Program-made: the position numbers and the translations under genes | NCBI RefSeq assembly: GCF_053078305.1 | Contig: NZ_CP166879.1 | Reading direction: 5' to 3' (one strand) | DNA: 64,000 bases | The notes under the pieces: generated by a model | The model's input: the letters and a program-made list of their open reading frames with translations, nothing else | The model's database searches: none | Told to the model about the DNA's origin: nothing | In this document: positions 1 through 64,000 of the stretch, one piece after another | Layout: each line of letters starts with the position of its first letter | How positions within the stretch are numbered: the first letter of the stretch is position 1

Positions 1-500
1 TTACCCTGCCTGCGGATCAAAAAGCGGCAGGCGTGCTGCCAGACGGCATGGACGATCGCGCAGTAAACTACCTGTTCAAAACGCCGGGCGGTTCGCTGTA
101 TCACAGCGGCGACTCCCACTACTCCAACTACTATGCAAAACATGGTAACGAACATCAGATCGACGTGGCGTTAGGATCGTACGGCGAAAACCCGCGCGGT
201 ATCACCGACAAAATGACCAGCGCCGATATGCTGCGTATGGGCGAAGCGCTGAATGCGAAAGTAGTGATCCCGTTCCACCACGATATCTGGTCAAACTTCC
301 AGGCCGATCCGCAAGAGATCCGCGTGCTGTGGGAGATGAAAAAAGATCGCCTGAAATATGGCTTTAAGCCGTTTATCTGGCAGGTGGGCGGCAAATTTAC
401 CTGGCCGCTGGATAAAGACAACTTCGAGTACCACTATCCGCGCGGTTTCGATGATTGCTTCACTATTGAACCGGATCTGCCGTTCAAGTCATTCCTGTAA
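1..500 (+). CDS. ulaG: L-ascorbate-6-phosphate lactonase UlaG, C-terminal portion (5' end lies outside window)
   Basis: Frame continues open from position 3 to stop at 498-500; translation recognised as the C-terminus of metallo-beta-lactamase-fold UlaG; located directly upstream of ulaR as in E. coli. Confidence 0.85.
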
Positions 501-607
501 TCTGTCGTTTATACCGGATAGCGTGGAGAAGTTCGCGCTATCCGGCGTAGTATTTCCTGGCTATTTCAAATATCATCTAAAAAAATCAAATTTTATCGGA
601 ATAGCTC

Positions 608-1363
608 ATGACTGAAGCACAAAGACATCAAATCCTCCTGGAAATGCTCGCACAATTGGGCTTTGTGACCGTTGAGAAAGTCGTTGAGCGTCTGGGAATT
701 TCGCCTGCCACTGCGCGACGCGATATCAATAAACTTGACGAAAGCGGCAAACTGAAAAAAGTGCGCAATGGTGCAGAAGCTATTACCCAACAGCGCCCGC
801 GCTGGACGCCGATGAATCTGCATCAGGCGCAGAATCACGATGAAAAAGTACGTATCGCTAAAGCGGCCTCGCAGCTGGTTAATCCGGGCGAAAGCGTAGT
901 CATCAACTGCGGCTCCACCGCGTTTCTGCTTGGGCGGGAAATGTGTGGCAAGCCAGTGCAAATCATCACTAATTATCTACCGCTGGCAAATTACCTGATC
1001 GATCAAGAACATGACAGCGTGATCATTATGGGTGGACAGTACAACAAAAGTCAGTCCATCACTTTAAGCCCGCAGGGCAGCGAAAACAGCCTCTATGCCG
1101 GGCACTGGATGTTTACCAGCGGAAAAGGGCTGACCGCAGAAGGGTTGTATAAAACCGATATGCTGACAGCAATGGCAGAGCAGAAGATGCTGAGCGTGGT
1201 AGGGAAACTGGTGGTACTGGTTGATAGCAGTAAGATTGGCGAACGCGCGGGAATGCTTTTTAGCCGTGCCGATCAAATCGATATGCTTATCACCGGCAAA
1301 AATGCTAACCCGGAAATCCTGCAACAACTGGAAGCGCAAGGGGTCAGCATTCTGCGTGTTTAA
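608..1363 (+). CDS. ulaR: DeoR-family transcriptional repressor of the ula (ascorbate) regulon
   Basis: ORF 608..1363 (251 aa); N-terminal HTH and C-terminal sugar-phosphate-binding domain; sequence recalled as UlaR. Confidence 0.93.
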
Positions 1364-2109
1364 AGATGCTGGCGGAAAAATGTCACGGCAGCATCTAACG
1401 CCTCAGGCGTAATGCGGTGACGCACGCCTGGCTGCCATGAACAGGTTAGCAGTTTATCCCGTCCCGTCTCGCTTAAGGCCTGCTGCAAACGTAGTGATTC
1501 GTCGGCAGGCACAACGTCATCGTCGAGGCCATGCCACAGCAGTAGAGGTCTGTCACTAAGTTGTTCCAGGTGGTTTGTCGCTTCCCACTCTGCCAGTGGC
1601 GCGACAATGTTATTGAATTCATTCTGCTGTGCTGCCGTTTCAGGTATCAGCGGTGGAAACAGTGAACGGGCGAGTGATGTAAAATAGCCCGATCCCATCA
1701 TGCTGGCGGTACATCTCACCGTGGGGTGGCGAGCGGTAATCCCCAGTGCCGTCATCGCGCCCATCGACGCACCACCGACTGCCAGACGGTCATCACGCAG
1801 CCACTTTTCTTCGGCTATTGCCGCACGTAAAGTAGTGAATTCCTGCATACTTTGTAGCAAGATTTGCCAGAATTGATTTAACCGCCGCGCTGCGTCGCCA
1901 CTAAAACGGCTACCGTGATCGGGCGCATCCGGCATGATCACCCGCAAACCAGCCTGCGCCAGCGCAACGGCAAAATAGCTATACACCAGACTGGACGAAG
2001 TAAAGCCGTGATAAAAAATCACGCACGGTAACGGGGTATCTTTTTGTCCGACAGGATAAGCATGAAGAACGGGAATATCTGCCAGCTCGCGTGATTCTAT
2101 TTCAATCAT
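1360..2109 (-). CDS. yjfP: alpha/beta-hydrolase esterase YjfP
   Basis: ORF 249 aa with GxSxG-type hydrolase motif (GGASMG); synteny next to ulaR. Confidence 0.9.
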
Positions 2110-2290
2110 CTGTCTCTCCTTTTTGTCTGGTATGACATGAAGAAATCCTTAGCACAAGTTTCTGCTGGCGGTATTAGTTCATAATGTTGAGATGTGGGTT
2201 ACGCTTTCGTCACGTTTTCATTCGAAAATCGCGTACCAGGTAACAATTCGGGAACATTCCCCCAAAGTTAAATTAATAAGGCACTACACT

Positions 2291-2620
2291 ATGGTTAGCA
2301 GGAAACGTAATAGCGTTATTTACCGGTTTGCCAGTTTATTATTGGTGTTGATGTTAAGTGCCTGTAGCGCACTGCAAGGTACGCCACAGCCAGCACCGCC
2401 AGTAACGGACCATCCGCAAGAGATTCGCCGCGACCAGACGCAAGGGTTACAGCGAATAGGTAGCGTAAGCACGATGGTTCGGGGTTCTCCGGATGACGCA
2501 TTAGCAGAAATCAGAGCAAAAGCTGTCGCTGCAAAAGCTGATTATTACGTTGTCGTCATGGTGGACGAAACCATCGTGACAGGACAGTGGTATTCACAAG
2601 CCATTTTGTACCGTAAATAA
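2291..2620 (+). CDS. bsmA: biofilm/stress lipoprotein BsmA (DUF1471 family)
   Basis: Internal ATG at 2291 of ORF 2192..2620 gives a 109-aa protein with lipoprotein signal (LSAC); matches recalled BsmA/YjfO. Confidence 0.85.
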   Translation: MVSRKRNSVIYRFASLLLVLMLSACSALQGTPQPAPPVTDHPQEIRRDQTQGLQRIGSVSTMVRGSPDDALAEIRAKAVAAKADYYVVVMVDETIVTGQWYSQAILYRK

Positions 2621-2768
2621 ATCAGACAACTTACATAGTCAGCTTTACATTGCTTTGCGTCCCTATGCGTTTACCTGTGCACAATAAATTACCGGCTGGA
2701 AGCCTGGGCGTTTATTACCGCGATGGAATGCCCTGCAACATGTGGGGAAACGAAAAATGGAGCTGACG

Positions 2769-3044
2769 ATGAAACAATTACTTGCCTCACCCTCGCTGCA
2801 ATTAGTGACTTATCCTGCGAGCGCCACGGCACAGTCTGCAGAATTCGCCAGTGCTGACTGCGTGACGGGCCTGAATGAAATAGGTCAGATCTCAGTTAGC
2901 AATATTTCAGGGGATCCGCAGGACGTGGAACGTATCGTGGCGTTAAAGGCCGATGAACAAGGTGCGTCATGGTACCGCATTATTACCATGTACGAAGACC
3001 AGCAGCCTGATAACTGGCGCGTACAGGCGATACTGTATGCATGA
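2769..3044 (+). CDS. yjfN: DUF1471-family small periplasmic protein YjfN
   Basis: ORF 2742..3044; start placed at ATG 2769 to give the 91-aa protein recalled for K-12; start choice uncertain (2742/2760/2769). Confidence 0.8.
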   Translation: MKQLLASPSLQLVTYPASATAQSAEFASADCVTGLNEIGQISVSNISGDPQDVERIVALKADEQGASWYRIITMYEDQQPDNWRVQAILYA

Positions 3045-3068
3045 GTGTCATCTACAGCAAATGAACAA

Positions 3069-3104
3069 TGCCGGATGCGGCGCGAGCGCCTTGTCCGGCC
3101 TACA
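3069..3104. repeat. REP (repetitive extragenic palindromic) element
   Basis: gccggatgcggcgcgagcgccttgtccggcctaca: canonical REP palindromic-unit consensus in the yjfN/aidB intergenic region. Confidence 0.7.
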
Positions 3105-3160
3105 ATTTTCACATATTTCATTGAGTTAATCGAAACCAGCGTCGCATCAGTCGTATACGC

Positions 3161-4786
3161 TTACAAACACACTCCCCCCGTCGCCCGCAGCAATAAATCA
3201 TTCTGGATCTGCTCTGACAACCGTACGCCGCCGCGCGTATCTAACATCACCTGACACCACGCCTGCGCCATTGGCGGAGAGGCATATTTCAACATTTGCG
3301 CACCGCAGCCCAGCAGGAATAGCTGATGAGTAATCTCTCGCCCCAGTTCTTCAGCTGGCTTACGCAGCTGCTGCTGTAAACGACGAACCGCGCGATCAAA
3401 ATAGCGATCCTGCCCTTTCACTTCCACAAATGCTTCCGACAATAAGTCGTATACGCCCGCTTGCTTATTGAGAACGCGCAACACATCCAGGCACATAATA
3501 TTGCCGGAACCTTCCCAAATACTGTTTACCGGCATCTCCCGGTAAAGCCGCGGCAGCTCGCTCTCCTCGCAATAACCAATGCCGCCCAGCACCTCCATCG
3601 CTTCGGCCACAAACGGCATACCTCGTTTGCAGATCACAAATTTTGCCGCAGGCGTAAATAAACGCGCCCACAGGGCTTCTTTGGCATCGGCACGCCGGTC
3701 CCACGCTCGCGCAAGACGAAACAGCAACGCCGTTTGCCCTTCAAGCTGAAGTGCCATGCGACTTAAGACATGACGCATAAGGGGCTGTTGGATCAATGGA
3801 TTACCAAAAACATGGCGTTGATGTGCATGATAAATCGCCAGCGAAAATGCACGGCGCATCATGGCATGGCTACCCAGGGCGCAATCAAAACGCGTCATCC
3901 CCCCCATTTTCAGGATCAGACGAATTCCTTCCCCTTCCTGCCCCAATAACCAGCCAATGGCATCCTGAAACTCCACTTCGCAACTGGCGTTAGAGCGATT
4001 ACCCAGCTTATCTTTCAGCCGCTCGAGGCGAATCGCGTTGCGTTGCCCGTCAGGCAAAAAGCGCGGCACAAAAAAGCAGGACAGACCGCCCGCGGTCTGC
4101 GCCAGCACCAGATGCGCATCGCTTTGCGGAACCGAGAAAAACCATTTATGCCCCACCAGCCGATAAGAGCCATCTTCCAGACGCTCTGCACGGGTGGTGT
4201 TGCTCATGACATCGGAACCGCCCTGCTTTTCCGTCATTCCCATGCCAATCAACAAACCGCGTTTTTGCCCACCTGGCAATAAATGAGAATCGTAGCGATC
4301 GCTCAGCAGCGGCGTGGTCCAGTCCTGAAACGGCGTGGGTAACATCTGTAACAACAATGGCGTGGCGGCAAAGGTCATGGTTATCGGACATAACGACCCC
4401 GCCTCAACCTGTGCGTGCAACATAAAACGCGCCGCGCGCGCCACAAATGCGCCGGAGCGAGCGTCTTCTTCCCAGGCAAGATTGTGCACCCGATTGGTAC
4501 ATAGCGCCTGCATCAGCAGGTGCCAGGCGGGGTGAAAACGCACATCGTCCAGACGGCGTCCTTGCGCATCGTAGCGCAATAATTCAGGCGGATTCACATT
4601 CGCCAGCCGCCCCAGTTCAAGGGATTCAGCCGTTCCTAACTGCTGACCAATACTGGCTAGAAAATCGCTATCCCAGCCAGCACCTTCACGCGTTACCGCT
4701 TCGCAAAGCGCGCCATCAGACAGGTATAAGTTGCTGTTATTTAATGGTATAGGTTGATTAAAAACGGTGTGAGTTTGCCAGTGCAC
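3161..4786 (-). CDS. aidB: adaptive-response acyl-CoA dehydrogenase-like protein AidB
   Basis: ORF 3161..4804; acyl-CoA dehydrogenase fold; start set at GTG 4786 to give 541 aa as recalled for K-12 (alternative ATG at 4804). Confidence 0.9.
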   Translation of the reverse strand: MHWQTHTVFNQPIPLNNSNLYLSDGALCEAVTREGAGWDSDFLASIGQQLGTAESLELGRLANVNPPELLRYDAQGRRLDDVRFHPAWHLLMQALCTNRVHNLAWEEDARSGAFVARAARFMLHAQVEAGSLCPITMTFAATPLLLQMLPTPFQDWTTPLLSDRYDSHLLPGGQKRGLLIGMGMTEKQGGSDVMSNTTRAERLEDGSYRLVGHKWFFSVPQSDAHLVLAQTAGGLSCFFVPRFLPDGQRNAIRLERLKDKLGNRSNASCEVEFQDAIGWLLGQEGEGIRLILKMGGMTRFDCALGSHAMMRRAFSLAIYHAHQRHVFGNPLIQQPLMRHVLSRMALQLEGQTALLFRLARAWDRRADAKEALWARLFTPAAKFVICKRGMPFVAEAMEVLGGIGYCEESELPRLYREMPVNSIWEGSGNIMCLDVLRVLNKQAGVYDLLSEAFVEVKGQDRYFDRAVRRLQQQLRKPAEELGREITHQLFLLGCGAQMLKYASPPMAQAWCQVMLDTRGGVRLSEQIQNDLLLRATGGVCL

Positions 4787-4869
4787 TGTGTCTCCCTCCA
4801 TCAATGGCAGTCACCATTAGTATGGTCACTGCCATGGATTCATGACAGAAAGAGATTGCTAAAACATTC

Positions 4870-6033
4870 TTATCCAGCAATGTAATGCGGAACGAAACGT
4901 GAGGTGTCTTTGGTGATCAGTGTGTTATCTTCACGGATCCCCATTCCGCACGCTTCATCATCGACAATCCAGCTACCGATGAGTGTGTAGCTATCGCCAA
5001 ACCGCGGCAGAGGTTGAAACGCCTGGTAGATCATCGGTTCATCGGCGTAATCACCATCAGCGTGGTCAACGACGTTATTCTGGCCGTCGAAAATGGTGAC
5101 ATTTCCGCCTTCGCGCGAGTAGATCGGTTTACGCACATAGCTTTCGCCAGCGGCAATCTGCGGTTTTTCACCCTCAAACCAGGATGCAAGAAGGTTAGGA
5201 TGACCAGGGAAGAAGCGCCAAAGCAGCGGCATTAGCCCTTTATTACTCAAGATACTTTTCCATAACGGCTCCACCCATTGCTCGCGACGCTTGCGCAGCA
5301 GCGGACCATTATCGTCACGCATCATCCACTCCAGCGGATACAGCTTAAATGCACGCTGGATGACATTATCATCAAGATCGGTCAGTACGCCGCCGACGCC
5401 CAAACCGAGATCTTCAATGTAGATAAACCGCGACTCCTGCCCTGCCTGCTGGGCGCAGTCCTGCAAGTACAGCACGGTACTCCTGTCTTCGTCGGTGTCC
5501 TGACAGCAGCAAAAATAAAACGGCTCCCGACTGTAAAGCTCACTAAAGCGCGAAATCAGGCGTTCCTGAATGGCATTGTACTGATCGGCATCACGCGGAA
5601 TAATGCCGCTGCGCCGGGCATCCTCCAGCCACAACCACTGGAAATAAGCCGACTCATACAACGAGGTCGGCGTATCGGCGTTGTACTCCAGCAGCTTCAC
5701 CGGCGCATTGCCACACCAGGCAAAATCCATCCGTCCATACAGCGAAGGATCGCGTGCGCGCCAGCTTTCAGCGATCACATCCCAGTACAACGGAGGGATC
5801 GCCAGTTGCGTCAGGATCTCTTCGTCTTTAACCGCGCGCTCCACCACCTCAAGGCACATCTGATGCAGTTCCGCAGTCGGTTTTTCGATCTGCTCTTCAA
5901 TCTGGCGCAGAGTAAAACGGTAAGCCCGACTCTCGTCCCAATAGATTTCATTGTCGATGATATGAAAGTCGAAACCGTTGTCAGCGGCGATTTGGTCCAG
6001 ATCCCGCCGCACAGGAACGTTGTGTCTCAGCAT
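4870..6033 (-). CDS. yjfC: glutathionylspermidine-synthetase-like ATP-grasp protein YjfC
   Basis: ORF 4870..6048; start at ATG 6033 (MLRHNVPV...) gives 387 aa; GspS-like ATP-grasp family by recall. Confidence 0.88.
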   Translation of the reverse strand: MLRHNVPVRRDLDQIAADNGFDFHIIDNEIYWDESRAYRFTLRQIEEQIEKPTAELHQMCLEVVERAVKDEEILTQLAIPPLYWDVIAESWRARDPSLYGRMDFAWCGNAPVKLLEYNADTPTSLYESAYFQWLWLEDARRSGIIPRDADQYNAIQERLISRFSELYSREPFYFCCCQDTDEDRSTVLYLQDCAQQAGQESRFIYIEDLGLGVGGVLTDLDDNVIQRAFKLYPLEWMMRDDNGPLLRKRREQWVEPLWKSILSNKGLMPLLWRFFPGHPNLLASWFEGEKPQIAAGESYVRKPIYSREGGNVTIFDGQNNVVDHADGDYADEPMIYQAFQPLPRFGDSYTLIGSWIVDDEACGMGIREDNTLITKDTSRFVPHYIAG

Positions 6034-6035
6034 GA

Positions 6036-6674
6036 TTAGCCTCCCCAATGCCCACGGGCGCTGGAAGAACGACCATAGCCGCCGCGAGAAACGGTTGACG
6101 CTTTTTTGGTGGTAAAGCTGCCTGAAGAGTAAGACTCTTTTTTGCCAGAACCGGAGCGCCAGGAGTAATCACCAGAAGTGTTGCGCCAGACGGGGCGCGA
6201 AGCAAAAGAGGAACCGCCGCTGTTATAGACGAACGGCTCATCGCGATCTTTACGAATAACCCGGCTTAACAAAAATCCAGAAACGACCGGGATCCAACTC
6301 TGTTCAACATTGTCGTAGTAGCAATTTTCGTACTTAGACTGACAGTTCTGCTGAGTCATATTCTTCGGAACATCGGCATAAAATGCCGCTTTGGCGTTGT
6401 TCCAGCCACGCGCGCAAATGTCGGCATTATTACCGTCATCAATACAATCCTGCACTGTCGAATAAAACGTTCCGTCGCCGTCGTTATCGACATCGCCACT
6501 ATCGCCACAACCTTTCAATACAAAAAAAGCGGCACCGCCCATTAGCGCCAACGTTAAGTATTTTTGTGCGTAGCGATTGCGACGCGGTTCAAAAGGATTA
6601 TTCGGTCTACCAATGCGACTGATCGCTCCGTGACCAATTTTACTGTTATTTCTTGATTTGCGTTTTCTGGCCAT
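6036..6674 (-). CDS. yjfM: DUF1190-family protein YjfM
   Basis: ORF 212 aa, Gly/Ser-rich C-terminus, single hydrophobic segment; 2-nt gap to yjfC. Confidence 0.85.
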   Translation of the reverse strand: MARKRKSRNNSKIGHGAISRIGRPNNPFEPRRNRYAQKYLTLALMGGAAFFVLKGCGDSGDVDNDGDGTFYSTVQDCIDDGNNADICARGWNNAKAAFYADVPKNMTQQNCQSKYENCYYDNVEQSWIPVVSGFLLSRVIRKDRDEPFVYNSGGSSFASRPVWRNTSGDYSWRSGSGKKESYSSGSFTTKKASTVSRGGYGRSSSARGHWGG

Positions 6675-6683
6675 GATCGTCCA

Positions 6684-7082
6684 TTACCATGTCATACAAG
6701 CTGCGTTAAAAATACCGCCAGCCAGCGCGGCGGTTCCCATAAACATTCCTGCTGCGGTATTGTGATTAATAATTTTTTCGCTTAATGCGGGCATATAAAG
6801 TCTGACACCAGCAAAAACGAGTAACTGAATCACCAGTGCAATCCCGCCCCAGGCGAAATAGTCTGGAATACTCACCGCATTGATTGCCGCACTGGATAAG
6901 GGGATCACGTAACCCAACAATGTACCGCTGAACGCCAGTGACGCTGCGGTATTATTGTTTTTGATTAATTGCCATTCATTGTGCGGTGTAATTTTGGAGT
7001 AGATAAACAGAAAAATAATCACCATCGCCACGCCAATAAAAAAATAGGCACTAAAGGCAAGAAGTGAATCCAGTATATGCAT
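6684..7082 (-). CDS. yjfL: DUF350 inner-membrane protein YjfL
   Basis: Start at ATG 7082 (MHILDSLLAF...) inside ORF 6684..7163; four predicted hydrophobic helices. Confidence 0.85.
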   Translation of the reverse strand: MHILDSLLAFSAYFFIGVAMVIIFLFIYSKITPHNEWQLIKNNNTAASLAFSGTLLGYVIPLSSAAINAVSIPDYFAWGGIALVIQLLVFAGVRLYMPALSEKIINHNTAAGMFMGTAALAGGIFNAACMTW

Positions 7083-7099
7083 TGTAAACGTCCTTGTAA

Positions 7100-7759
7100 T
7101 TAACCAATAATATGAAGTGATGTCAGCGGGATATCGACACCCAACGCGCGCGAAAATAACCACTCTGGCTCGCCGAGATCGTTAAAAGATTCCTCACCAT
7201 TTAGCAGCAAATATTCGTAAGTATCTTCGGTCACTTGCCGCTGGTAGCCCATGGTAAAATTATGGACTTCCCATTTAGCATGATTTTGATTTTCTACTTT
7301 TTCCAGCATGTAGACGGGTTCGATATTTCCCGGTTCTTCGCTGTTAAAAAATCGCTGCCAGCGTTTTTCCTGCCAGTTTAAGGTCATTGCCCCCATCGTT
7401 TTGGCGTTGATCGCCTCGCGCCAGTGACTCTCTTTACTGATACCGTAGCTCTCTTCATAGACAAAGAGCTTGATATCATCAATGTCATCAATATCTTCGC
7501 CGCCGGTGGTATTGATTTGCAGAAACTCATCGCCTGAAGTGTAGTAGCGGAAAATCTGACTACCGCCGCCCAGATCGATGTGGCTGACAGCGGCTACCGT
7601 AAATTCCTCACCCGGCAGCGCAATCAGCAATTCATCTTCCAGCAAACGAAACGCTAACGTGTCGAGCGTAAAGCCACTATTAAGATGAAGTCCCAGCGGA
7701 CCGCGAGCGATTGCAGGCTTATTATCCTTGCCAAACAGACGCTGGAAAAAACCAGACAT
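7100..7759 (-). CDS. yjfK: DUF2491-family protein YjfK
   Basis: ORF 219 aa; acidic stretch DIDDIDDI; synteny. Confidence 0.85.
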   Translation of the reverse strand: MSGFFQRLFGKDNKPAIARGPLGLHLNSGFTLDTLAFRLLEDELLIALPGEEFTVAAVSHIDLGGGSQIFRYYTSGDEFLQINTTGGEDIDDIDDIKLFVYEESYGISKESHWREAINAKTMGAMTLNWQEKRWQRFFNSEEPGNIEPVYMLEKVENQNHAKWEVHNFTMGYQRQVTEDTYEYLLLNGEESFNDLGEPEWLFSRALGVDIPLTSLHIIG

Positions 7760-7809
7760 ATTTTATCCTTAAAATAGTTGCCAGCCTTGCAGTGAGGCTG
7801 GCAAAAAAA

Positions 7810-8508
7810 TTACTCGCCCTGTTGGCGTTGCAGTCTTGCTAATACATCCTGGGCGCTACTTTTATTGCTACCGCCAATTCCGGCTTCCGCCAGCTTTTCG
7901 TCAAGGTCGCGACCGTCTGCGACTTTCTCCAACTGTGCGGCAGCATCCAGGCGAGCCTGACGTTCGGCCTGACGCGTTTGCAGGCGTTTTAAGGATTCTG
8001 CCGCTGTCGAAACGCTGGAAGATGCGCCAACGGTAGAGGTTGTTACAGCCTGTTGTGCACGCTGCATGGCTTCAGTGGCTTTAACGACTTCCATTTGCTG
8101 CTCAAACTGAGCGATACGCTGCGCTGTCGCTGTAACTGCTTTTTCCACGCCATCACGGGAGACTTCCAGATTCGACAACACTTGCTCTTCAGCGGTAATG
8201 AGATTCTCAAGGTGCGCGATTTCTTCAGCAACTTCGTTAATCAACGACGGATTAACGTTCTTGCTTAACGCTTCCAGCGCACGGGCTTCCAGACTGGCTT
8301 TGCGCTCACGTAAATCTTTCAGCTTATCGTGACTTAATTTCACCCGCGCCAGCAGATCAACGCGAGATTTTCCGGCTTTATCGAGTTCAGCTTTAGCGTC
8401 ACGAATATGCTGTTCCAGCATGCGCACACCCTGGGTTTCTTCAATGGATTCTTCCGCCTGGGAGATAAACGATTTCCCCAGCGTAAATAAACTTTTTAAA
8501 ATTCCCAT
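7810..8508 (-). CDS. yjfJ: PspA/IM30-family (phage-shock protein A-like) coiled-coil protein YjfJ
   Basis: ORF 232 aa, heptad-rich coiled-coil throughout; recalled as the PspA paralog YjfJ. Confidence 0.88.
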   Translation of the reverse strand: MGILKSLFTLGKSFISQAEESIEETQGVRMLEQHIRDAKAELDKAGKSRVDLLARVKLSHDKLKDLRERKASLEARALEALSKNVNPSLINEVAEEIAHLENLITAEEQVLSNLEVSRDGVEKAVTATAQRIAQFEQQMEVVKATEAMQRAQQAVTTSTVGASSSVSTAAESLKRLQTRQAERQARLDAAAQLEKVADGRDLDEKLAEAGIGGSNKSSAQDVLARLQRQQGE

Positions 8509-8526
8509 AAATACCCGTCCTTGTAA

Positions 8527-8928
8527 TTAGTGTGAATATTCTTCTGTAATTTCAGCCAGATCCAATGCGTTATCTACCAGCGAGGTTATCTCAAGCAGGA
8601 TATCTTCAAGAGAAGATTTAAGCGATAACGCCCCGAAAACAATGTAATACGCTTCCTGTTGCACGCTGGAGATTCCTACCGATGACAACGGCATCATCTT
8701 CTGATTTCTTAATAAGAAGGTATTAAATTTATCTGGATTGCTGATACTACTTACCGGACAAATAAAGGTTTCGATAATCATTTGGCGGGAAGTAAAAAGA
8801 ATATTGATTTGCAAATCGCCATAATCATTCATTTTAATAATTAATGCGTTCTCGCTATTTGTTACATCAATATTTTGTTCAGGTACAGTTTGCAGCGCCG
8901 TCGCCAGCGCCAACGGATTCCATGTCAT
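8527..8928 (-). CDS. yjfI: DUF2170-family protein YjfI
   Basis: ORF 133 aa; first gene of the tightly spaced yjfIJKLMC cluster. Confidence 0.85.
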   Translation of the reverse strand: MTWNPLALATALQTVPEQNIDVTNSENALIIKMNDYGDLQINILFTSRQMIIETFICPVSSISNPDKFNTFLLRNQKMMPLSSVGISSVQQEAYYIVFGALSLKSSLEDILLEITSLVDNALDLAEITEEYSH

Positions 8929-9006
8929 ATATTATTCCATATAGATTAAGTTTAAATATTAATAAAATGAATATTTGCAATACGTAATTATCTTACCAGC
9001 TATAGA

Positions 9007-9036
9007 CAAAAAAAAACCATCCAAATCTGGATGGCT
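9007..9036 (-). terminator. rho-independent terminator downstream of rlmB
   Basis: Minus-strand hairpin gccatccagatttggatggc followed by a 9-nt T-run (plus strand aaaaaaaaaccatccaaatctggatggc). Confidence 0.7.
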
Positions 9037-9054
9037 TTTCATAATTCAGAGGAA

Positions 9055-9786
9055 CTAGCTGCGCTGACGAACCGCTTCAAATAAGCAAATTCCGGTTGCA
9101 ACCGAAACGTTCAGAGAAGAAACACTTCCTGCCATTGGGATGCTGATCAACTCATCGCAATGTTCACGGGTCAGGCGACGCATACCTTCACCTTCCGCGC
9201 CCATCACCAGCGCCAGGCGTCCGGTCATTTTGCTCTGATAGAGTGTATGATCCGCCTCACCTGCCGTACCGACGATCCAGATATTCTCTTCCTGCAACAT
9301 ACGCATGGTACGCGCAAGGTTAGTCACCCGAATCAGTGGAACGCTTTCTGCCGCGCCGCAGGCTACTTTTTTCGCCGTAGCGTTGAGCTGTGCGGAGCGA
9401 TCTTTCGGCACAATCACCGCGTGAACGCCAGCAGCGTCCGCGCTACGCAGGCACGCGCCGAGGTTGTGCGGATCGGTTACACCGTCGAGGATCAGCAGGA
9501 ACGGTTGATCGAGCGAAGCGATCAGCTCCGGCAGATCGTTTTCCTGATACTGACGTCCTGGCTTCACGCGGGCGATAATGCCCTGATGCACGGCACCGTC
9601 GCTTTTCTCGTCGAGATATTGGCGGTTTGCCAACTGGATAACCACGCCCTGAGACTCAAGGGCGTGAATCAGCGGTAACAGACGTTTATCTTCACGGCCT
9701 TTTAAAATAAAGACTTCCTGAAAACGTTCAGGGGCGCGCTCCAGCAGGGCCTGCACTGCGTGGATGCCGTAAATCATTTCGCTCAT
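9055..9786 (-). CDS. rlmB: 23S rRNA (guanosine2251-2'-O)-methyltransferase RlmB
   Basis: ORF 243 aa, SpoU/TrmH methyltransferase family; synteny downstream of rnr. Confidence 0.93.
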
Positions 9787-9809
9787 TAATGTACTCGTTG
9801 TTTACGTTT

Positions 9810-9912
9810 TGCCTGATGCACTACGTTTATCCGGTCTACATGATCCCTGCAATATCTTGAATTTGCGTGATTATGTAGGCCGGATAAGGCGTTCACGCCG
9901 CATCCGGCATGA
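9810..9912. repeat. REP/BIME cluster (two REP units)
   Basis: gcctgatgcactacgtttatccggtctaca and tgtaggccggataaggcgttcacgccgcatccggcatg between rnr and rlmB. Confidence 0.75.
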
Positions 9913-9966
9913 ACAAAGCGCATTTTGTCAGCAATCTAACCCTCTTCTGTTTGAAGAGGGCAATGA

Positions 9967-12408
9967 TCACTCTGCCACTTTTTTCTTCGCCGCACGCTTC
10001 GCTTTGGTCGCTGCAGCTATTTTCTGCGTTTTCGCCGATGGCTTTTTCGCTTTTCTCGCGTCTTTCTTCGCTGCTTTCGGCTTCGTTTTTTTCTCACCGC
10101 GGAAGGCGCTGTCTGGCTCAAAGTTTACCTTTTTACCGACCTGACGACGCTTGCCGCCTTTTTTACCTGTATCGCCTTTTTTCGCTTTCTCGCGCGCCGT
10201 TTTACCGACGTTGCGCGGTGCGCGTTCGCTGGAGATCAGGCTAAAGTCGATTTTGCGCTCGTCCATATTAACCGCTTCGACGCGAACTTCCACGCGATCG
10301 CCCAGACGATAAGTCTGGCCGCTGGATTCACCCATCAGGCGTTGCCCTACCTGGTCAAAGCGATAGTAGTCATTGTCCAGCGAAGAGACATGGACCAGAC
10401 CATCAATGAATAAGTCGTCCAGACGGACAAAGAATCCAAAGCCAGTGACGCTGGAAATTACGCCTTTAAAGACGTTACCTACCTGGTCGAGCATAAAGTC
10501 ACACTTCAGCCAGTCAGCCACATCGCGCGTTGCTTCGTCGGCACGACGTTCTGCCATCGAACAGTGCTGACCCAGTTGCAGCATCTCTTCCATCGAATAA
10601 TGGTAGCCGCCGGTTTCAGTGGTGTTACCCTGATGCCCCTGCTCTTTCGCCAGCAGATATTTAATGGCGCGGTGCAGCGTCAGGTCTGGATAACGACGAA
10701 TCGGCGAAGTAAAGTGCGCATAGGACTGCAATGCCAGGCCAAAGTGACCACGGTTTTCTGGATCGTAAATCGCCTGTTTCATCGAGCGCAGCAGCATGGT
10801 TTGCAGCATTTCTGCATCAGGACGATCGGCAACCGACTCCAGCAGCTCCGCGTAGTCACGCGGTTCCGGCTTGTTACCGCCCGGCAGTTCCAGCCCCAGC
10901 TCCGCCAGCACTGAACGGAAAGAGGTAATCGCTTCGGTGCTCGGCTTGTCGTGAATACGGAACAGTGCCGGTTCTTTCGCTTTCTCAACGAAACGCGCCG
11001 CCGAGATATTCGCCAGAATCATGCACTCTTCAATTAACTTGTGCGCGTCGTTACGCTGAGTCTGTTCGATACGCTCAATACGGCGTTCAGCGTTGAAAAT
11101 GAACTTCGCTTCTTCGCTCTCAAATGAGATCCCACCGCGTTCTTCACGGGCTTTATCCAGCACTTTATAGAGGTTATGCAACTCCTCGAGATGCTTAACC
11201 AGCGGGGCGTACTGCTCGCACAGATCCTGATCGCCCTGCAGAATATGCCAGACTTTGGTGTAGGTCAGACGCGCGTGAGAGCTCATCACCGCTTCGTAGA
11301 ATTTGTAGCCAGTCAGGCGGCCTTTCGACGAAACCGTCATCTCGCACACCATACACAGGCGGTCTACCTGCGGATTGAGCGAGCACAGACCGTTAGAGAG
11401 CACTTCCGGCAGCATCGGGATAACCTGCGAAGGGAAGTACACCGACGTACCACGGTTACGCGCTTCTCTGTCCAGCGGCGTTGGCGGACGCACATAGTAG
11501 CTGACGTCGGCAATCGCGACCCATAAACGCCAGCCGCCGCCGCGTTTTTTCTCGCAGTAAACTGCATCGTCAAAGTCACGGGCGTCTTCGCCATCAATGG
11601 TGACCAGCGGTAAATCGCGCAGATCAACACGGCCCGCTTTTGCTTCTTCCGGCACTTCTTCTTTCAGCCCGGCAACCTGTTGCTCAACAGCCTGCGGCCA
11701 GATGTACGGAATTTCATGGGTACGCAGAGCGATATCAACCGCCATGCCGGTGCCCATATTATCGCCAAGGACTTCGACGATTTTACCCACCGCTTTGGTG
11801 CGGCGAGTCGGACGCTGAGTCAGTTCGACTACGACCACAAAGCCCATCCGCGCGCCCATGATCTGATCGGGCGGGATTAAGATATCGAAGCTCAGACGGC
11901 TGTCGTCAGGAACCACAAAGCCGACGCCCGCTTCGGTAAAGTAGCGACCAACAATCTGGCTGGTTTTTGGCACCAGTACGCGGACAATACGCGCTTCACG
12001 ACGACCTTTACGGTCAGCACCCAGCGGCTGAGCCAGCACCTGATCGCCATGAATGCAGGTTTTCATCTGCTCGCTGGAGAGATACAAATCATCTTTACGC
12101 CCTTCAACCCGCAGAAAGCCGTAGCCATCACGGTGGCCAATAACGGTACCTTTCACCAGGTCGAGGCGTTCCGGCAGCGCATAGCACTGACGACGAGTAA
12201 AGACCAGTTGACCATCGCGCTCCATCGCGCGCAGGCGGCGACGCAGGCCTTCAAGCTGCTCTTCGCCTTCAATGTGCAGTTCTACCGCCAGCTCATCACG
12301 GCTGGCCGGTTTTTCACGTTTGGTTAAATGTTCGAGGATAAATTCCCGACTAGGGATGGGATTCGCGTATTTTTCAGCTTCGCGTTCCTGGAAAGGATCT
12401 TGTGACAT
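9967..12408 (-). CDS. rnr: ribonuclease R (3'-5' exoribonuclease) with lysine-rich C-terminal tail
   Basis: ORF 9967..12450; start placed at ATG 12408 ([10 protein letters not shown]...) for 813 aa; RNB-family nuclease with S1 domain and basic tail. Confidence 0.93.
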
Positions 12409-12446
12409 CTCGGTTCCTCCGTTGTCATCTCTGATGAAGATTTTCG

Positions 12447-12872
12447 TCACTCCACCAGCAATAATTTATAAAGCGGTTGATTCTCTTCAACCAAATCGGC
12501 AAGCGTGTAGTTATCCAGTTCCGTAAGAAAACTTTGCACGGCCTTAGAAAGCGCCTGTTTCAACCGACAGGCAGGTGTAATGTGGCAAAACTCACTGCTG
12601 CAATTCACCAGCGATAAGGGCTCCAGCTCGCGCACCACATCACCAATACGTATCGCACTCGCCGGTTTACCCAGGCGAATGCCGCCATTTTTTCCACGAA
12701 CAGCAGTCACGTAGCCGGCACGACTAAGTTGATTGATTATTTTGACCATATGATTACGGGAGACGCCGTAGACGTCAGTCACTTCAGAAATACTGGTCAT
12801 CCGCCCTTCTGGCAATGACGCCATGTAGATCAGCGCACGTAATCCGTAATCAGTGAAACTCGTTAACTGCAC
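12447..12872 (-). CDS. nsrR: nitric-oxide-sensing Rrf2-family repressor NsrR
   Basis: ORF 141 aa; wHTH with three C-terminal cysteines (Fe-S cluster ligands). Confidence 0.92.
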
Positions 12873-13076
12873 ATCAACCTCAAAAGGGAAATCGGGAAAA
12901 AATACATTTATATTGATGATAAACCAGCCACAAGCTGTGTCGCTAATTTATTTCAGTTCGGGGAAGGAAAAAAGCGAGGATTTAACACTGTGTCGGATAG
13001 CGTAATGGCTTAACCGACACAGCAATGTATCACACTGTTAGCCCGGCAGGCAAAATATCTGCCAGGCGTACCAGAA

Positions 13077-14378
<1,302 letters not shown>

Positions 14379-14478
14379 TCAAAATCACCGTTTGCTTAAA
14401 AATGGATTCTACCATCGCTTTTTCAGAGTTACAGCACTTTTTGCACTCAAAAATGACCTCGATCAGTCTGTTTTTTGT

Positions 14479-14676
14479 TCAGCCAATCGTTTTCCTCAAC
14501 ATGTAGTAGACCACAACGCCCGCAACCACAAGTCCACCGCCAAAACGACGTAAAATATTATCGGGCAAATTGGTCATCGCAGAGATCATCTTCTTCCATG
14601 CCTTCGGGTAAAGCATCGGCCCTAAACCTTCCAGTACCAAAACCAGGGCAAGCGCCAGCCAGATTGTCGAATTCAT
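14479..14676 (-). CDS. yjeT: DUF2065 small membrane protein YjeT
   Basis: ORF 65 aa, two hydrophobic segments; synteny between purA and hflC. Confidence 0.8.
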   Translation of the reverse strand: MNSTIWLALALVLVLEGLGPMLYPKAWKKMISAMTNLPDNILRRFGGGLVVAGVVVYYMLRKTIG

Positions 14677-14757
14677 TCATTATCCTTATAGAAAAAGAAA
14701 ACCACCGACATCCCTGAGGATGCGGTGGCTTTATTGACCTGTACCGCAGTCGTTATA

Positions 14758-15762
14758 TTAACGCGTTGCGGAAGTCGGCGTCTTCATGTAGCGGAAGAAA
14801 TCGCTATCCGGGCTCATGACCATCACGTCCTGATTGCCAGAGAAGCTGTTCTCATAAGCACGCAGGCTACGGATGAATGCGTAGAAGTCCGGATCTTTAC
14901 TGAATGCATCAGCAAACAGTTTGGCTGCTTCGGCATCGCCTTCACCACGCATGATACGGCCCTGACGCTCAGCTTCTGCCAGCGTTCTGGTCACTTCATA
15001 GTCGGCAGTCGCGCGCAGTTTTTCCGCTTCTTCCTGACCTTGTGAACGGTGACGACGCGCTACCGCTTCACGCTCGGCGCGCATACGGTTGTAGATCGCT
15101 TCAGACACTTCGGTCGGCAGGTTGATCTGCTTGATACGCACATCGACAACTTCAATACCCAGCGCCGCCATACTGTTCGGGTTGATGACCGGAACTTTGC
15201 CCTTCGTCTCAGCCGTTACGCGCTCTGCCGCTTCGGCAATGGCGTTATCTGCCGCCGGGGTAGTAACTTCATCTTCTGTACCCGCAGAACCGGAGTTCAG
15301 CGCGTCACGTACTTCGAGGGTCAGACGACCACGGGAATCAGTGACGATATCTTTCACGTCCAGGCGACCAATTTCAGAACGCAGACGGTCAGAGAACTTA
15401 CGTTTCAACAGCACTTCCGCTTGCGAAATGTCGCCACCACCCGTTGCCAGGTAGTAACGGCTGAAATCGCTGATGCGCCATTTGATGTAAGAGTCGACGA
15501 TCAGGTCTTTCTTCTCTTTGGTCACAAAGCGGTCGGCCTGGTTGTCCATGGTCTGAATACGTGCGTCGAGCATTTTCACCGTTTCAATGAACGGTATCTT
15601 GAAATGCAGACCCGGCTCATAAACCAGAGGTTTGTTGTCATCGTCACGCAGTACCTTACCAAAACGCAGCGTAATACCGCGCTCACCTTCTTTGACGACA
15701 AAGACAGACATGTAAAGCACTACCAGCACGATGATAATAATCGCGATAACTGACTTACGCAT
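14758..15762 (-). CDS. hflC: FtsH protease modulator HflC (SPFH/band-7)
   Basis: ORF 334 aa; N-terminal TM anchor plus SPFH domain. Confidence 0.95.
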   Translation of the reverse strand: MRKSVIAIIIIVLVVLYMSVFVVKEGERGITLRFGKVLRDDDNKPLVYEPGLHFKIPFIETVKMLDARIQTMDNQADRFVTKEKKDLIVDSYIKWRISDFSRYYLATGGGDISQAEVLLKRKFSDRLRSEIGRLDVKDIVTDSRGRLTLEVRDALNSGSAGTEDEVTTPAADNAIAEAAERVTAETKGKVPVINPNSMAALGIEVVDVRIKQINLPTEVSEAIYNRMRAEREAVARRHRSQGQEEAEKLRATADYEVTRTLAEAERQGRIMRGEGDAEAAKLFADAFSKDPDFYAFIRSLRAYENSFSGNQDVMVMSPDSDFFRYMKTPTSATR

Positions 15763-15764
15763 CG

Positions 15765-17024
15765 TTATTCCCCCTGACGCTGGTAGTCGTTACGCTGCGC
15801 GTTGGCGCGGCGTTGGTCCATAATATCGCCCTGACTGGTGGACGACGTGTTGCTTGCTCCACTGGTTGTGGAGGAAGAGGCTGGCGGCAGACGCAGCAGA
15901 TTGCTGGCACCGTTATCGCTCTTCGCTGCAGGGGCGTTACCACCTTTCAGCATCTGGTCTAACGGCAGAACCATCAGGTTGCCACCTTTATCGTTAACCA
16001 GCACTTTGCGGGTGTTGCCCAACACTTTTTCCATCGTCTCGATATACAGACGCTCGCGAGTAATTTCCGGCGCAGCTTTATATTCCGGCAGAAGTTTAGC
16101 AAAGCGCGCCACTTCACCCTGGGCTTCCAGGATGGTCTGGGCCTTGTACGCACGCGCCTCTTCGAGGATACGTTGCGCCTGACCGTTCGCACGCGGCTGA
16201 ACTTCGTTGGTATACGCTTCTGCTTCACGAATGTATTGCTGTTCGTTTTCACGCGCGGCAATCGCATCGTCAAACGCCGCTTTTACTTCTTCCGGCGGAC
16301 GAGCAGCCTGGAAGTTGACGTCCAGCAGCGTGATACCCATGTCATACGGACGAATCGTCTCTTCCAGTTCGCGCTGAGTATCGCTACGAATCACGGTACG
16401 ACCTTCCGTCAGAATGCGGTCCATGGTGTATTTACCGATAACTCCACGCAGGGCGCTGTCGGTAGCCTGACGCAGGCTGTCATCCGGGCTGGTCACGCTA
16501 TACAGATATTTTTCCGGATTGGTGACGCGGTACTGCACGTTCATCTCAACGCGCACTACGTTCTCGTCCGACGTCAGCATCACACCAGAAGCGGCCAGTT
16601 CACGCACGGCTTCCACGTTCACCGGTTTGACTTCGTCGATAAACGTCGGTTTCCAGTTCAGACCCGGCTCAACCAGATGGCTGAATTTACCAAAGCGTGT
16701 TACCACGCCGCGTTCGGCTTCTTTAATGGTATAGAAACCACTGGCCGCCCAGATAATGACAATCGCTGCCGCTGCGATGGTAACGACACGACCGCCAAGC
16801 TGCGGGCGCGGGCCTTGCGATGAACTGCCACCGCCAGATCCGGTGCCTTTACCGCCGCCCAGACCACCGAGCTTTTTGCTCAGTTTGCGGAAGATATCAT
16901 CTAAATCAGGTGGCCCTTGATCGCGACCGCCTTTGTTTCCATTTCCCTCAGAGTTGCCGCCAGGTTTGCTGCTTCCCCACGGGTCGCGGTCTTGTCCGTT
17001 ATTACCGGGCTGATTCCACGCCAT
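15765..17024 (-). CDS. hflK: FtsH protease modulator HflK (SPFH/band-7)
   Basis: ORF 419 aa; Gly-rich N-terminus, SPFH domain; 2-nt gap to hflC. Confidence 0.95.
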   Translation of the reverse strand: MAWNQPGNNGQDRDPWGSSKPGGNSEGNGNKGGRDQGPPDLDDIFRKLSKKLGGLGGGKGTGSGGGSSSQGPRPQLGGRVVTIAAAAIVIIWAASGFYTIKEAERGVVTRFGKFSHLVEPGLNWKPTFIDEVKPVNVEAVRELAASGVMLTSDENVVRVEMNVQYRVTNPEKYLYSVTSPDDSLRQATDSALRGVIGKYTMDRILTEGRTVIRSDTQRELEETIRPYDMGITLLDVNFQAARPPEEVKAAFDDAIAARENEQQYIREAEAYTNEVQPRANGQAQRILEEARAYKAQTILEAQGEVARFAKLLPEYKAAPEITRERLYIETMEKVLGNTRKVLVNDKGGNLMVLPLDQMLKGGNAPAAKSDNGASNLLRLPPASSSTTSGASNTSSTSQGDIMDQRRANAQRNDYQRQGE

Positions 17025-17109
17025 GTTTGTGCTCCATATTTGTTATGCGGTGATCCCTGTTGTCTTTCGACGCCAGAGGATATGACTCCACGCTTCAGAC
17101 GCTACGCCG

Positions 17110-18390
17110 TTAGATCAGGTAATCGATCAACGCCGGTTCTTGTTTACAGAGGCGACGCCAGTCAACGATCGGCATACGAACTTGCAGACTTACGCTGCCG
17201 TCCTCCTCCATCCACTCTTTTTCTATTGCCTGAAGCTGATAAAAACGACTTCTCAGACGCCCTTCCTGCGGTGGCAGACGCAATGTATGCTGCGCCACCT
17301 CGCCGGAAAGCCGCTCCGTCAAAGCCTGAAAAAGCTGTGGTATCCCCGCTCCGGTCTGTGCGGAAAGCCAGACACGGATCGGTTTGTTCTCTTCGTCCCG
17401 ATCAATACGCGGTTCGAAATCTTCCAGCATATCGATCTTGTTCATCACCAGCAGGGTTGGGATCTCGTGAGCGTCGATCTCTTCAAGAACCGTATTCACC
17501 GCTTCGATGTTTTCTTGTACACGCACATCCGCCGCATCAATGACATGCAGCAGTAATGTGGCTTGCCGCGTCTCTTGTAACGTGGCTTTAAATGCTGCCA
17601 CCAGATCGTGCGGCAGGTGGCGAATAAACCCTACGGTATCTGCCAACACGGTTTCACCGACATCTGCAACGTCAATACGCCGCAACGTCGGGTCGAGGGT
17701 GGCAAACAACTGGTCTGCCGCGTAGACCCGCGCTTCGGTGATGCGATTGAAAAGGGTAGATTTACCGGCGTTGGTATATCCCACCAGCGAAACAGTAGGA
17801 ACGTCGGCTTTGATACGCGATTGCCGCCCCTGCTCACGCTGCTTTTCAACTCTTTCCAGGCGCGACTGTATCTGCACGATGCGATTACGCAACAAACGAC
17901 GGTCGGTTTCGAGCTGGGTTTCACCCGGACCACGCAAACCTATCCCGCCTTTCTGTCTTTCAAGGTGGGTCCAGCCACGCACCAGGCGCGTAGCCAGATG
18001 GCGCAGCTGCGCCAGCTCAACCTGCAACTTACCCTCATGGGTACGCGCACGTTGGGCGAAAATATCTAAAATAAGGCCGGTGCGGTCGATAACACGACAC
18101 TCGCACAAACGCTCCAGGTTACGCTCTTGCGCCGGGCTCAGGGCATGGTCAAAAAGAACGACCGAAGCACCCGTCGCTTTGACAGCTTCCGCAATTTCAA
18201 CTGCTTTACCTTCACCTACAAAATACTTTGGGTGCGGCGCTTTACGGCTACCGGTAATCACCTGCAATGCTTCGACACCGGCGGAAGAGACCAGAGATTC
18301 AAACTCCTGGAGGTCTTCCATATCTTTGTCTTGCGTAAAATAGATGTGTACCAGTACCGCCTGCTCACCAGCATCATAACGGTCAAACAA
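17110..18390 (-). CDS. hflX: ribosome-associated GTPase HflX
   Basis: ORF 426 aa; G-domain motifs GYTNAGKST and DTVG. Confidence 0.95.
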
Positions 18391-18466
18391 GCGTATAACC
18401 CTCTAAATAGATCAGCGGGGAACGCAGGATCGCTGGCTCCCCGTGTAAAAAAAACAGCCCGAAACC

Positions 18467-18787
<321 letters not shown>

Positions 18788-18860
18788 TTATATGCTTATT
18801 TGTACTTTGAACCTTTCGATTCTGAAAAAATTGCGCACGATACGTCTCAATTGTACACAT

Positions 18861-19811
18861 TCAGCCTGCGATAGCACCAACAACCTGTAATACTTCGTCA
18901 CGCGCCTGTTCTGGTTTTTCACTATCAAGCCAGTGAACCCCTTCCCAACCACGCAGCCAGGTTATCTGCCGCTTCGCCAACTGTCTCGTGGCGCAAACAC
19001 CTCGATAAACCATTTCATCGTATGAGATTTCGCCTTCAAGGTAAGACCACATCTGGCGATAACCCACGCAACGAATGGAAGGCAAGTCCGTATGCAAATC
19101 TCCTCGGGCAAAAAGCGCCCGGACTTCTGCTTCAAAACCTGAAGCCAACATCTGATGAAAACGCTGCTCAATGCGTTGATGGAGCAGTTCACGGCTCGCC
19201 GGGGCGATGGCGAACTGATGCACCTGATACGGTAGAGCGTCTCCTGACGTTTGCGTCAGTTCCGTTAAAGTTTTACCCGAAATGAAAAAAACTTCCAGTG
19301 CCCGGGAAAGCCTTTGTGGATCATTTGGATGAATCCTTGCTGCCGCAACCGGATCGATCTCCTGAAGTTGACGATGCAATGACTCCCAACCTTGCTCTGC
19401 CGCCTGTTGCTCAATTCTGGCCCGTACTTCCGGGTCTGCCGACGGTAGCGGCGACAACCCTTCCAGCAATGCCTTGAAATACAACATCGTACCGCCCACT
19501 AACAGTGGGATCCGCCCCGCCGCGGTGATATCGGCCATTTCCGCCAGCGCATCGCGGCGAAAATCAGCAGCCGAGTAAGCCTGCGACGGATCGCGAATAT
19601 CCAGCAATCGGTGCGGCGCGGCGAGTAACTCTTCAGCGTTCGGCTTCGCCGTCCCGATATCCATCCCTTTGTAAATAAGGGCAGAATCAACGCTTATCAA
19701 CTCTACTGGTAAAATTTTACGCAGCTCAATGGCTAACGCCGTTTTACCGGAGGCCGTCGGCCCCATCAAAAAAATCGCCTTAGGCAGGCTCGCCTTACTG
19801 ATATCACTCAT
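18861..19811 (-). CDS. miaA: tRNA dimethylallyltransferase MiaA
   Basis: ORF 316 aa; P-loop GPTASGKT; overlaps the mutL stop by 8 nt. Confidence 0.95.
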
Positions 19812-21651
19812 CTTTCAGGGCTTTTATCGCCGGATGTAAATCAACAGATTGTAACAGACCACCCGGCGGCGTTTTCACAAGTTGCGGACATAACCGTTCC
19901 ACGTCCGCCAGCAGGGTTATGGCCTGTGCCATTGACCACTGCGCATGTTCGCTCATCAGATTTCGTGCAATCCACTGCGCAATATTGCCAGGTTCGAATA
20001 CGGACTGCTTCGCCAGGTAGCCTATCAGTTCAGGAATCAAGATTTGTAAATTTTGTTGGCGTAAGGGTAAAGGCACGGCCCTGATGGTCACATGCTGTGC
20101 ATCTGACTGGAAATCAATACCCAATTCCGCCAGGGCAGACTGCGCTTTTTCTAATGCCGATTTTTCTTCGCCAGAAACTTTTAGCCGCAACGGAATCAGC
20201 AACGGCTGGGCGCAAACGGGCGCTTCACCCGGCGTCAGTTGTACCTGACGCAGCCAACGTTCTGCCACTGGCAAGGCTAAAAGTGAAATGTTGCCGTCGC
20301 GCTCCAGCAACGCACAGTCGGAATGGACGATAGTCAGTACCCGACCAAAACTCTGACTGTTCGCCGCAAGTGCAGGTTCCTGCGGTTCCGGCGCTTTTGG
20401 TTTTTGCATCGGCGCGGGCGTTTGCAAAAGCTGGCGATACACTTCACCTTGCTGTTTCTGGTAACCTGGCTGCGCATTCGGCCAGGGGGCAGCCGGACGA
20501 CTGCCTGATGCTGGCGCAGGAGTGTAGCGCGGAGCTACTGGCTCACGAACTGCCGGTTCAGCAAAGTGATTGCGCCCCGCCGCCACGCGGTTTTCCGGAA
20601 TGGCACGCGGTGCAGGTTGTGGTTCATCGTCCAGCGGTAGCGGCGTTTCCAGTTGCTGTTGTAGCACGCTCAGCACGCCCTGATAGATAAAATCATGCAC
20701 CAGACGCGACTGATGGAAACGCACTTCGTGTTTGGCGGGGTGTACGTTGACGTCCACCTGATGCGGGTCGATCTCCAGATACAGCACAAATGCCGGTTGT
20801 TGATCGGCCCCCAGTTTGTCTTCACAGGCCTGGCGGATCGCATGATTGATCAGGCGATCGCGCATCATGCGACCATTCACGTAGCAATACTGAATTTCTG
20901 CCAGGGCGGGCGTGGTGTGATTCGGATCGGCCACCCAGCCGCGCAGGGTGAGATCGCCGTGTTGCCATTCAATCGCCAGCGCTTGTTCGAGAAAAGCGGT
21001 GCCACAAATCGCGCCTAAGCGCCGTTCTTTTTGCCCGCCTTCCGGCACTGCGCGGTACTGACGCACAATTTTACCGTTATGCGACAGGTTGATCGTGACG
21101 TCGAAACGCGCCAGCGCAATGCGGCGGATGATTTCATCGATATGGTTAAATTCGGTTTTCTCGGTGCGCAGGAATTTGCGCCGCGCCGGGGTGTTGTAGA
21201 ACAGATCCAGCACCTCCAGCGTCGTTCCCACCGGATGCGCCGCCGGTTTAACCGTCACGTCCATATCGCGCCCTTCGGCATAGGCCTGCCAGGCTTCCTG
21301 CTGTTCTGCGGTGCGTGAAGTGAGCGTCAGGCGGGAAACCGAACTGATACTCGCCAGCGCCTCACCGCGAAAGCCAAGGCTGATAATGGCTTCGAGATCG
21401 TCCAGAGAGGCGATTTTACTGGTGGCATGACGAGCCAGCGCCAGCGCCAGCTCATCTTTTTTGATACCGCAGCCGTTATCACGAATGCGGATAAGTTTCG
21501 CCCCACCGCGTTCGATATCAATATCGATACGCGTCGCACCTGCATCGAGGCTGTTTTCCACCAGTTCTTTGACTACCGACGCAGGTCGCTCGACCACCTC
21601 ACCTGCGGCAATCTGGTTCGCCAGTTGTGGCGGTAAGACCTGAATTGGCAT
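19804..21651 (-). CDS. mutL: DNA mismatch repair protein MutL
   Basis: ORF 19804..21654; GHKL ATPase N-domain; start at second ATG (21651) for 615 aa. Confidence 0.95.
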
Positions 21652-21660
21652 CAATCGTCC

Positions 21661-22998
21661 TTAGTTTGGCAGCGTGCGATCTGGCGTCGTCACCGTACTG
21701 GCAGTTTGTGCCGTTGCCCCCTGCGGCGCAGATTGCATCGGATGCGCAAGGAAATAATTGCGCAGGCCTTTGTAAATGGCTTCTGCCAGCTGTTGTTGGT
21801 AATCGTCGCTCGCCAGCAAACGTTCTTCGCTGTTGTTGCTGATAAAACCGGTTTCGACCAGTACTGATGGGATATCCGGCGAACGCAGAACGCCAAGGCT
21901 GGCATGTTCTGGCCGACGTTTATGTATTTCGCCAATGCGTTGCAACTGACTGATCATACTGGTCGCTACATCATACCCTACCCGCTGGGAATGACCGAAC
22001 TGTAAATCCAGCACCGCCTGGCTTAAATAGGGGTCAGACTGACTGTTCGCCAGCACATCACCCGCCCCGCCCAGCAGCTCCGACTGTTTCTCGTGCTGCT
22101 CCAGCCAGCTGGCCATTTCGCTGTTGGCGCGACGGTTAGAGAGCACCCATACGGAAGCGCCAGTCGCACTGCGGTTCGGTGCGGCATCAGCGTGAATCGA
22201 CACGAGGAAATTGGCGTTTTGCTTACGTGCCACATCACTGCGCCCCATCACCGAGATAAAGTAATCCCCGTCACGGGTTAAAACGCCTTTAAACATCGGA
22301 TCGTCATTGAGCAAAGTACGCAATTTACGCGCGATGGCGATGGTAACATTTTTCTCCCGCGTACCACCGGGGCCGATAGCGCCAGGGTCCTGACCGCCGT
22401 GTCCGGCATCAATAGCGATGATAATTTTATCGCCAGTGTTAGCCGTCGCGCGCGCTGCCGGACGCGTTACCGTATTACTGCTGATAACACCCGTAGTGCG
22501 GTTACTTTCCATTTTAAACGGATTGCGCGCCGGTTCGCTGACGCGCGGTGCGACAACCGCAGGCGTTTCAACGCGTTTCGCAACCACGGGCGGCGGAGGA
22601 GGCGGTGGCGGCACATCGGCGTTAATCGTAAAGACGACAGTGTAATTGCTGCCATTCTGCCGCTTCACCGCTTCGGTTTTACCGTTTTCGGTAAGATCGA
22701 CCACCAGCCGTAGCGTTTGTGCATCTTTAGGCGTTCCAGAGCGAATCGCCTTCACCAGATTATTGCCGCTGAACAACAACGGCAGTCCCTGAATCACGCC
22801 CGTTTGTTTGATATCGAGCGCCACGGTGCGTTTGCTTTGATGGCTAAACGCATAATCAGGATCGCCAATAAAACTCAACGTTATCCGCGCCTGTTGATTA
22901 CCGTTAGAAACCTGAATATCAGAGAGCGTCGCGGCACCCACCTGCGCGCACAGCAGCAGCAACGTCGCTACCAACCAATTTCTGATGCGATACATCAT
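21661..22998 (-). CDS. amiB: N-acetylmuramoyl-L-alanine amidase AmiB
   Basis: ORF 21661..23013; start at ATG 22998 (MMYRIRNW...) for 445 aa; signal peptide, AMIN domain, eight-proline linker, amidase_3 domain. Confidence 0.93.
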
Positions 22999-23016
22999 CC
23001 CGCCACCTTTCAAAGG

Positions 23017-24995
<1,979 letters not shown>

Positions 24996-24997
<2 letters not shown>

Positions 24998-26135
24998 GTC
25001 AGAGCCCCTCGATCTCAATCAGTTAGCGCAAAAAATTAAACAGTGGGGGCTGGAACTGGGCTTTCAGCAGGTAGGTATTACCGATACCGATCTCAGCGAG
25101 TCCGAGCCCAAACTGCAAGCATGGCTGGACAAACAATACCACGGCGAAATGGACTGGATGGCACGTCACGGTATGTTGCGCGCCCGCCCTCACGAATTAT
25201 TGCCCGGTACGCTGCGCGTGATCAGCGTGCGGATGAATTACCTTCCTGCTAACGCCGCATTTGCCAGCACGCTGAAAAACCCCAAACTCGGCTATGTCAG
25301 CCGTTATGCGCTGGGCCGTGACTATCACAAACTTCTGCGCAACCGACTCAAAAAGCTGGGCGAGATGATTCAGCAACATTGTGTTTCGCTGAATTTTAGA
25401 CCGTTTGTCGATTCTGCGCCTATTCTCGAGCGCCCGTTAGCTGAAAAAGCTGGGCTCGGCTGGACAGGTAAGCACTCACTTATCCTCAATCGCGAGGCCG
25501 GTTCGTTCTTCTTTTTAGGCGAATTGCTGGTCGATATTCCGCTGCCCGTGGATCAACCAGTCGAGGAAGGATGCGGCAAATGCGTGGCCTGTATGACGAT
25601 TTGCCCGACCGGTGCCATCGTCGAGCCATATACCGTCGATGCTCGCCGCTGTATCTCTTATCTCACCATCGAACTGGAAGGGGCGATCCCGGAAGGGTTG
25701 CGACCGTTAATGGGAAACCGTATTTACGGTTGCGATGACTGCCAGCTTATCTGCCCGTGGAATCGCTATTCACAACTCACTACAGAAGACGATTTCAGCC
25801 CGCGTAAGCCGCTACACGCACCGGAACTCATTGAGTTATTCGCCTGGAGCGAAGAGAAGTTTTTAAAAGTCACGGAAGGTTCGGCGATTCGCCGTATAGG
25901 TCACCTGCGCTGGCTGCGTAATATCGCCGTGGCATTAGGCAATGCGCCCTGGGATGAAACGATTCTGGCGGCGCTGGAGAGTCGCAAAGGTGAGCACCCA
26001 CTTCTTGATGAGCACATAGCGTGGGCGATGGCGCAGCAAATCGAGAGGCGAAATGCGTGCATAGTCGAAGTGCAATTGCCGAAAAAACAGCGTCTGGTTC
26101 GGGTGATTGAAAAAGGGTTACCGCGTGACGCCTGA
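24996..26135 (+). CDS. queG: epoxyqueuosine reductase QueG
   Basis: ORF 24888..26135; start at ATG 24996 (MSEPLDLNQL...) for 379 aa; two 4Fe-4S ferredoxin motifs (CGKCVACMTICP, CDDCQLICP). Confidence 0.9.
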
Positions 26136-26404
26136 TTCATCCACAGCTTGTGAATAAAAATAAAAACGCATTGCAATTCAAGACGAATAAAATCGTCAAG
26201 TGATCGACTCGACAAAACGGAATCTTAATTTTTAACTTACCTATCAATAGGTTAAAAAAATACTATTCACCGTGCGAAGTTTCTTTGAAATTAAGATTAC
26301 AGCCTGAGGCTGTGGATAACTCTGTTTACAAGAGTTTGTCAGAGACAACAAAAACCAGCAATAACGCATCGCGTCGCTGTGGATATTTTATTGAGAGAAG
26401 AATT

Positions 26405-26480
<76 letters not shown>

Positions 26481-26515
26481 TTGGGTGGTCTGTGCCTTAC
26501 AGCACTTTCAAATTT

Positions 26516-26591
<76 letters not shown>

Positions 26592-26627
26592 TTGGGTGGT
26601 CTGTGCTTTGCAGCACTTTTCAAATTT

Positions 26628-26703
<76 letters not shown>

Positions 26704-26760
26704 GTACTACTTAATTTTGCTTTCGTAATTTTCGCATTTCTGCGTCGTTACGGGAGGCGC

Positions 26761-26788
26761 ATTATACGAGAAATCTTTCCCTCTGCAA
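26761..26788 (-). promoter_or_regulatory. sigma-70 promoter of the glyVXY tRNA operon
   Basis: Minus strand reads TTGCAG - 16 nt - TATAAT followed by GC-rich discriminator gcgcc (stringent-type), about 50 nt upstream of glyV. Confidence 0.6.
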
Positions 26789-26913
26789 CCCCCCTAAAAA
26801 ATTTTTTTTGAGTTTTTATCTCAAGTGCTGAAATTATCAGCAAGACGTTCAATTTAGCGTCAAAATCACGCCGCCGCAAGTGGATTCCGGCGCTTACGTG
26901 ACCAGCAAAAATT

Positions 26914-27459
26914 TTACAGCTTGATAAAATGCTCGCGGTAGTAAGCCAGCTCCGCCACCGATTCACGGATATCATCCATCGCCTGATGCGTCCCCTGCTT
27001 GGTAAAACCATCCAGAATTTCCGGCTTCCAGCGGCGCGCCAGCTCTTTCAGGGTGCTGACATCGAGATAACGGTAGTGGAAGTAGGCTTCCAGCTCCGGC
27101 ATGTATTTAAACAGGAAGCGACGATCCTGGCCGATGCTGTTACCGCAAATCGGCGATTTTCCCGCAGGCACCCACTGTTTTAAGAATTCGAGCGTTGCCA
27201 GTTCAGCTTCACGATCGCCCATCGTGCTCGCTTTCACGCGCTCTACCAGCCCGCTGGCGGTATGGGTGCGCACGTTCCAGTCATCCATCAGCGCCAGCTG
27301 TTCATCGGACTGGTGTACTGCAATGGTCGGCCCTTCTGCCAGAATATTCAGGTTGGCATCGGTCACCAGCGTGGCAATCTCAATAATGCGATCGCGCTCG
27401 GGATCCAGACCGGTCATCTCAAGATCGATCCAAATCAGGTTGTTTTCATTGGCACTCAT
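26914..27459 (-). CDS. orn: oligoribonuclease
   Basis: ORF 26914..27603; start at ATG 27459 ([10 protein letters not shown]...) for 181 aa; DEDDh exonuclease. Confidence 0.93.
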
Positions 27460-27553
27460 GCTATTTTCCACCCATTCACAGTGACTATATTGATCCACAA
27501 TTGCGTGTATCATAGATGTTTTGCCCATCAGGGGCGACCAGGAGTCTGTACGA

Positions 27554-28606
27554 TTGAGTAAAAATAAACTCTCCAAAGGCCAGCAGCGCCGCGTGAACGC
27601 CAATCACCAGCGTCGTCTTAAAACGTCTAAGGAGAAGCCCGACTACGACGACAATCTGTTTGGCGAGCCTGATGAAGGTATCGTCATCAGCCGCTTTGGT
27701 ATGCACGCTGATGTGGAATCCGCCGATGGCGACGTTCACCGCTGCAATATTCGCCGTACCATCCGTTCGCTGGTGACCGGCGACCGCGTAGTCTGGCGTC
27801 CGGGTAAACCGGCGGCGGAAGGCGTAAATGTCAAAGGGATCGTGGAAGCGGTGCATGAGCGCACCTCGGTGTTGACGCGTCCGGATTTCTACGACGGCGT
27901 GAAACCTATTGCCGCCAACATCGACCAGATTGTCATTGTCTCCGCCATTTTGCCGGAGCTGTCACTCAATATTATCGACCGTTACCTGGTGGCCTGCGAA
28001 ACCTTGCAGATTGAGCCGATTATTGTGCTCAACAAGATAGACCTGCTGGACGACGAAGGCATGGCGTTCGTCAACGAACAGATGGATATCTACCGCAATA
28101 TCGGTTATCGCGTATTGATGGTTTCCAGCCATACTCAGGATGGGCTAAAACCGCTGGAAGAGGCGTTGACCGGGCGCATCAGCATTTTTGCCGGGCAGTC
28201 TGGCGTTGGTAAATCCAGCCTGCTGAACGCGTTGCTGGGGCTGCAAAAAGAGATCCTGACCAACGATGTCTCTGACAACTCGGGGCTCGGTCAGCACACC
28301 ACGACCGCCGCACGCCTGTATCACTTCCCGCACGGCGGTGATGTGATTGATTCCCCTGGTGTGCGTGAGTTCGGCCTCTGGCACCTGGAGCCGGAACAAA
28401 TCACTCAGGGCTTTGTCGAATTCCATGACTATTTAGGTCTGTGTAAATATCGCGATTGCAAACACGATACCGATCCGGGCTGCGCTATCCGGGAAGCGGT
28501 TGAGGAAGGGAAAATCGCGGAAACCCGTTTCGAAAACTATCACCGTATTCTGGAAAGCATGGCGCAGGTAAAAACGCGTAAAAACTTTTCTGATACGGAT
28601 GACTGA
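27554..28606 (+). CDS. rsgA: small-ribosomal-subunit biogenesis GTPase RsgA
   Basis: ORF 27521..28606; no in-frame ATG at the conserved N-terminus, TTG at 27554 gives (M)SKNKLSKGQ... 350 aa; circularly permuted GTPase with C-terminal Zn-finger cysteines. Confidence 0.88.
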
Positions 28607-28702
28607 CAATTAAGCTAACCGTCGTTAGAATCGTCCCCTTTTTTTCAGGATCCGGCATGTAGGCCGGATCAGGAACGACAAAACAATGGCCTGGAGGCTA
28701 CC

Positions 28703-29671
28703 TTGTTAAATTCATTTAAACTTTCGCTACAGTACATTCTGCCGAAACTATGGCTTACTCGCCTGGCGGGTTGGGGCGCAAGCAAGCGGGCAGGATGGCT
28801 GACAAAACTGGTTATCGATCTGTTCGTTAAATACTACAAGGTCGACATGAAAGAGGCGCAAAAGCCGGACACCGCCAGCTACCGCACCTTTAACGAATTC
28901 TTTGTCCGTCCGCTGCGTGACGAAGTACGCCCAATCGATACCGATCCGAATGTCCTGGTTATGCCTGCCGATGGCGTTATCAGCCAGTTGGGTAAAATCG
29001 AAGAAGATAAAATCCTGCAAGCCAAAGGCCACAACTACAGCCTCGAAGCCCTGCTGGCAGGCAACTATCTGATGGCGGACCTGTTCCGCAACGGTACGTT
29101 TGTGACCACTTACCTCTCCCCGCGTGACTACCACCGCGTACACATGCCGTGCAACGGTATTCTGCGTGAGATGATCTACGTGCCGGGCGATCTCTTCTCC
29201 GTTAACCATCTCACGGCTCAGAACGTGCCGAATCTGTTTGCCCGTAACGAACGCGTGATCTGCCTGTTCGATACCGAATTTGGCCCAATGGCGCAGATTC
29301 TGGTCGGTGCGACGATTGTAGGCAGCATTGAGACTGTCTGGGCGGGCACCATTACGCCGCCGCGCGAAGGCATCATCAAGCGCTGGACCTGGCCTGCCGG
29401 GGAAAACGACGGTTCTGTGGCACTGCTGAAAGGCCAGGAAATGGGTCGCTTTAAACTCGGTTCCACCGTTATCAACCTGTTTGCACCGGGTAAAGTGAAT
29501 CTGGTTGAGCAACTGGAAAGCCTGTCTGTCACGAAAATTGGCCAGCCGCTGGCAGTATCTACCGAAACCTTTGTTACGCCAGACGCTGAACCCGCCCCGC
29601 TTCCTGCTGAAGAGATCGAAGCAGAACACGACGCCAGCCCATTGGTTGACGATAAAAAAGACCAGGTCTAA
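28703..29671 (+). CDS. psd: phosphatidylserine decarboxylase proenzyme
   Basis: ORF 322 aa; LGST autocleavage motif present ([10 protein letters not shown]). Confidence 0.95.
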
Positions 29672-29692
29672 TCCATCAAAGGAAACGCTGAC

Positions 29693-32600
29693 GTGCGCCT
29701 GATTATCACTTTTCTGATGGCCTGGTGCCTCAGTTGGGGGGCGTACGCCGCGACGGCCCCCGATAGCAAACAAATCACCCAGGAACTGGAGCAGGCAAAA
29801 GCGGCGAAACCCGCACAGCCGGAAGTCGTAGAGGCGCTCCAGTCTGCCTTAAATGCGCTTGAGGAACGAAAAGGTTCCCTTGAGCGCATCAAGCAATATC
29901 AAGAAGTCATTGATAATTATCCGAAACTCTCCGCTACTCTGCGCGCACAATTAAACAACATGCGTGACGAGCCGCGCAGCGTGTCGCCGGGGATGTCTAC
30001 CGACGCGCTGAATCAGGAAATTCTCCAGGTCAGCAGTCAGTTGCTGGATAAAAGCCGTCAGGCCCAGCAAGAGCAGGAGCGCGCCCGCGAGATTGCCGAT
30101 TCGCTGAATCAACTGCCGCAACAGCAAACCGACGCCCGCCGTCAGTTAAACGAGATCGAGCGCCGTCTGGGAACGCTTACCGGCAATACTCCGCTCAATC
30201 AGGCACAAAATTTCGCGTTGCAGTCTGACTCCGCACGCCTGAAAGCGCTCGTTGATGAACTGGAACTGGCGCAGCTGTCTGCCAATAACCGCCAGGAATT
30301 AGCGCGCTTGCGCTCTGAGCTGGCTGAAAAAGAGAGCCAGCAACTGGATGCGTATTTGCAGGCCTTGCGTAATCAATTGAACAGCCAACGCCAGCTTGAG
30401 GCAGAGCGGGCGCTGGAAAGTACCGAATTACTAGCAGAAAACAGTGCCGATTTGCCGAAAGATATCGTCGCGCAATTCAAAATTAACCGCGAACTATCGG
30501 CGGCTTTGAATCAACAGGCGCAGCGGATGGATCTCGTTGCCTCGCAACAGCGTCAGGCTGCCAGCCAGACGTTACAGGTCCGGCAGGCGTTGAATACGCT
30601 GCGTGAACAGTCGCAATGGCTGGGATCGTCCAATCTGCTCGGTGAAGCGTTGCGGGCGCAGGTGGCACGGCTGCCGGAAATGCCGAAACCACAACAGCTT
30701 GATACCGAAATGGCGCAGTTGCGTGTGCAACGGTTACGTTATGAGGATCTGCTTAATAAACAGCCGCTGCTACGGCAAATTCATCAGGCCGACGGTCAGC
30801 CGCTGACTGCCGAGCAAAACCGTATTCTCGAAGCACAGCTACGCACTCAGCGTGAGTTGCTGAACTCATTGTTGCAGGGTGGCGACACACTACTGCTGGA
30901 ACTGACCAAGCTGAAAGTCTCTAACGGGCAACTGGAGGATGCGCTGAAAGAGGTGAACGAAGCGACGCACCGCTATCTGTTCTGGACCTCTGACGTGCGC
31001 CCGATGACCATCGCCTGGCCGCTGGAAATCGCCCAGGATCTGCGTCGTCTCATTTCGCTGGACACCTTCAGTCAGTTGGGCAAAGCCAGTGTGATGATGC
31101 TGACCAGCAAAGAGACGATTTTGCCGCTGTTTGGCGCGTTGATTCTGGTCGGTTGCAGTATTTACTCGCGCCGCTATTTCACCCGTTTTCTTGAACGTTC
31201 GGCGGCGAAAGTCGGTAAAGTGACTCAGGATCACTTCTGGCTGACGTTACGCACTCTTTTCTGGTCGATTCTCGTCGCGTCACCGCTGCCGGTGCTGTGG
31301 ATGACGCTGGGTTACGGCTTGCGCGAGGCGTGGCCTTATCCGCTGGCGGTCGCGATTGGTGATGGCGTCACAGCCACCGTGCCGCTGCTGTGGGTAGTGA
31401 TGATTTGCGCTACCTTTGCCCGCCCGAACGGCTTGTTTATCGCTCATTTTGGTTGGCCGCGCGAACGTGTTTCCCGTGGGATGCGCTACTACCTGATGAG
31501 CATCGGGCTTATTGTGCCACTGATTATGGCGCTGATGATGTTCGATAATCTCGACGACCGCGAATTTTCCGGTTCGCTGGGACGGCTTTGCTTTATCCTC
31601 ATTTGCGGTGCGCTGGCGGTGGTCACCCTCAGCCTGAAAAAGGCCGGGATCCCGCTGTATCTCAACAAAGAAGGCAGCGGCGACAATATTACCAACCATA
31701 TGTTGTGGAACATGATGATTGGCGCGCCACTGGTTGCCATTCTGGCGTCGGCGGTGGGTTATCTGGCAACGGCACAGGCGCTGTTAGCGAGGCTTGAAAC
31801 CTCGGTTGCCATCTGGTTCCTGCTACTGGTGGTTTATCACGTTATCCGCCGCTGGATGCTGATCCAGCGCCGCAGGCTGGCGTTTGACCGGGCGAAGCAT
31901 CGCCGGGCAGAGATGTTAGCGCAACGTGCGCGTGGCGAAGAGGAAGCACATCATCACAGTAGCCCGGAAGGGGCAATTGAAGTCGATGAAAGCGAAGTCG
32001 ATCTCGATGCCATCAGTGCGCAATCCTTGCGGCTGGTGCGCTCAATTTTGATGTTGATCGCCCTGCTTTCGGTCATTGTGCTGTGGTCAGAAATCCATTC
32101 CGCTTTCGGCTTCCTCGAAAATATTTCGCTGTGGGATGTCACTTCCACGGTACAGGGCGTGGAAAGTCTGGAGCCGATTACCCTCGGTGCGGTGCTGATT
32201 GCCATTCTGGTGTTTATCATCACCACGCAGCTGGTGCGCAACCTGCCCGCGCTGCTGGAACTGGCGATTTTGCAGCACCTGGATTTAACGCCGGGTACGG
32301 GTTACGCCATCACCACCATCACCAAATATTTGCTGATGCTGATTGGCGGGCTGGTCGGCTTCTCAATGATTGGTATTGAGTGGTCGAAATTGCAGTGGCT
32401 GGTTGCCGCGCTCGGTGTTGGTCTCGGTTTTGGTTTGCAGGAAATTTTCGCCAACTTTATCTCTGGCCTGATCATCCTGTTCGAAAAACCGATTCGCATT
32501 GGCGATACGGTAACGATCCGCGATCTTACTGGTAGCGTGACAAAAATTAACACCCGCGCCACCACCATCAGCGACTGGGACCGTAAAGAGATAATCGTGC

Positions 32601-33016
32601 CGAACAAGGCGTTTATTACCGAGCAGTTTATCAACTGGTCGCTCTCTGACTCGGTCACGCGCGTGGTGTTGACGATTCCGGCCCCTGCCGATGCCAACAG
32701 TGAAGAAGTGACGGAAATCCTGCTCACCGCAGCGCGTCGCTGCTCGCTGGTGATCGACAACCCGGCACCGGAAGTCTTCCTGGTGGATCTGCAACAGGGG
32801 ATTCAGATTTTCGAGCTGCGTATTTACGCCGCTGAGATGGGTCACCGTATGCCGCTACGCCATGAGATCCACCAGCTGATTCTGGCTGGCTTCCATGCCC
32901 ACGGTATCGATATGCCATTCCCGCCCTTCCAGATGCGTCTGGAAAGCCTCAACGGTAAACAAACGGGGAGAACGCTGACGTCTGCGGGCAAAGGTCGTCA
33001 GGCGGGAAGTTTGTAA
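29693..33016 (+). CDS. mscM: miniconductance mechanosensitive channel MscM (MscS family, large periplasmic coiled-coil N-domain)
   Basis: ORF 1107 aa starting at GTG 29693; signal peptide, long Q/L-rich coiled-coil, multiple TM helices, C-terminal MscS domain. Confidence 0.92.
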   Translation: MRLIITFLMAWCLSWGAYAATAPDSKQITQELEQAKAAKPAQPEVVEALQSALNALEERKGSLERIKQYQEVIDNYPKLSATLRAQLNNMRDEPRSVSPGMSTDALNQEILQVSSQLLDKSRQAQQEQERAREIADSLNQLPQQQTDARRQLNEIERRLGTLTGNTPLNQAQNFALQSDSARLKALVDELELAQLSANNRQELARLRSELAEKESQQLDAYLQALRNQLNSQRQLEAERALESTELLAENSADLPKDIVAQFKINRELSAALNQQAQRMDLVASQQRQAASQTLQVRQALNTLREQSQWLGSSNLLGEALRAQVARLPEMPKPQQLDTEMAQLRVQRLRYEDLLNKQPLLRQIHQADGQPLTAEQNRILEAQLRTQRELLNSLLQGGDTLLLELTKLKVSNGQLEDALKEVNEATHRYLFWTSDVRPMTIAWPLEIAQDLRRLISLDTFSQLGKASVMMLTSKETILPLFGALILVGCSIYSRRYFTRFLERSAAKVGKVTQDHFWLTLRTLFWSILVASPLPVLWMTLGYGLREAWPYPLAVAIGDGVTATVPLLWVVMICATFARPNGLFIAHFGWPRERVSRGMRYYLMSIGLIVPLIMALMMFDNLDDREFSGSLGRLCFILICGALAVVTLSLKKAGIPLYLNKEGSGDNITNHMLWNMMIGAPLVAILASAVGYLATAQALLARLETSVAIWFLLLVVYHVIRRWMLIQRRRLAFDRAKHRRAEMLAQRARGEEEAHHHSSPEGAIEVDESEVDLDAISAQSLRLVRSILMLIALLSVIVLWSEIHSAFGFLENISLWDVTSTVQGVESLEPITLGAVLIAILVFIITTQLVRNLPALLELAILQHLDLTPGTGYAITTITKYLLMLIGGLVGFSMIGIEWSKLQWLVAALGVGLGFGLQEIFANFISGLIILFEKPIRIGDTVTIRDLTGSVTKINTRATTISDWDRKEIIVPNKAFITEQFINWSLSDSVTRVVLTIPAPADANSEEVTEILLTAARRCSLVIDNPAPEVFLVDLQQGIQIFELRIYAAEMGHRMPLRHEIHQLILAGFHAHGIDMPFPPFQMRLESLNGKQTGRTLTSAGKGRQAGSL

Positions 33017-33166
33017 TGCATGAAGCTGCCAAATGATGTCAACGTGGCTCATTTAGCAGCTTAACATCATCTTCAGTTATCACCGGCCCTGGAGAGTATC
33101 ATCCATACGCATTACTTCCTGACAACTCATCGCCGGAGAGACGATGAGTTGCAGGATTTCATATGA

Positions 33167-34669
33167 TCAGTCGAGAGCTAACTCAGGTTTATTCGCCATG
33201 CGACTGCAATAGTTCTGGTAAATCGCCATCGCTAACAGCGAGAAGAAGACAGGGCCGCCAATCATCCACAATGTGCTGTCCCAGTCTCCGGCTTCAACCA
33301 CAGGCTGAATAATGGTGAAGACGTTCGCAAATGTCACCACCAGAACGACAACCACCGTCGCAATCATTGCCGACATACGCGTTTTGAAAATCACAAATGG
33401 TCTGTCGAGATCCTGACGTGCTTTAAAGAATGGGAAAGCCAGCGCGAGGAACAGGTAAGGAAGCGTCATAGACACGTTCGCCATCAGCGTCAGCTTGTTA
33501 AAGAACGCCGATGCGGTACCGCCACCAAACGAAACCAGCAGGATGAAGACAGTAACCAACCCGCACTGCATCCACATGGCGATAGACGGCATCCCCATCG
33601 CATTCAGGCGCGTCATCGGTTCCGGCCACAACGCTTTCGGCGTCCCCTGGATGATGGCTTTCAGCGGTGAATAGCAAAGCGTAAAGAACGCACCGGTATA
33701 AGCGAGGAACATCGAAAGTCCGGTAATACGCGCAAACCATACGCCCAGCGACAATGACGCTTCAGGAGACAAATGCAGTGCGTTACCCAGCGTCACCCCG
33801 AGGCTCTTCATCAGCACATAGGTAATATTGCCGAGGTTAACGGAACCATTACTTAATACCTGCTGCCAGTTTGTGCTGACGCCCCATAAAAATATTGCCA
33901 GCGAATAACCGATTGAAATAACAATAGCGGCAAAAACAATACCTTTGGCAAAGTTCTTTTCTGGATTTTCCGTTTTATCGACCAGACCACCAACCGCTTC
34001 AATTCCGCCATAGGCAAAAATAGCAAATACCACAAACGATAACATTGCCAGACCGGACTGATAACCTGGGTTCGGTGATGTAAGGAAATTAATATCCTGC
34101 GCGAAATGCCCACCATTTAATAACAAAATAGTAATGCTTACTAACAGCAATACTAAATTCAGACACATTACTGCAATACCGCCCACCGCAGTAATGCGGG
34201 CAATTTTATTAATCCCCTTAGAAGCAACGACGGTGACCAGAATCATCCATGCCACTGCCAGCAGACCAACCACCTGCGTAGGCTCCAGTCCGGCAATACG
34301 CCAGTGCTGGGTCATGTCGCTACCATAGAGGAATGTTGAGAACGGTACCCAAACTTTCGCGGAGGTACTCACCATCCAGATGATATAAGAGGAAAACCAC
34401 ATAAACGTACCAATGAAGGCAAAACGTGGTCCGACACTATTATTCATCCAGGAATAGATACCACCTTCTTCTTTGCGATAAGCAGCTCCCATTTCAGCCA
34501 TCATTAAGGCGAATGGAATAAAGAATAACAATGCAGAAAATATATAAAAGGGAATCGCACTATAACCCATTAAGTAATAAGCCGATGGGCTATTGGCAAA
34601 TCCAAATACGGAAGTAAAGATCATCAATATGAGTCCTATCAGACTCATCTTTTTTATCGTGTGAGGCAT
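33167..34669 (-). CDS. yjeM: APC-family amino-acid permease YjeM
   Basis: ORF 33167..34711; start at ATG 34669 (MPHTIKKMSL...) for 500 aa; polytopic membrane protein. Confidence 0.85.
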   Translation of the reverse strand: MPHTIKKMSLIGLILMIFTSVFGFANSPSAYYLMGYSAIPFYIFSALLFFIPFALMMAEMGAAYRKEEGGIYSWMNNSVGPRFAFIGTFMWFSSYIIWMVSTSAKVWVPFSTFLYGSDMTQHWRIAGLEPTQVVGLLAVAWMILVTVVASKGINKIARITAVGGIAVMCLNLVLLLVSITILLLNGGHFAQDINFLTSPNPGYQSGLAMLSFVVFAIFAYGGIEAVGGLVDKTENPEKNFAKGIVFAAIVISIGYSLAIFLWGVSTNWQQVLSNGSVNLGNITYVLMKSLGVTLGNALHLSPEASLSLGVWFARITGLSMFLAYTGAFFTLCYSPLKAIIQGTPKALWPEPMTRLNAMGMPSIAMWMQCGLVTVFILLVSFGGGTASAFFNKLTLMANVSMTLPYLFLALAFPFFKARQDLDRPFVIFKTRMSAMIATVVVVLVVTFANVFTIIQPVVEAGDWDSTLWMIGGPVFFSLLAMAIYQNYCSRMANKPELALD

Positions 34670-34887
34670 GAAACCATCCTTCATTTCAGCGCGTGTATAA
34701 AACGCGCCCACTGAACTGCACTGCCCAACATTGAGCGGGCAGCGTAAAAACCAATACAGAATTGATACCTGGATGATATCAAATATCCAGTCTTAAATTG
34801 TGGCCTTTAGCGGAAAAATGAAAACATATGCTACAGAATGGCGCTTATCACGCCATTCTTCGCTGTTAATTCAGTAATTTTTCAGAA

Positions 34888-35865
34888 TTATGCCCGGTCA
34901 ACGCTAAAGGCGATGACTTCAGCCAGTGTCTCCGCACCCAGCGCCAACATCACCAGACGATCAACGCCCAATGCCACGCCGGAACAGTCAGGCATACCGA
35001 CTTTCAAGGCTTCAATCAGATTCTGGTCAATGGGGTGCTGCGGCAAACCACGCGCCGCGCGCTTACGGTTATCTTGTTCAAAGCGTTGTTGCTGCTCACG
35101 GGCATCCGTCAATTCATGGAAACCATTCGCCAGCTCAATACCTTTATAATAAACCTCAAAGCGTTCAGCGACCCGATGATCTTCGGTACTGATTTGCGCC
35201 AGTGATGCCTGGCTGGCTGGAAAGTGGTACACAAAGGTCGGTTTTTCTTTACCAATATTTGGCTCTACGCCAAAGGTAAACAGCAATTGTAGCAACGTGT
35301 CGCGGTCTTCTTCGGTATCAGCAACATTGCTCAAATCCAGTTTCGCTGCCACTTCCCGCAGTTGCGTTTTGTCGGCAGAGAGTGGGTCAATTTCCAGATA
35401 ACGCAAGAAAGCTTGTTGATAAGAAAGGCTTTCTGCTGCCGGGCAGTCCAGCACCTGTTGTAAGAGATCGTCCACCTCGTTCATCAACCGGTACATATCA
35501 TAGTGCGGTCGATACCACTCCAGCATAGTGAACTCAGGGTTGTGATAACGCCCCATCTCTTCATTACGAAAGCTGCGGCACAGCTGGAATACCGGCCCAC
35601 AACCGGCAACCAGCAGGCGTTTCATATGGTATTCCGGGCTGGTCATTAACCAGAGATTCATCCCCTGCGAATGCCCGGGGCCAACGAAACGTGTCTCAAA
35701 CGGGACCAAATGAATATCGGTTACCGTCGCCTGGCTCATACAAGGCGTCTCCACCTCCAGCACTCCACGATCGGCAAAGAAACGACGGATCTCCGCCATA
35801 ATCGCCGCGCGTTTTAATAAGTTAGGAATGGATGCGCTCGGCTGCCAGGATGCCGTTTCGCTCAT
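34888..35865 (-). CDS. epmA: EF-P lysine-34 (R)-beta-lysine ligase EpmA (truncated LysRS paralog)
   Basis: ORF 34888..35910; start at ATG 35865 ([10 protein letters not shown]...) for 325 aa; class-II aaRS catalytic core. Confidence 0.92.
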
Positions 35866-36189
35866 AGTTAAATCTCCAGTTTTTGACAAGGGCACGAAGT
35901 CTACTCGCAACGCGACGGCGAGACAAATTTTACGCAGGAATCAAACAACGGTGGGCAGTGACTAAAAAAAGCACGATCTGATGGTTTAGTAATTAAATTA
36001 ATCATCTTCAGTGATAATTTAGCCCTCTTGCGCACTAAAAAAATCGATCTCGTCAAATTTCAGACTTATCCATCAGACTATACTGTTGTACCTATAAAGG
36101 AGCAGTGGAATAGCGTTCGCAGACCGTAACTTTCAGGCACTTACCCTGAAGTACGGGGCTGTGGGATAAAAACAATCTGGAGGAATGTC

Positions 36190-37990
36190 GTGCAAACCTT
36201 TCAAGCCGATCTTGCCATTGTAGGCGCCGGTGGCGCGGGATTACGTGCTGCAATTGCTGCCGCGCAGGCAAATCCAAATGCAAAAATCGCACTAATCTCA
36301 AAAGTATACCCGATGCGTAGCCATACCGTTGCTGCAGAAGGGGGCTCCGCCGCTGTCGCGCAGGATCATGACAGCTTCGAATATCACTTTCACGATACAG
36401 TAGCGGGTGGCGACTGGTTGTGTGAGCAGGATGTCGTGGATTATTTCGTCCACCACTGCCCAACCGAAATGACCCAACTGGAACTGTGGGGGTGCCCATG
36501 GAGCCGTCGCCCGGATGGTAGCGTCAACGTACGTCGCTTCGGCGGCATGAAAATCGAGCGTACCTGGTTCGCCGCCGATAAGACCGGCTTCCATATGCTG
36601 CACACGCTGTTCCAGACCTCTCTGCAATTCCCGCAGATCCAGCGTTTTGACGAACATTTCGTGCTGGATATTCTGGTTGATGATGGTCATGTTCGCGGCC
36701 TGGTAGCAATGAACATGATGGAAGGCACGCTGGTGCAGATCCGTGCTAACGCGGTCGTTATGGCTACTGGCGGTGCGGGTCGCGTTTATCGTTACAACAC
36801 CAACGGCGGCATCGTTACCGGTGACGGTATGGGTATGGCGCTAAGCCACGGCGTTCCGCTGCGTGACATGGAATTCGTTCAGTATCACCCAACCGGTCTG
36901 CCAGGTTCCGGTATCCTGATGACCGAAGGTTGCCGCGGTGAAGGCGGTATTCTGGTCAACAAAAATGGCTACCGTTATCTGCAAGATTACGGCATGGGCC
37001 CGGAAACTCCGCTGGGCGAGCCGAAAAACAAATATATGGAACTGGGTCCACGCGACAAAGTTTCTCAGGCCTTCTGGCACGAATGGCGTAAAGGCAACAC
37101 CATCTCCACGCCGCGTGGTGATGTGGTTTATCTCGACCTGCGTCACCTCGGCGAGAAAAAACTGCATGAACGTCTGCCGTTCATCTGCGAACTGGCGAAA
37201 GCGTACGTTGGCGTCGATCCGGTTAAAGAACCGATTCCGGTACGTCCGACCGCACACTACACCATGGGCGGTATCGAAACCGATCAGAACTGTGAAACCC
37301 GCATTAAAGGTCTGTTCGCCGTGGGTGAATGTTCCTCTGTTGGTCTGCACGGTGCAAACCGTCTGGGTTCTAACTCCCTGGCGGAACTGGTGGTCTTCGG
37401 CCGTCTGGCCGGTGAACAAGCGACAGAGCGTGCAGCAACTGCCGGTAATGGCAACGAAGCGGCAATTGAAGCGCAGGCAGCTGGCGTTGAACAACGTCTG
37501 AAAGATCTGGTTAACCAGGATGGCGGCGAAAACTGGGCGAAGATCCGCGACGAAATGGGCCTGGCTATGGAAGAAGGCTGCGGTATCTACCGTACGCCGG
37601 AACTGATGCAGAAAACCATCGACAAGCTGGCAGAGCTGCAGGAACGCTTCAAGCGCGTGCGCATCACCGACACTTCCAGCGTGTTCAACACCGACCTGCT
37701 CTACACCATTGAACTGGGCCACGGTCTGAACGTTGCTGAATGTATGGCGCACTCCGCAATGGCACGTAAAGAGTCCCGCGGCGCACACCAGCGTCTGGAC
37801 GAAGGTTGCACCGAGCGTGACGACGTCAACTTCCTCAAACACACCCTCGCCTTCCGCGATGCTGATGGCACGACTCGCCTGGAGTACAGCGACGTGAAGA
37901 TTACTACGCTACCGCCAGCTAAACGCGTTTACGGTGGCGAAGCGGATGCAGCCGATAAGGCGGAAGCAGCCAATAAGAAGGAGAAGGCGA

Positions 37991-37998
<8 letters not shown>
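36190..37998 (+). CDS. frdA: fumarate reductase flavoprotein subunit
   Basis: ORF 602 aa, GTG start; FAD-binding GAGGAG motif. Confidence 0.97.
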
Positions 37999-39131
<1,133 letters not shown>

Positions 39132-39141
39132 GGAGCCTGAG

Positions 39142-40697
<1,556 letters not shown>

Positions 40698-40785
40698 AAT
40701 TTCATCGGGTCCGAATTTTCGGACCTTTTCTCCGCTTTTCCTTGCTGTCATCTACACTTAGAAAAAAACCAGTAAGGAAACATTT

Positions 40786-41319
40786 ATGCGCCTGCTCCCT
40801 CTCGTTGCCGCAGCGACAGCTGCATTTCTGGTCGTTGCCTGCAGTTCTCCTACGCCGCCGCGTGGCGTGACCGTAGTGAATAATTTCGACGCCAAACGTT
40901 ATCTCGGTACCTGGTATGAGATTGCCCGTTTTGATCACCGCTTTGAACGTGGACTGGAAAAAGTCACCGCAACATACAGCCTGCGTGATGACGGCGGCCT
41001 GAATGTCATTAATAAAGGCTATAACCCTGACAGAGAAATGTGGCAGCAGAGTGAAGGGAAAGCGTACTTTACCGGCGCACCAACTCGCGCTGCGCTGAAA
41101 GTGTCATTCTTTGGTCCTTTCTATGGCGGTTATAACGTTATTGCACTCGATCGGGAATACCGCCATGCGCTGGTTTGCGGTCCGGACCGCGACTACCTGT
41201 GGATACTCTCCCGCACGCCAACCATTTCTGACGAAGTGAAACAGGAGATGCTGGCAGTCGCGACCCGGGAAGGGTTTGATGTCAGTAAGTTTATTTGGGT
41301 ACAGCAGCCCGGTAGTTAG
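40786..41319 (+). CDS. blc: outer-membrane lipocalin Blc
   Basis: ORF 177 aa; lipobox VVAC, lipocalin GTWYEIA motif. Confidence 0.93.
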
Positions 41320-41633
41320 TGAGTGCTGAGTTTCAGACCAATAATCCCCAATACGATTAACGCCAGACTCGCCAGACGCATCGGGTTAGCGGACTCACCG
41401 AGCAGCACAATGCCGGTGATGGCCGCGCCGACTGCGCCAATACCCGTCCACACGGCATAAGCCGTCCCTACTGGTAACGCTTTCATCGCCCAGGCAAGTA
41501 GCGCCATACTGACAATCATCGCCGTCACGGTAATAACACTCGGCGTCAAACGACTAAAGCCGTGGGTATATTTCAGGCCAACGGCCCATACCACTTCCAG
41601 CAGACCAGCAATAACTAAGATAATCCAGGACAT
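41316..41633 (-). CDS. gdx: SMR-family guanidinium exporter Gdx (SugE)
   Basis: Start ATG 41633 ([10 protein letters not shown]...) within ORF 41316..41696; 105 aa, four TM helices, conserved membrane Glu. Confidence 0.92.
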
Positions 41634-41649
41634 ATCAGGCTCCGGAGAA

Positions 41650-41696
41650 TTGGGGCCGTCCCCGGTGAAAAGAGGCGTTTGCAGGTCGTCCTGCAA
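41650..41696 (-). promoter_or_regulatory. guanidine-II riboswitch (mini-ykkC) in the gdx leader
   Basis: Minus strand has two GC-rich hairpins each capped by an ACGR tetraloop: gcagg-ACGA-cctgc (41681-41694) and gggg-ACGG-cccc (41652-41663), 16-nt linker, ending about 17 nt before the gdx ATG. Confidence 0.75.
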
Positions 41697-41763
41697 AGCT
41701 GATGGTTGAACGGATATTTTGCCAGGTGGCAGAGGAATTTCAACTATTACCTTTGTGACTATC

Positions 41764-41800
41764 GCAAAAAAACAAACGGCACGACACAGCTGTCGTACCG
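41764..41800 (-). terminator. rho-independent terminator downstream of ecnB
   Basis: Minus-strand hairpin cggtacgacagctgtgtcgtgccg followed by gtttgttttttt. Confidence 0.75.
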
Positions 41801-41813
41801 TTATTGCTTATTG

Positions 41814-41960
41814 CTATTGCTGCGCTTTCGTTGCTGCGCCAGAAATCGCGTTACCGCCATCAGAAATGTCTTCACCAACGCCACGCGTGGTGTTGCAGGC
41901 AGTTAATACTGTTGAAAGCACCAGAACAGAAAAGATCGCTGCAATTGTCTTCTTCACCAT
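41814..41960 (-). CDS. ecnB: entericidin B bacteriolytic lipoprotein
   Basis: 48-aa reading frame [48 protein letters not shown] read by hand (absent from the ORF track, under size cutoff). Confidence 0.85.
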
Positions 41961-42070
41961 AACGTCTTCCTTTTAGGTAATGTTATTTATGTTTGCCTAT
42001 AGCAAATTAATAATAGACAACATCGCCAAAAATGATGGAAATCTGATGATTTTTCGGAAGAGAAGAAAAA

Positions 42071-42196
42071 TTAGCTGGCAGCGCGGGAGATGGAGTTGCC
42101 GAGATGTTTGATGTCTTCGCCGAAACCGCGAGCGGTGTTACAGCCCGTGAGCAGCGTGCTGGCAAGCAAAACAAGAACGATAAGGCGTTTCATCAT
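42071..42196 (-). CDS. ecnA: entericidin A antidote lipoprotein
   Basis: 41-aa reading frame [41 protein letters not shown] read by hand; paralogous to ecnB. Confidence 0.85.
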
Positions 42197-42247
42197 CTCT
42201 GACCTGAATAAGTGATGGTGCAGCCTGCAGGCCGCACCACAACCGCA

Positions 42248-42814
42248 TTACTTCACGCGAGAGACGTATTCACCAGAGCGGGTATCCACTTTGATGACTT
42301 CGCCGATTTGTACGAACAGCGGAACTTTAACCACAGCGCCAGTAGACAGGGTAGCCGGTTTGCCGCCAGTACCTGCGGTATCACCTTTCAGGCCCGGATC
42401 GGTATCAACGATTTCCAGTTCAACGAAGTTCGGCGGAGTAACGGAGATCGGCTGACCATTCCACAGAGTTACGATACACTCTGCCTGATCCAGCAGCCAT
42501 TTAGCGTTGTCGCCAATTGCTTTTGCGTCAGCAGACAGCTGCTCGAAAGTTTCGTTGTTCATGAAGTGCCAGAACTCACCGTCGTTGTACAGGTAAGTCA
42601 GGTTCATATCGACAACATCAGCGCCTTCAGCGGAATCAGTAGATTTGAAGGTTTTTTCTACGCGAGTACCGGTCAGCAGACGACGCAGTTTAACGCGAGC
42701 AAATGCCTGGCCTTTACCCGGTTTTACGAATTCACTCGCTTCAACCGCGTAAGGTTCGCCGTCTAACATGATTTTAAGACCAGCACGAAAATCGTTGCTA
42801 TAGTACGTTGCCAT
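42248..42814 (-). CDS. efp: translation elongation factor P
   Basis: ORF 188 aa; conserved loop KPGKGQA containing the modified Lys34. Confidence 0.96.
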
Positions 42815-42855
42815 AAGGCCCTCTGAAATTTGTTAATTGGTAGCTAAGCCACAAA

Positions 42856-43884
42856 ATGGCGCATATTGTAACCCTAAATACCCCATCCAGAGAAGATTGG
42901 TTAACGCAACTTGCCGATGTTGTGACCGATCCTGATGAACTTCTGCGTCTTTTGAATATAGACGCGGAGGAAAAACTGTTGGCCGGACGCAGCGCCAAAA
43001 AGCTGTTTGCCCTGCGTGTGCCCCGCTCATTTATCGATCGAATGGAGAAAGGCAATCCGGACGATCCGCTTTTGCGTCAGGTACTTACCTCGCAAGATGA
43101 GTTTGCCATCGCGCCCGGATTCTCCACCGACCCGCTGGAAGAACAGCACAGCGTAGTGCCTGGTTTGTTGCATAAATACCACAACCGGGCGCTTTTGCTG
43201 GTCAAAGGCGGCTGCGCGGTAAATTGCCGCTATTGCTTCCGTCGCCACTTCCCCTATGCCGAAAATCAGGGCAACAAGCGTAACTGGCAAACTGCACTTG
43301 AGTATGTTGCTGCGCATCCGGAACTGGACGAGATGATTTTCTCCGGCGGCGATCCGCTGATGGCGAAAGATCACGAGCTGGACTGGTTGCTCACACAACT
43401 GGAAGCCATCCCGCATATCAAACGTCTGCGGATTCACAGCCGTCTGCCGATTGTGATCCCGGCACGTATCACCGAGGCGCTGGTTGAACGCTTTGCCCGT
43501 TCTACGCTGCAAATCTTGCTGGTGAATCACATCAATCATGCCAATGAGGTAGATGAAACATTCCGTCAGGCGATGGCTAAGTTGCGCCGGGTAGGCGTTA
43601 CTTTGCTGAACCAGAGCGTTCTGTTACGTGATGTGAACGATAACGCACAAACGCTGGCAAACCTGAGTAATGCGTTGTTCGATGCCGGCGTAATGCCGTA
43701 TTACCTGCATGTGCTCGATAAAGTACAGGGCGCGGCGCATTTTATGGTGAGTGATGACGAAGCACGGCAGATTATGCGTGAGTTGCTGACACTGGTGTCG
43801 GGATATCTGGTGCCGAAACTGGCGCGAGAAATTGGCGGCGAACCCAGCAAAACGCCGCTGGATCTCCAGCTACGCCAGCAGTAA
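42856..43884 (+). CDS. epmB: EF-P beta-lysylation lysine 2,3-aminomutase EpmB (radical SAM)
   Basis: ORF 342 aa; radical-SAM motif CAVNCRYC. Confidence 0.93.
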   Translation: MAHIVTLNTPSREDWLTQLADVVTDPDELLRLLNIDAEEKLLAGRSAKKLFALRVPRSFIDRMEKGNPDDPLLRQVLTSQDEFAIAPGFSTDPLEEQHSVVPGLLHKYHNRALLLVKGGCAVNCRYCFRRHFPYAENQGNKRNWQTALEYVAAHPELDEMIFSGGDPLMAKDHELDWLLTQLEAIPHIKRLRIHSRLPIVIPARITEALVERFARSTLQILLVNHINHANEVDETFRQAMAKLRRVGVTLLNQSVLLRDVNDNAQTLANLSNALFDAGVMPYYLHVLDKVQGAAHFMVSDDEARQIMRELLTLVSGYLVPKLAREIGGEPSKTPLDLQLRQQ

Positions 43885-43914
43885 CTGATTAAACAGGGAA
43901 GTCAAACATTAAAA

Positions 43915-44017
<103 letters not shown>

Positions 44018-44278
44018 GAGCAACAAACGCAAGTACAGCAACCTGTCATTAAACAGGGAAGTTTAATCTTTGCCCGTTGCATAACCTTTAATTATTCATA
44101 TGCATTGCTGTTGTTACTCTTTATATAACTAACACCAATAATTAACCTTTCTTTTCTGTTTATATAGAGTGAGTACGGCTATTTATGTTATTTTAACAAC
44201 TATTACTACCAAGCCCATTTATCTGGCTTATAAATTAAAATTAATTATTTAATTGAGAAATGGTTAGGGAGAACCTAC

Positions 44279-45148
44279 ATGGCCATAAGCATCAAGGGTG
44301 TTAATACCGGTGTTATTCGCAAGAGTAATAATTTCATTGCACTGGCGCTGAAAATTAAAGAACCTCGCAATAAAGAATCGTTGTTCTTTATGTCTGTCAT
44401 GGAACTGCGCGACCTGCTGATTGCGCTGGAAAGTCGTCTGCATCAAAAGCATAAACTGGATGCTGCTGCACGCCTTCAGTATGAGCAAGCTCGCGATAAA
44501 GTCATTAAGAAAATGGCAGAAAACATCCCAGAAATTCTGGTTGATGAGCTTAAAAATGCCGATATTAATCGTCGGGTTAACACGCTGGAACTTACCGATA
44601 ATCAAGGCGAAAATCTTACCTTCGTATTAACGCTACATGACGGTAGCAAATGTGAGTTAGTCGTCAATGAGTTGCAGATTGAAATGCTGGCGCGAGCAAT
44701 CATTCATGCAATTAATAATGCGGAAATGCGTGAACTGGCATTACGTATTACCTCACTGTTAGATTTCCTGCCGTTATATGACGTTGACTGCCAGCAAAAT
44801 GGCAATCTGGAATATGACACCTATTCCCAACCGGAATGGAAACATAACTTGTTCGACCATTATCTGGCGGTGCTTTACCGCTTTAAAGATGAAAGTGGCA
44901 AAGAACAATTTAGCGGCGCAGTGGTGAAAACGCGTGAAGCAACGCCGGGTAAAGAAATAGAGGCGATCACTCGCCGAATGCTTGATTTCAGCCCACGACT
45001 GAAAAAACTCGTGGGTGTGCCATGTCAGGTCTATGTTCGCACCGTAGCGGCGAATAACGCCCAACCGCTAACCCAGGATCAATGCTTACGCGCGCTGCAT
45101 CACTTACGTGTTCAATCCACCAGCAAAACTGCACCACAGGCGAAATAA
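44279..45148 (+). CDS. yjeJ: uncharacterised protein YjeJ
   Basis: ORF 289 aa; preceded by a very AT-rich 240-bp leader; no recognisable motifs by eye. Confidence 0.8.
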   Translation: MAISIKGVNTGVIRKSNNFIALALKIKEPRNKESLFFMSVMELRDLLIALESRLHQKHKLDAAARLQYEQARDKVIKKMAENIPEILVDELKNADINRRVNTLELTDNQGENLTFVLTLHDGSKCELVVNELQIEMLARAIIHAINNAEMRELALRITSLLDFLPLYDVDCQQNGNLEYDTYSQPEWKHNLFDHYLAVLYRFKDESGKEQFSGAVVKTREATPGKEIEAITRRMLDFSPRLKKLVGVPCQVYVRTVAANNAQPLTQDQCLRALHHLRVQSTSKTAPQAK

Positions 45149-45214
45149 TCTCATCTTTGCTAATGCGAGGCTGGAGCCATCCAGCCTGAAATGACTGATA
45201 ACGTGATCATTGGT

Positions 45215-45315
<101 letters not shown>

Positions 45316-45340
45316 CAATTATACGTTTGTCACCATCACA

Positions 45341-45694
45341 TCAGTTCGGGCACTTATATACCTGGCCGATAATCTGGCTATCCGTCGGGACAAAACTGGA
45401 CAACATTCCCTGCGACGGGCTACTGATGCCATAAATCACGTTACCGCCCATTGCAGCCGCCTGGTTGCGCAGATCGTTTGCTGCGCCGCGCATAGAACCG
45501 CCTTCTTCTCCGTGTTGCCCGGAAAGCCAGTTGCTTTGCTTACCTGTCGCAGTACCAATCAGCTGGCACTCTGCGCCTGGCTGCTCGTCCACAATGCGTA
45601 CACTCTGACCGGCAGCACTCAATTCGTTGCTGGAGCTACAACCCGCCATCAGTAGCGCGGCACCGACAATCCCTGCTAAGTATTTTACGTGCAT
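45341..45694 (-). CDS. yjeI: DUF4156 lipoprotein YjeI
   Basis: Start ATG 45694 (MHVKYLAGIV...) within ORF 45341..45727; lipobox LMAGC. Confidence 0.85.
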   Translation of the reverse strand: MHVKYLAGIVGAALLMAGCSSSNELSAAGQSVRIVDEQPGAECQLIGTATGKQSNWLSGQHGEEGGSMRGAANDLRNQAAAMGGNVIYGISSPSQGMLSSFVPTDSQIIGQVYKCPN

Positions 45695-45769
45695 GTTATT
45701 CCCCATAATCAATGAGCTGGACGCCACTCGCGTCGTCCGTGTCTGAATCTTATACTAGAAAGATGACCA

Positions 45770-45802
45770 AAAGAAAAACCCCCAGACATTTCTGCCCGGG
45801 GG
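45770..45802 (-). terminator. rho-independent terminator downstream of groEL
   Basis: Minus-strand hairpin cccccgggcagaaatgtctggggg followed by tttttctttt. Confidence 0.75.
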
Positions 45803-45831
45803 TTTGTTTATTTCTGCGAGGTGCAGGGCAA

Positions 45832-47490
<1,659 letters not shown>

Positions 47491-47521
47491 TTAAATTCGT
47501 ATGTTCAGTGTCGTGCGAGGA

Positions 47522-47866
<345 letters not shown>

Positions 47867-47895
47867 TTACGTGGTTTCCCGGCTGGTGACCAGAG

Positions 47896-47924
47896 AAATG
47901 GGGATGAGGCTTCGCCCCTTCAAG
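47896..47924 (-). promoter_or_regulatory. sigma-32 heat-shock promoter of groESL
   Basis: Minus strand reads CCCTTGAA - 14 nt - CCCCATTT, matching the sigma-32 consensus (CTTGAA / CCCCATnT), about 80 nt upstream of groES. Confidence 0.8.
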
Positions 47925-48090
47925 GGGGAAAAAGAAAAAAAATTCTGATCAGCACAAAATCGGGTGAAAACCCTGATTCACCTCACATTTCATCGCAATT
48001 TCTTCATCACCGTCATAAGCGAATCTGATTGTGCTACCATCGAAAATCTACGCAGTTGCCCAAAATTTGGGCGCAATCGGACATCAACCC

Positions 48091-49347
48091 ATGAGTGGAC
48101 TCAAACAAGAACTGGGGCTGGCCCAGGGCATTGGCCTGCTATCGACGTCATTATTAGGCACTGGCGTGTTTGCCGTTCCTGCGTTAGCTGCGCTGGTAGC
48201 GGGCAATAACAGCCTGTGGGCGTGGCCCGTTTTGATTATCTTAGTGTTCCCGATTGCGATTGTGTTTGCGATTCTGGGTCGCCACTATCCCAGTGCAGGC
48301 GGCGTCGCGCACTTCGTCGGTATGGCGTTTGGTTCGCGGCTTGAGCGAGTCACCGGCTGGCTGTTTTTATCGGTCATTCCCGTGGGTTTGCCTGCCGCGC
48401 TACAAATTGCTGCCGGATTCGGCCAGGCAATGTTTGGCTGGCATAGCTGGCAACTGTTGTTGGCAGAACTCGGTACGCTGGCGTTGGTGTGGTATATCGG
48501 TACTCGCGGTGCCAGTTCCAGTGCAAATCTACAAACAGTTATTGCCGGACTTATCGTCGCGCTGATTGTCGCTATCTGGTGGGCGGGCGATATCAAACCT
48601 GCGAATATCCCCTTCCCGGCACCTGGTAATATCGAACTTACCGGGTTATTTGCTGCATTATCAGTGATGTTCTGGTGTTTTGTCGGTCTTGAAGCATTTG
48701 CCCATCTTGCCTCGGAATTTAAAAATCCAGTACGTGATTTTCCTCGTGCTTTGATGATTGGTCTGCTGCTGGCAGGATTAGTCTACTGGGGCTGTACGGT
48801 AGTCGTCTTACACTTCGACGCCTATGGTGAACAAATGGCGGCGGCAGCATCGCTTCCAAAAATTGTAGTGCAGTTGTTCGGTGTAGGAGCGTTATGGATT
48901 GCCTGCGTGATTGGCTATCTGGCCTGCTTTGCCAGTCTCAACATTTATATACAGAGCTTCGCCCGCCTGGTCTGGTCGCAGGCGCAACATAATCCTGACC
49001 ACTACCTGGCACGCCTCTCTTCTCGCCATATCCCGAATAATGCCCTCAATGCGGTGCTCGGCTGCTGCGTGGTGAGCACTTTGGTGATTCATGCTTTAGA
49101 GATCAATCTGGACGCTCTTATTATTTATGCCAATGGCATCTTTATTATGATTTATCTGTTATGCATGCTGGCAGGCTGTAAATTATTGCAAGGACGTTAT
49201 CGACTACTGGCGGTGGTTGGCGGGCTGTTATGCGTTCTGTTACTGACAATGGTCGGCTGGAAAAGTCTCTATGCGCTGATCATGCTGGCGGGGTTATGGC
49301 TGTTTCTGCCAAAACGAAAAACGCCGGAAAATGGCATAACCACATAA
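48091..49347 (+). CDS. yjeH: APC-family L-methionine / branched-chain amino-acid exporter YjeH
   Basis: Start ATG 48091 (MSGLKQELGL...) within ORF 48031..49347; 418 aa polytopic transporter. Confidence 0.9.
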   Translation: MSGLKQELGLAQGIGLLSTSLLGTGVFAVPALAALVAGNNSLWAWPVLIILVFPIAIVFAILGRHYPSAGGVAHFVGMAFGSRLERVTGWLFLSVIPVGLPAALQIAAGFGQAMFGWHSWQLLLAELGTLALVWYIGTRGASSSANLQTVIAGLIVALIVAIWWAGDIKPANIPFPAPGNIELTGLFAALSVMFWCFVGLEAFAHLASEFKNPVRDFPRALMIGLLLAGLVYWGCTVVVLHFDAYGEQMAAAASLPKIVVQLFGVGALWIACVIGYLACFASLNIYIQSFARLVWSQAQHNPDHYLARLSSRHIPNNALNAVLGCCVVSTLVIHALEINLDALIIYANGIFIMIYLLCMLAGCKLLQGRYRLLAVVGGLLCVLLLTMVGWKSLYALIMLAGLWLFLPKRKTPENGITT

Positions 49348-49362
49348 TCCGGCGTTTCGACA

Positions 49363-49839
49363 TTAATCCTGGCGATCGTCTTTATGATCAAGGCGGTCGC
49401 GCTCATCATCCTTTCGCTGGTACTCACCATCAAAAGTATTACCGCCACCGGTCCCGGCGCTAAAACCGCCGCCTGGCATACGAGAAAAGCGCAAATGCGG
49501 CATCAACTTCACTGTCAGATGCTTTTGCACCGGCGGCAATAAAAGCAGAAGACCGAGGAAGTCGGTGAAAAAACCCGGTAATAAAAGCAGCAAACCGGCA
49601 ATGATCAGCGAAACACTTTTAATCATCTCCGCCGCAGGGTTTTCACCCGCCGCCATTTTTTGCTGCATCAGCACGAAATTCTTAAAGCCCTGGTTACGTA
49701 CCAGTGACATACCGATAACTGACGTGAATATAACCAGCACGAGGGTCAGCAATACCCCCAATACATGGGCAACCTGAATAAAGATTGAAATCTCAATATA
49801 GACATAAAGGAAAATGGCAATAAAAGGTAACCAGCGCAA
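49363..49839 (-). CDS. fxsA: inner-membrane protein FxsA
   Basis: ORF 158 aa; N-terminal TM helices, acidic C-terminal tail. Confidence 0.9.
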   Translation of the reverse strand: MRWLPFIAIFLYVYIEISIFIQVAHVLGVLLTLVLVIFTSVIGMSLVRNQGFKNFVLMQQKMAAGENPAAEMIKSVSLIIAGLLLLLPGFFTDFLGLLLLLPPVQKHLTVKLMPHLRFSRMPGGGFSAGTGGGNTFDGEYQRKDDERDRLDHKDDRQD

Positions 49840-50174
49840 AGGTTTCTCCTGTAATAGCAGCCGGTTAACCCGGCTACCTGAATGGGTTGCGAATCGCGTT
49901 CAGCTTATATTGTGGTCATTAGCAAAATTTCAAGATGTTTGCGCAACTATTTTTGGTAGTAATCCCAAAGCGGTGATCTATTTCACAAATTAATAATTAA
50001 GGGGTAAAAACCGACACTTAAAGTGATCCAGATTACGGTAGAAATCCTCAAGCAGCATATGATCTCGGGTATTCGGTCGATGCAGGGGATAATCGTCGGT
50101 CGAAAAACATTCGAAACCACATATATTCTGTGTGTTTAAAGCAAATCATTGGCAGCTTGAAAAAGAAGGTTCAC

Positions 50175-51611
50175 ATGTCAAACAACATTCGTATCGAAGA
50201 AGATCTGTTGGGTACCAGGGAAGTTCCAGCTGATGCCTACTATGGTGTTCACACTCTGAGAGCGATTGAAAACTTCTATATCAGCAACAACAAAATCAGT
50301 GATATTCCTGAATTTGTTCGCGGTATGGTAATGGTTAAAAAAGCCGCAGCTATGGCAAACAAAGAGCTGCAAACCATTCCTAAAAGTGTAGCGAATGCCA
50401 TCATTGCCGCATGTGATGAAGTCCTGAACAACGGAAAATGCATGGATCAGTTCCCGGTAGACGTCTACCAGGGCGGCGCAGGTACTTCCGTAAACATGAA
50501 CACCAACGAAGTGCTGGCCAATATCGGTCTGGAACTGATGGGTCACCAGAAAGGTGAATATCAGTACCTGAACCCGAACGACCATGTTAACAAATGTCAG
50601 TCCACTAACGACGCCTACCCGACCGGTTTCCGTATCGCAGTTTACTCTTCCCTGATTAAGCTGGTAGATGCGATTAACCAACTGCGTGAAGGCTTTGAAC
50701 GTAAAGCTGTCGAATTCCAGGACATCCTGAAAATGGGTCGTACCCAGCTGCAGGACGCAGTACCGATGACCCTCGGTCAGGAATTCCGCGCTTTCAGCAT
50801 CCTGCTGAAAGAAGAAGTGAAAAACATCCAACGTACCGCTGAACTGCTGCTGGAAGTTAACCTTGGCGCAACAGCAATCGGTACTGGTCTGAACACGCCG
50901 AAAGAGTACTCTCCGCTGGCAGTGAAAAAACTGGCTGAAGTTACTGGCTTCCCATGCGTACCGGCTGAAGACCTGATCGAAGCGACCTCTGACTGCGGCG
51001 CTTATGTTATGGTTCACGGCGCGCTGAAACGCCTGGCTGTGAAGATGTCCAAAATCTGTAACGACCTGCGCTTGCTCTCTTCTGGTCCACGTGCCGGCCT
51101 GAACGAGATCAACCTGCCGGAACTGCAGGCGGGCTCTTCCATCATGCCAGCTAAAGTAAACCCGGTTGTTCCGGAAGTGGTTAACCAGGTATGCTTCAAA
51201 GTCATCGGTAACGACACCACTGTTACCATGGCAGCAGAAGCAGGTCAGCTGCAGTTGAACGTTATGGAGCCGGTCATTGGCCAGGCCATGTTCGAATCCG
51301 TTCACATTCTGACCAACGCTTGCTACAACCTGCTGGAAAAATGCATTAACGGCATCACTGCTAACAAAGAAGTGTGCGAAGGTTACGTTTACAACTCTAT
51401 CGGTATCGTTACTTACCTGAACCCGTTCATCGGTCACCACAACGGTGACATCGTGGGTAAAATCTGTGCCGAAACCGGTAAGAGTGTACGTGAAGTCGTT
51501 CTGGAACGCGGTCTGTTGACTGAAGCGGAACTTGACGATATTTTCTCCGTACAGAATCTGATGCACCCGGCTTACAAAGCAAAACGCTATACTGATGAAA
51601 GCGAACAGTAA
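50175..51611 (+). CDS. aspA: aspartate ammonia-lyase
   Basis: Start ATG 50175 ([10 protein letters not shown]...) within ORF 50130..51611; 478 aa; fumarase/aspartase signature [10 protein letters not shown]. Confidence 0.96.
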
Positions 51612-51635
51612 TCGTACAGGGTAGTACAAATAAAA

Positions 51636-51666
51636 AAGGCACGTCAGATGACGTGCCTTTTTTCTT
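51636..51666 (+). terminator. rho-independent terminator downstream of aspA
   Basis: ggcacgtc-agat-gacgtgcc followed by TTTTTT. Confidence 0.8.
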
Positions 51667-51728
51667 GTGAGCAGTAACTTAAAAATAACAATCTAATATC
51701 AACTTGTTAAAAAACAAGGAAGGCTAAT

Positions 51729-53030
51729 ATGCTAGTTGTAGAACTCATCATAGTTTTGCTGGCGATCTTCTTGGGCGCCAGATTGGGGGGAATAGGTATT
51801 GGTTTTGCAGGCGGATTGGGGGTGCTGGTTCTTGCCGCTATTGGCGTTAAACCCGGTAACATCCCATTCGATGTCATTTCCATTATCATGGCGGTTATCG
51901 CCGCTATTTCTGCCATGCAGGTTGCTGGCGGTCTGGACTATCTGGTTCATCAGACAGAAAAGCTGCTGCGCCGTAACCCGAAATACATCACGATCCTCGC
52001 ACCGATCGTGACCTATTTCCTGACTATCTTTGCTGGTACTGGCAACATCTCTCTGGCGACACTGCCAGTTATCGCTGAAGTTGCGAAGGAACAAGGCGTT
52101 AAACCTTGCCGTCCGCTGTCTACTGCAGTGGTATCCGCGCAGATTGCGATCACCGCATCGCCAATCTCAGCGGCAGTGGTTTACATGTCTTCCGTGATGG
52201 AAGGTCATGGCATCAGCTACCTCCATCTGCTCTCCGTGGTCATCCCGTCCACCCTGCTGGCGGTTCTGGTGATGTCCTTCCTGGTCACTATGCTGTTCAA
52301 CTCCAAACTCTCTGACGATCCGATTTATCGCAAGCGTCTGGAAGAGGGCCTGGTTGAACTGCGCGGTGAAAAGCAGATTGAAATCAAATCCGGTGCAAAA
52401 ACGTCCGTCTGGCTGTTCCTGCTGGGCGTAGTTGGCGTGGTTATCTATGCAATCATCAACAGCCCAAGCATGGGTCTGGTTGAAAAACCGCTGATGAACA
52501 CCACCAACGCAATCCTGATCATCATGCTCAGCGTTGCAACTCTGACCACCGTTATCTGTAAAGTCGATACCGACAACATCCTCAACTCCAGCACCTTCAA
52601 AGCAGGTATGAGCGCCTGTATTTGTATCCTGGGTGTTGCGTGGCTGGGCGATACTTTCGTTTCCAACAACATCGACTGGATCAAAGATACCGCTGGTGAA
52701 GTGATTCAGGGTCATCCGTGGCTGCTGGCCGTCATCTTCTTCTTTGCTTCTGCTCTGCTGTACTCTCAGGCTGCAACCGCAAAAGCACTGATGCCGATGG
52801 CTCTGGCACTGAACGTTTCTCCGCTGACCGCTGTTGCTTCTTTCGCTGCGGTGTCTGGTCTGTTCATTCTGCCGACCTACCCGACGCTGGTTGCTGCGGT
52901 ACAGATGGATGACACGGGTACTACCCGTATCGGTAAATTCGTCTTCAACCATCCGTTCTTCATCCCGGGTACTCTGGGTGTTGCCCTGGCCGTTTGCTTC
53001 GGCTTCGTGCTGGGTAGCTTCATGCTGTAA
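51729..53030 (+). CDS. dcuA: anaerobic C4-dicarboxylate antiporter DcuA
   Basis: ORF 433 aa polytopic membrane protein; synteny with aspA. Confidence 0.95.
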   Translation: MLVVELIIVLLAIFLGARLGGIGIGFAGGLGVLVLAAIGVKPGNIPFDVISIIMAVIAAISAMQVAGGLDYLVHQTEKLLRRNPKYITILAPIVTYFLTIFAGTGNISLATLPVIAEVAKEQGVKPCRPLSTAVVSAQIAITASPISAAVVYMSSVMEGHGISYLHLLSVVIPSTLLAVLVMSFLVTMLFNSKLSDDPIYRKRLEEGLVELRGEKQIEIKSGAKTSVWLFLLGVVGVVIYAIINSPSMGLVEKPLMNTTNAILIIMLSVATLTTVICKVDTDNILNSSTFKAGMSACICILGVAWLGDTFVSNNIDWIKDTAGEVIQGHPWLLAVIFFFASALLYSQAATAKALMPMALALNVSPLTAVASFAAVSGLFILPTYPTLVAAVQMDDTGTTRIGKFVFNHPFFIPGTLGVALAVCFGFVLGSFML

Positions 53031-53145
53031 TGACCAATCGCGGGGCGTTCACGCCCCGCTTTCTTTCCCGCCGACTAACATCCTTCCCCCGTCCGTTGTA
53101 TAGTGACCTCTCTCTTGCGGTTCCATCTGTTCTTGCGAGGTGTTT

Positions 53146-53484
53146 ATGCTTGATGAAAAAAGTTCGAATACCGCGTCTGTCGTGGTGCTATGTACCGCAC
53201 CGGATGAAGCGACAGCCCAGGATTTAGCCGCCAAAGTGCTGGCGGAAAAACTGGCGGCCTGCGCGACCTTGATCCCCGGCGCTACCTCTCTCTATTACTG
53301 GGAAGGTAAGCTGGAGCAAGAATACGAAGTGCAGATGATTTTAAAAACTACCGTATCTCACCAGCAGGCACTGCTGGAATGCCTGAAGTCTCATCATCCA
53401 TATCAAACCCCGGAACTTCTGGTTTTACCTGTTACACACGGAGACACAGATTACCTCTCATGGCTCAACGCATCTTTACGCTGA
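53146..53484 (+). CDS. cutA: divalent-cation tolerance protein CutA
   Basis: Start ATG 53146 ([10 protein letters not shown]...); 112 aa. Confidence 0.9.
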
Positions 53485-55157
53485 TCCTGCTACTTTGCAG
53501 CACTTCCGTTTTTGCCGGATTATTCGACGCGCCGGGACGTTCACAATTTGTCCCCGCGGATCAAGCCTTTGCTTTTGATTTTCAGCAAAACCAACATGAC
53601 CTTAATCTGACCTGGCAGATCAAAGACGGTTACTACCTCTACCGTAAACAGATCCGCATTACGCCGGAACACGCGAAAATTGCCGACGTGCAGTTGCCGC
53701 AAGGCGTCTGGCATGAAGATGAGTTTTACGGCAAAAGCGAGATTTACCGCGATCGGCTGACGCTTCCCGTAACCATCAACCAGGCGAGTGCGGGAGCGAC
53801 GTTAACTGTCACCTACCAGGGCTGTGCTGATGCCGGTTTCTGTTATCCGCCAGAAACCAAAACCGTTCCGTTAAGCGAAGTGGTCGCCAACAACGCAGCG
53901 TCACAGCCTGTGTCTGTTCCGCAGCAAGAGCAGCACACCGCGCAATTGCCCTTTTCCGCGCTCTGGGCGTTGTTGATCGGTATTGGTATCGCCTTTACGC
54001 CATGCGTGCTGCCAATGTACCCACTGATTTCTGGCATCGTGCTGGGTGGTAAACAGCGGCTCTCCACTGCCAGAGCATTGTTGCTGACCTTTATTTATGT
54101 GCAGGGGATGGCTCTGACTTACACGGCGCTGGGTCTGGTAGTTGCCGCCGCAGGGTTACAGTTCCAGGCGGCGCTACAGCACCCATACGTGCTCATTGGC
54201 CTCGCCATCGTCTTTACCTTGCTGGCGATGTCAATGTTTGGCTTGTTTACTCTACAACTCCCCTCCTCGCTGCAAACGCGCCTCACGCTGATGAGCAATC
54301 GCCAACAGGGCGGCTCACCCGGCGGAGTGTTTATTATGGGGGCGATTGCCGGACTGATCTGTTCACCATGCACCACCGCACCGCTTAGCGCGATTCTGCT
54401 GTATATCGCCCAAAGCGGGAACATGTGGCTGGGCGGCGGCACGCTTTATCTCTATGCGTTGGGCATGGGCCTGCCGCTGATGCTAATTACCGTCTTTGGT
54501 AACCGCTTGCTGCCGAAAAGCGGCCCGTGGATGGAACAAGTCAAAACCGCGTTTGGTTTTGTGATCCTCGCACTGCCGGTCTTCCTGCTGGAGCGAGTGA
54601 TTGGTGATATATGGGGATTACGCTTGTGGTCGGCGCTGGGTGTCGCATTCTTTGGCTGGGCCTTTATCACCAGCCTACAGGCCAAACGCGGCTGGATGCG
54701 CGTGGTGCAAATAATCCTGCTTGCAGCGGCATTGGTTAGCGTGCGCCCACTTCAGGATTGGGCATTTGGTGCGACGCATACCGCGCAAACTCAGACGCAT
54801 CTCAACTTTACACAAATCAAAACGGTAGATGAGTTAAATCAGGCGCTCGTTGAAGCCAAAGGCAAACCGGTGATGTTAGATCTTTATGCCGACTGGTGCG
54901 TCGCCTGTAAAGAGTTTGAGAAATACACCTTCAGCGACCCGCAGGTGCAAAAAGCGTTAGCAGACACGGTCTTACTTCAGGCCAACGTCACGGCCAACGA
55001 CGCACAAGATGTGGCGCTGTTAAAGCATCTTAATGTCCTTGGCCTACCGACAATTCTCTTTTTTGACGGACAAGGCCAGGAGCATCCACAAGCACGCGTC
55101 ACGGGCTTTATGGATGCTGAAACCTTCAGCGCACATTTGCGCGATCGCCAACCGTGA
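53460..55157 (+). CDS. dsbD: thiol:disulfide interchange protein DsbD
   Basis: Start ATG 53460 ([10 protein letters not shown]...) overlapping cutA by 25 nt; 565 aa; C-terminal thioredoxin CVAC motif. Confidence 0.93.
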
Positions 55158-55193
55158 ACGACACTTGCAGTGGGAAAGACGGAGGAAAATAGC

Positions 55194-55769
55194 GTGCAAC
55201 GTGAAGATGTACTGGGAGAAGCCCTGAAATTATTAGAATTACAAGGGATTGCCAACACCACGCTGGAGATGGTTGCTGAACGTGTGGATTATCCACTGGA
55301 CGAGCTACGCCGCTTCTGGCCAGACAAAGAGGCAATCCTCTACGATGCGCTGCGTTATCTTAGCCAACAGATAGATATCTGGCGTCGTCAGCTGATGCTG
55401 GACGAAACGCAAACCGCCGAACAAAAGCTGCTGGCACGTTATCAGGCGTTATCGGAGTGCGTTAAAAACAACCGCTATCCGGGCTGTCTATTTATCGCTG
55501 CCTGTACGTTTTATCCCGATCCTGGCCACCCTATTCATCAACTGGCCGATCAGCAAAAAAGCGCGGCCTACGATTTCACCCACGAACTGTTAACCACGTT
55601 GGAAGTTGACGATCCGGCGATGGTAGCAAAGCAGATGGAACTGGTGCTGGAAGGCTGTTTAAGCCGAATGCTGGTAAATCGTAGCCAGGCGGATGTCGAC
55701 ACTGCACATCGGCTGGCGGAAGATATCCTGCGCTTCGCCCGCTGCCGCCAGGGTGGCGCATTGACCTGA
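55194..55769 (+). CDS. yjdC: TetR-family transcriptional regulator YjdC
   Basis: GTG 55194 within ORF 55170..55769; N-terminal TetR HTH. Confidence 0.85.
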
Positions 55770-55836
55770 CAGAAACACAGAAAAGAAGCGATTTGCCGCA
55801 ATCTTAAGCAGTTGAATCGCTTTTACTGAAATTAGG

Positions 55837-55865
55837 TTGACGAGATGTGCAGATTACGGTTTAAT
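55837..55865 (+). promoter_or_regulatory. sigma-70 promoter of tRNA-Phe (pheU)
   Basis: TTGACG (55837-55842) - 17 nt - TTTAAT (55860-55865), GC-rich discriminator gcgcc, 10 nt before the mature tRNA 5' end. Confidence 0.65.
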
Positions 55866-55875
55866 GCGCCCCGTT

Positions 55876-55951
55876 GCCCGGATAGCTCAGTCGGTAGAGC
55901 AGGGGATTGAAAATCCCCGTGTCGGTGGTTCGATTCCGCCTCCGGGCACCA
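55876..55951 (+). tRNA. pheU: tRNA-Phe (GAA) with variant T-stem
   Basis: GCCCGGATAGCTCAGTCGGTAGAGCAGGGGATTGAAAATCCCCGTGTCGGTGGTTCGATTCCGCCTCCGGGCACCA; identical to recalled E. coli tRNA-Phe except two compensatory base-pair changes in the T-stem (49-65 and 50-64). Confidence 0.95.
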
Positions 55952-56146
55952 TATACCAGAACACGCTGGTTAAGGGATGAGATCCTTGACGGGCGGTTAA
56001 TACAGGATGCGGCATCAAAGGGTCTCCGTTTGTGTAAGTTGTGGTTACACTGATTGAGTTCGGTATCGTATCCTCAAACAGGGTCTCTTTTGCAGAGACG
56101 CCCTGTTCTCGTTAACACTGTATGCTTACATTGCTGATTCAGCCTG

Positions 56147-57217
56147 TCAAGATTTATTCCCCCCTTTGCAAATCTTGCTCACTGTGCGCTCATCTGTATA
56201 CAAACTCAGGGCATCTTCCAGTGTCTGCGCTGCAGACTCCATACAGACATCAACATACCCCATGGTCGTTGTAAGACTCCTGTGTCCCAGTATGGATTTG
56301 ACCAGATGTAAATTACGTTCAGGATATTTCATCAGTCTGGTTGCCAGCGTATGTCTGAAACGATGTGGTGAAACAGGAAAACCACATTCTCGCGAAAGTC
56401 GCCGGAAAAATGAACGTACGGTCTGATGCGCCCGAACGGGACAGTACTGATATCTGTCGGCAGAGATCGGCTCACTGAAACGACAGACGTCAAAAAGATA
56501 GTCATCATCACCTGCCCCGCACTGACGGGCCCGCTCCAGCAGTTTTTCCATCGATACCTTCAGGGGAGCCACCAGAGGAACGCCCCATTCCCTGTGAGTT
56601 TTACTTCCCTCCAGCTTAAGATCAATTATGCTTTCATCCGGACAGACATCCCTCACACGGATATGCTTCAGTTGATTAAAGCGCATTCCGGTATAACGCA
56701 GAACATCCAGAACTGTCAGCCAGTACCAGGCAGGGTATATAGCATTGCGTCGACGACTATTCACCATGTTCTGCTCTTCCGCTTCTGCAAACCTCTGCAC
56801 AACCAGGTAAACCCTGAGCATCTGATTGTCACTCAGTGTCTTTTTCTTTTTTTCAGTACTCGCAACTGATGCTTCCACCAACGGGTTTTCTGTCTGAGGC
56901 AGCAGTTTCATCTTGATCCCGAATCCCATAATTGCCCGCAAGTGGGCCACCTTGTTATTCCAGGTCACCTCCCTGCGCTTCTGCTCTTTCAGGACATAAC
57001 GCCGGTATCGCTGAACATCACGGACAGTCACCTCCCCCGGCAAAATATCACCGATAAATTCCCTGAATACCCTGACAACTTTGCAGTAGCTCCACTCTGT
57101 ATCCGGCCGAAGATTCTTTGAAAAAAAGTACTCTTCCAGCAGTTGTTCCCAGGTGATTTTTGTGACGGAATCGTCATTCTGCATTATATATTCCCCTTGT
57201 TTACTGTGCTCCCGCAC
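56147..57217 (-). CDS. tyrosine-type site-specific recombinase (island integrase)
   Basis: ORF 356 aa; C-terminal catalytic residues visible (HRFRHT ... LGHRS ... MGYV with catalytic Tyr); transcribed toward the tRNA-Phe attachment site; possible alternative start at ATG 57184. Confidence 0.85.
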   Translation of the reverse strand: MREHSKQGEYIMQNDDSVTKITWEQLLEEYFFSKNLRPDTEWSYCKVVRVFREFIGDILPGEVTVRDVQRYRRYVLKEQKRREVTWNNKVAHLRAIMGFGIKMKLLPQTENPLVEASVASTEKKKKTLSDNQMLRVYLVVQRFAEAEEQNMVNSRRRNAIYPAWYWLTVLDVLRYTGMRFNQLKHIRVRDVCPDESIIDLKLEGSKTHREWGVPLVAPLKVSMEKLLERARQCGAGDDDYLFDVCRFSEPISADRYQYCPVRAHQTVRSFFRRLSRECGFPVSPHRFRHTLATRLMKYPERNLHLVKSILGHRSLTTTMGYVDVCMESAAQTLEDALSLYTDERTVSKICKGGNKS

Positions 57218-57251
57218 TCTCCGGTCAAATTCTGCACATCATCGCCTTTAC

Positions 57252-58739
57252 TCACCCGAAAACAATAAGCGGGCTGTCTCCGGGAACCGTAATATTCCCG
57301 TACAGAAACCTGCCCTTAACCAGATATCCCGAAACCATTTTGTAACGTCCGGAATGTTCTGCGTCACTATAAAGACGGGCCTGAAAAAAACGCTCTCCTG
57401 AACGTACCTTATGGATACCTGCCCGTTCAAAGAGCGACTGAACATAACGACGATCCTGCCCGGAACCACTCTCCTTCAGAAAACGATAAAAAATCCCCGG
57501 GGCACACAGAAAAACATATCCGGAAACAACATGAACATTTGAATCAACGCTGTTAACCGAAAGTGAACCCTCCCTCAGCCCCTCTTTTAACCATCTGATA
57601 AATTCACTCTCTACCCTGCTATCCTCTGTCAGGGAAAACTCTGCCGTTTTTTCCACTGTTTCCGGGATACGGTTTCCCTGATTTTCTGTTACACATCCGC
57701 TCTCTTCCGGTAACTCAATACCGCTTTCTTTATCCGGCGGCACGCCTGACGCTATCTGCCCTCCCTCATCCGACAAATCAGCAGCAGAAAACAGCGTAAG
57801 GAGCATTCCGGTATCAGCATCAGTTTCGTTCCCCTCATCCACCTCCTGTTCCGCTGTCCGGCCCTCATTTTCGGCATCCTCCACTGGCGACTGTACAACC
57901 GGCAACGGCTGAATGACGCTTTCTGCTGAAATTGCTGCTGACTGCAGCAGTACCGGAACAACCTCAGCCACCGGAACTTCGGCCACATCTCCTGCAGCGA
58001 GGGGACTCACGACTTCCTCCATAGCTTCCTGTAATACTGTACGTATCAGTGCCATTTCAGGATGCTGATGCCAGACTGCTCCGGCAAGATTCTGTAATGC
58101 CCCCGGGACAGTGGCAAGCCAGGCTCCCGCCTCTCCGGGCAGCAGTTGTCCCGCCATCAGGGCTGCCAGTTGCCGTCCCTCCGTTCCCTGGCAGGGCATC
58201 TTCCTGAACCGGAACCGGTATACGCCCTCAGGTACAGATATCCCCGGCTGCCAGCATCTGCCGTCGGCCTGTTCGCCTTCCAGTTCCGCCAGCAACGGCA
58301 GGTGATAAAACAGAGCCGACCAGAACACCACCATGTTCCACACACTCCCCTGCGCGGCCTGCTCTTCTGCTGTCGCTCCCGGTGGAAACATTCTGCCTCT
58401 GGCCAGCCGGACAGCATACGTCGTGAACTGCAGGGTCAGGTCACCAAAACCACCGGTGTAACCCCAGCGACCTTCTGCTGTGGCCGGCAGATTCTGACTG
58501 ACAGACAACAACTGATGCACAGGATCAAGACAAAGGCGCTGATACATATCCACCGGCATGGAACTGTTTTCCCATAACTGTTTCAGACACCTTTTCCTGA
58601 ACGGTGTGGATACCAGTACATCAGCCGGCAATGGTGTAAAATACCCCTCCGGCACCGTTTCCCCGGGAATATCCGTCCGGACATCAGAACATTCTGTCTT
58701 CACAGGAAATAACCTTTTCAGGCGTTCAAGCATGCCCAT
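57252..58739 (-). CDS. hypothetical 495-aa protein, translationally coupled partner of the SF1 helicase
   Basis: ORF 57252..58739; start overlaps helicase stop by 14 nt; N-domain and C-domain separated by an acidic low-complexity linker (about 57,630-57,900); no Walker A, HD or HNH motif recognisable by eye. Confidence 0.6.
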   Translation of the reverse strand: MGMLERLKRLFPVKTECSDVRTDIPGETVPEGYFTPLPADVLVSTPFRKRCLKQLWENSSMPVDMYQRLCLDPVHQLLSVSQNLPATAEGRWGYTGGFGDLTLQFTTYAVRLARGRMFPPGATAEEQAAQGSVWNMVVFWSALFYHLPLLAELEGEQADGRCWQPGISVPEGVYRFRFRKMPCQGTEGRQLAALMAGQLLPGEAGAWLATVPGALQNLAGAVWHQHPEMALIRTVLQEAMEEVVSPLAAGDVAEVPVAEVVPVLLQSAAISAESVIQPLPVVQSPVEDAENEGRTAEQEVDEGNETDADTGMLLTLFSAADLSDEGGQIASGVPPDKESGIELPEESGCVTENQGNRIPETVEKTAEFSLTEDSRVESEFIRWLKEGLREGSLSVNSVDSNVHVVSGYVFLCAPGIFYRFLKESGSGQDRRYVQSLFERAGIHKVRSGERFFQARLYSDAEHSGRYKMVSGYLVKGRFLYGNITVPGDSPLIVFG

Positions 58740-60276
58740 TCTCCTGAACCCGACCTGATGTGTCGTACCCGGTCCCCCGCAGACCTTCAGTTTTCTGCTG
58801 TTCTTCTGCCAGTTGGTGCATCAGGTCATTCAGTACCAGCGTCCTGAGGGCCCGGGTGACAGCCACATATAACAGACAGGTTTCATCATGACGCTCGGCC
58901 TCCGTCATCAGCGGAACCGTGATATCCTGGAAATCCTCATCCAGCATTACAACCGGCCACTCCAGCCCCTTGCTCCGGTGTGCCGTTGACACCGTGATAT
59001 CTGCATCCTGCTCATTCGTTACCGTATACTGCCGGAGAAGTTCCAGTTTTTTCGGTAACGGAAAACACAACTCCAGAAGCCGAAGGGACTGATTCATCTC
59101 CACATCCTTCGTGGATTTTGCAATATATTTATATTCTTCAAAATTCCTGTAGTCCCGGCGCAGCCTGTCTGAATGCATCCGTTCCGGCATATCAACCTGG
59201 AACCAGTAGAGATCCTCAAGTTCCCCGGTCCTGTAACCTTCGATTCCCCCCACCCAGTAAACCTTTTGCCCTTTCATTGCCGCCATCAGCGCAGTACCAA
59301 TCACACCCGCGACAGTACGACTGAGTACCGTGTAATGCCCCTGCAGATGTTCACGCGCATGGCATTTCAGCAATACCTCATCATCACCACCACAACCTTT
59401 CACCTCTCGTGTTTCACCTTCACGCTGCAGAAGCAGATTTGCCATACGAGCCACCGCCGGACCAAAACGGAAACTCTGTGTCAGCCACAACCGGTCCGCA
59501 TTCTTCAGTGCAGGATGGGAAAGCGCATTATTCGCACCCCGAAAGCGGTAAATCTGTTGATAACAATCTCCAACAAGGACCACCCGACACTTCTGCCCCA
59601 GAACCAGAGCAGTGGTCACCGGATTCGCATCCTGCGCCTCATCAAACAGGATGGTGTCCCATCGGTGAGACAGGTCTGCACCGGACAACTGGAAGAGTTT
59701 CAGATAAGTATCGTGCGTCACCGGGAACGTCCCCCCGGGGTTGCTCATTTCGTTCCAGAGCAACTGCACCGCCCGAAGCGCATCTGCTGGCGGAACACCC
59801 CGCATCTCATCCTTATCCGGCAGGTGATGCAGGCCCGGTACCGCATCAGCAGAACAGATAAAATGATTCAGCCCCGTCCCTGCCACCCGTGCCAGAGCCC
59901 AGTATCGTGTATTCAGCTTTCTCGCCACATCAGTAATACGTAATCCCGGAACCAGCCGATGACGGTAGTGTCTTCCAACCCGGGCATACGCCAGCTGATG
60001 TGACGTTCTGCATTCCACGTTAAAGGGAAATTTACGCTCTGCCTCATCACGTATTGCCCGGTTATAGGCAAGATAGAGCATACGGCTGTCCGGACTGGCC
60101 CGGGCAAACTGCACCAGCGTACTCGTCTTCCCTGTGCCGGAAAACGCATTCACAACCAGTTGCTGCCCCTGCCAGTTAATAATGGCGTACTGTTCATCTG
60201 TGGGATTAAAAGACATGTATTCTCTTCTCCGGAAAAACATTTCCGTAATCTGATGCATCAGGGGTATGCCCACCAC
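58726..60276 (-). CDS. superfamily-1 UvrD/PcrA-like DNA helicase
   Basis: ORF 516 aa; Walker A SGTGKT (about 60,124-60,141), motif II FDEAQD, motif IV QSFRF, motif V/VI TAHRSKGLEWPVV; true start may be an internal ATG (MSFNPTDEQ..., 60216). Confidence 0.85.
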   Translation of the reverse strand: MVGIPLMHQITEMFFRRREYMSFNPTDEQYAIINWQGQQLVVNAFSGTGKTSTLVQFARASPDSRMLYLAYNRAIRDEAERKFPFNVECRTSHQLAYARVGRHYRHRLVPGLRITDVARKLNTRYWALARVAGTGLNHFICSADAVPGLHHLPDKDEMRGVPPADALRAVQLLWNEMSNPGGTFPVTHDTYLKLFQLSGADLSHRWDTILFDEAQDANPVTTALVLGQKCRVVLVGDCYQQIYRFRGANNALSHPALKNADRLWLTQSFRFGPAVARMANLLLQREGETREVKGCGGDDEVLLKCHAREHLQGHYTVLSRTVAGVIGTALMAAMKGQKVYWVGGIEGYRTGELEDLYWFQVDMPERMHSDRLRRDYRNFEEYKYIAKSTKDVEMNQSLRLLELCFPLPKKLELLRQYTVTNEQDADITVSTAHRSKGLEWPVVMLDEDFQDITVPLMTEAERHDETCLLYVAVTRALRTLVLNDLMHQLAEEQQKTEGLRGTGYDTSGRVQENGHA

Positions 60277-60447
60277 AAATAACTCTGTACAGCAACAGAA
60301 AAATTTCCCTGGTCATATGATGAATTAATCATCGCCATCACACCGGATGCTTCTCATCCTGTCCTCAGAAAGACAGGTGGTCTCCTGTCTGCCGCGCTTA
60401 TCCAGGATACCGGGACCTGAAAGGTCATAATCTGGCAGGAAAAAATA

Positions 60448-62124
60448 ATGTCCGAAGTAAAAAAACACGTTTCTTATTCATTAACAGTTGCAGCTATGCT
60501 GTCAGCCGCCATCGTCTGTCAGACAGCACATGCTGATATCAACACACCGAACATCACCGGAGAAAAAAACAATACAACAACACGATTCTCCGGAAATATT
60601 TACGGCAGTGAAAATACTGTCACATCAGAGTCAAACAGTCTGGTTGTGGGTAACAGTAATTCCGTGGAGGGAGGGTATAACAACATTGTTATTGGTAATT
60701 CCTCCACGGTCAAAGCTTCCGGTTTGATCAGAAAAGTGGGCGAAGATATTGTGCTGGATGGTTACAGCGTCAGCCTCGGTAATGCCACCAGAATTAACGG
60801 TGATTCATCTGTTGCCATAGGTCTGACATCGTCCGTAACCGGGAACGACTCCGTGGCACTGGGCAGTCATTCCAGTGCTAACGGAAACAATATCGTATCC
60901 GTCGGCTCTGACACACTGAAACGCCGCATCACAAATCTGGCACAGGGGAAAGATGACCATGATGCGGTAAATCTGATGCAGATGACCAGTGCTGTTAACC
61001 GGGAAGCTGGAGAAAGAATAAAATCAACAAACAACCTGCAGAATCAGCTTAATACCCTCTCTGGTCAGGTCATAACTGAAACCAGGGCCCGAACAGAAGG
61101 TGATGCAGCAGCGCTGGCTGCAGCCAGAGCCCACAGCGATGAAAACGACAAAAGAACACTGGTCAGTGCGAATACCTATGCTGACCAGAAAGAAACCGCC
61201 ATCAATAACCGTACTGACGGATTACTGACGACCGAACGCCAGGCACGCACCGCAGGCGATACTGCAACTCTGGCTGCTGCCAGAACGCACAGCGATGAAA
61301 ACAACAAAAGAACACTGATCAGTGCGAATACCTATGCTGACCAGAAAGAAACCGCCATCAATAACCGTACTGACGGATTACTGGCTACAGAACGCCAGGC
61401 ACGCACCGCAGGCGATACTGCAACTCTGGCTGCTGCCAGAACGCACAGCGATGAAAACAACAAAAGAACACTGGTCAGTGCGAATACTTATGCTGACCAG
61501 AAAGAAACCGACATCAATAACCGTACTGACGGATTACTGGCTACAGAACGCCAGGCACGCACCGCAGGCGATACTGCAACTCTGGCTGCTGCCAGAACGC
61601 ACAGCGATGAAAACAACAAAAGAACACTGATCAGTGCGAATACCTATGCTGACCAGAAAGAAACCGCCATCAATAACCGTACTGACGGATTACTGACGAC
61701 CGAACGCCAGGCACGCATCGCAGGTGATGCCGCAACTCTGGCAACAGCAGCGGCATACAGTGACGCCGGGGATTCACTGACACTGAAACAGGCAACAGCC
61801 TACAGCGATATCAGTACCCGCCGGGCACTGTCAGAGGCCAATCGTTATACCGACAACAAATTCAGAAACCTGAGCAATAAAATTGAACGGGCAGAAAAAA
61901 GACTTAATGCAGGCATCGCCGGAGTGACAGCAATATCCTCCATCCCCTATGTGGCTGAAAATTCTTTTTCATACGGGATCGGCGTGGGTAACTATCAGAA
62001 CGCTAATGCTGTGGCCGCAGGCATTCAGTATAAAACATCACGTAATACCAATATACGCCTCAACATCTCCTGGGACTCATCTCATAACACCGCGATTGGT
62101 GCAGGGGTTGCCGGCGGCTGGTAA
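60448..62124 (+). CDS. YadA-like trimeric autotransporter adhesin (Eib/Saa-like architecture)
   Basis: ORF 558 aa; signal peptide, head with NSxxxG/SxxxG YadA-head repeats, neck, repeat-containing coiled-coil stalk, C-terminal YadA-type beta-barrel anchor ending ...AIGAGVAGGW. Confidence 0.85.
   Translation: MSEVKKHVSYSLTVAAMLSAAIVCQTAHADINTPNITGEKNNTTTRFSGNIYGSENTVTSESNSLVVGNSNSVEGGYNNIVIGNSSTVKASGLIRKVGEDIVLDGYSVSLGNATRINGDSSVAIGLTSSVTGNDSVALGSHSSANGNNIVSVGSDTLKRRITNLAQGKDDHDAVNLMQMTSAVNREAGERIKSTNNLQNQLNTLSGQVITETRARTEGDAAALAAARAHSDENDKRTLVSANTYADQKETAINNRTDGLLTTERQARTAGDTATLAAARTHSDENNKRTLISANTYADQKETAINNRTDGLLATERQARTAGDTATLAAARTHSDENNKRTLVSANTYADQKETDINNRTDGLLATERQARTAGDTATLAAARTHSDENNKRTLISANTYADQKETAINNRTDGLLTTERQARIAGDAATLATAAAYSDAGDSLTLKQATAYSDISTRRALSEANRYTDNKFRNLSNKIERAEKRLNAGIAGVTAISSIPYVAENSFSYGIGVGNYQNANAVAAGIQYKTSRNTNIRLNISWDSSHNTAIGAGVAGGW
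61087..61710 (+). repeat. four near-identical tandem 156-bp (52-aa) repeats within the adhesin stalk, plus a degenerate fifth copy
   Basis: Units begin at 61087, 61243, 61399, 61555 (each starting gca cgc acc gca ggc gat = ARTAGD); partial degenerate unit from 61711. Confidence 0.9.
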
Positions 62125-62269
62125 ATAATCTTGCGTACATACGGCATTATGGTATTCCATAATCACATTAATTCAGTACGCAACACAGCCCCATCCGGAA
62201 CAGACCACTGGACTGAGCGGGATAATCAAGGAAAAAGGGCGCGCAGTGAGGTCAGCCTTCACAACAATC

Positions 62270-62296
62270 CGGCGGCAGATTTCCTGCCGCCGTGTT
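62270..62296. terminator. GC-rich hairpin between convergent adhesin and toxin genes (candidate bidirectional terminator)
   Basis: ccggcggcag-atttc-ctgccgccg; no strong flanking T-run, so terminator function is uncertain. Confidence 0.45.
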
Positions 62297-62363
62297 GCCC
62301 GTTAACATTTAACTTCGTGGGCTGACGTTGCCACAAGCACCGTATTTCCCTGATTTATTCTGT

Positions 62364-62852
62364 TTATTTTATTGTGGATAATGATGCCAATGGCATGAAT
62401 AAAGTTCTTCCGGACTCCGGGAACGCCATAAAGCCATAATGTTTGTAAAATGCGACTGCCGTGTCATCTTTTGCATCAACAATAAGCGCATATGCTGCAA
62501 TTTCAGATGTGTATGCACGATATAGCGCATCAGCTAAAAGTGCTCCCCCAAGCCCCGTTCCTTTTGATGACAGACTTACTGCCAGTCGTCCCATACGAAT
62601 AGCCGGAATAGTGGGATATCGCGGAAGCTTTTTTCTCAAATGCTCAGGTAAGTCAGTTAATAATATACTGGCCGCTGATAACGTATAGTATCCGATGATA
62701 TGATGATCGTTATCTACAGCGACAAAACAGGCCGCGATGCGTCGTCGAATATCCTGTGTGACATGCTCTTTTATGTAACGGTCCAGAGCATCAGAGCCAC
62801 ATAAAAATGAGGTTCTGTCATATGTGCTGTTAAATGGTGTCAGTTGAAACAT
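62364..62852 (-). CDS. GNAT-family acetyltransferase toxin (TacT/AtaT/KacT-like)
   Basis: ORF 162 aa; acetyl-CoA-binding region with Gly-rich loop (TGLGGALLADA) and conserved Tyr; sits 5 nt downstream of a DUF1778 gene. Confidence 0.82.
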   Translation of the reverse strand: MFQLTPFNSTYDRTSFLCGSDALDRYIKEHVTQDIRRRIAACFVAVDNDHHIIGYYTLSAASILLTDLPEHLRKKLPRYPTIPAIRMGRLAVSLSSKGTGLGGALLADALYRAYTSEIAAYALIVDAKDDTAVAFYKHYGFMAFPESGRTLFMPLASLSTIK

Positions 62853-62857
62853 TATAT

Positions 62858-63139
62858 TTATTTTGTGTACAGCATATTATTACGGCGTTTAAAGGCCCGT
62901 TTAAGCGCATCATTCGGCTCTGTTGGTGACAGTAATGCCTGAGCAAAAATTTCCTGATCTGTCCGGGACAGTCGGATTATATCGGTTTGTTCGATAGCGC
63001 GTTGGGCCGCATCCTGAACGGCAGCAATGATAAAATCGGTCATAGTGCGCCCCTGGATTTCTGCAGCGCGCTTCAGCATGGCATGTAGTTCTGTGCTGAT
63101 CCTTGCTTCCAGTCGGGCAGTTTGTGTTGCAGATGGCAT
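62858..63139 (-). CDS. DUF1778 (RHH-like) antitoxin, TacA-like
   Basis: ORF 93 aa; N-terminal segment RLEARISTELHAMLKRAAEIQGRTMTDFI typical of DUF1778 antitoxins; upstream of the GNAT toxin. Confidence 0.8.
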   Translation of the reverse strand: MPSATQTARLEARISTELHAMLKRAAEIQGRTMTDFIIAAVQDAAQRAIEQTDIIRLSRTDQEIFAQALLSPTEPNDALKRAFKRRNNMLYTK

Positions 63140-63374
63140 GATTTGTACCTCCTGAATACACTGTACGGCAAATTGCCGTATTGTGCAAATTACACTCTGA
63201 CACCGGGACGGCAGACAGACATTCTGCCTGAAAAGAAAAATCAGATTCAGACAAAACTATCCGGGGGATGTTAACGCCACGATCTTTGACCATTGCATAC
63301 AGATAAAAGCTCAGATTATTTACCAGCAGTGACATCCGGAGTACACCGGGATTTTATCTGTGAGTGAACATACC

Positions 63375-63405
63375 CGGGCAAAAAAATCCCCCGAATTCAG
63401 GGGGG
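63375..63405 (-). terminator. rho-independent terminator downstream of the BON-domain gene
   Basis: Minus strand: ccccc-tgaattc-ggggg followed by atttttttg. Confidence 0.65.
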
Positions 63406-63556
63406 TGTCAAAGAGGAATTATGTATATTGGTTATTATAATGAGCACGCCTCCGGTATTCCGCGACGAATGTTCACGTGGTGGCATGAACGGCCCGGAAA
63501 CGTGCTCTTCTGATTTTTAACGTAAATTTACACTAAAGGCAACTCTGATACTGCCT

Positions 63557-64000
63557 TCACCGGATATAGGAGAAGGCCGTCGTGACCCGCTTCACTCCGC
63601 TCACCCTACTGGCAACATCTGCTGCCGCTCGCCCTTCCTGCTCTGTAACCAGGCCCAGTAAAAAGACTTCGCTGTTTTCTGTCACCACCTTGACACTGGA
63701 TGATTTGACACGGGCACTTGTGAGTAACTGAGAACGAATTTTTGTCGTAAGCCAGGCATCACCTGCCATTATGACCGGACTGACGGGTGTCCCCTGCCGG
63801 ATTTCATTATAGACCTCCTGAACACCATCGACACCGAGTGCTATCTGACGGGCACGGGCAGATAATTCACGGCCCGGAGACTGACCGATCAGCAGCACGC
63901 GTCCCTGATATGCAATCTCACTGATACGTGCTTCTTTTCTGATTTGTTCATCTTTTGAAAGTGCACTGCTGACCCTCAGCTCCAGCACTTCATCATCCAC
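63557..64000 (-). CDS. DolP/YraP-like dual-BON-domain lipoprotein paralog, C-terminal 147 aa (5' end outside window)
   Basis: Translation aligns by eye along its whole visible length with recalled E. coli DolP (YraP), e.g. LEVRVNSALSKDEQIKKEARI / GQSP..ELSARA / VKRVTTAF blocks, at roughly 60-70% identity. Confidence 0.8.
   Translation of the reverse strand: MDDEVLELRVSSALSKDEQIRKEARISEIAYQGRVLLIGQSPGRELSARARQIALGVDGVQEVYNEIRQGTPVSPVIMAGDAWLTTKIRSQLLTSARVKSSSVKVVTENSEVFLLGLVTEQEGRAAADVASRVSGVKRVTTAFSYIR

Follow-up and report, generated by a model that had tools for sequence, protein, structure and literature searches.

The locus raises two questions: why the amidase AmiB carries eight consecutive prolines between its two domains, and whether it matters that the genes for elongation factor P (EF-P) and its modification enzymes EpmA and EpmB lie nearby. 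The first-pass annotation of this DNA had drawn attention to both features in the window, that is, in the whole analysed stretch of 64,000 nucleotides (contig NZ_CP166879.1 of assembly GCF_053078305.1). Our answer, to which we assign a probability of about 0.85, is that the run is a polyproline spacer in a disordered linker, that its translation depends on EF-P, and that the proximity to efp and epmAB reflects a gene order shared within the Enterobacterales, not a functional cluster.

The amiB gene, encoding the N-acetylmuramoyl-L-alanine amidase AmiB, occupies positions 21661-22998 on the minus strand, with the ATG at 22998 and 445 codons followed by a stop. The protein matches the NCBIfam AmiB equivalog NF007751 along its entire length (residues 1-445 of 445) with a score of 977 bits, the cut-off being 532. 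The septal peptidoglycan-targeting AMIN domain is encoded at 22618-22920 (minus strand, residues 27-127). Its Pfam match, PF11741, covers residues 27-112 (profile positions 1-88 of 101), and the remainder is assigned by the strands of an AlphaFold2 model, built on an alignment of 44 sequences, in which the AMIN beta-strands extend to residue 127 with pLDDT above 90. The Amidase_3 catalytic domain (PF01520, E=2.8e-48) is encoded at 21760-22419 on the same strand and corresponds to residues 194-413; in the model the confident amidase fold starts from residue 192. Residues H200, E215 and H269, which we take to be the zinc ligands of AmiB, are invariant among the 44 aligned sequences. The protein thus has an AMIN domain, an Amidase_3 domain and conserved catalytic residues.

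The two domains are separated by a disordered linker (22426-22617, minus strand, residues 128-191) that is 16% proline and has the proline run as its first segment. The AlphaFold2 model shows no secondary structure at residues 128-191, and the pLDDT is below 50 at residues 140-188. According to the model, the run starts three residues past the last AMIN beta-strand. The only solved chain of E. coli-type AmiB, the crystal structure PDB 8c0j, spans residues 190-422, and in a cryo-EM study of the FtsEX-EnvC-AmiB complex an AmiB linker (residues 136-175 in that study) was left unbuilt and termed flexible (PMC10214136).

The run itself lies at 22588-22611 on the minus strand. The plus strand here reads GGGCGGCGGAGGAGGCGGTGGCGG, and its reverse complement yields eight in-frame proline codons, CCG CCA CCG CCT CCT CCG CCG CCC, which are residues 130-137 of AmiB, with GTG (Val) on either side of the block. 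Both the coordinates and the frame given in the first-pass annotation, as well as the placement of the run between the AMIN and amidase domains, are confirmed. A stall site is expected to contain at least three in-frame proline codons in a real open reading frame, and what is found here is eight CCN codons in the frame of an AmiB equivalog. Across all six frames of the window there is no other run of at least five prolines, and among its approximately 59 gene-sized open reading frames the PPP motif is found in AmiB alone. An independent-codon model predicts about 2e-5 runs of this kind in the window, and a run of eight was reached in none of 100,000 shuffles, whether of the whole AmiB or of the linker alone. 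On these figures we reject a chance origin of the run. It has been described as the longest series of adjacent proline codons in E. coli (Martens et al. 2015, PMC4402525).

The efp gene, encoding EF-P of 188 amino acids, is located at 42248-42814 on the minus strand. Its product scores 253.6 bits with NCBIfam TIGR00038 (cut-off 185.8), contains three Pfam EF-P domains and, as read from the sequence, has Lys34 within a PGKG loop. EF-P also carries a diproline motif of its own, VTPPNF. The epmA gene (34888-35865, minus strand) encodes the EF-P-(R)-beta-lysine ligase of 325 amino acids, with 604 bits for the equivalog NF006828 (cut-off 264). The epmB gene (42856-43884, plus strand), encoding a radical-SAM lysine 2,3-aminomutase, is divergent from efp and has 533 bits for the equivalog TIGR03821 (cut-off 369). 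The earlier positions for all three genes turned out to be exact to the base, and all three products are above their equivalog cut-offs. (R)-beta-lysine is the product of EpmB; EpmA joins it to Lys34 of EF-P, and the modified EF-P speeds formation of the Pro-Pro peptide bond. The window thus holds a beta-lysylation system in the sense of equivalogs of EF-P, EpmA and EpmB together with a modifiable Lys34. The wording "both modification enzymes" used in the first reading is right in that EpmA and EpmB are present, but the count of two understates the pathway, which has a third enzyme, the hydroxylase EpmC; no gene for it was noticed in the window.

That the run stalls ribosomes and needs EF-P had been proposed from the sequence, with ribosome profiling at the amiB site suggested as a check. 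Such profiling has already been published, and its outcome is as predicted. In wild-type cells, a sharp, dramatic peak of ribosome footprints was observed at amiB codons 130-138 (Martens et al. 2015, PMC4402525). For amiB, seven positions (PPP in six cases, PPV in one) are listed in Supplementary Data 3B of Sieber et al. 2024 (PMC11611912) with asymmetry scores, which set the ribosome occupancy before the motif against that after it. These scores are 1.0-1.24 in the wild type and 6.7-10.5 in the efp deletion strain; they are 1.0-2.9 in the absence of efpL, encoding the EF-P paralog EfpL, and 3.8-6.7 in the efp deletion strain over-producing EfpL (PMC11611912). The amiB range in the efp deletion strain is comparable to the scores of other PPP entries, namely 10.8 for cadC, 8.2 for uvrB and 17.1 for valS (PMC11611912). 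Hence, according to the published dataset, asymmetry at the site increases upon deletion of efp (PMC11611912). The supplements of Elgamal 2014 contain no amiB entry. Both the stalling at the amiB run and its dependence on EF-P are already known from the literature. A literature search for AmiB protein or reporter levels in efp, epmA or epmB mutants found none. Doerfel et al. reportedly included AmiB in their in vitro tests. Where translation of a gene is weak, a pause does not necessarily lower its output in proportion.

The strong EF-P-dependent asymmetry in the efp deletion strain (PMC11611912) can be read as a sign that the run is kept for the stalling itself, either to provide time for folding or export of the AMIN domain, or to let the supply of AmiB track EF-P activity and the growth state. 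The position of the run is consistent with that. Polyproline motifs of E. coli are enriched between residues -2 and +9 relative to domain ends, and a role in co-translational folding has been proposed for them (Qi et al. 2018, PMC5811046); the AmiB run, predicted to start three residues past the last AMIN strand, falls in this zone. On the other hand, the wild-type asymmetry is only about 1.0-1.2, so that the loss of ribosomes there is small when EF-P is present. Moreover, we know of no physiological condition in which EF-P activity is limiting, and we count this against a throttle. On balance, we regard maintenance of the run for the sake of pausing as quite unlikely.

To describe the conservation of the run, we considered one genome per species in the Enterobacteriaceae, finding the loci via MscM, whose gene is situated midway between amiB and efp. 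A run of 4-10 prolines is present in all 46 species loci that include amiB, and in all 46 its position is identical, directly after FTI[ND]AD[AVE]. The most frequent lengths are seven (13 species) and eight (11 species), followed by six (8 species), five (7 species) and nine (5 species), while lengths four and ten are represented by one species each. By genus, the run contains 5 prolines in Salmonella, 5-6 in Klebsiella, 6-9 in Enterobacter, 8 in Kluyvera and 7-10 in Raoultella; within the Escherichia and Citrobacter clusters the length is 3-10. The mix of CCN codons (CCG, CCA, CCT, CCC) is distinct in nearly each of the 46 species. Since the run occupies the same site in 46 species and its codons are shuffled, it seems to be maintained at the protein level and not to be a recently slipped DNA repeat.

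At larger distances the run disappears. We took the best 150 representatives of clusters at 50% identity; 140 of them retain the DxGHGG motif, and only four of these 140 have a run of at least four prolines, these four being 73-79% identical to the query AmiB. The linker is hypervariable across the AmiB family. In the Yersiniaceae, AmiB is 68% identical to the query and its linker has nothing beyond PP; this protein is 568 amino acids long and contains C-terminal LysM repeats (GCA_002858785.1, GCA_900130115.1). The AmiB linkers at three Kluyvera loci contain, in addition to the eight prolines, a long low-complexity insert further along, rich in Ser, Gly and Asn, which shows that the remaining part of the linker evolves freely.

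Within E. coli, amiB is present, and annotated under this name, in 5,425 of 5,426 complete genomes, as assessed with a 401-bp probe. A 104-nt probe derived from a shorter amiB allele matches 5,363 E. coli genomes and divides them into two groups. About 851 complete genomes (16%) carry the shorter allele, with at least 95% identity to this probe; among them are Nissle 1917, EC958 (ST131) and ATCC 25922. In the other genomes among the matches listed, the alignment span is longer by 6 nt, the length of the eight-proline allele. The sequenced shorter alleles have ADA-PPSPPP-M in place of AD[VA]-PPPPPPPP-V, that is, they are shorter by 6 nt and yield AmiB of 443 amino acids; the loci of ATCC 25922, SSGNw1 and Nissle 1917 are of this form. 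Hence PPSPPP is a natural variant with a weaker motif. Synonymous differences between E. coli strains are observed inside the eight-proline run.

Another type of variation affects the linker downstream of the run. In a rare AmiB of 414 amino acids from E. coli and Shigella, residues 153-183 are gone and all eight prolines are kept. One such variant was aligned, and it has an in-frame deletion of 31 distal-linker residues with the eight-proline run intact. Further short variants, of 412-420 amino acids, from E. coli, Shigella sonnei and Shigella flexneri, likewise retain the run.

A separate case is E. coli D3 (NZ_CP010140.1, 188721-192013). Here IS1 adjoins amiB truncated soon past the linker, the remnant is annotated as "AMIN domain-containing protein, incomplete", and on the other flank of IS1 lies cpdB, likewise truncated. 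Since amiB is cut by IS1, it is dispensable in strain D3.

The variation of the length between 4 and 10, the PPSPPP allele in about 16% of E. coli, and the absence of the run in the Yersiniaceae and in more distant AmiB proteins imply that any structural requirement for the run is loose. The same observations bear on the idea of a selected pause. It is true that the run is kept in 46 of 46 Enterobacteriaceae species in spite of its translational cost. However, its length differs between species from 4 to 10, PPSPPP is a common allele in E. coli, and AmiB of the Yersiniaceae and of more distant bacteria folds and works without the run.

One may go further and assume no selected function at all, the run being a neutral low-complexity expansion of CCN codons that are prone to slippage; the linker would be free of constraint, and the weak expression of AmiB together with its redundancy with AmiA and AmiC would make the run tolerable. 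This would agree with the length polymorphism, both between species (4-10) and within the Escherichia and Citrobacter clusters (3-10), with the hypervariability of the linker and the rarity of runs of at least four prolines among the best 150 representatives (four of the 140 retaining DxGHGG), and with the disruption of amiB by IS1 in E. coli D3. It fits poorly with the presence of at least four prolines at the identical site in 46 of 46 species, their codons being thoroughly shuffled, and with the fact that variants lacking 31 linker residues still keep all eight prolines. Hence we consider neutrality an unlikely explanation, and a loosely constrained spacer remains our preferred one.

We now turn to the second question, the proximity of amiB to efp, epmA and epmB. 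The distance from amiB to epmA is 12 kb and that to efp is 20 kb, so that all four genes are within about 21 kb. In E. coli Nissle, the order is epmB/efp-ecnAB-sugE-blc-ampC-frdDCBA-epmA-yjeM-mscM-psd-rsgA-orn-3x tRNA-Gly-queG-nnr-tsaE-amiB-mutL-miaA-hfq. According to the Nissle annotation, some 20 unrelated genes lie between amiB and the EF-P genes, distributed over both strands and several transcription units; hence amiB neither shares a transcription unit with the EF-P genes nor is directly adjacent to them. The mutL gene (19804-21654) begins about 9 nt past the amiB stop (21661), and its operon is common to miaA and hfq.

Among the Enterobacteriaceae loci, 43 contain amiB and epmA, and 32 contain amiB and efp, the gap between amiB and efp being 15.6-20.2 kb. 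In the Yersiniaceae genome GCA_002858785.1 the order is mutL-amiB-tsaE-nnr-queG-orn-rsgA-psd-mscM-epmA-frdABCD-blc-ecnAB-efp-epmB. This interval is more compact than the one in E. coli, with yjeM, ampC and sugE not called there. Thus the co-location does not track the proline run, being retained both in this one run-less Yersiniaceae genome and in Nissle 1917 with its PPSPPP. Since the order is the same in this Yersiniaceae genome, where AmiB has no run, the linkage is independent of the run and most simply is a coincidental shared gene order. At that, the E. coli BW25113 proteome contains 79 PPP motifs, and hence one EF-P client near efp in a 64-kb window is unremarkable.

The first reading had implied that it is significant to find efp, epmA and epmB near amiB; given the intervening genes and the order in the Yersiniaceae genome, this implication is not supported. 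A functional cluster, in which the strongest EF-P client would be co-regulated or co-inherited with efp, epmA and epmB, could be suggested by the location of the four genes within about 21 kb and by the AmiB run being the longest in E. coli (PMC4402525). Against that stand the list of genes in between, from nnr and tsaE through queG, three tRNA-Gly, orn, rsgA, psd, mscM, yjeM, frdABCD and ampC to blc, sugE and ecnAB, and the identical order in the Yersiniaceae genome with run-less AmiB. Further, strains such as Nissle 1917 keep the order despite the weaker PPSPPP motif, and with 79 PPP motifs in the proteome a client close to efp is unsurprising. Functional clustering is therefore rejected and has, in our opinion, next to no chance of being correct. 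The only coincidence left, and a mild one, is that the client near efp carries the longest run. The co-location of amiB with efp, epmA and epmB is probably coincidental.

Taken together, the best description of the data is an ordinary one, a polyproline spacer within a linker that requires EF-P for its translation. The eight prolines open the disordered linker that tethers the septum-targeting AMIN domain to the catalytic amidase domain. Most likely they act at the domain boundary as a stiff spacer in the polyproline-II conformation; from general properties of this conformation, eight residues would make it about 25 Å long. Given that formation of the Pro-Pro peptide bond is slow, ribosomes stall on the proline codons of amiB, and this stalling would be a by-product of the spacer. 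Efficient read-through needs EF-P, which in E. coli is activated at Lys34 by EpmB and EpmA. The dependence on EF-P may thus be the cost of the run and not its purpose.

A more elaborate form of the pausing idea can be formulated as well. The run would be a selected EF-P-dependent throttle at the AMIN boundary, tunable by its length (4-10) and coupling the supply of the septal amidase to EF-P activity, with PPSPPP as a weaker setting and with a possible Rho-dependent polarity on mutL-miaA-hfq. In principle, a stall at codons 130-137 of amiB in the efp deletion strain could uncouple translation from transcription and hence lead to Rho polarity on these downstream genes. No mention of amiB, mutL or hfq is made in Elgamal 2016, which deals with EF-P and Rho polarity, and thus the polarity idea is without direct support. 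We consider the combined scheme very unlikely.

The amiB run, its status as the longest one in E. coli, the pause and the dependence on EF-P all have been published, and the neighbourhood of efp, epmA and epmB is well known. The present analysis makes modest additions: a run of variable length is a family-wide feature of the Enterobacteriaceae, PPSPPP is a common allele within E. coli, and in the Yersiniaceae the synteny exists without the run. These additions may be useful for the design of linker swaps or for the use of amiB as a natural EF-P reporter. If the pause were selected for folding, for export or for polarity on mutL-miaA-hfq, the status of a translation factor would be tied to cell separation or to mismatch repair; the present results give no pointer to such a role.

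It remains to compare the AmiB run with known systems. In the case of CadC, the copy number of the sensor is set by EF-P; unlike CadC, the AmiB run has no regulatory consequence to our knowledge. Like the PPP motifs of CadC, ValS and UvrB, AmiB has at least three in-frame prolines and an asymmetry that increases several-fold in the efp deletion strain. It differs from all three in that its run consists of eight prolines, the longest in the E. coli proteome (PMC4402525), and is situated in the disordered linker of a periplasmic enzyme. A second parallel is offered by the domain-boundary polyproline motifs of Qi et al. 2018 (PMC5811046), as the AmiB run, predicted to start three residues past AMIN, is within the zone from -2 to +9. 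Their work is a statistical one, in which pausing is put forward as an aid to co-translational folding. AmiB orthologs outside the Enterobacteriaceae resemble it in the AMIN-linker-Amidase_3 architecture, in being encoded in a tsaE-amiB-mutL operon context and in the conserved catalytic residues, but their linkers have no run beyond PP or PPP, and the Yersiniaceae protein, of 568 amino acids, adds C-terminal LysM repeats. Finally, the Pro-rich region of TonB and the hinge of OmpA are, like the AmiB run, Pro-rich non-globular segments that join two envelope or periplasmic modules. In TonB and OmpA these segments are formed by alternating X-Pro repeats, whereas in AmiB a short homopolymeric run is followed by about 55 more disordered residues.

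Follow-up and report, generated by a model that had tools for sequence, protein, structure and literature searches.

The leader of gdx (sugE) in the stretch of DNA analysed here (64,000 nt, hereafter the window) is almost certainly best explained as a guanidine-II riboswitch of the gdx/sugE mRNA that works as a translational ON switch. That the element itself is the guanidine-II (mini-ykkC) riboswitch of the Escherichia coli gdx/sugE mRNA is as good as certain, with no result speaking against it, and a guanidine-induced translational ON switch is its very probable mode of action. The feature is already known, the same RNA of E. coli gdx having been well studied, and as a discovery it carries little weight, since this exact RNA is a model system for guanidine-II structural work; the original validation of the class is reportedly that of Sherlock et al. 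2017. The recognition of a 47-nt riboswitch from the letters of the DNA alone, with an error of one base, is nevertheless useful as a positive control.

Identity of the gdx leader element

The whole window was scanned against all 4227 Rfam families. The sole non-tRNA match at the gathering threshold was RF01068 (Guanidine-II), found on the strand of the gene at 41697-41651 (-) with 50.4 bits against a gathering score of 32 (E = 5.2e-7). The match covers the full model (positions 1-48 of 48), with P1 at model positions 1-20 and P2 at positions 36-47. The initial annotation had proposed a textbook guanidine-II architecture upstream of gdx and had named a covariance-model scan as the way to check it; the full-length match on the gene's strand, well above threshold, bears this out. 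Its span of 41650-41696 had the location right and lay one base off the Rfam span of 41651-41697. The RefSeq records of the locus contained no annotated riboswitch feature, so that the annotation neither supports nor contradicts this assignment.

Guanidine-II RNAs are defined by two hairpins with ACGR tetraloops, two conserved G-C closing pairs and 16 conserved nucleotides (PMC5558903). The GG-ACGA-CC of P1 and the GG-ACGG-CC of P2 agree with this definition, and the aptamer is base for base that of the K-12 sugE guanidine-II riboswitch. The two GC-rich hairpins with ACGA and ACGG tetraloops that had been read from the letters are thus present, on the minus strand, a detail that had been left unspecified (Table 1). 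The linker between them, previously put at 16 nt, measures 14 nt when the stems are fully extended, and reaches 16 nt only when the two outer P1 pairs are omitted; in the numbering of an NMR construct it is 13 nt (PMC9300104). At 14 nt, it falls inside the guanidine-II range of 7-40 nt. The element also lies where members of this class are expected, in the 5' leader of an SMR/Gdx exporter gene with the Shine-Dalgarno sequence (SD) just downstream. The SD of gdx is marked as GGAG in Fig. 1 of PMC13064478; it lies 8 nt beyond the end of P2, and the AUG 18 nt beyond, without overlap between P2 and the SD. The second hairpin is therefore close to the ribosome-binding region, as had been noted.

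Table 1. Features of the gdx leader and gene, in window coordinates
Feature	Position	Strand	Description
Candidate sigma-70 promoter of gdx	41743-41716	(-)	-35 TTGAAA (41743-41738), 16-nt spacer, TG-extended -10 CAAAAT (41721-41716)
P1 hairpin, guanidine-II aptamer	41697-41678	(-)	UUUGCAGG-ACGA-CCUGCAAA, 8 bp, ACGA tetraloop closed by two G-C pairs
Linker	41677-41664	(-)	CGCCUCUUUUCACC, 14 nt
P2 hairpin	41663-41652	(-)	GGGG-ACGG-CCCC, 4 G-C pairs, ACGG tetraloop
Expression platform	41651-41634	(-)	Spacer AAUUCUCC (41651-41644), SD GGAG (41643-41640), CCUGAU spacer of 6 nt
gdx start codon AUG	41633-41631	(-)	
gdx (sugE) CDS	41633-41316	(-)	105 aa, SMR-family guanidinium/H+ antiporter

The downstream gene encodes a protein with a PF00893 match of 113.9 bits (E = 5e-33). 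It is identical to K-12 Gdx (b4148, annotated as 'guanidinium exporter') at 104 of 105 residues, and the closest solved structures are the Gdx-Clo entries 6wk5 and 6wk8 (E = 2e-32). The SMR fold (PF00893), the length of about 105 aa and the near-identity to a characterised Gdx assign it to the Gdx subtype, in agreement with the earlier view of the gene as a guanidinium exporter. The window is a piece of E. coli chromosome, with the gene order epmB-efp-ecnA-ecnB-gdx-blc-ampC, and a 531-nt query comprising gdx and its leader (41300-41830) is 100% identical to O145 strains. The convergent gdx (-) and blc (+) overlap by 4 nt at their stop codons (41316-41319). The ampC frame at 39369-40697 (+) is open over its full 377 codons in the window; in the RefSeq record of O145 strain RM9872 (locus L001, 2634-3531), which is identical to the window over the 531 nt around gdx, ampC is annotated as a pseudogene with an internal stop. 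Elsewhere, the window holds three tandem tRNA genes at 26408-26703 (-), each scoring 69.1 bits with the same aligned sequence and spaced by about 111 nt, as well as a further tRNA gene at 55876-55948 (+), all of them ordinary E. coli loci.

The candidate promoter listed in Table 1 comes from a consensus scan only, in which 1 site was found where chance would yield 1.1. Both of its hexamer regions are kept in E. coli, in a Citrobacter-derived CMY-2 plasmid copy and in a Salmonella-type locus on plasmid pPJT1. Transcription of gdx is predicted to start at about 41710-41707, roughly 10-13 nt 5' of P1. A terminator-like hairpin of ecnB, followed by a T run, is located at 41802-41775. Together with the promoter-like site, this hairpin suggests that gdx is transcribed as a separate unit whose leader measures about 75 nt.

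Conservation and natural variants of the leader

A scan of one genome per species provided 80 loci encoding close relatives of Gdx. RF01068 scored above the gathering score in 43 of them, directly upstream of the gene and on the same strand, and in most of these loci the motif ends within about 30 nt of the start codon. The guanidine-II-bearing loci span Enterobacterales, Burkholderiales, Rhizobiales and others. Among the 20 most similar loci, 19 carry the riboswitch; the exception (L016, from E. albertii) is a contig end without the start of the gene. The scans revealed no other class of guanidine riboswitch, either in the window or in front of the 80 homologues, and this includes the 400 nt upstream of the 37 homologues that have no guanidine-II. 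The Mesorhizobium loci (L064, L049, L053, L048, L063, L072, L075 and L077) have an extra GC-rich hairpin before the SD and 44-66 nt from P2 to the AUG, compared with 13-28 nt in leaders of the enterobacterial type.

These loci contain 41 distinct aptamers. P1 pairs 3-6, counted from the loop, are canonical in 38-41 of the 41, with 4-6 pair types at each position, and P2 pairs 1-4 are canonical in all 41, while the two G-C pairs closing each loop are essentially invariant. A compensatory replacement of G-C by A-U occurs, for instance, in P1 of the Salmonella-type locus on pPJT1. Judged from these alignments, the stems of the aptamer are clearly kept by compensatory changes in relatives.

These data bear on the possibility that the two GC-rich hairpins arose by chance and take no part in regulation. 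The motif is indeed small, but its E-value is 5e-7, and the core pattern GGACGRCC-N(10-40)-GGACGRCC, which occurs once in the window, was absent from all 100 dinucleotide-preserving shuffles. Of 80 diverse loci, 43 have the motif upstream of gdx, with compensatory changes in its stems, and direct biochemistry has been published on the same sequence. We therefore assign a chance origin a negligible probability and consider it effectively refuted by these statistics together with the conservation of the motif.

Within E. coli, the leader was found in 5423 of 5426 complete genomes, and 3160 of the complete genomes have a 100% identical copy of the 64-nt segment that starts with P1 and stops just short of the AUG. 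P1, P2, the SD and the AUG are invariant among the aligned alleles, and GGAGCCUGAUAUG is invariant in all the alleles sampled. Two polymorphisms are common: C/G at position 41674 of the linker (CGCCUC or CGCGUC), which adjoins the putative anti-SD motif, and C/U at position 41647 of the spacer (AAUUCU or AAUUUU). The promoter spacer also varies among alleles.

Partial leaders, in which part of the riboswitch is deleted, are present in at most about 7 of the 5426 E. coli genomes. Strain 167 (NZ_CM132950.1, L006 1501-1595), a urine isolate, has a 29-nt leader deletion corresponding to 41676-41648 of the window. The linker and the whole of P2 are lost, P1, the SD and the AUG are retained, and no Rfam match is left; the deletion resembles the laboratory deletion ZX-1, which is reported to be constitutive. 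A second urine isolate, EC488 (NZ_CP109874.1, L089 73-180), has a 16-nt deletion of CACCGGGGACGGCCCC (41667-41652 of the window), possibly an assembly error, whose extent is precisely P2 plus 4 nt of the linker.

Truncations were also observed in some IncI-gamma/K1 plasmids carrying blaCMY-2, in which the Citrobacter-derived ampC-blc-sugE homology stops inside P1. Examples are the Salmonella Muenchen plasmid pF18S006-1 (CP082507.1, L005 1430-1564) and H62. In these copies, unrelated sequence beside a colicin gene has taken the place of the 5' half of P1, leaving half a riboswitch (P1 3' strand, linker and P2) and no Rfam match. Other CMY-2 plasmids (L003) carry the complete riboswitch, with 47.2 bits. 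Deletions and truncations that disrupt the riboswitch are thus found both in natural chromosomes and in CMY-2 resistance plasmids. Gdx is reported to contribute to tolerance of quaternary ammonium compounds and caesium, and such alleles could therefore bear on constitutive tolerance.

Candidate partners of the Shine-Dalgarno sequence

Published work on this exact RNA supports the interpretation given in the initial annotation and makes the feature a known one. Guanidinium binding and P1-P2 kissing of the E. coli sugE aptamer have been observed by NMR and SAXS, with the stronger guanidinium site in the ACGA loop of P1 and extra G-C pairs in the kissing contact (PMC9300104), and by smFRET combined with simulation (PMC9094411). 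The same aptamer has been studied by EPR (PMC7544219), and a crystal structure of P1 is available (PDB 5NDI, cited in PMC7544219). Published descriptions treat guanidine-II as a translational ON switch (PMC5558903, PMC12186494), and guanidinium raised Gdx-dependent Cs+ resistance in E. coli, which the authors credit to riboswitch-mediated induction of gdx (PMC13064478). The laboratory strain ZX-1 has a 20-bp deletion that removes P2, and its gdx is reported to be constitutive on the basis of RNA-seq with n=1 per condition, that is, at the level of mRNA rather than translation (PMC13064478). This deletion maps to 41665-41646 of the window, with the linker and the SD kept. The mechanism of the guanidine-II expression platform is still only 'proposed' in the literature.

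A different role for the leader would be that of an intrinsic terminator or attenuator, formed by P1 and the U-rich tract that follows it (CGCCUCUUUU). A terminator scan does flag 41697-41678 with the tail CGCCTCTTTT, among 3 sites in total where 1.4 would arise by chance. The U run is just 4 nt long and begins 6 nt past the P1 stem, and the tract is not conserved in other species. Moreover, the ligand stabilises P1, so that a terminator at this position would make an OFF switch, whereas induction is observed; and ZX-1 is reported to be constitutive even though it retains P1 and the U tract. This explanation, of the wrong polarity for an ON switch, is thus very improbable and was rejected.

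For the translational ON switch, we propose a mechanism of which the first steps have been established by others for the same RNA: guanidinium is bound in the tetraloops, after which the two loops pair through their C and G bases to form the P1-P2 kissing complex. In the absence of ligand, the weak 4-bp P2 would be in equilibrium with an alternative helix, in which the P2 loop and 3' strand (GGCCCC) would pair with the SD region GGAGCC, while GGGAC, from the 5' strand and loop of P2, would pair with GUCCU, made up of the last base of the AUG and the four nucleotides after it. Initiation would thereby be occluded. Ligand-driven kissing would fix P2 as a hairpin and free the SD and the AUG, Gdx would then be made, and guanidinium would be exported.

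The published working model for E. coli and P. aeruginosa (PMC9300104, PMC5558903, PMC9094411) attributes the OFF state of this riboswitch to the linker, drawn as the putative anti-SD of the E. coli RNA (PMC9300104): its CCUCU would pair with GGAG, and kissing would draw the linker off the SD. The CUCU of the E. coli linker can indeed make 4 pairs with GGAG, one of them G-U. The P2 loop and 3' strand show complementarity to GGAGCC of the SD region, in which one A stays unpaired, and the best duplex with the ribosome-binding site (RBS) in E. coli is predicted at -7.9 kcal/mol for P2, compared with a weak -3.5 kcal/mol for the linker. The minimum-free-energy fold of the leader keeps P1 and opens P2. 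In this fold, G59-G60-C61 and C63-C64 of P2 pair with GGAGCC, with one bulged A, and GUCCU at the start codon is paired with GGGAC from the 5' strand and loop of P2. In the Boltzmann ensemble of the E. coli leader, the P2 loop and 3' strand account for 0.41 of the partner mass of the SD window and the linker for 0.00; averaged over 42 leaders, these values are 0.27 and 0.10, respectively. The linker is nonetheless the predicted SD partner in several other species (for example, L021, L022, L032, L043 and L056). Forcing P1 and P2 to form together costs 1.8 kcal/mol in the E. coli leader, a low cost, as a switch needs.

Swapping segments between leaders separated the two candidates further. The P2 loop and 3' strand of a leader pair better with its own RBS than with a swapped one (-7.26 versus -5.97 kcal/mol; permutation p = 0.0002, with phylogeny ignored), while the linker does not (-6.83 for own versus -6.94 kcal/mol for swapped; p = 0.63, likewise with phylogeny ignored). 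The combination of ACGG with GGAGCC comes largely from one enterobacterial clade. Leaders with G as the fourth base of the P2 loop have C after GGAG in 10 of 12 cases; in those with A, this position is U in 8, C in 9, G in 6 and A in 1. This covariation is suggestive only, since both clade structure and the long-leader architecture of Mesorhizobium confound it. Alphaproteobacterial leaders show the pairing of P2 more plainly, with perfect helices of 6-8 bp between P2 and the SD-AUG spacer, which change with the loop type; this partner analysis was fitted by construction and is given little weight.

The use of the folding model was confined to ranking possible partners of the SD. The bound state was imitated by imposing P1 and P2, with neither the kissing pseudoknot nor the ligand included. 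The accessibility of the E. coli SD then changes from 0.48 to 0.35; the lack of a rise is due to the SD pairing with the beginning of the coding sequence instead. The unpaired probability of GGAG in the folded ZX-1 deletion leader is 0.12, compared with 0.25 in the wild type. This leader is therefore not predicted to be more open, and simple thermodynamic folding fails to reproduce the reported phenotype. More generally, the predicted SD accessibility of the strain 167 and ZX-1 deletion leaders did not track the expected or reported phenotypes.

Natural and laboratory variants also bear on the linker model. A common C/G polymorphism lies in the linker beside the anti-SD motif, and ZX-1 keeps the linker and the SD and is yet reported to be constitutive, albeit with an altered spacing. 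Taking this together with its low duplex energy, its zero ensemble weight in E. coli and its indifference to swapping, we consider control through the linker unlikely, though still a serious contender. That P2, and not the linker, is the SD-sequestering partner is suggestive only, and we judge the chances to be about even. The more specific proposal applies to E. coli and its close relatives: the anti-SD would be the P2 loop and 3' strand, with the P2 5' strand over the start region; the P2 hairpin and the P2-SD/AUG helix would compete, and P2-deleted isolates would be constitutive. We put it forward tentatively, with a probability slightly short of even. If it holds, the P2-deleted clinical isolates EC488 and strain 167 would be natural constitutive expressers of gdx, like ZX-1. 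The comparative data thus point to P2 over the linker as the enterobacterial SD partner, which is a testable refinement of the model of the OFF state.

Control might also be exerted wholly or partly at the mRNA level, by Rho-dependent termination or RNase E decay secondary to translation. The sole in vivo read-out that we found for an E. coli deletion mutant is a rise of gdx mRNA by RNA-seq, with n=1 per condition (PMC13064478), and guanidine-III is reported to shield mRNA from RNase E besides exposing the SD (PMC12186494). We found no direct evidence for mRNA-level control by guanidine-II, and such control is compatible with the translational model and probably downstream of it. As an explanation in its own right we regard it as improbable; mRNA-level effects may, however, add to either the P2 or the linker model.

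Comparison with known guanidine riboswitches

The E. coli K-12 sugE/gdx riboswitch has the same aptamer, ACGA and ACGG loops, linker, downstream gene and neighbouring genes as the element described here. Compared with K-12, the O145-type allele of the window has a single base change, in the promoter spacer; it differs from many other E. coli at positions 41674 (C/G, linker) and 41647 (C/U, spacer).

The guanidine-II riboswitch of P. aeruginosa, known from a crystal structure of P2 (Reiss & Strobel 2017, PMC5558903), belongs to the same family and shares the kissing-loop ligand site. It is also a translational ON switch upstream of a SugE-like exporter (PMC5558903). The two differ in the proposed OFF state: the anti-SD of the P. 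aeruginosa RNA is proposed to be the linker and the 5' side of P1 (PMC5558903), whereas the best predicted SD partner in E. coli is the 3' strand and loop of P2.

Alphaproteobacterial leaders (Bradyrhizobium L031 and L047, and L035) have the same aptamer upstream of a Gdx homologue. In these leaders, a longer perfect helix of -14 kcal/mol is predicted between the P2 loop and 3' strand and the SD-AUG spacer, namely GACGACCC:GGGUCGUC where the loop is ACGA and GGCCCU:AGGGCC where it is ACGG. The corresponding P2-SD helix of E. coli is shorter and contains a bulged A.

Finally, the guanidine-I (ykkC), -III and -IV riboswitches recognise the same ligand and have overlapping regulons, which include Gdx exporters and guanidine carboxylase (PMC12186494). 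Their folds are unrelated to that of guanidine-II, and classes I and IV act on transcription.

Follow-up and report, generated by a model that had tools for sequence, protein, structure and literature searches.

The island at pheU is very likely the integrase-proximal end of an integrating conjugative element of the pKLC102/SPI-7 family

The DNA analysed here is a stretch of 64,000 nt from contig NZ_CP166879.1 of assembly GCF_053078305.1 (hereafter the window). Positions 55902 to 64000 are, with little doubt, the integrase-proximal left end of an integrating conjugative element (ICE) of the pKLC102/PAGI-2/SPI-7/PAPI-1 family (MPF-G, ICEEc2-like), ICEEc2 being its nearest named relative in E. 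coli. The assignment draws on a PFGI-1-class MobH/TraI_2 relaxase, on a tyrosine recombinase lying beside a tRNA gene, and on bounding repeats of the tRNA 3' end, one (attL) within the window and the other at the far end of the element in its relatives. The island is real but ordinary, another member of the well-known ICEEc2/SPI-7/PAPI-1 family of ICEs, and involves no new mechanism. Its features are listed in Table 1.

Table 1. Features at the pheU end of the element (window coordinates).
Feature	Position	Strand	Evidence
tRNA-Phe(GAA), pheU, chimeric	55876-55951	+	ARAGORN; Rfam 69.1 bits
attL, 50-nt core repeat	55902-55951	+	junction comparison across related copies
Integrase-side arm of element, from attP	55952-56146	.	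between tRNA and int
int, Xer-related "simple" tyrosine recombinase, 345 aa	56147-57184	-	NCBIfam, PHROG_1, Pfam
traI, MobH-family relaxase, PFGI-1 class, 493 aa	57252-58733	-	TIGR03760, NF041494, Pfam
UvrD/Rep-like superfamily 1 helicase, 496 aa	58726-60216	-	Pfam, PHROG_1967
YadA-like trimeric autotransporter adhesin, 558 aa	60448-62124	+	NF033478, YadA_anchor domain
GNAT acetyltransferase, predicted TacT-like toxin, 162 aa	62364-62852	-	PHROG_1758 acetyltransferase
TacA-family ribbon-helix-helix protein, predicted antitoxin, 93 aa	62858-63139	-	Pfam TacA1, PF08681
dolP paralog, cut by window end	63557-64000	-	NF008247 222.7 bits (cut-off 184)

Of 5426 complete E. coli genomes, 5422 have the left flank (50000 to 55951; aspA-dcuA-cutA-dsbD-dicD(yjdC)-pheU) at ≥80% coverage. 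The genes that come after pheU in K-12 are yjdQ and cadC, and those of the right part of the window are absent from that place. A preliminary description of this DNA had proposed a horizontally acquired island at pheU whose genes are foreign to the K-12 neighbourhood, and had named the presence of the same gene set at pheU in all E. coli, K-12 included, as evidence to the contrary. The acquired island is borne out both by this break in synteny and by the small number of genomes carrying the gene set: 15 of the 5426 complete genomes have the pheU-integrase junction, and 23 (about 0.4%) have the int-traI lineage of the window. The integrase, adhesin, toxin-antitoxin pair and DolP paralog listed in that description are all present. 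Its "helicase module" does contain a UvrD-like helicase, but the partner gene encodes a MobH/TraI relaxase.

The product of int (for which a GTG start at 57217 is also possible) has its best NCBIfam matches among Xer and integron integrases, the Xer matches all falling far below their curated cut-offs, and its PHROG_1 match is to integrase. Pfam detects PF00589 and, weakly, PF13495, and no arm-binding domain was found in the protein by Pfam. The catalytic R-K-H-x-x-R-H-Y set can be read in the translation (R168, K195, H274-x-x-R277, H301 and Y310), and an Xer-like core-binding domain is indicated as well. Int is accordingly a putative member of the IntKX subgroup, the integrase group of ICEEc2 and one of the "simple" Xer-related class (PMC8138268), this assignment resting on the published description rather than on an IntKX profile. 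The relaxase, traI, scores 210.5 bits against TIGR03760 (curated cut-off 161.4) and 99.6 bits against the MobH model NF041494, and contains the Pfam domains TraI_2 and TraI_2_C. The helicase carries UvrD-helicase, UvrD_C and UvrD_C_2 domains and matches the PHROG_1967 DNA helicase (E = 6.6e-86), while UvrD, PcrA and Rep match it only in part. The helicase gene and traI are probably co-transcribed because they overlap by 8 nt; int follows on the same strand. Together int, traI and the helicase gene constitute the three-gene DNA-mobility module of the ICE family.

Transcription of int runs toward the tRNA, and its stop codon lies 195 nt from the tRNA end. The preliminary description was right that the integrase is transcribed toward the att site, but the "lambda-like" character it ascribed to this orientation is a mere resemblance, the arrangement being standard for ICEs of this family. 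Convergence of int with tRNA-Phe was observed in three lineages of E. coli and also in relatives from Pluralibacter, Xenorhabdus, Pantoea and Erwinia. The other two E. coli lineages and Pluralibacter have the whole int-traI-helicase set so placed; Xenorhabdus has Int and TraI beside tRNA-Phe, and the short loci of Pantoea and Erwinia have only Int. The orientation bears on whether this could be an island or prophage with a P4-type or lambda-type integrase and no conjugation function, like LEE, SHI-2 or SE-PAI. Such islands classically occupy phe tRNA genes, and P4-type integrase islands, with integrases reading away from the tRNA, lie directly past the far att site of relatives of the present element. 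The window's integrase, in contrast, lacks the Arm-DNA-bind_3 and Phage_int_M domains and converges with the tRNA, and a relaxase scoring above its curated cut-off is next to it. PHROG matches are confined to an integrase, a helicase, an acetyltransferase and tail entries of adhesin-like type, and a phage structural module is not among them. The Xer-like convergent integrase and the relaxase contradict a P4-type or lambda-type island, which we regard as scarcely credible.

Comparison of junctions across related copies places the left boundary of the ICE within the tRNA gene. The T-stem of the window's tRNA has four compensatory differences from K-12 pheU, at 55924, 55925, 55939 and 55940. All integrase-side junctions of the lineage (the window and the loci L004, L001 and L002) carry this element-type 50-mer, and 12 of 12 far-end junctions in related copies carry the K-12-type 50-mer. 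The segment 55902 to 55923, which spans the anticodon stem-loop and variable loop, is identical in both repeat types, and as judged from these alignments the crossover must fall inside it. The comparison indicates that the 5' part of the tRNA is of host origin and that everything from 55924 on, T-arm and 3' end, is element attP; with an element-derived T-stem, the tRNA is therefore chimeric and the island boundary lies inside the tRNA gene. K-12 synteny thus does stop at the tRNA, as the preliminary description had it, but not "exactly" there, as the last 28 nt of the gene are island-derived. The reconstructed attP contains a perfect 9-bp inverted repeat flanking the 7-nt anticodon loop. In the integrase-side arm, a near-palindromic block at 55968 to 55995 (GGTTAAGGGATGAGATCCTTGACGGGCG) is kept in three E. 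coli ICE lineages, Pluralibacter, Pantoea and Erwinia, and may have a function there.

The variant T-stem is the native tRNA-Phe sequence of many other Gammaproteobacteria, including Xenorhabdus and marine Gammaproteobacteria, and it occurs in 73 E. coli genomes as against the 23 with the window's integrase lineage. Both facts would suit an ordinary pheU allele of E. coli that is independent of the island. Such an allele is nonetheless very improbable: an ICE integrase adjoins the variant T-stem at every junction examined (in the window's lineage and in that of APEC E19035), the displaced far-end copy is of K-12 type in every case, and pheV bears the variant as well as pheU. The excess of 73 over 23 is accounted for only in part: APEC E19035, with an integrase too divergent for megablast, is one of the extra genomes, and many of the other variant genomes have about 130–160 nt of similar flank past the tRNA, a match of the flank only.

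The right boundary of the ICE was expected outside the window, and this holds. Within the window, the tRNA 3' end has no further copy even when up to three mismatches are allowed, in agreement with the earlier failure to find a direct repeat, and no type IV secretion genes, maintenance module or attR were found there. The window's 8 kb recur in complete E. coli genomes at 98.8–99.1% identity, where they form the end of a full ICE: at pheU in OkiPb01692 and JNEC-KY171, and at pheV in NCCP 13963. In these close relatives the element is 76.5 or 120.8 kb long, which is the distance from the tRNA to the far att site, and its far terminus is a 50-nt copy of the 3' half of pheU. The last 17–25 nt of the tRNA, suggested earlier as a query for attR, do have a copy in the relatives, but with two mismatches and within a repeat of 50 nt; the mismatches arise because attR keeps the host T-stem and the tRNA carries that of the element. 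In some assemblies (L016 and L018) a comparison with the empty site, likewise suggested, shows that the DNA directly past the far att site matches the K-12 empty-site flank exactly, with cadC coming next. The relatives' element carries a full "GI-type" type IV secretion set, traD/traG, topoisomerase III, ssb and cargo; the GI-type genes in the ~99%-identical relatives encode TIGR03745-03759 proteins, TraG_N, TraU, a TraC-like ATPase and TraD. In these relatives a parA-dnaB-parB module, its ParA being Soj, occupies the end opposite the integrase.

The att sequences suggest that the integrase would recombine the element-borne tRNA-Phe 3' half (attP) with pheU or pheV, with strand exchange in the anticodon stem-loop, such that the tRNA would be completed by the element's 3' half and the host 3' half displaced to the far end. 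By analogy with the family, the element would excise as a circle and be nicked by TraI at oriT, the UvrD-like helicase would provide the unwinding that MobH relaxases lack, and the element's type IV secretion system would export a single strand, which would re-integrate at a phe tRNA gene of the recipient.

The copy in the window could instead be a decayed remnant that is no longer self-transmissible, or is mobilisable only in trans, in which the integrase-relaxase-helicase end was kept and the secretion genes were lost or broken. Mosaic and degraded versions are known: in strain Z1323MEC0001 the backbone survives only as fragments among IS remnants, and close relatives contain IS600/IS66 insertions and at least one pseudogene in the transfer region, OkiPb01692 having both IS insertions and a transfer gene interrupted by a stop codon. 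Moreover, the type IVB pilus operon of the APEC lineage is absent from the window's lineage, which retains only a PilI remnant further on. Contig L004 of draft assembly GCA_000736735.1, which extends the window, reaches neither the secretion genes nor the far end; another contig of that assembly carries the element a second time. The analysis turned up no excised form, oriT or excision factor. Against decay, int, traI and the helicase gene are full-length and 100% identical in DNA sequence to those of FHI_NMBU_10; the lineage has insertions at pheU and at pheV, and some genomes contain it twice, which argues for recent mobility; and L004 matches the window without a difference for 13,553 nt, then continues for 35 kb with intact ICE backbone genes. 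We consider a remnant possible but somewhat unlikely.

That the island is an ICE explains why synteny breaks off and why the T-stem of pheU is unusual, and it predicts that a further ~70–115 kb of foreign DNA lies beyond the right end of the window. ICEs of the pKLC102/SPI-7 family carry virulence, metal-resistance and restriction-modification genes across E. coli strains, and a 2026 study reports that those at pheU and pheV transfer and can drive Hfr-like mobilisation of chromosomal DNA (PMC13127887). For annotation, it follows that the left boundary of such islands is inside the tRNA gene, and that the far repeat may differ from the present 3' end of the tRNA.

Secondary accounts (PMC6761156, PMC4458695 and PMC11537424) trace ICEEc2 to avian pathogenic E. 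coli BEN374 (Roche et al. 2010, J Bacteriol 192:5026), and PMC6761156 describes it as an excision-capable element inserted at pheU. Like the window element, ICEEc2 is a pKLC102/PAGI-2-family ICE downstream of E. coli pheU, phe tRNA genes being generally usable, and both have an Xer-related integrase of the IntKX group (putatively so in the window). ICEEc2 reportedly has a set of three DNA-mobility genes, which we take to correspond to int-traI-helicase of the window and of APEC E19035, and its type IVB pilus is said to contribute to transfer. The likeness of ICEEc2 to the window element is one of description and not of sequence identity, and the description is fitted best by the APEC E19035 lineage, which has a full type IVB pilus operon and shufflon directly after the helicase gene and is 64% (Int), 47% (TraI) and 79% (helicase) identical to the window.

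SPI-7 (at pheU in S. Typhi), YAPI, CTnscr94, ICEKp2 and ICEPan likewise target tRNA-Phe and have an XerC-like integrase and TraI at one end (enterobacterial context in PMC4458695 and PMC6761156). RefSeq names in the window's relatives include dnaB-PI "SPI-7-type island replicative DNA helicase", the replication proteins STY4528 and STY4534, parA and parB. The likeness to the SPI-7 group is drawn from descriptions and gene names, and the cargo differs, with no Vi capsule or SopE phage here. PAPI-1, pKLC102, PFGI-1 and ICEclc of Pseudomonas, and ICEHin1056, share with the window's lineage the PFGI-1-class MobH/TraI_2 relaxase and the TIGR037xx "integrating conjugative element" secretion genes, but insert at tRNA-Lys or tRNA-Gly. 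The ICEclc integrase is much larger and P4-related. ICEEc8, an 86-kb ICE at pheV of LEE-negative STEC with the 3' end of the tRNA as a 52-bp direct repeat on either side (PMC6455142), resembles the window's lineage, as compared by description, in its hosts and cargo themes (the adhesion/virulence genes iha and sigA); its repeat is reported as perfect, whereas the two copies in the window's lineage differ at four positions.

The adhesin, the toxin-antitoxin genes and the DolP paralog are cargo, and stand where the APEC lineage has its type IVB pilus operon. The TacA gene is directly upstream of the GNAT gene on the same strand, 5 nt apart, and RefSeq annotates a GNAT protein adjoining a TacA antitoxin in the relatives; the pair is a predicted TacAT type II toxin-antitoxin system. 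The DolP paralog is 74% identical to K-12 DolP, which is encoded elsewhere, in the lpoA-yraN-diaA-dolP cluster; in the matching contig the whole gene extends to 64132 and encodes 191 aa. Further along in the relatives are BamE-domain and OmpA-like proteins, together with very large autotransporter and two-partner-secretion adhesins. It is conceivable, though rather improbable, that the cargo amounts to an "outer-membrane toolkit", in which case envelope lipoprotein paralogs might assist the assembly of the element's surface proteins or secretion machinery in a new host. A separate idea, about as speculative, is that the T-stem is a trace of an earlier host and may have a small effect on the tRNA. 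Within the adhesin gene, Tandem Repeats Finder reports four 156-nt tandem repeats at 61114 to 61742 (period 156, 4.0 copies, 95% matches), and the 506-aa adhesin of the relatives has one repeat fewer.

The window is E. coli DNA. Its core segment to the left of the element (50000-55951, aspA-dcuA-cutA-dsbD-dicD/yjdC-pheU) matches 5422 of 5426 complete E. coli genomes at identities of up to 99.8%. In K-12, pheU is followed by yjdQ and cadC, unlike in the window, where the preliminary description had placed a horizontally acquired island with its right boundary farther on. The ORFs it listed to the right of the tRNA are all present in the window ORF calls, and its statement that they do not belong to the K-12 pheU neighbourhood is borne out, as yjdQ and cadC stand there instead. 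Sharing of the gene set by all E. coli, which it had named as counter-evidence, was not observed: of the 5426 genomes, just 15 have the pheU-integrase junction, a rarity indicating that this is not a chance pattern. Within the window, exact, 3-mismatch and general repeat searches did not find the tRNA 3' end repeated, as the first reading had reported for 55952-64000; attR lies beyond the window. The original finding thus stands, and the evidence supports its interpretation, subject to the refinements that follow. Base composition gave no island signal: at 0.43-0.60 per 500 nt, the G+C content of the island cannot be told apart from that of the core. The conserved core also contains two ordinary features, a guanidine-II riboswitch in its expected place upstream of sugE and the glyVXY genes (see table).

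Features of the window in the conserved core and at the integrase end of the element
Feature	Position	Strand	Remarks
glyVXY	26405-26703	-	three tandem tRNA-Gly(GCC) genes
Guanidine-II (mini-ykkC) riboswitch	41651-41697	-	upstream of sugE
tRNA-Phe(GAA), pheU	55876-55951		ARAGORN and Rfam agree
Integrase (tyrosine recombinase, 345 aa)	56147-57184	-	best family matches Xer and integron-type recombinases
TraI-type relaxase, 493 aa	57252-58733	-	TIGR03760, MobH model, Pfam TraI_2 and TraI_2_C
UvrD/Rep-type helicase, 496 aa	58726-60216	-	8-nt overlap with traI

The integrase carries the full set of catalytic R, K, HxxR, H and Y motifs, and the only Pfam domains detected are Phage_integrase and a weak match to the SAM_4 core-binding domain; an arm-binding domain is absent. 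The two genes that follow had been described as a helicase module, which holds for the 496-aa UvrD/Rep-type protein and not for the 493-aa protein. The latter is a relaxase, scoring 210.5 bits (cut-off 161.4) against TIGR03760, "integrating conjugative element relaxase, PFGI-1 class", and also matching the MobH model. GajB-like PADLOC matches raised the helicase as a defence gene, a reading rejected because these matches extend over generic helicase motifs alone, the gene overlaps traI and a GajA partner is lacking. A prophage reading of the island is likewise rejected on the PHROG results.

A dozen complete E. coli genomes contain the right 8 kb of the window with 98.8-99.1% identity. In OkiPb01692 these 8 kb form, at pheU, the end of an element with a full "GI-type" conjugation set (TIGR03745-03759 proteins, a TraC-like ATPase, TraU, TraG_N and TraD) that further encodes pilL2, topoisomerase III, ssb, SPI-7-type dnaB, parB and parA. 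In NCCP 13963 the same element occupies pheV. The JNEC-KY171 version, again at pheU, is longer, its additional cargo comprising ireA, a 1437-aa adhesin, tellurite resistance genes and a fabV cluster; between matching repeat positions the element measures 76,518 bp in OkiPb01692 and 120,844 bp in JNEC-KY171. All three belong to the pKLC102/PAGI-2/SPI-7/PAPI-1 family of integrative and conjugative elements (ICEs). The window element fits this family on every feature testable, the secretion genes, parA module and attR being read in near-identical relatives. RefSeq annotation of the element hosts already names the genes ICE proteins, and the window element belongs to a known kind; mildly notable are its chimeric tRNA, its adhesin, toxin-antitoxin and DolP cargo in place of a pilus operon, and the recurrence of envelope-protein paralogs. 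In JNEC-KY171 (record L037, 18184-41260) and in records L172-L181 the tellurite resistance (ter) and fabV-thiolase-CoA transferase clusters form one cargo block, which in many ICE copies lies between ireA and an L31 paralog/TraG_N; the exact FabV protein of this block was found in 1068 blocks of the assembly collection.

Contig JPQG01000007.1 of the draft assembly GCA_000736735.1 is identical to the window over 13,553 of 13,553 nt. The 35 kb of it read beyond the tRNA encode DUF465, a type III restriction-modification system, DUF1281, ArdC, an Integrase_1-domain protein, LysE, ireA and a 1443-aa adhesin, in a layout matching the JNEC-KY171 type; an exact-protein walk along these 35 kb found no att repeat. 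A second copy of the ICE backbone lies near the start of the 1.42-Mb contig JPQG01000003.1 (record L164, 1362-21934), with ArdC, DUF1281, an Integrase_1-domain protein, a 190-aa protein and a two-partner-secretion ShlB/HlyC module. Given this second copy, the transfer region common to both has probably been collapsed at contig ends of the draft. Several complete genomes likewise have the ICE twice, at both pheU and pheV.

Integrase-side junctions (the window, its source contig L004, and related loci L001 and L002) were compared with 12 far-end junctions, ten independent ones of which came from looking up the ParA of a relative. All integrase-side junctions comprise a complete tRNA whose final 50 nt read GGGGATTGAAAATCCCCGTGTCGGTGGTTCGATTCCGCCTCCGGGCACCA, and at 12 of 12 far ends the element flank ...CTCGCAACAC is followed by GGGGATTGAAAATCCCCGTGTCCTTGGTTCGATTCCGAGTCCGGGCACCA, which is the K-12 pheU sequence. 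The two 50-nt copies differ at four positions (window 55924, 55925, 55939 and 55940), by which two T-stem pairs (C-G, U-A) become G-C and G-C, and the differences segregate without exception, the tRNA being of the element type and the far end of the host type. Because they always split in the same way, strand exchange must, on the aligned junctions, fall 5' of 55924, within the 22 nt common to both copies (55902-55923, anticodon stem-loop and variable loop). The reconstructed attP, ACACGGGGA-TTGAAAA-TCCCCGTGT, has a perfect 9-bp inverted repeat about the 7-nt anticodon loop, which would be the shape expected of a simple tyrosine-recombinase core site. Just past the tRNA, in the integrase-side arm, a near-palindromic block, GGTTAAGGGATGAGATCCTTGACGGGCG (55968-55995), is conserved across three divergent lineages of E. 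coli ICEs as well as the Pluralibacter, Pantoea and Erwinia relatives, and is a candidate binding site in the attP arm, perhaps for an accessory factor.

In two assemblies the far copy is joined to the exact K-12 empty-site flank and then cadC, and insertion was therefore precise. In others a P4-type integrase island, such as a subtilase island, comes next, and there the ICE is inserted into an already occupied site. Such islands lie directly past the far att repeat in OkiPb01692 (L003, 1-1128) and JNEC-KY171 (L038, 39990-47587), the latter being the subtilase cytotoxin (subAB) island; phe tRNA sites thus carry tandem arrays of unrelated islands.

The variant T-stem could in principle be an E. 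coli allele. An exact scan for the element-type 50-mer in one genome per species returned at least 120 stretches, and among the matches listed it is the ordinary tRNA-Phe 3' half of Marinobacter, Alcanivorax, Marinobacterium, Salinivibrio, Idiomarina, Xenorhabdus and others. Of the 5426 E. coli genomes, 73 have the variant T-arm (80 places), against 23 with the int-traI lineage of the window. APEC E19035 has the variant tRNA without this lineage, and there a divergent ICE lineage adjoins the tRNA; many other variant-T-arm genomes share ~130-160 nt of similar flank past it. Its native occurrence elsewhere, together with this pattern in E. coli, indicates that the chimeric tRNA is an element footprint and not an E. 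coli allele. Homologs of the window integrase adjoin and converge with a tRNA at four of 80 loci listed, in Pluralibacter, Xenorhabdus mauleonii, Pantoea stewartii and Erwinia sp. (41-55% identity); among these, Pluralibacter also has TraI and the helicase, and Xenorhabdus has TraI. In X. mauleonii, contig L076 has a full tRNA adjoining Int and TraI homologs, and L077 (NZ_FORG01000072.1) a partial tRNA-Phe 3' half preceded by non-tRNA sequence; the pair resembles opposite ends of a related ICE, the element-type T-stem being already native to the tRNA-Phe of this host.

Three E. coli lineages carry the int-traI-helicase module at pheU, those of the window, NGF1/NC101 and APEC E19035, with pairwise identities of 60-71% (Int), 47-49% (TraI) and 73-79% (helicase). 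The NGF1/NC101 tRNA retains the K-12 T-stem. In APEC E19035 a complete type IVB pilus operon with shufflon directly follows the helicase, a layout in keeping with how ICEEc2 from avian strain BEN374 has been described (PMC4458695). ICEEc2 is presented in PMC6761156 as a PAPI-like element at tRNA-Phe of E. coli that is able to excise, and IntKX, its integrase group, is placed among the simple Xer-related recombinases (PMC8138268). Both pheU and pheV are recognised ICE hotspots (PMC11537424); ICEEc8, at pheV of LEE-negative STEC, has the tRNA 3' end repeated at its boundaries over 52 bp (PMC6455142).

At the position of the pilus operon the window lineage has instead the adhesin, TacAT and dolP, with just a remnant of PilI and a decayed recombinase gene farther along. 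The YadA-like trimeric autotransporter adhesin contains four 156-nt (52-aa) tandem repeats (61114-61742, 95% identity); it is 558 aa long, versus 506 aa in close relatives, which have one repeat less, so repeat number differs among strains. The toxin-antitoxin pair is of the GNAT/TacA type (PHROG, Pfam). The dolP gene, truncated at the window end, scores above the DolP equivalog cut-off; its product and the chromosomal DolP of K-12, which is encoded elsewhere, share only 74% identity, and the gene is a true island-borne paralog. Envelope-assembly paralogs of the DolP and BamE types recur as ICE cargo. In related ICE copies, BamE-domain and BamE-OmpA fusion proteins adjoin very large adhesins (L001, 26357-26695; L003, 49239-49547; L030, 17062-17835).

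Follow-up and report, generated by a model that had tools for sequence, protein, structure and literature searches.

The general principle by which islands occupy tRNA genes (tDNAs) is said to go back to Reiter in 1989 and Williams in 2002. An attP-borne fragment that regenerates the tDNA is the signature of such islands (PMC4383910), and the ICE found towards one end of the window—by which we mean the whole 64,000-nucleotide stretch of DNA analysed here—is alike in both of the features used by Islander: an intact tDNA beside the integrase gene at one end, and a displaced fragment marking the other end of the island. There is no difference in principle; the integration mechanism is already well known, indeed textbook, and the current view of tDNA integration is left unchanged. 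What is specific here is a repeat with four mismatches, arranged as two swapped base pairs, plus a cargo of subAB and adhesin genes. Because attP and attB differ naturally at these four positions, the crossover interval is visible in genome sequences alone, and the locus serves as a clean worked example for a clinically relevant family of ICEs.

Several ICEs have been described at tRNA-Phe. ICEPm1 and ICEPm2 of Proteus have 52-bp repeats within the gene, that of ICEPm2 being reported with one mismatch (PMC11278526); ICEEc8 has a perfect 52-bp repeat (PMC6455142); and ICEEc2 (E. coli BEN374), CTnscr94 (Salmonella Senftenberg), YAPI and ICEPan are placed in the same family, also at tRNA-Phe (PMC4458695). 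Set beside these tRNA-Phe ICEs of the pKLC102/PAGI-2/SPI-7 group, the window ICE is alike in its pheU/pheV target, in a repeat of ~50–52 bp covering the 3′ two-thirds of the tRNA, in having its integrase at the tRNA end followed by a relaxase of the PFGI-1 class, and in the TIGR037xx, STY45xx and dnaB-PI annotations of its type IV secretion and replication/partition genes. ICEPm1/ICEPm3 are reported in two copies per genome and in tandem arrays, and the family of window-type ICEs behaves likewise. Against the perfect repeat of ICEEc8 and the single mismatch of ICEPm2, the repeat of the window-type ICE has four mismatches, which form two swapped T-stem pairs; the regenerated tRNA is therefore a different isoform from that of the host. 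The window-type cargo (subAB, YadA-like adhesins, sialic-acid genes) also differs, setting the element apart from the named ICEs as these are described. We found no paper noting a change of tRNA isoform at such ICEs, in a literature search with limited coverage of older work.

[quoted passage not shown] P4-type integrases have an N-terminal DUF4102 domain; for the window integrase, Pfam lists only the Phage_integrase and SAM-like N-terminal domains, and DUF4102 is absent. In E. coli ST58, the integrase of a PAI at tRNA-Phe is described as containing DUF4102 (PMC7371111). In P4-type islands the integrase is intP4 and the repeats, of 19–23 bp, begin in the T-loop (PMC11537424), whereas the window ICE has a 50-nt repeat from tRNA position 27, an XerC/D-like integrase that is convergent to the tRNA and has a SAM-like N-terminal domain, and the genes of a conjugative element. 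Judged from its sequence, then, the window element is not a P4-type pheV/pheU island.

The tRNA-Phe gene and the adjoining element

Working along the plus strand, we see that the locus to the left of the tRNA is the dsbD–dicD(yjdC)–pheU region of E. coli, and that it leads into a single tRNA-Phe gene (anticodon GAA), called complete by ARAGORN and of sequence GCCCGGATAGCTCAGTCGGTAGAGCAGGGGATTGAAAATCCCCGTGTCGGTGGTTCGATTCCGCCTCCGGGCACCA. The left flank and tRNA positions 1–48 are identical to K-12, and homology stops exactly at the CCA end; the 1-kb stretch that spans the tRNA is common to only 15 of 5,426 complete E. coli genomes. A first-pass annotation, made from the letters alone, had described two base-pair swaps in the T-stem that leave the stem preserved, by comparison with the canonical E. 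coli tRNA-Phe as given there. That canonical sequence proves to match both K-12 pheU and K-12 pheV exactly, and the window copy departs from the two genes only at tRNA positions 49, 50, 64 and 65 (window 55924, 55925, 55939 and 55940). Pair 49–65 changes from C-G to G-C and pair 50–64 from U-A to G-C; pairs 51–63 (U-G), 52–62 and 53–61 are as in K-12, and the 5-bp stem is retained. Scored against the Rfam tRNA model, the variant (taken from an identical copy in strain 154) reaches 69.1 bits and the canonical form 68.3 bits.

The variant 76-mer is the top match in 72 of the 5,429 E. coli records searched, and all remaining records fall in the 90–95% identity band, equivalent to four mismatches in 76; the 95–99% band, in which a half-swapped T-stem would lie, contains none of the 5,429. 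Chance or sequencing error as the source of the variant is ruled out by the 72 identical copies and the empty band, and the odd T-stem is confirmed as a real feature of this gene. Island-free E. coli have the canonical stem, as K-12 pheU and pheV attest, along with about 98.7% of complete E. coli genomes.

Table 1. Features at and around the tRNA-Phe gene, in window coordinates.
Feature	Position	Strand	Basis
Host yjdC/dicD, transcriptional regulator; left chromosomal flank of pheU	55170..55769	+	ORF; dicD annotation in all relatives and K-12
Chimeric complete tRNA-Phe(GAA), attL; 5′ part host, 3′ part ICE	55876..55951	+	ARAGORN, K-12 comparison, Rfam
50-nt att repeat, tRNA positions 27–76; canonical copy at the far ICE end in relatives	55902..55951	+	attL/attR/attB alignment, seven attR copies
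Strand-exchange interval, tRNA positions 28–48	55903..55923	+	Tandem-ICE junction in 2015C-3121
Certainly ICE-derived part: T-arm GGTGG TTCGATT CCGCC, 3′ acceptor strand, CCA	55924..55951	+	K-12 mismatches; 73 genomes
ICE left arm, tRNA to integrase stop codon; probable attP arm; two conserved hairpins	55952..56146	+	K-12 homology ends 55951; RNAalifold
ICE tyrosine recombinase (integrase), 356 aa, convergent with tRNA	56147..57217	-	Pfam Phage_integrase (7e-17) and SAM-like N-terminal domain
ICE relaxase, TraI of PFGI-1 class (MobH-related)	57252..58739	-	NCBIfam TIGR03760, 210.5 bits against cutoff 161.4
UvrD-like helicase, ICE end module	58726..60276	-	Weak NCBIfam helicase matches; UvrD-helicase domain annotation in all relatives
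Cargo: YadA-like trimeric autotransporter adhesin	60448..62124	+	NCBIfam YadA_autotrans 2e-30, below cutoff; collinear with NZ_CP046539.1

The left arm of the ICE contains two hairpins, at about 55964–55995 and 56077–56107, that are kept across diverged ICE lineages; run on six lineage representatives, RNAalifold predicts 25 pairs in the arm, nine of them with changes on both sides. The second of these hairpins, which is G+C-rich, could serve as a two-way terminator in place of the displaced pheU terminator; a simple promoter and terminator scan around the tRNA, left arm included, made no call. Beyond the arm, the integrase is XerC/D-like in NCBIfam, with scores below the cutoffs. Twenty-three E. 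coli genomes match its region at 99% identity or more, and homologs at 43–71% amino-acid identity lie 3′ of tRNA-Phe in other E. coli and in Xenorhabdus, Photorhabdus and Pantoea. We rejected a reading of the three minus-strand ORFs after the tRNA as a ‘recombinase trio’, since they encode an integrase, a relaxase of the PFGI-1 class and a UvrD-like helicase.

Within the YadA-like adhesin gene (window 61082–61743) there are internal repeats, of a kind typical of adhesin stalks, which appear as BLAST self-matches offset by ~156 nt against the relative described below. Far to the left, on the minus strand at 26405–26703, stand three tandem tRNA-Gly(GCC) genes; these are unremarkable, and from K-12 gene order we take them to be the glyVXY cluster. 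No second copy of the tRNA-Phe 3′ end was found in the window beyond the gene itself, because the window stops 8 kb into the ICE, which runs on past its end at 64000.

The full element can be followed in the close relative NZ_CP046539.1, with which the window is collinear at about 99% from 36680 to 62352 and whose integrase region is 99.9% identical to that of the window. The inserted DNA there amounts to ~80 kb, from the integrase to a parA gene beside cadC. It begins with the tyrosine recombinase, the TraI-domain relaxase, the UvrD-like helicase, YadA-like adhesins, subAB and sialic-acid genes; continues through a complete TIGR037xx (TIGR03745–03759) set for ICE transfer / type IV secretion, with TraD and TraG; and ends with topoisomerase III, the STY4534 and STY4528 replication proteins, dnaB-PI, parB and parA, after which comes cadC. 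The type IV secretion and replication/partition module is taken from the RefSeq annotation of this collinear genome, and belongs to the region past the end of the window. On this gene content the window element is best classed as a SPI-7/pKLC102/PAGI-2 (PFGI-1 class) ICE of ~80 kb. Different strains have the same ICE at pheU, at pheV or in tandem, which indirectly favours excision to a circle and conjugative transfer. The family is of clinical relevance; its cargo comprises subAB and adhesins in STEC, and differs in other E. coli, avian isolates included.

The window and its relative also show local differences. An IS621 element lies near yjeI in NZ_CP046539.1 and is missing from the window (~45291), and at window 62352–63270 some 2.5 kb of the ICE, including a second YadA-like gene, is replaced by ~0.9 kb of unmatched sequence.

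The displaced 3′ end and the point of strand exchange

Between parA and cadC in NZ_CP046539.1 lies a 50-nt fragment, GGGGATTGAAAATCCCCGTGTCCTTGGTTCGATTCCGAGTCCGGGCACCA, that corresponds to tRNA-Phe positions 27–76 with the canonical CTTGG/CCGAG stem; the sequence that follows it is exactly that found downstream of K-12 pheU, including an apparent terminator hairpin. A canonical 3′ end displaced to the other boundary of the island, for which the first-pass annotation had suggested looking, is thus present in this genome. All seven attR copies that we read (this one, and six from other genomes and ICE lineages) have the canonical T-arm. For the window itself, the attR evidence is drawn from relatives whose junction and integrase region are 99–100% identical to its own. 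K-12 pheU represents the reconstructed empty site, supplying the window's left flank and tRNA positions 1–48 on one side, and the 3′ part of attR with its right flank on the other. The attL site then consists of K-12 left flank, positions 1–48, the variant T-arm and ICE DNA; attR, as seen in the relatives, consists of ICE DNA, canonical positions 27–76 and K-12 right flank.

Site-specific integration of the ICE into pheU, with regeneration of the gene by an ICE-borne 3′ part, is very probably what produced this arrangement. The first-pass annotation had read the T-stem as the footprint of island integration, and the chimeric attL, the displaced canonical fragment in relatives and the confinement of the variant to ICE junctions within E. 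coli all bear this out. In outline, a SPI-7/pKLC102/PFGI-1-type ICE of ~80 kb would integrate site-specifically into E. coli pheU by way of an attP that holds a 50-nt copy of tRNA-Phe positions 27–76, bearing in this lineage the GGTGG/CCGCC stem; such an attP can be modelled as ...CTCGCAACAC, followed by positions 27–76 with GGTGG/CCGCC, followed by TATACCAGAAC.... The ICE tyrosine recombinase would exchange strands within positions 28–48, most likely at the anticodon loop between the arms of the stem, so that the regenerated attL would join the host 5′ part to the ICE 3′ part, and the host's own 3′ part—canonical T-stem plus downstream flank—would be displaced ~80 kb, to attR. The two pairs look ‘compensated’ because both strands of the T-stem come from the ICE.

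Instead of a fresh integration, the strain of the window may have undergone homologous recombination that brought in the ICE together with its flanks from another E. coli: ICEs at pheU/pheV can drive Hfr-like transfer of the flanking chromosome (PMC13127887), and an attL that is already chimeric may spread in this way. Extending this idea, one could suppose that allelic exchange with a different species or lineage replaced the pheU region as a whole, and that no site-specific recombination took place inside the tRNA. We consider that improbable, since the left flank and positions 1–48 are those of K-12 and divergence begins only inside the tRNA; moreover, an attR fragment that begins at position 27 bears the signature of an att site, and a tandem junction (below) shows exchange inside the tRNA. 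Homologous replacement would account at most for later spread of the chimera and not for its origin.

The junctions also allow the position of the exchange to be narrowed. The att repeat begins at tRNA position 27, or at 28 where attR has T27 (as in NC101-type JA0257, C311 and PapRG-04-4), and the block of identity extends from there, in the anticodon stem, to the CCA end at position 76. Blocks running from the anticodon stem to the CCA form an ‘anticodon-loop’ sublocation class, attributed to Williams 2002 (bioRxiv 10.1101/2020.11.02.365908; PMC4383910). Strain 2015C-3121 (NZ_CP027340.1) has a window-type ICE in tandem behind another ICE of the same family, and the middle junction (1470–1560 of the extracted locus) reads T27, GGGATTGAAAATCCCCGTGTC, the variant T-arm and then window-type ICE DNA; the window-type ICE has evidently integrated into the attR of the other ICE, leaving the middle partial tRNA. 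Since the resident attR contributed T27 and the incoming ICE the variant T-arm, exchange must lie within positions 28–48 (Table 1), in agreement with the earlier proposal that the crossover was 5′ of position 49. This interval holds an inverted repeat, GGGGA / TCCCC, placed around the 7-nt anticodon loop TTGAAAA. An inverted repeat with a spacer is the layout typical of tyrosine-recombinase core sites, and strand exchange, mapped to these 21 nt, most likely takes place at the loop itself.

A crossover further 3′, in the T-loop or at the 3′ end in the manner of P4, would have the island contribute only the 3′ strand of the stem, the 5′ strand being repaired or compensated later. There is precedent for this at the same genes, with P4-type islands at pheV using 19–23-bp repeats that start in the T-loop (PMC11537424) and a P4-integrase remnant, yjdQ, lying after K-12 pheU. 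For the ICE in the window we nevertheless judge it highly improbable: the repeat has a length of 50 nt, from position 27 onwards; a stem that pairs a variant with a canonical strand is absent from tRNA-Phe in all 5,429 E. coli records; the integrase, convergent to the tRNA, has a Pfam match to a SAM-like N-terminal domain and none to DUF4102; and by the tandem junction strand exchange lies 5′ of position 49. For those ICEs that have a canonical attL we also considered, and rejected, a reciprocal crossover 3′ of the T-stem, JA0257/NC101 being canonical at both ends and no attR among those read having the variant arm.

Several further observations concern the sequences around attR. RefSeq labels the displaced fragments ‘tRNA-Ser’ or ‘tRNA-OTHER’ (at two loci, 394–471 and 389–467), although they are really partial tRNA-Phe; mis-called tRNA fragments of this kind are discussed in PMC9897764. 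The ~100 bp of ‘pheU flank’ that follows tRNA-Phe is also found after attR at pheV sites, where it then gives way to different DNA. We discarded a chromosomal inversion as the explanation for pheU-type flank at pheV, these ~100 bp being common to both and running on into different DNA. We interpret the shared ~100 bp as the left end of P4-type islands, with K-12 yjdQ as the remnant of their integrase; on this view older P4-type islands would already have been resident beside both tRNA genes when the ICEs inserted between island and tRNA. In strain E24377A (~1240–1270 of the extracted locus) all that remains of a tRNA beside the left end of the ICE is a 22-nt stretch (TTCGATTCCGAGTCCGG-CACCA), in form like the attR of a P4-type GI-pheV island; here, a P4-type island was apparently inserted later, between tRNA and ICE.

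Distribution of the variant in E. coli and its likely effect

Our census query joined the variant T-arm to 59 nt of ICE flank, and can seed only on the variant arm. It identifies the variant in 73 of 5,426 complete E. coli genomes, which divide by junction into 23 of window type, 20 of C5/APEC type and 30 of AR_0089 type. The 23 window-type junctions match at 98–100% identity and are therefore all variant; those of AR_0089 type are 30 full-length matches at 100%, and make up the remaining 30 of the 73. The variant T-arm sits on an ICE junction in every one of these 73 genomes, none of which, from the 5,426 complete E. coli, has it without such a junction; at every locus fetched, whether pheU or pheV, the integrase, TraI and UvrD genes are annotated right 3′ of the tRNA. 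In E. coli, a tRNA-Phe with GGTGG/CCGCC is thus a perfect in-silico marker of these ICE junctions (73/73), and about 1.3% of complete genomes have a tRNA-Phe isoform supplied by a mobile element, which in some is the sole tRNA-Phe.

These counts bear on the simplest alternative to integration, that pheU acquired two compensatory substitutions in place by mutation and selection, and that the island is unrelated. Compensatory evolution does predict a preserved T-stem, and the same T-stem occurs as a natural allele in other Gammaproteobacteria. In-place mutation would however have to deliver four coordinated substitutions with zero intermediates in 5,429 records, and to do so identically at pheU and at pheV, in unrelated strains, only where an ICE junction follows; nor does it accommodate the persistence of the canonical 3′ part as a displaced fragment. 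We give it almost no credence, and regard it as effectively refuted already.

In strain 154 (NZ_CP067426.1) both pheU and pheV are variant, each with its own ICE, and these are the only two tRNA-Phe genes of the genome. Its entire tRNA-Phe supply is therefore element-encoded, and the ICE-supplied isoform is sufficient for growth. Strains OkiPb01714, OkiPb01692 and OkiPb01696 appear to be like strain 154, going by the positions of their matches.

According to PMC3239215, the affinity of a tRNA for EF-Tu is set by three T-stem pairs, 49–65 and 50–64 among them. The averaged values given there are −0.4 kcal/mol for C-G to G-C at 49–65 and 0.0 for U-A to G-C at 50–64, from which an additive model predicts a total shift of about −0.4 kcal/mol, within the spread (σ 0.3–0.6) given in Table 1 of that source for the tRNA classes consulted. 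From the smallness of this predicted shift, and from the facts that both forms occur in nature and that strain 154 is viable, we infer that the swap of the T-stem is nearly neutral.

Probable source of the T-arm and its apparent exchange between elements

An exact scan for the 33-nt variant 3′ end, with one genome per species, returned at least 120 loci. The genera among the matches listed are Vibrio, Aliivibrio, Photorhabdus, Xenorhabdus, Arsenophonus, Marinobacter, Alcanivorax, Idiomarina and Marinobacterium, and the full 76-mer of the window recurs unchanged in at least 36 places among these matches. Both tRNA-Phe genes of Xenorhabdus ehlersii are identical to it, each with its own chromosomal flank, and it is the native tRNA-Phe of Alcanivorax and Marinobacterium species as well. 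The commonest form among the matches listed (at least 60 places) has one further compensated swap, at 28–42, which we saw in the Vibrio, Photorhabdus and Arsenophonus loci inspected. Integrase homologs at 43–53% amino-acid identity lie convergent to, and 3′ of, tRNA-Phe in Xenorhabdus mauleonii, in three or four Photorhabdus species and in Pantoea stewartii, and attR-like partial tRNA copies starting from positions 27–33 occur in several of the scanned genera. The first-pass annotation had the island coming from a donor with a different T-stem. This holds in so far as the variant is native in other Gammaproteobacteria, with related integrases at tRNA-Phe there, but the T-arm singles out no particular donor. 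The T-arm would accordingly reflect an earlier host with that tRNA-Phe, a reading that is well founded, if less firm than the chimera itself.

The association of T-arm and ICE lineage is a loose one. NC101-type elements (checked in JA0257) have a canonical tRNA, followed by a flank that is a near-match to that of the variant-bearing C5; the junction flank of ACN002, which is canonical, is near-identical to those of AR_0089 and 5CRE51, which are variant. Most C5-type junctions in E. coli are canonical (rows at 96.3% and 95.4% identity, against two records at 99% or above), and at AR_0089-type junctions the two arms are roughly equally common (30 variant, some 25 or more canonical). JA0257 has the canonical arm at attL and attR alike; this, with the perfect 52-bp repeat of ICEEc8, shows that attP is itself polymorphic. 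Since near-identical junctions carry either T-arm, the att-borne segment is exchangeable, is no stable marker of lineage and names no donor. The whole T-arm seems to be exchanged as a unit between copies, which have one arm or the other and never a hybrid; candidate routes are gene conversion with another tRNA-Phe gene or with attR, and recombination between co-resident ICEs.

A bolder proposal is that ICEs regularly trade a 17-nt T-arm module, among themselves or with the tRNA-Phe genes of their hosts, and that selection acts on which arm is kept; this strikes us as unlikely. If it were true, the four mismatches between attL and attR could suppress RecA-mediated loss of the element or tune its excision, and the changed EF-Tu-tuning pairs could slightly alter the delivery of Phe-tRNA where the tRNA-Phe pool is all ICE-encoded.

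Two oddities emerged from the scan. Two MAG contigs binned as Firmicutes / Clostridia carry a Gammaproteobacteria-type tRNA-Phe 3′ end with identical downstream sequence, and may represent mis-binning or a mobile element. The tRNA-Phe of Pantoea stewartii (~1488–1563, minus strand) has the variant 3′ part together with A6 opposite C67, a mismatch in the acceptor stem, and a related integrase (43% amino-acid identity) lies just 3′ of it; this tRNA may be a chimera of host 5′ and element 3′ parts that do not match.

Follow-up and report, generated by a model that had tools for sequence, protein, structure and literature searches.

A UvrD-type helicase and a motif-less MOBH-family TraI homologue in the integrase-proximal backbone of an SPI-7/PFGI-1-type ICE at tRNA-Phe in Shiga-toxin Escherichia coli

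In ICEs of the SPI-7 family, traI and int make up the "integration module" (PMC3864950, Table 2). For example, traI (Sb0117) and int (Sb0118) of ICESb1, an ICE at tRNA-Phe, are marked in the same table as required for conjugation. ICEs of this family have been described to use a repeat of 52 bp that overlaps tRNA-Phe at its 3' end (PMC11278526). The relaxases of the MOBH type consist of a folded domain, a disordered linker, and a second folded domain (PMC6736028). In the prototype of MOBH2, the gonococcal TraI (Heilers et al. 2019), the residues HHH, H117, H161/D162/K165, and D267 were needed for Mn2+-dependent cleavage. When the 3H and HD motifs of this protein were mutated, DNA secretion in vivo was not abolished, and thus the loss of a motif need not mean the loss of function. 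For the motif-less proteins of the MOBH3 clade, it was suggested that they may "have an alternative function" (PMC6736028). In another type of element, ICEBs1, a PcrA-type helicase is needed for both replication and transfer, as cited in PMC3864950.

Here, a helicase, a TraI homologue, and an integrase were analyzed in a 64,000-nucleotide window (the whole stretch of DNA under study; contig NZ_CP166879.1). The tRNA-Phe gene pheU was located by ARAGORN on the plus strand at 55876..55951 and is the integration site of the element, on the attL side. Beside it, on the minus strand, lies the gene for a tyrosine recombinase, the ICE integrase, which is named "tyrosine-type recombinase/integrase" in RefSeq and encodes 345 amino acids from the PGAP start (56147..57184). 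Its longest open reading frame extends to 57217 (56147..57217), and its NCBIfam matches were Xer-like, every one below the cut-off. With traI adjoining this integrase next to a tRNA gene, the arrangement is that of the published integration module.

The ORF listing gave the same two frames as the initial annotation, both on the minus strand: one of 495 amino acids at 57252..58739 with an ATG start, and the longest helicase frame at 58726..60276, of 516 amino acids with a GTG start. The ORFs and ARAGORN also agreed with it that the pair and the integrase run in the same orientation, tightly packed, toward tRNA-Phe. The 14-nucleotide overlap that it had reported for the pair is right for the first ATG of traI (58739), but the second ATG, at 58733, appears to be the likelier start, with an AGGAG located 7 nucleotides upstream and the PGAP start at the same position. 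traI would then occupy 57252..58733 and overlap the helicase stop by 8 nucleotides (ATGCTTGA). For the helicase, the ATG at 60216 (MSFNPTDEQ) seems likelier than the GTG, giving a protein of 496 amino acids (58726..60216). Among the 34 related loci in which the helicase N terminus was matched, 29 have an ATG at the corresponding position. All three genes are already named in the RefSeq annotation, and traI-int is the published module, so the pair does not qualify as the "undescribed two-gene module" proposed earlier.

The intergenic region from the helicase start to a divergent YadA-like adhesin gene (60217..60447) presumably holds the promoter of the operon. A scan for consensus promoters and terminators found no more of them than in shuffled sequence and no promoter in 60217..60447. 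A 6-bp inverted repeat, CGGAAATGTTTTTCCG, is located at 60230..60245; inverted repeats occurred in about half of the upstream regions of relatives, at no fixed place. The last ~110 nucleotides can be aligned among relatives and contain T-rich blocks. When 23 upstream regions were aligned in search of oriT, only these T-rich blocks emerged and no oriT was identified; to place oriT within 60217..60447 is only a guess.

The trio belongs to an ICE of the SPI-7/PFGI-1/ICEclc family at tRNA-Phe in Shiga-toxin E. coli (STEC), where it is backbone and no new system. Near-identical STEC genomes contain the island as a complete SPI-7-type ICE of 76-80 kb with an MPF_G type IV secretion system (T4SS), TraD, DnaB-PI, ParAB, TopoIII, and SSB. 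In FHI_NMBU_10, whose trio is 99.8% identical, the element reaches from pheU to cadC and encodes TraD, a conjugative ATPase, TraG_N, TIGR037xx ICE proteins, PilL, TopoIII, SSB, DnaB-PI, and ParA/ParB, and no further relaxase is annotated in it. The same complete ICE was seen in OkiPb01692, which is among the best matches to positions 55800-64000 of the window. The ICE also encodes a replication module (DnaB-PI and the STY4528/STY4534 "replication proteins"), and in both ICE copies examined a gene for an Mrr_cat PD-(D/E)xK protein lies three genes upstream of traD. Since the T4SS lies beyond the end of the window, we infer from the near-identical genomes that the window's own strain probably carries the T4SS, TraD, and the replication module as well.

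An integrative mobilisable element, with its own integrase and relaxase and no conjugation machinery, had been suggested initially. This classification was abandoned, as the element encodes a full T4SS in two near-identical genomes. The cargo beside the trio varies, and the trio is the conserved backbone. Defense cargo, such as CBASS, was observed on related islands.

The earlier description of the helicase as a helicase core with a complete UvrD-like motif set was borne out by Pfam (UvrD-helicase, UvrD_C, and AAA_19) and by the motif positions. The set comprises Q, I, Ia, II, III, IV, V, and VI, with GTGKT at 47, DEAQD at 212, GDCYQQIYRFRGA at 236, QSFRF at 267, TAHRSKGLE at 431, and VAVTRA at 471 (516-aa numbering), and the protein is assigned to the SF1A UvrD family. 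Judging from family membership, it presumably acts with 3'-5' polarity in an ATP-dependent manner. NCBIfam holds no curated family for it, all matches being far below cut-off. The nearest solved relative is the helicase domain of human FBH1 (PDB 9XZJ; 185 bits, E 2e-53, residues 6-466), while PcrA scored 38 bits. With the IncC backbone gene "uvrD", the helicase shares 50.6% identity over 92% of its length. A literature search found no experimental or functional study of the helicase or of its IncC "uvrD" homologue, only passing mentions of the helicase of SPI-7-type ICEs and of IncC "uvrD", and nothing that links FBH1 to the helicases of conjugative elements.

It had also been proposed that the pair is a helicase-dependent anti-phage or anti-plasmid defense system riding on the island. 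The GajB-type PADLOC matches on the helicase (best E 1e-18) and the CBASS-type cargo of related islands would fit such a system, but these matches span generic UvrD motifs only, and neither the 495-aa protein nor the integrase had a PADLOC match. The genes flanking the helicase are traI and the divergent adhesin gene, and neither of them encodes a GajA-like ATPase/TOPRIM protein. In addition, the trio is a backbone that stays constant at the integrase end, with changing cargo beside it, and homologues are located in the conjugation regions of plasmids. A defense role is therefore extremely unlikely, and the helicase-TraI pair is known conjugative DNA-processing backbone. Among described systems, Gabija was considered and rejected, as neither the neighboring ORFs nor PADLOC provided a GajA beside the GajB-like helicase.

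Co-occurrence across genomes, which the initial annotation had proposed to examine, confirmed that the two genes travel together. The helicase was found immediately upstream of traI in 31 of the 56 assessable loci among 64 related loci. All but one of the 25 loci without it were from Xenorhabdus and had a truncated TraI, and outside this genus the synteny was kept in 31 of 32 assessable loci. An integrase follows TraI in most related loci, and the integrases adjoining TraI are 42-70% identical. In many loci, the integrase is followed within 3 kb by a tRNA-Phe gene on the other strand. Across genera, the helicase is the best conserved of the trio (60-75% identity), which points to purifying selection. 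Even where TraI identity has dropped to 31%, the pair is retained, with 52% identity in the helicase.

The pair also occurs on integrase-free MPF_G plasmids. On plasmid pEB102 (MPF_G, MOBH-typed), it lies next to DnaB-PI and ParB without an integrase, and MOB-suite types the TraI homologue as the MOBH relaxase of the plasmid; Pantoea plasmids likewise carry the pair without an integrase. Homologues of the helicase are found next to traFHG in the IncC (MOBH) backbone and, on a Citrobacter plasmid, 1.7 kb from mobH.

These data bear on whether the pair might be a non-functional relic of an ICE end in decay. Many truncated TraI-Int copies without a helicase exist in Xenorhabdus genomes, and IS elements disrupt some of the copies in E. 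coli (the H2 copy; IS600 and IS66 within a T4SS region). However, both ORFs were intact and at least 99% identical across 22 complete genomes, and the helicase has all its motifs besides being the best conserved of the trio, which makes decay very unlikely.

Pfam searches, structure prediction, and Foldseek, the checks proposed for the 495-aa protein, placed it in the TraI family. Its N terminus matched TraI_2 (PF07514; 8e-20), with coverage of model positions 1-196 of 324 only, and its C-terminal domain matched TraI_2_C (PF07515; DUF1528) at 3e-17. NCBIfam TIGR03760, "ICE relaxase, PFGI-1 class", scored 210.5 bits versus a curated cut-off of 161.4, whereas the MobH equivalog NF041494 (99.6 bits) stayed below its cut-off of 200. 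Relatives of the TIGR03760 type include PFL_4751 of PFGI-1, STY4665 of S. Typhi, ECA0613 of Pectobacterium HAI2, and Sb0117 of ICESb1. The C-terminal domain is 38% identical to PDB 2IPQ (STY4665; E 1e-22), and Foldseek superimposed the two with a target-normalized TM-score of 0.91 and an rmsd of 1.7. The top Foldseek matches of the TraI model were 3KQ5, counted with the N-terminal TraI_2 domain, and 2IPQ. STY4665 was also considered as one of the 551-aa E. coli/Salmonella homologues; since the 2IPQ sequence was absent from all compared proteins, it is only a more distant relative.

In the AlphaFold2 model, residues 30-250 and 370-495 had a pLDDT of >90 and residues 253-368 were disordered. The linker is acidic, with 26 D/E versus 4 K/R in 116 residues. 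Two folded domains separated by a long acidic linker had been recognized initially, and the model agrees. [quoted passage not shown] Of the earlier suggestion that the partner was an unrecognised relaxase of an integrative mobilisable element, the relaxase family thus stands through TraI_2, TraI_2_C, TIGR03760, and 2IPQ, and the element type does not. With a confident match to a relaxase family and a pair that adjoins integrases, the pair is essentially reduced to ordinary element backbone, as the initial annotation had foreseen for such a case.

The absence of a His/Asp catalytic motif, noted at the outset, proved to be real on motif comparison. The alternative 3H motif LPASExHHH is replaced by LPATAEGRW (HHH to GRW); this loss extends throughout the clade of TraI, and more distant relatives retain HHH. 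The HD motif (H...HDxGK...D) is lost as well, with GGFGDL in place of GGMLDH (the H being L) and LFYHLPL in place of LLHDIGK (HDxGK being YHLPL). This motif state matches that of the MOBH3 clade as described in PMC6736028. Y212 of the gonococcal TraI has an equivalent in Y174; since members of the family have Y, F, or W at this position, Y174 is unlikely to be a nucleophile. The clade retains Q82, P85, D100, E125, Q127, W134, W163, an aromatic-RFR motif, and the winged-helix domain, referred to here as DNA-facing features. In addition, Foldseek matched the C-terminal domain weakly to TcpK, an accessory protein that binds oriT.

The clade-wide loss of all HD and 3H ligands, with the DNA-facing features kept, raises the tentative possibility that TraI is a catalytically dead "pseudo-relaxase", which would recognize oriT, load the helicase, and dock the DNA on TraD while another protein nicks. 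The TcpK match and the alternative function suggested for MOBH3 proteins (PMC6736028) fit this. Candidate nickases would be the tyrosine recombinase (as MpsA in SGI1), a host enzyme, or the Mrr_cat protein in the T4SS cluster; the Mrr_cat gene lies near traD in both ICE copies examined, and MOBC relaxases are restriction-endonuclease-like (PMC6736028). However, no member of another relaxase family is annotated in the ICE, MOB-suite calls the pEB102 homologue the MOBH relaxase of that plasmid, and motif mutants of the gonococcal TraI still secrete DNA in vivo (PMC6736028).

An extension of this idea is more doubtful, namely that an enterobacterial MOBH branch has evolved around a TraI without a nuclease center, serving as a non-cutting oriT-recognition and loading factor for an FBH1-like helicase, with another enzyme nicking. 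An adjacent helicase was absent beside two canonical and three intermediate TraI genes and present beside fully degenerate ones. This small sample fits a restriction of helicase adjacency to a subclade of motif-less TraI proteins, which may be the case.

Taken together, helicase-traI-int is probably the integrase-proximal DNA-processing operon of this SPI-7/PFGI-1/ICEclc-family ICE at pheU, with a role in conjugation. In the mechanism we propose, Int would excise the ICE by recombination at the tRNA-Phe repeat, and TraI would recognize the oriT of the ICE through TraI_2 and the winged-helix TraI_2_C. As a relaxosome protein, TraI would then be passed to the coupling protein TraD and the MPF_G T4SS. 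Since a TraI of the MOBH type has no helicase domain, the separate, translationally coupled UvrD-type helicase may supply the strand unwinding that transfer requires, and also that needed to copy the excised circle by the rolling-circle mode. A physical coupling of TraI and helicase is likewise predicted.

That the pair mainly replicates or maintains the excised element, as a rolling-circle initiator with its helicase, rather than transferring it, we regard as unlikely. On integrase-free plasmid forms the pair stays beside DnaB-PI and ParB, and other ICE families replicate from oriT with a relaxase and a UvrD/PcrA-type helicase (PMC5812530; PMC3864950). However, the ICE already has its DnaB-PI and STY4528/STY4534 replication module, and the table in PMC3864950 marks ICESb1 traI as required for conjugation. 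The two roles are also not mutually exclusive.

What had been described as an island is one end, the integrase-proximal one, of a self-transmissible ICE. In Shiga-toxin E. coli, this ICE bears subtilase cytotoxin genes and adhesins, and the identity of the pair as transfer backbone bears on the mobility of these virulence genes. An entire, widespread ICE clade has a motif-less TraI that lacks every residue needed by the only biochemically studied MOBH enzyme. This clade of ICE "relaxases" travels with an uncharacterized helicase family that is also present on IncC resistance plasmids, and the nicking and unwinding of such elements are already recognized as a gap in the conjugation literature. 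If true, a non-cutting TraI with a separate nickase would mean a relaxosome organized unlike every characterized one.

Compared with known systems, the resemblance to ICEBs1 is one of working principle only. Its NicK relaxase, as cited in PMC3864950, has no helicase domain and relies on a separate UvrD/PcrA-type helicase; however, NicK belongs to the unrelated MOBT family, the helicase is host encoded (PcrA, with HelP), and the element is Gram positive. FBH1 and the helicase have all motifs in common, along with the family-specific blocks THDxYLKLxQLS and LTQSFRFG. However, FBH1, a eukaryotic protein that acts on RAD51 filaments, contains an F-box, whereas the bacterial protein consists of nothing but the helicase core. 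The "uvrD" of IncC/IncA likewise sits in a MOBH-type conjugative element beside transfer genes, between kfrA and traF. Unlike the present gene, it is not adjacent to traI, and the IncC TraI is a canonical MOBH1 enzyme.

Gonococcal TraI has homologous TraI_2 and TraI_2_C domains and a disordered middle, and neither protein contains a helicase domain. Its N-terminal folded domain comprises 300-400 residues compared with ~220 in the 495-aa TraI, in which all alignable motif residues are missing and D267 has no aligned equivalent. The commonest E. coli/Salmonella form (551 aa) is ~50% identical to the 495-aa TraI, whose linker is shorter. In PFGI-1, a sensor kinase and no helicase lies upstream of PFL_4751. 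With the TraI proteins of the SPI-7/PFGI-1 class (PFL_4751, STY4665, ECA0613, and Sb0117), the protein shares the domain order of TraI_2, disordered linker, and TraI_2_C, and its gene likewise adjoins the integrase gene at the tRNA-proximal end of an MPF_G ICE.

The window has an E. coli chromosomal backbone (aspA, dcuA, cutA, dsbD, and yjdC, followed by tRNA-Phe, pheU, at 55876..55951), and foreign DNA begins directly past the tRNA gene. Its first three genes all lie on the minus strand and point at the tRNA: a tyrosine recombinase (56147..57217), a 495-aa ORF (57252..58739), and a UvrD-type helicase (58726..60276 as the longest ORF). The initial annotation had described this layout accurately. 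Its 14-nt overlap between the helicase and the 495-aa gene holds for the first ATG of the latter; from the second ATG at 58733, which is preceded 7 nt 5' by AGGAG and is the start used by RefSeq, the overlap with the helicase stop is 8 nt (ATGCTTGA). For the helicase, the ATG at 60216 is the most probable start, because an ATG occupies the matching position in 29 of 34 related loci with a match to the helicase N terminus. A perfect 6-bp inverted repeat (CGGAAATGTTTTTCCG, 60230-60245) lies 14-29 nt 5' of this start, just ahead of the ribosome-binding site; similar repeats were found in some relatives, with no fixed position.

The 495-aa protein was assigned to a relaxase family by both profile and structure searches. 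Pfam TraI_2 was matched by residues 32-218 (8e-20, ending at model position 196 of 324) and TraI_2_C by residues 378-491 (3e-17). NCBIfam TIGR03760 ("integrating conjugative element relaxase, PFGI-1 class") gave 210.5 bits, above its curated cut-off of 161.4 bits; the MobH equivalog was not reached (99.6 versus 200 bits). As initially proposed, two folded domains flank an acidic linker: in the AlphaFold2 model, residues 30-250 and 370-495 are folded (pLDDT above 90), and the linker at 253-368 is disordered, with 26 acidic versus 4 basic residues. The best structural match of the whole model was 3KQ5, a Coxiella TraI_2/TraI_2_C protein. The C-terminal domain matched that of S. Typhi STY4665 (PDB 2IPQ; E 1e-22), with a target-normalized TM-score of 0.91 for the model on 2IPQ, and domains of this type are described as winged helices (PMC5862659). 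The domain order is exactly that of MOBH relaxases, in which a folded N-terminal domain and a disordered middle precede TraI_2_C (Heilers et al. 2019, PMC6736028).

The failure of the initial annotation to see a catalytic motif in this protein (hereafter TraI) reflects a real feature of its clade. The query was aligned with 89 cluster representatives (380-800 aa) drawn from the 150 best matches in 1.84 billion proteins. The canonical MOBH motifs LPASE(S/N)HHH..GGMLDHGLE, ALLHDIGK, and PYRFRY are found in the more distant relatives (25-32% identity; most are 500-740 aa long), whereas the query and its whole clade have VPAAxxGRW..GGFGDLTLQ, ALFYHLPLL, and PYRFRF. In gonococcal TraI, a biochemically studied MOBH enzyme, the cleavage and metal-binding residues are H106-108, H117, H161, D162, K165, and D267 (PMC6736028). 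All are replaced in the query except D267, which has no aligned equivalent. R48, Q82, P85, D100, E125, Q127, W134, W163, R175, and W207 are kept in both groups, and Y, F, or W occupies the position that corresponds to Y212. Such loss of the motifs has been described before, for the MOBH3 clade; the 2IPQ and 3KQ5 proteins are placed there, and it has been suggested that proteins of this kind may have an alternative function (PMC6736028).

The rest of the element was read from two related genomes. FHI_NMBU_10 is 99.8% identical over 4.4 kb, and its element runs about 80 kb, from pheU to just before cadC. Past a cargo of YadA-like adhesins, a dolP paralogue, subAB, and a sialic-acid cluster, it encodes TraG_N, a conjugative ATPase, TraD, PilL, a dozen TIGR037xx/PFL_46xx "integrating conjugative element" proteins, SSB, topoisomerase III, STY4528/STY4534-type replication proteins, ParB, ParA, and DnaB-PI, annotated as "SPI-7-type island replicative DNA helicase." OkiPb01692, among the best matches to window 55800-64000, has an equal gene set behind the trio, and no second relaxase is annotated in either copy. 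Because of this conjugation and replication gene set, the window appears to hold the integrase end of a complete ICE of the SPI-7/PFGI-1/ICEclc family. The initial annotation had suggested an integrative mobilizable element with an unrecognized relaxase-family partner; the partner stands, and the full conjugation gene set rules out the mobilizable element. Nor is the pair an undescribed two-gene module. The RefSeq records of 22 complete E. coli genomes, all at least 99% identical over the region, already name the trio "UvrD-helicase domain-containing protein," "TraI domain-containing protein," and "tyrosine-type recombinase/integrase," and traI plus int form the published "integration module" of this ICE family (PMC3864950, Table 2). 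For ICESb1, likewise at tRNA-Phe, the same table, summarizing Seth-Smith 2012, appears to mark traI and int as required for conjugation, its legend symbols being garbled.

Several features of the cargo were also recorded. In FHI_NMBU_10, subA/subB (L001 33876-35358) encode the subtilase AB5 cytotoxin, which therefore sits on a potentially self-transmissible element together with the sialic-acid (nan) utilization cluster. In the window, a YadA-like trimeric autotransporter adhesin (60448-62124, plus strand) diverges from the helicase and has a unit of ~50 residues (…SANTYADQKETAINNRTDGLL.TERQARTAGDTATLAAARTHSDENNKRTL…) repeated in tandem, in about five copies; such genes vary in number by strain, with one in the window and two in FHI_NMBU_10. 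A GNAT acetyltransferase (162 aa) and a small upstream ORF (93 aa), separated by 5 nt (62364-63139, minus strand), look like a TacT/TacA-type toxin-antitoxin arrangement; they occur in some other strains and are missing at the same place in FHI_NMBU_10. The ICE cargo also includes a divergent DolP/YraP paralogue (a BON-domain lipoprotein), whose gene runs off the window end (63557-64000, minus strand). Several bovine STEC genomes carry the trio in two copies. Island accretion at pheU is seen in OkiPb01692, where a second island (L079 19666-20931), with a P4-type integrase, ato genes, and iha, follows in tandem past the ParA end of the ICE.

The helicase has a full set of SF1 motifs, as initially noted, and is covered by no curated NCBIfam family. 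Among solved structures, the closest to it is the human FBH1 helicase domain (F-box DNA helicase 1; PDB 9XZJ), with 185 bits (E 2e-53, residues 6-466) compared with 30-38 bits for PcrA, UvrD, and Rep; our literature search found no paper linking FBH1 to conjugative-element helicases. Relatives occur in 1835 PLSDB plasmid records. The commonest, at 50.6% identity, is an IncC/IncA backbone gene usually labeled uvrD (L080 8980-10491 in the IncC plasmid pVb0506), which lies between kfrA and traF-traH-traG. A Citrobacter plasmid carries a relative of 37.7% identity at 1.7 kb from mobH, and relatives at about 30% identity are found on plasmids typed MOBP. No functional study of these plasmid relatives, the IncC gene included, was found in the literature searched.

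A synteny scan with one genome per species gave 64 loci encoding TraI relatives, all in Enterobacterales and all with degenerate motifs. A helicase homologue lies upstream of TraI in 31 of the 56 judgeable loci, overlapping it or within 90 nt except in three Pectobacterium loci (0.9-9 kb between). The helicase is the best conserved of the trio (60-75% identity versus 30-50% for TraI); it keeps 52% identity, and overlaps, even beside a TraI of only 31% identity. It is unlikely that the pair is a decaying remnant, since the ORFs are intact, the helicase motifs complete, and helicase conservation strong. Among the 25 loci missing the helicase, 24 are from Xenorhabdus, where up to three copies per genome of a TraI cut to 300-375 residues (L030-L062, L068) retain the N-terminal domain only, with F replacing the conserved Y. 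An integrase follows each of these copies, several adjoin tRNA-Phe, and none has the helicase; they could represent ICE ends in decay or a separate family of minimal islands.

An integrase lies 3' of TraI in most of the 64 loci, often with tRNA-Phe within 3 kb. The same trio, with other cargo that includes CBASS genes, occupies pheV or pheU in a second E. coli/Salmonella lineage, whose 551-aa TraI is 50% identical. The pair is not confined to integrases: it occurs on several Pantoea plasmids and, adjoining DnaB-PI and ParB, on pEB102 of Erwinia billingiae (conjugative, MOBH, MPF_G by MOB-suite). Because synteny persists across changing cargo and on integrase-free plasmids, the pair is associated with conjugative DNA processing rather than integration or cargo. 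The anti-phage or anti-plasmid system also suggested initially is disfavored, as the trio keeps its place while the cargo changes, the helicase homologue of IncC plasmids sits beside transfer genes, and the pair itself occurs on the conjugative pEB102. Given the confident relaxase-family match and a pair that adjoins integrases and also occurs on plasmid versions of these elements, the finding reduces, on the terms set by the initial annotation, to a standard ICE backbone of known type. What retains interest is the already recognized puzzle of motif-less MOBH proteins and the uncharacterized FBH1-like helicase that accompanies them and is common to IncC plasmids.

The identity, architecture, synteny, and element membership of the two genes are shown by the data. 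The reading with the best support is that of a relaxosome operon, in which we infer DNA binding by TraI, the role of the helicase, and any protein-protein contact. Int would excise the ICE, TraI would bind oriT and be coupled to TraD and the T4SS, and the cotranslated SF1A helicase would unwind the nicked strand for transfer and rolling-circle copying. A role in replication only is possible, though not an exclusive one, given that the ICE itself encodes a DnaB-type replication module. The relaxosome reading is weakest at the nicking step: since the metal centre of TraI is gone, either the clade would cut by a different chemistry, or TraI would be only a recognition and loading factor and another enzyme would cut. 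One candidate nickase is the tyrosine recombinase, by analogy with MpsA of SGI1 (PMC6414798). Because TraI is without catalytic residues, a 197-aa Mrr_cat protein with a PD-(D/E)xK restriction-endonuclease fold is another possibility; its gene (L072 34260-34853, minus strand, outside the window in the same ICE) lies within the T4SS cluster, and each of the two ICE copies has it three genes upstream of traD. In a small sample, the helicase was missing beside TraI genes with canonical or intermediate motifs and present beside fully degenerate ones, so that a link between helicase adjacency and full motif loss is suggestive only. In the relaxosome reading, the separate helicase would take the place of the in-cis helicase domain of MOBF relaxases, a role analogous to the dependence of ICEBs1 on PcrA.

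Follow-up and report, generated by a model that had tools for sequence, protein, structure and literature searches.

Which kind of surface protein is encoded by the 558-aa open reading frame that lies close to a tRNA-Phe gene in the window (the whole stretch of DNA analysed here, 64,000 nucleotides long), what kind of element carries it, and does the tandem repeat array in its coding sequence change the length of the protein from strain to strain? The reading that we favor, with a probability of roughly 0.78, is that of a predicted functional type Vc adhesin with a stalk that varies in length unit by unit, its gene being cargo that occupies the variable slot of a decayed PFGI-1/SPI-7-class ICE at pheU. 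Judged from its sequence, the gene is a real E. coli surface adhesin gene and an ordinary member of a well-known family. The reading frame itself is exactly as given in the initial annotation of this DNA: it is intact, starts with ATG and codes for 558 residues, and the exact protein is already on record (WP_044192258.1/KFD74025.1) on two contigs of 141,871 bp and 5.94 Mb.

The domain layout is that of a YadA-like trimeric autotransporter (TAA), as had been proposed, with Pfam matches to head, stalk and anchor. Read by eye, the N-terminus displays the features of a signal peptide: the n-region is basic (KK), the core is hydrophobic, and an A-H-A cleavage motif precedes D. The head matches Pfam YadA_head (PF05658) at residues 117–142 and, by phmmer, the heads of YadA (1p9h), BoaA (3s6l) and BpaC (7o23). 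The top PDB sequence matches are head–neck fragments of SadA (2yo0, E 4.1e-14; 2yo3, E 3e-10), which as fold matches align at the neck with 38–48% identity over 68–97 columns; altogether, the PDB sequence matches consist solely of fragments of SadA, YadA, BoaA, BpaC, AtaA and Hia. Closer to the membrane, three fragments of the YadA stalk (3h7x, 3lt6 and 3lt7) align with residues 443–499. Finally, the β-barrel anchor that a TAA should possess is present: Pfam YadA_anchor (PF03895) matches residues 503–554 (E 2.7e-08) and the C-terminus matches the PDB anchors 2lme, 3emo, 2gr7 and 9vnj, which include the membrane anchors of YadA, Hia and AtaA.

The AlphaFold2 model, a monomer with a pLDDT of 66.6 and a pTM of 0.30 that supports the secondary structure only and not trimerisation, displays β strands over residues 35–138, a helix over residues 176–497 and four strands within residues 507–557 (507–516, 519–531, 534–544 and 554–557). 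The pLDDT is below 50 across residues 1–32, and the helix is broken, at low confidence, at residues 280–289 and 438–444; these breaks are probably artefacts of modeling a single chain. A Foldseek search with this model returned eight matches with E ≤ 0.001, all of them TAA fragments, and the seven that follow in rank, with E up to 0.012, are TAA fragments as well; the top matches are YadA-like heads. A consensus scan of the region upstream of the gene yielded no promoter, the scan counts being at the shuffle expectation. The features of the locus are collected in Table 1.

Table 1. Features of the adhesin gene and its surroundings (positions in the window; residues are those of the adhesin).
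Feature	Position	Strand	Evidence
tRNA-Phe (pheU, downstream of dsbD/dicD); integration site, island left edge	55876..55951	+	ARAGORN; likewise annotated in closed genomes
Tyrosine recombinase/integrase	56147..57217	-	Xer/integrase-type NCBIfam matches, all below cut-offs; annotated so in homologous loci
ICE relaxase (TraI_2/MobH type, PFGI-1 class)	57252..58739	-	TIGR03760 "ICE relaxase, PFGI-1 class", 210.5 bits (curated cut-off 161.4); Pfam TraI_2 and TraI_2_C (contig identical to the window)
UvrD-like helicase, divergent from the adhesin gene	58726..60276	-	Sub-cut-off matches only, to UvrD/PcrA/Rep-type models; UvrD-helicase domain protein by annotation in homologous loci
Intergenic region, 171 bp	60277..60447	+	AGGA at 60437-60440, 7 nt before the ATG; read directly
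Trimeric autotransporter adhesin gene	60448..62124	+	Product identical to WP_044192258.1
Predicted Sec-type signal peptide, residues 1-29 (MSEVKKHVSYSLTVAAMLSAAIVCQTAHA/D cleavage)	60448..60534	+	Manual reading of the translation
YadA-like β-roll head, residues ~35-150	60550..60897	+	Pfam, phmmer, model, Foldseek
Neck and stalk start (RRITNLAQGKDDHDAVNLMQM...), residues 160-199	60925..61044	+	Pfam YadA_stalk (PF05662), SadA fragments
Stalk repeat unit 1, residues 212-263, divergent	61081..61236	+	134-138/156 nt vs units 2-4
Stalk repeat unit 2, residues 264-315	61237..61392	+	153/156 nt vs units 3 and 4
Stalk repeat unit 3, residues 316-367	61393..61548	+	Unit comparison
Stalk repeat unit 4, residues 368-419	61549..61704	+	Unit comparison
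Degenerate fifth unit start, then conserved C-terminal coiled-coil, residues 420-499	61705..61944	+	YSD/YSD/YTD motifs
YadA-type membrane anchor, four strands per chain	61954..62121	+	Pfam, PDB anchors, model
G+C-rich hairpin, 10-bp stem, between the convergent adhesin and GNAT genes	62270..62292	.	Terminator-like on the minus strand
GNAT toxin (62364-62852) and TacA-family antitoxin (62858-63139)	62364..63139	-	ORFs; annotation in OkiPb01692
DolP lipoprotein paralogue (BON domains), cut by the window end	63557..64000	-	NF008247, 221.5 bits (cut-off 184); in the identical contig, a BON protein of 191 aa

Tandem Repeats Finder detects one array in the gene, at 61114–61742, with a period of 156 nt, 4.0 copies, 95% matches, no indels and a score of 1132; it is the array first placed at 61087–61710, in a different phase. 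We delimited the units in the phase of the protein motif, in which all four are in frame (Table 1). Units 2–4 share 150–153 of 156 nt and 49–51 of 52 aa with one another (96–98% identical), and the longest exact run in register, 147 nt, is common to units 2 and 4. The description of the four repeats as nearly identical thus holds for these three units but not for unit 1, which is only 86–88% identical to them (43–44 of 52 aa). Identity between units is far beyond chance; the degenerate fifth unit has merely 67–73 of 156 nt in common with the others. The units of the window allele can be told apart by diagnostic SNPs. We dropped the idea that the 52 residues decompose into 15+15+15+7 with 14 turns: the hydrophobic periodicity of the unit has its maximum at 3.47 (52/15) and only a weak signal at 3.72 (52/14), whereas that of the Saa units is strongest at 3.70. 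As this spectrum does not support 14 turns, we limit the claim to 52 = 37 + 15, as given by the alignment with Saa (see below).

The near identity of the repeats had led to the prediction that the stalk varies in length by recombination, and the comparison of isolates confirmed that its length does vary. Closed E. coli genomes carry alleles with four units (n = 9), three units (n = 11) and two units (n = 1), with genes of 1677, 1521 and 1365 bp, respectively. Adding the 1-unit form, which is known from draft or metagenome contigs only, where repeats may collapse, the natural alleles code for 558, 506, 454 and 402 aa, i.e. they differ by whole 52-aa units; the 77 full-length proteins comprise 19 of 402 aa, 41 of 454/455 aa, 14 of 506 aa and 3 of 558 aa. 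The sequences flanking the array are almost identical, differing at 0–4 sites among alleles, and the arrays themselves are mosaics, with 21 distinct units among eight alleles. The two flanks have a nucleotide diversity of 0.0045 and 0.0075, compared with 0.024 for the first units and 0.039 for the inner ones. An identical copy of unit 3 of the window allele is found in strain S19-141, as the second of the three units of its allele. The change in copy number that separates the 2-unit allele of STEC1585 from the window allele is recent: the 633-nt 5' part and the first unit are identical in the two.

It could be argued that the variation in copy number is neutral, arising as a by-product in DNA that recombines readily, or in part reflects assembly collapse, and that stalk length has no adaptive role. 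Many proteins from draft assemblies are indeed partial and end inside the array, and no closed genome confirms the 1-unit form. Moreover, the polymorphic codons of the inner units comprise 10 amino-acid-changing versus 9 silent ones, a nearly even split that gives no clear sign of positive selection. Against this stand the intact reading frame of all the 2-, 3- and 4-unit alleles found in closed genomes, the recurrence of the variation in a second lineage (~78% identity), which has 2- and 3-unit forms, and the similar variation of the homologous Saa. We regard this explanation as rather unlikely.

Under the preferred reading, that of a functional adhesin with a stalk of adjustable length, the protein would work as follows: (i) the precursor would be exported by the Sec machinery and cleaved after residue 29, as expected from the family; (ii) the four-strand C-terminal segments of three chains would assemble, again as in the family, into a 12-strand barrel in the outer membrane; (iii) the three passengers would thread the barrel and form a lollipop in which a neck joins a small YadA-like β-roll head to a trimeric coiled-coil stalk of ~320 residues, about two thirds of which consists of the four 52-aa modules coded by the 156-bp direct repeats; (iv) unequal homologous recombination or replication slippage between units would add or remove whole in-frame modules and shuffle their polymorphisms. 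Each unit gained or lost would change the fibre by ~7.7 nm (52 residues × ~0.148 nm), so that the stalk would measure roughly 25 to 48 nm. Stalk length would then set how far the head projects past the O-antigen or capsule, and the exposed surface of the stalk would vary between strains. The analogy to Saa and YadA points to cell–cell aggregation and adherence to host or abiotic surfaces as the likely roles of the adhesin.

The gene lies on an island, as initially annotated: the tRNA-Phe gene is followed by the genes for a tyrosine recombinase, a PFGI-1-class relaxase and a UvrD-like helicase (Table 1), the class-specific relaxase being adjacent to the integrase at the tRNA gene. The adhesin gene is present in 24 of 5,426 complete E. 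coli genomes (~0.4%), at pheU or pheV; all 127 matches in the complete E. coli genomes lie on the chromosome. Most carriers have STEC-type strain names, and they come mostly from STEC collections and cattle. In one carrier, SCU-171, the gene is dispensable, as its 5' end is replaced there, beside an IS66-family element. The window ends inside the island. A contig identical to it contains no mating-pore genes over 10 kb downstream, and neither does OkiPb01692 over 20 kb downstream, where just PilI and ArdC remnants are present. The neighboring island cargo includes the GNAT/TacA-family pair, 94% identical copies of which are found on E. coli plasmids. We also considered whether the DolP paralogue might serve the adhesin as a dedicated helper and dropped the idea: no such gene is found within 12 kb downstream of the 4-unit allele of strain 2012EL-2448, the one closed 4-unit genome inspected, the matches of the other eight such genomes stop downstream at the same point as in that strain, and the paralogue is absent from all eight non-E. 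coli contexts.

These eight contexts, those of the nearest non-E. coli relatives (representatives of 50%-identity clusters), bear on another reading, in which the protein mainly serves the mobile element by aggregating donor and recipient cells and stabilising mating pairs, adherence to the host being a side effect. Six of the eight relatives are co-oriented within conjugative T4SS operons, which leaves room for this minor reading as a mating adhesin. More specifically, two of them lie in the order VirB11–coupling protein–TrbM–TAA, two in the order VirB4..VirB11–TAA–TopA and two in ICE-type operons of the order TAA–DUF1525–TraU–TraG_N, with TraC directly upstream of the TAA gene in the Morganella case. 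The Morganella and Serratia operons we take to be of the PFGI-1 ICE class, from their TraU/TraG_N/DUF1525 content; the relaxase of the window is annotated as an ICE relaxase of this very class. As for plasmids, the best match follows virB8-11, Cag12 and TrbM/KikA on an IncX3-type conjugative plasmid, and another match follows traX/finO on an IncF plasmid. The T4SS-linked relatives share the same 52-aa and 37-aa stalk modules, and surface proteins of the TrbM/Pep type have been reported to enhance conjugation (PMC13311141).

Several points speak against this reading. In E. coli, the gene occupies a variable slot for cargo next to int–traI–uvrD, with no mating-pore genes downstream over the 10 and 20 kb given above, a related pheU island has different cargo in the same slot, we found no description of a TAA needed for conjugation in the literature searched, and the position of a gene is by itself no proof of a mating function. 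The relatives differ from the adhesin in several respects. These YadA-like genes of T4SS operons (Salmonella pLG26p3, WP_153789837.1; Morganella, Serratia, Pantoea) are unnamed and all reside on mobile elements; their products share the modules and the anchor with the adhesin, with 35–50% identity in the C-terminal half (37.7% identity over 86% of the query for WP_153789837.1), but their modules are diverged rather than near-identical tandem copies, their heads are different, and they are embedded in a transfer operon, whereas the E. coli gene occupies a cargo slot beside the relaxase gene. Altogether, we consider a primary role in mating improbable. We give equally little credence to its extension, in which the Saa-like short TAAs would form a clade of unrecognised accessory adhesins that join donor and recipient for MPF_T plasmids and PFGI-1/SPI-7-class ICEs, the E. 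coli gene being a survivor on a decayed ICE. If this were true, a stalk built of 37/52-aa modules would allow the element to adjust its reach across the surface polysaccharide of each new host. In any case, the tie of the relatives to conjugation operons provides a lead on mating adhesins in non-F-type Gram-negative elements.

An Eib-type function, i.e. immunoglobulin binding and serum resistance, is very unlikely. The Eib proteins (EibA, C–G) are comparable to the adhesin in size, with a single head–neck–stalk–anchor layout and a head of YadA-like fold. They resemble one another closely in sequence; the EibD chains of the PDB served for the comparison. The carriers of the adhesin gene, mainly STEC-named strains, are also reminiscent of the Eib proteins, which are found mainly in STEC according to a review (PMC7247748). 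Furthermore, the EibD fragment 2xqh ranks tenth in the Foldseek search (E 1.5e-03, 18% identity), a match that reflects the common YadA-like head. However, no EibD chain is found among the phmmer matches of the adhesin, even at E ≤ 10, a search in which YadA, SadA, BoaA, BpaC, AtaA and Hia are all found, no immunoglobulin-binding segment is identifiable in the adhesin, and none of our results argues for IgG binding. In addition, the Eib genes are borne by lambdoid prophages, unlike the adhesin gene with its ICE relaxase, UvrD-like helicase and integrase at tRNA-Phe, and the stalk modules of the adhesin are Saa-like. Note that the only TAA near the top of the phage-collection matches (L005, 2122–3333) is just weakly EibD-like (E 4.4e-07), and that the matches of the adhesin in this collection cover the anchor only.

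Finally, the view that faulty assembly produced the array, or that the gene is a pseudogene, is hardly tenable: short reads do struggle with 156-bp tandem repeats and numerous database entries are truncated, but the identical protein is found on two contigs, 4-unit alleles are present in nine closed genomes, SNPs distinguish the units, and the reading frame is intact, with a signal peptide and an anchor.

The adhesin gene is unmentioned in the literature searched, including work on pheU/pheV islands and on the STEC adhesiome. Since the repeat array breaks short-read assemblies, the adhesin is easily missed or mis-sized in virulence-gene surveys; conversely, the array could double as a VNTR typing marker. 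The natural series of alleles with one to four modules could also be used to examine adhesin length versus shielding by the O-antigen or capsule.

How does the adhesin compare with the named TAAs? The initial annotation likened it to Eib and Saa rather than to the giant UpaG/EhaG type; size and layout agree with this view, as does the homology to Saa, but no sequence similarity to EibD is detected, and the head and neck are nearest to those of SadA and YadA. The giant TAAs exceed 1,400 aa and consist of many alternating head and stalk segments. Compared to these proteins (SadA, UpaG, EhaG), with UpaG given as 178 kDa (PMC7247748), the adhesin is short, with one head, one neck, one stalk and one anchor. 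YadA shares with it the β-roll repeats of the head, the coiled-coil preceding the anchor (3h7x/3lt6/3lt7) and the four-strand anchor (2lme), but differs in the stalk modules and the repeat array, and is encoded by the Yersinia virulence plasmid; that the adhesin might be YadA proper was rejected, the NCBIfam YadA model NF033478 giving 106 bits for a cut-off of 750.

The closest named relative is Saa, a short TAA of STEC strains lacking the LEE pathogenicity island, encoded by plasmid pO113 (NC_007365, 143552–145153). Stalk and anchor are homologous in the two proteins (31% identity over 441 columns, 24% gaps, E 2e-43) and display the same stalk module pattern, ARxxGDxxTL...SANTYxxK..., the 37-aa units of Saa, as derived by Tandem Repeats Finder and translation of the pO113 gene, aligning with the 52-aa units of the adhesin with one 15-residue gap each. 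In both genes the modules are coded by in-frame, near-identical DNA repeats (111 bp × 4.8 copies with 99% matches in saa, 156 bp × 4 in the adhesin gene), and both proteins differ in size between strains; 37-aa repeats of variable number in Saa were reportedly described by Paton and colleagues in 2001. The adhesin is nevertheless not Saa: the 195 N-terminal residues of Saa have no counterpart in the adhesin, the head of which is a YadA-like β-roll, saa is carried by the large (enterohaemolysin) virulence plasmid and not by an ICE-like island of the chromosome, and 31% identity is far below the level at which saa is called, the pO113 copy itself being called at 95.69% identity. [quoted passage not shown] The characterised TAAs of E. 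coli are listed in a review as only four groups, Eib, Saa, UpaG and EhaG (PMC7247748). As far as its sequence tells, the adhesin is an unnamed Saa-like trimeric autotransporter distinct from Saa, Eib, YadA and UpaG/EhaG, and it would make a fifth group in E. coli, one that is chromosomal, ICE-borne and Saa-like.

The adhesin gene is a 558-codon open reading frame with an ATG start preceded, 7 nt upstream, by AGGA; its extent is that assigned in the initial annotation. The first 29 residues of the encoded protein look like a Sec signal peptide (cleavage site AHA|D), and Pfam places YadA_head at residues 117–142, YadA_stalk/neck at 160–199 and YadA_anchor at 503–554. At an E-value cut-off of 0.01, all matches in a PDB sequence search are fragments of trimeric autotransporter adhesins (TAAs): head–neck pieces of SadA (E = 4e-14 and 3e-10), the heads of YadA, BoaA and BpaC, a conserved YadA stalk segment (residues 443–499) and the anchors of YadA, Hia and AtaA. 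The anchor, on which the initial annotation had made its assignment depend, is thus present, and the TAA assignment stands. An AlphaFold2 monomer of modest confidence (pLDDT 66.6) displays short strands (35–138), a helix (176–497) and four C-terminal strands; all eight Foldseek matches at E ≤ 0.001 are TAA fragments, as are the seven that follow (E up to 0.012). The protein is not YadA itself, since the NCBIfam YadA and BimA models match it only below threshold. Trimeric display at the cell surface, with aggregation and adherence as its activity, would be expected of such a protein.

Tandem Repeats Finder detects a sole array in the region (61114–61742; period 156, 4.0 copies, 95% matches, no indels), which is the one initially delimited in another phase. 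Phased on the protein motif, it comprises four units of 156 bp (52 residues; see table), directly followed by the start of a degenerate fifth. The description of four nearly identical repeats holds for units 2–4, identical pairwise at 150–153 of 156 nt, and is slightly generous for unit 1, which shares 134–138 of 156 nt with them; exact in-register runs between units reach 147 nt. The array is real rather than an assembly artefact: an identical protein (WP_044192258.1/KFD74025.1) is found on two contigs (141,871 bp and 5.94 Mb) and four-unit alleles occur in nine closed genomes. Note that a 102-aa ORF in another frame of the array (61322–61630, + strand), itself repetitive, is almost certainly a consequence of the repeats rather than a gene.

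Features of the adhesin locus (window coordinates unless L021, the window-identical contig, is indicated)
Feature	Coordinates	Strand	Remarks
tRNA-Phe (pheU)	55876–55951
Integrase	56147–57217
Relaxase, ICE PFGI-1 class	57252–58739		above TIGR03760 cut-off
UvrD-like helicase	58726–60276
Adhesin	60448–62124	+
Repeat unit 1	61081–61236	+
Repeat unit 2	61237–61392	+
Repeat unit 3	61393–61548	+
Repeat unit 4	61549–61704	+
GNAT/TacA toxin–antitoxin pair	62364–63139	-
DolP paralogue	63557–64000	-	cut by window end
DolP paralogue, whole	L021 13110–13685		1.4 kb from adhesin
Type III restriction–modification system	L021 16622–21573		~5 kb past window end; Mod with N6_N4_Mtase, Res with ResIII

The stalk-length variation predicted from these repeats exists in nature, as two- to four-unit alleles in closed genomes. 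The gene matches 24 of 5,426 complete E. coli genomes, always on the chromosome, with lengths of 1677 bp (n = 9), 1521 bp (n = 11) and 1365 bp (n = 1). Likewise, 77 full-length relatives in a large protein collection fall into classes separated by whole 52-aa units, namely 402 aa (n = 19), 454/455 aa (n = 41), 506 aa (n = 14) and 558 aa (n = 3), none being longer, and a second lineage (~78% identity) also has two- and three-unit forms. The one-unit form is found in drafts and metagenomes only; many draft proteins are labelled partial and end within the array, so that some short forms may be collapsed assemblies. In a comparison of eight closed-genome alleles, the 5' part (633 nt) and the 3' part (420 nt) vary at 0–4 positions (SCU-171 excepted), and the two-unit allele of strain STEC1585 equals the four-unit window allele throughout the 5' part and unit 1. 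By contrast, the eight alleles contain 21 distinct units, mosaics that shuffle a small set of polymorphisms (positions 23, 28, 40 and 50), and nucleotide diversity is 0.024 and 0.039 in the units versus 0.0045 and 0.0075 in the flanks. Near-invariant flanks around shuffled, more diverse units are the hallmark of units that have repeatedly undergone unequal exchange and conversion with one another; recombination or slippage would account for unit gain and loss, each unit adding about 7.7 nm of fibre by our estimate. In SCU-171, an E. coli from a healthy student, the gene has three units and a replaced 5' end, which adjoins an IS66-family element (tnpA/tnpB); the match begins at query base 95, with 45 differences across the remaining 5' part, and this gene probably lacks a signal peptide.

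The adhesin is, as initially proposed, island-borne: an integrase, an ICE (integrative conjugative element)-class relaxase and a helicase separate it from tRNA-Phe (pheU), and other strains carry the same module at pheU or pheV. A related island has different genes after the helicase, and this slot therefore holds variable cargo. Beyond the window, the window-identical contig continues with DUF465 and the restriction–modification system. The GNAT acetyltransferase toxin and TacA-family antitoxin have 94% identical copies on many E. coli plasmids of 80–100 kb. The adhesin and GNAT genes converge on a G+C-rich hairpin with a 10-bp stem (62270–62292), which scored only on the minus strand and is likely a terminator. 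Elsewhere in the window, three tandem tRNA-Gly(GCC) genes ~111 bp apart (26405–26703, - strand) look like an ordinary core-genome tRNA cluster.

In STEC1585, the GNAT/TacA slot is occupied by a second, unrelated YadA-like gene (425 aa, L003 13375–14652), which shares the island with the first, lies downstream of it and shows 36% identity confined to the anchor region. Another 6 kb along there is a third YadA C-terminal fragment, and the annotations of S19-141 and OkiPb01714 also show two YadA-like genes. The island-borne paralogue of DolP/YraP, an outer-membrane lipoprotein (221.5 bits versus a curated cut-off of 184), directly follows the second gene in STEC1585. A role as adhesin helper is not supported, since the paralogue is absent from 2012EL-2448, the sole four-unit closed genome inspected, and from all non-E. 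coli contexts.

Among the eight nearest relatives from other hosts than E. coli, six are co-oriented within conjugative type IV secretion system (T4SS) operons, a position from which it could be argued, as a minority reading, that the clade serves mating aggregation. For two of the six the operon is of ICE type and includes TraU, TraG_N and DUF1525, and we take it to be of the same ICE class as the relaxase of the window; the best plasmid match follows virB8–11, Cag12 and TrbM/KikA on an IncX3-type plasmid. The 52-aa and 37-aa modules recur in these relatives, though in diverged form. However, no transfer genes are seen near the E. coli adhesin, and we found no literature on such a role for these TAAs. 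Short TAAs of this kind recur in T4SS operons on plasmids and ICEs of Salmonella, Pantoea, Serratia, Morganella and metagenomes (L012–L014, L015, L017, L018, L023 and L025; plasmid loci L019 and L020), often adjoining TrbM/KikA or between TraC and TraU.

The initial annotation, correct and well read overall, had likened the adhesin to Eib and Saa more than to UpaG/EhaG. It is indeed no giant UpaG/EhaG-type fibre; in sequence, the likeness holds for Saa and fails for Eib, as phmmer finds no match to EibD even at E ≤ 10 and the head matches EibD only at fold level (18% identity). EibD (2xqh) is matched, together with the Hia and YadA anchors and AtaA, by a 403-aa TAA of Escherichia phage phiSTEC1589-Stx1c (L005 2122–3333; PQ600364.1 45015–46226), which the phage record labels 'terminase large subunit', probably in error. 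No publication naming the adhesin gene was found, and according to a review the characterised TAAs of E. coli comprise only Eib, Saa, UpaG and EhaG (PMC7247748). The protein forms its own cluster at 50% identity, the next relatives, none of them named, being 35–50% identical over the C-terminal half only. BLASTP aligns it with Saa of pO113 (L007 43552–45153) over 441 columns at 31% identity (E = 2e-43), from the last head repeats through neck and stalk to the anchor. Each 37-aa unit of Saa aligns with a 52-aa unit once one gap of 15 residues is allowed, saa having 4.8 copies of 111 bp (99%) where the window adhesin has 4.0 of 156 bp, whereas nothing in the window adhesin corresponds to residues 1–195 of Saa. 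Judged by sequence, the window adhesin is not an Eib but a distant homologue of Saa whose head differs: an uncharacterised member of a known family, whose kind of variability is also known.
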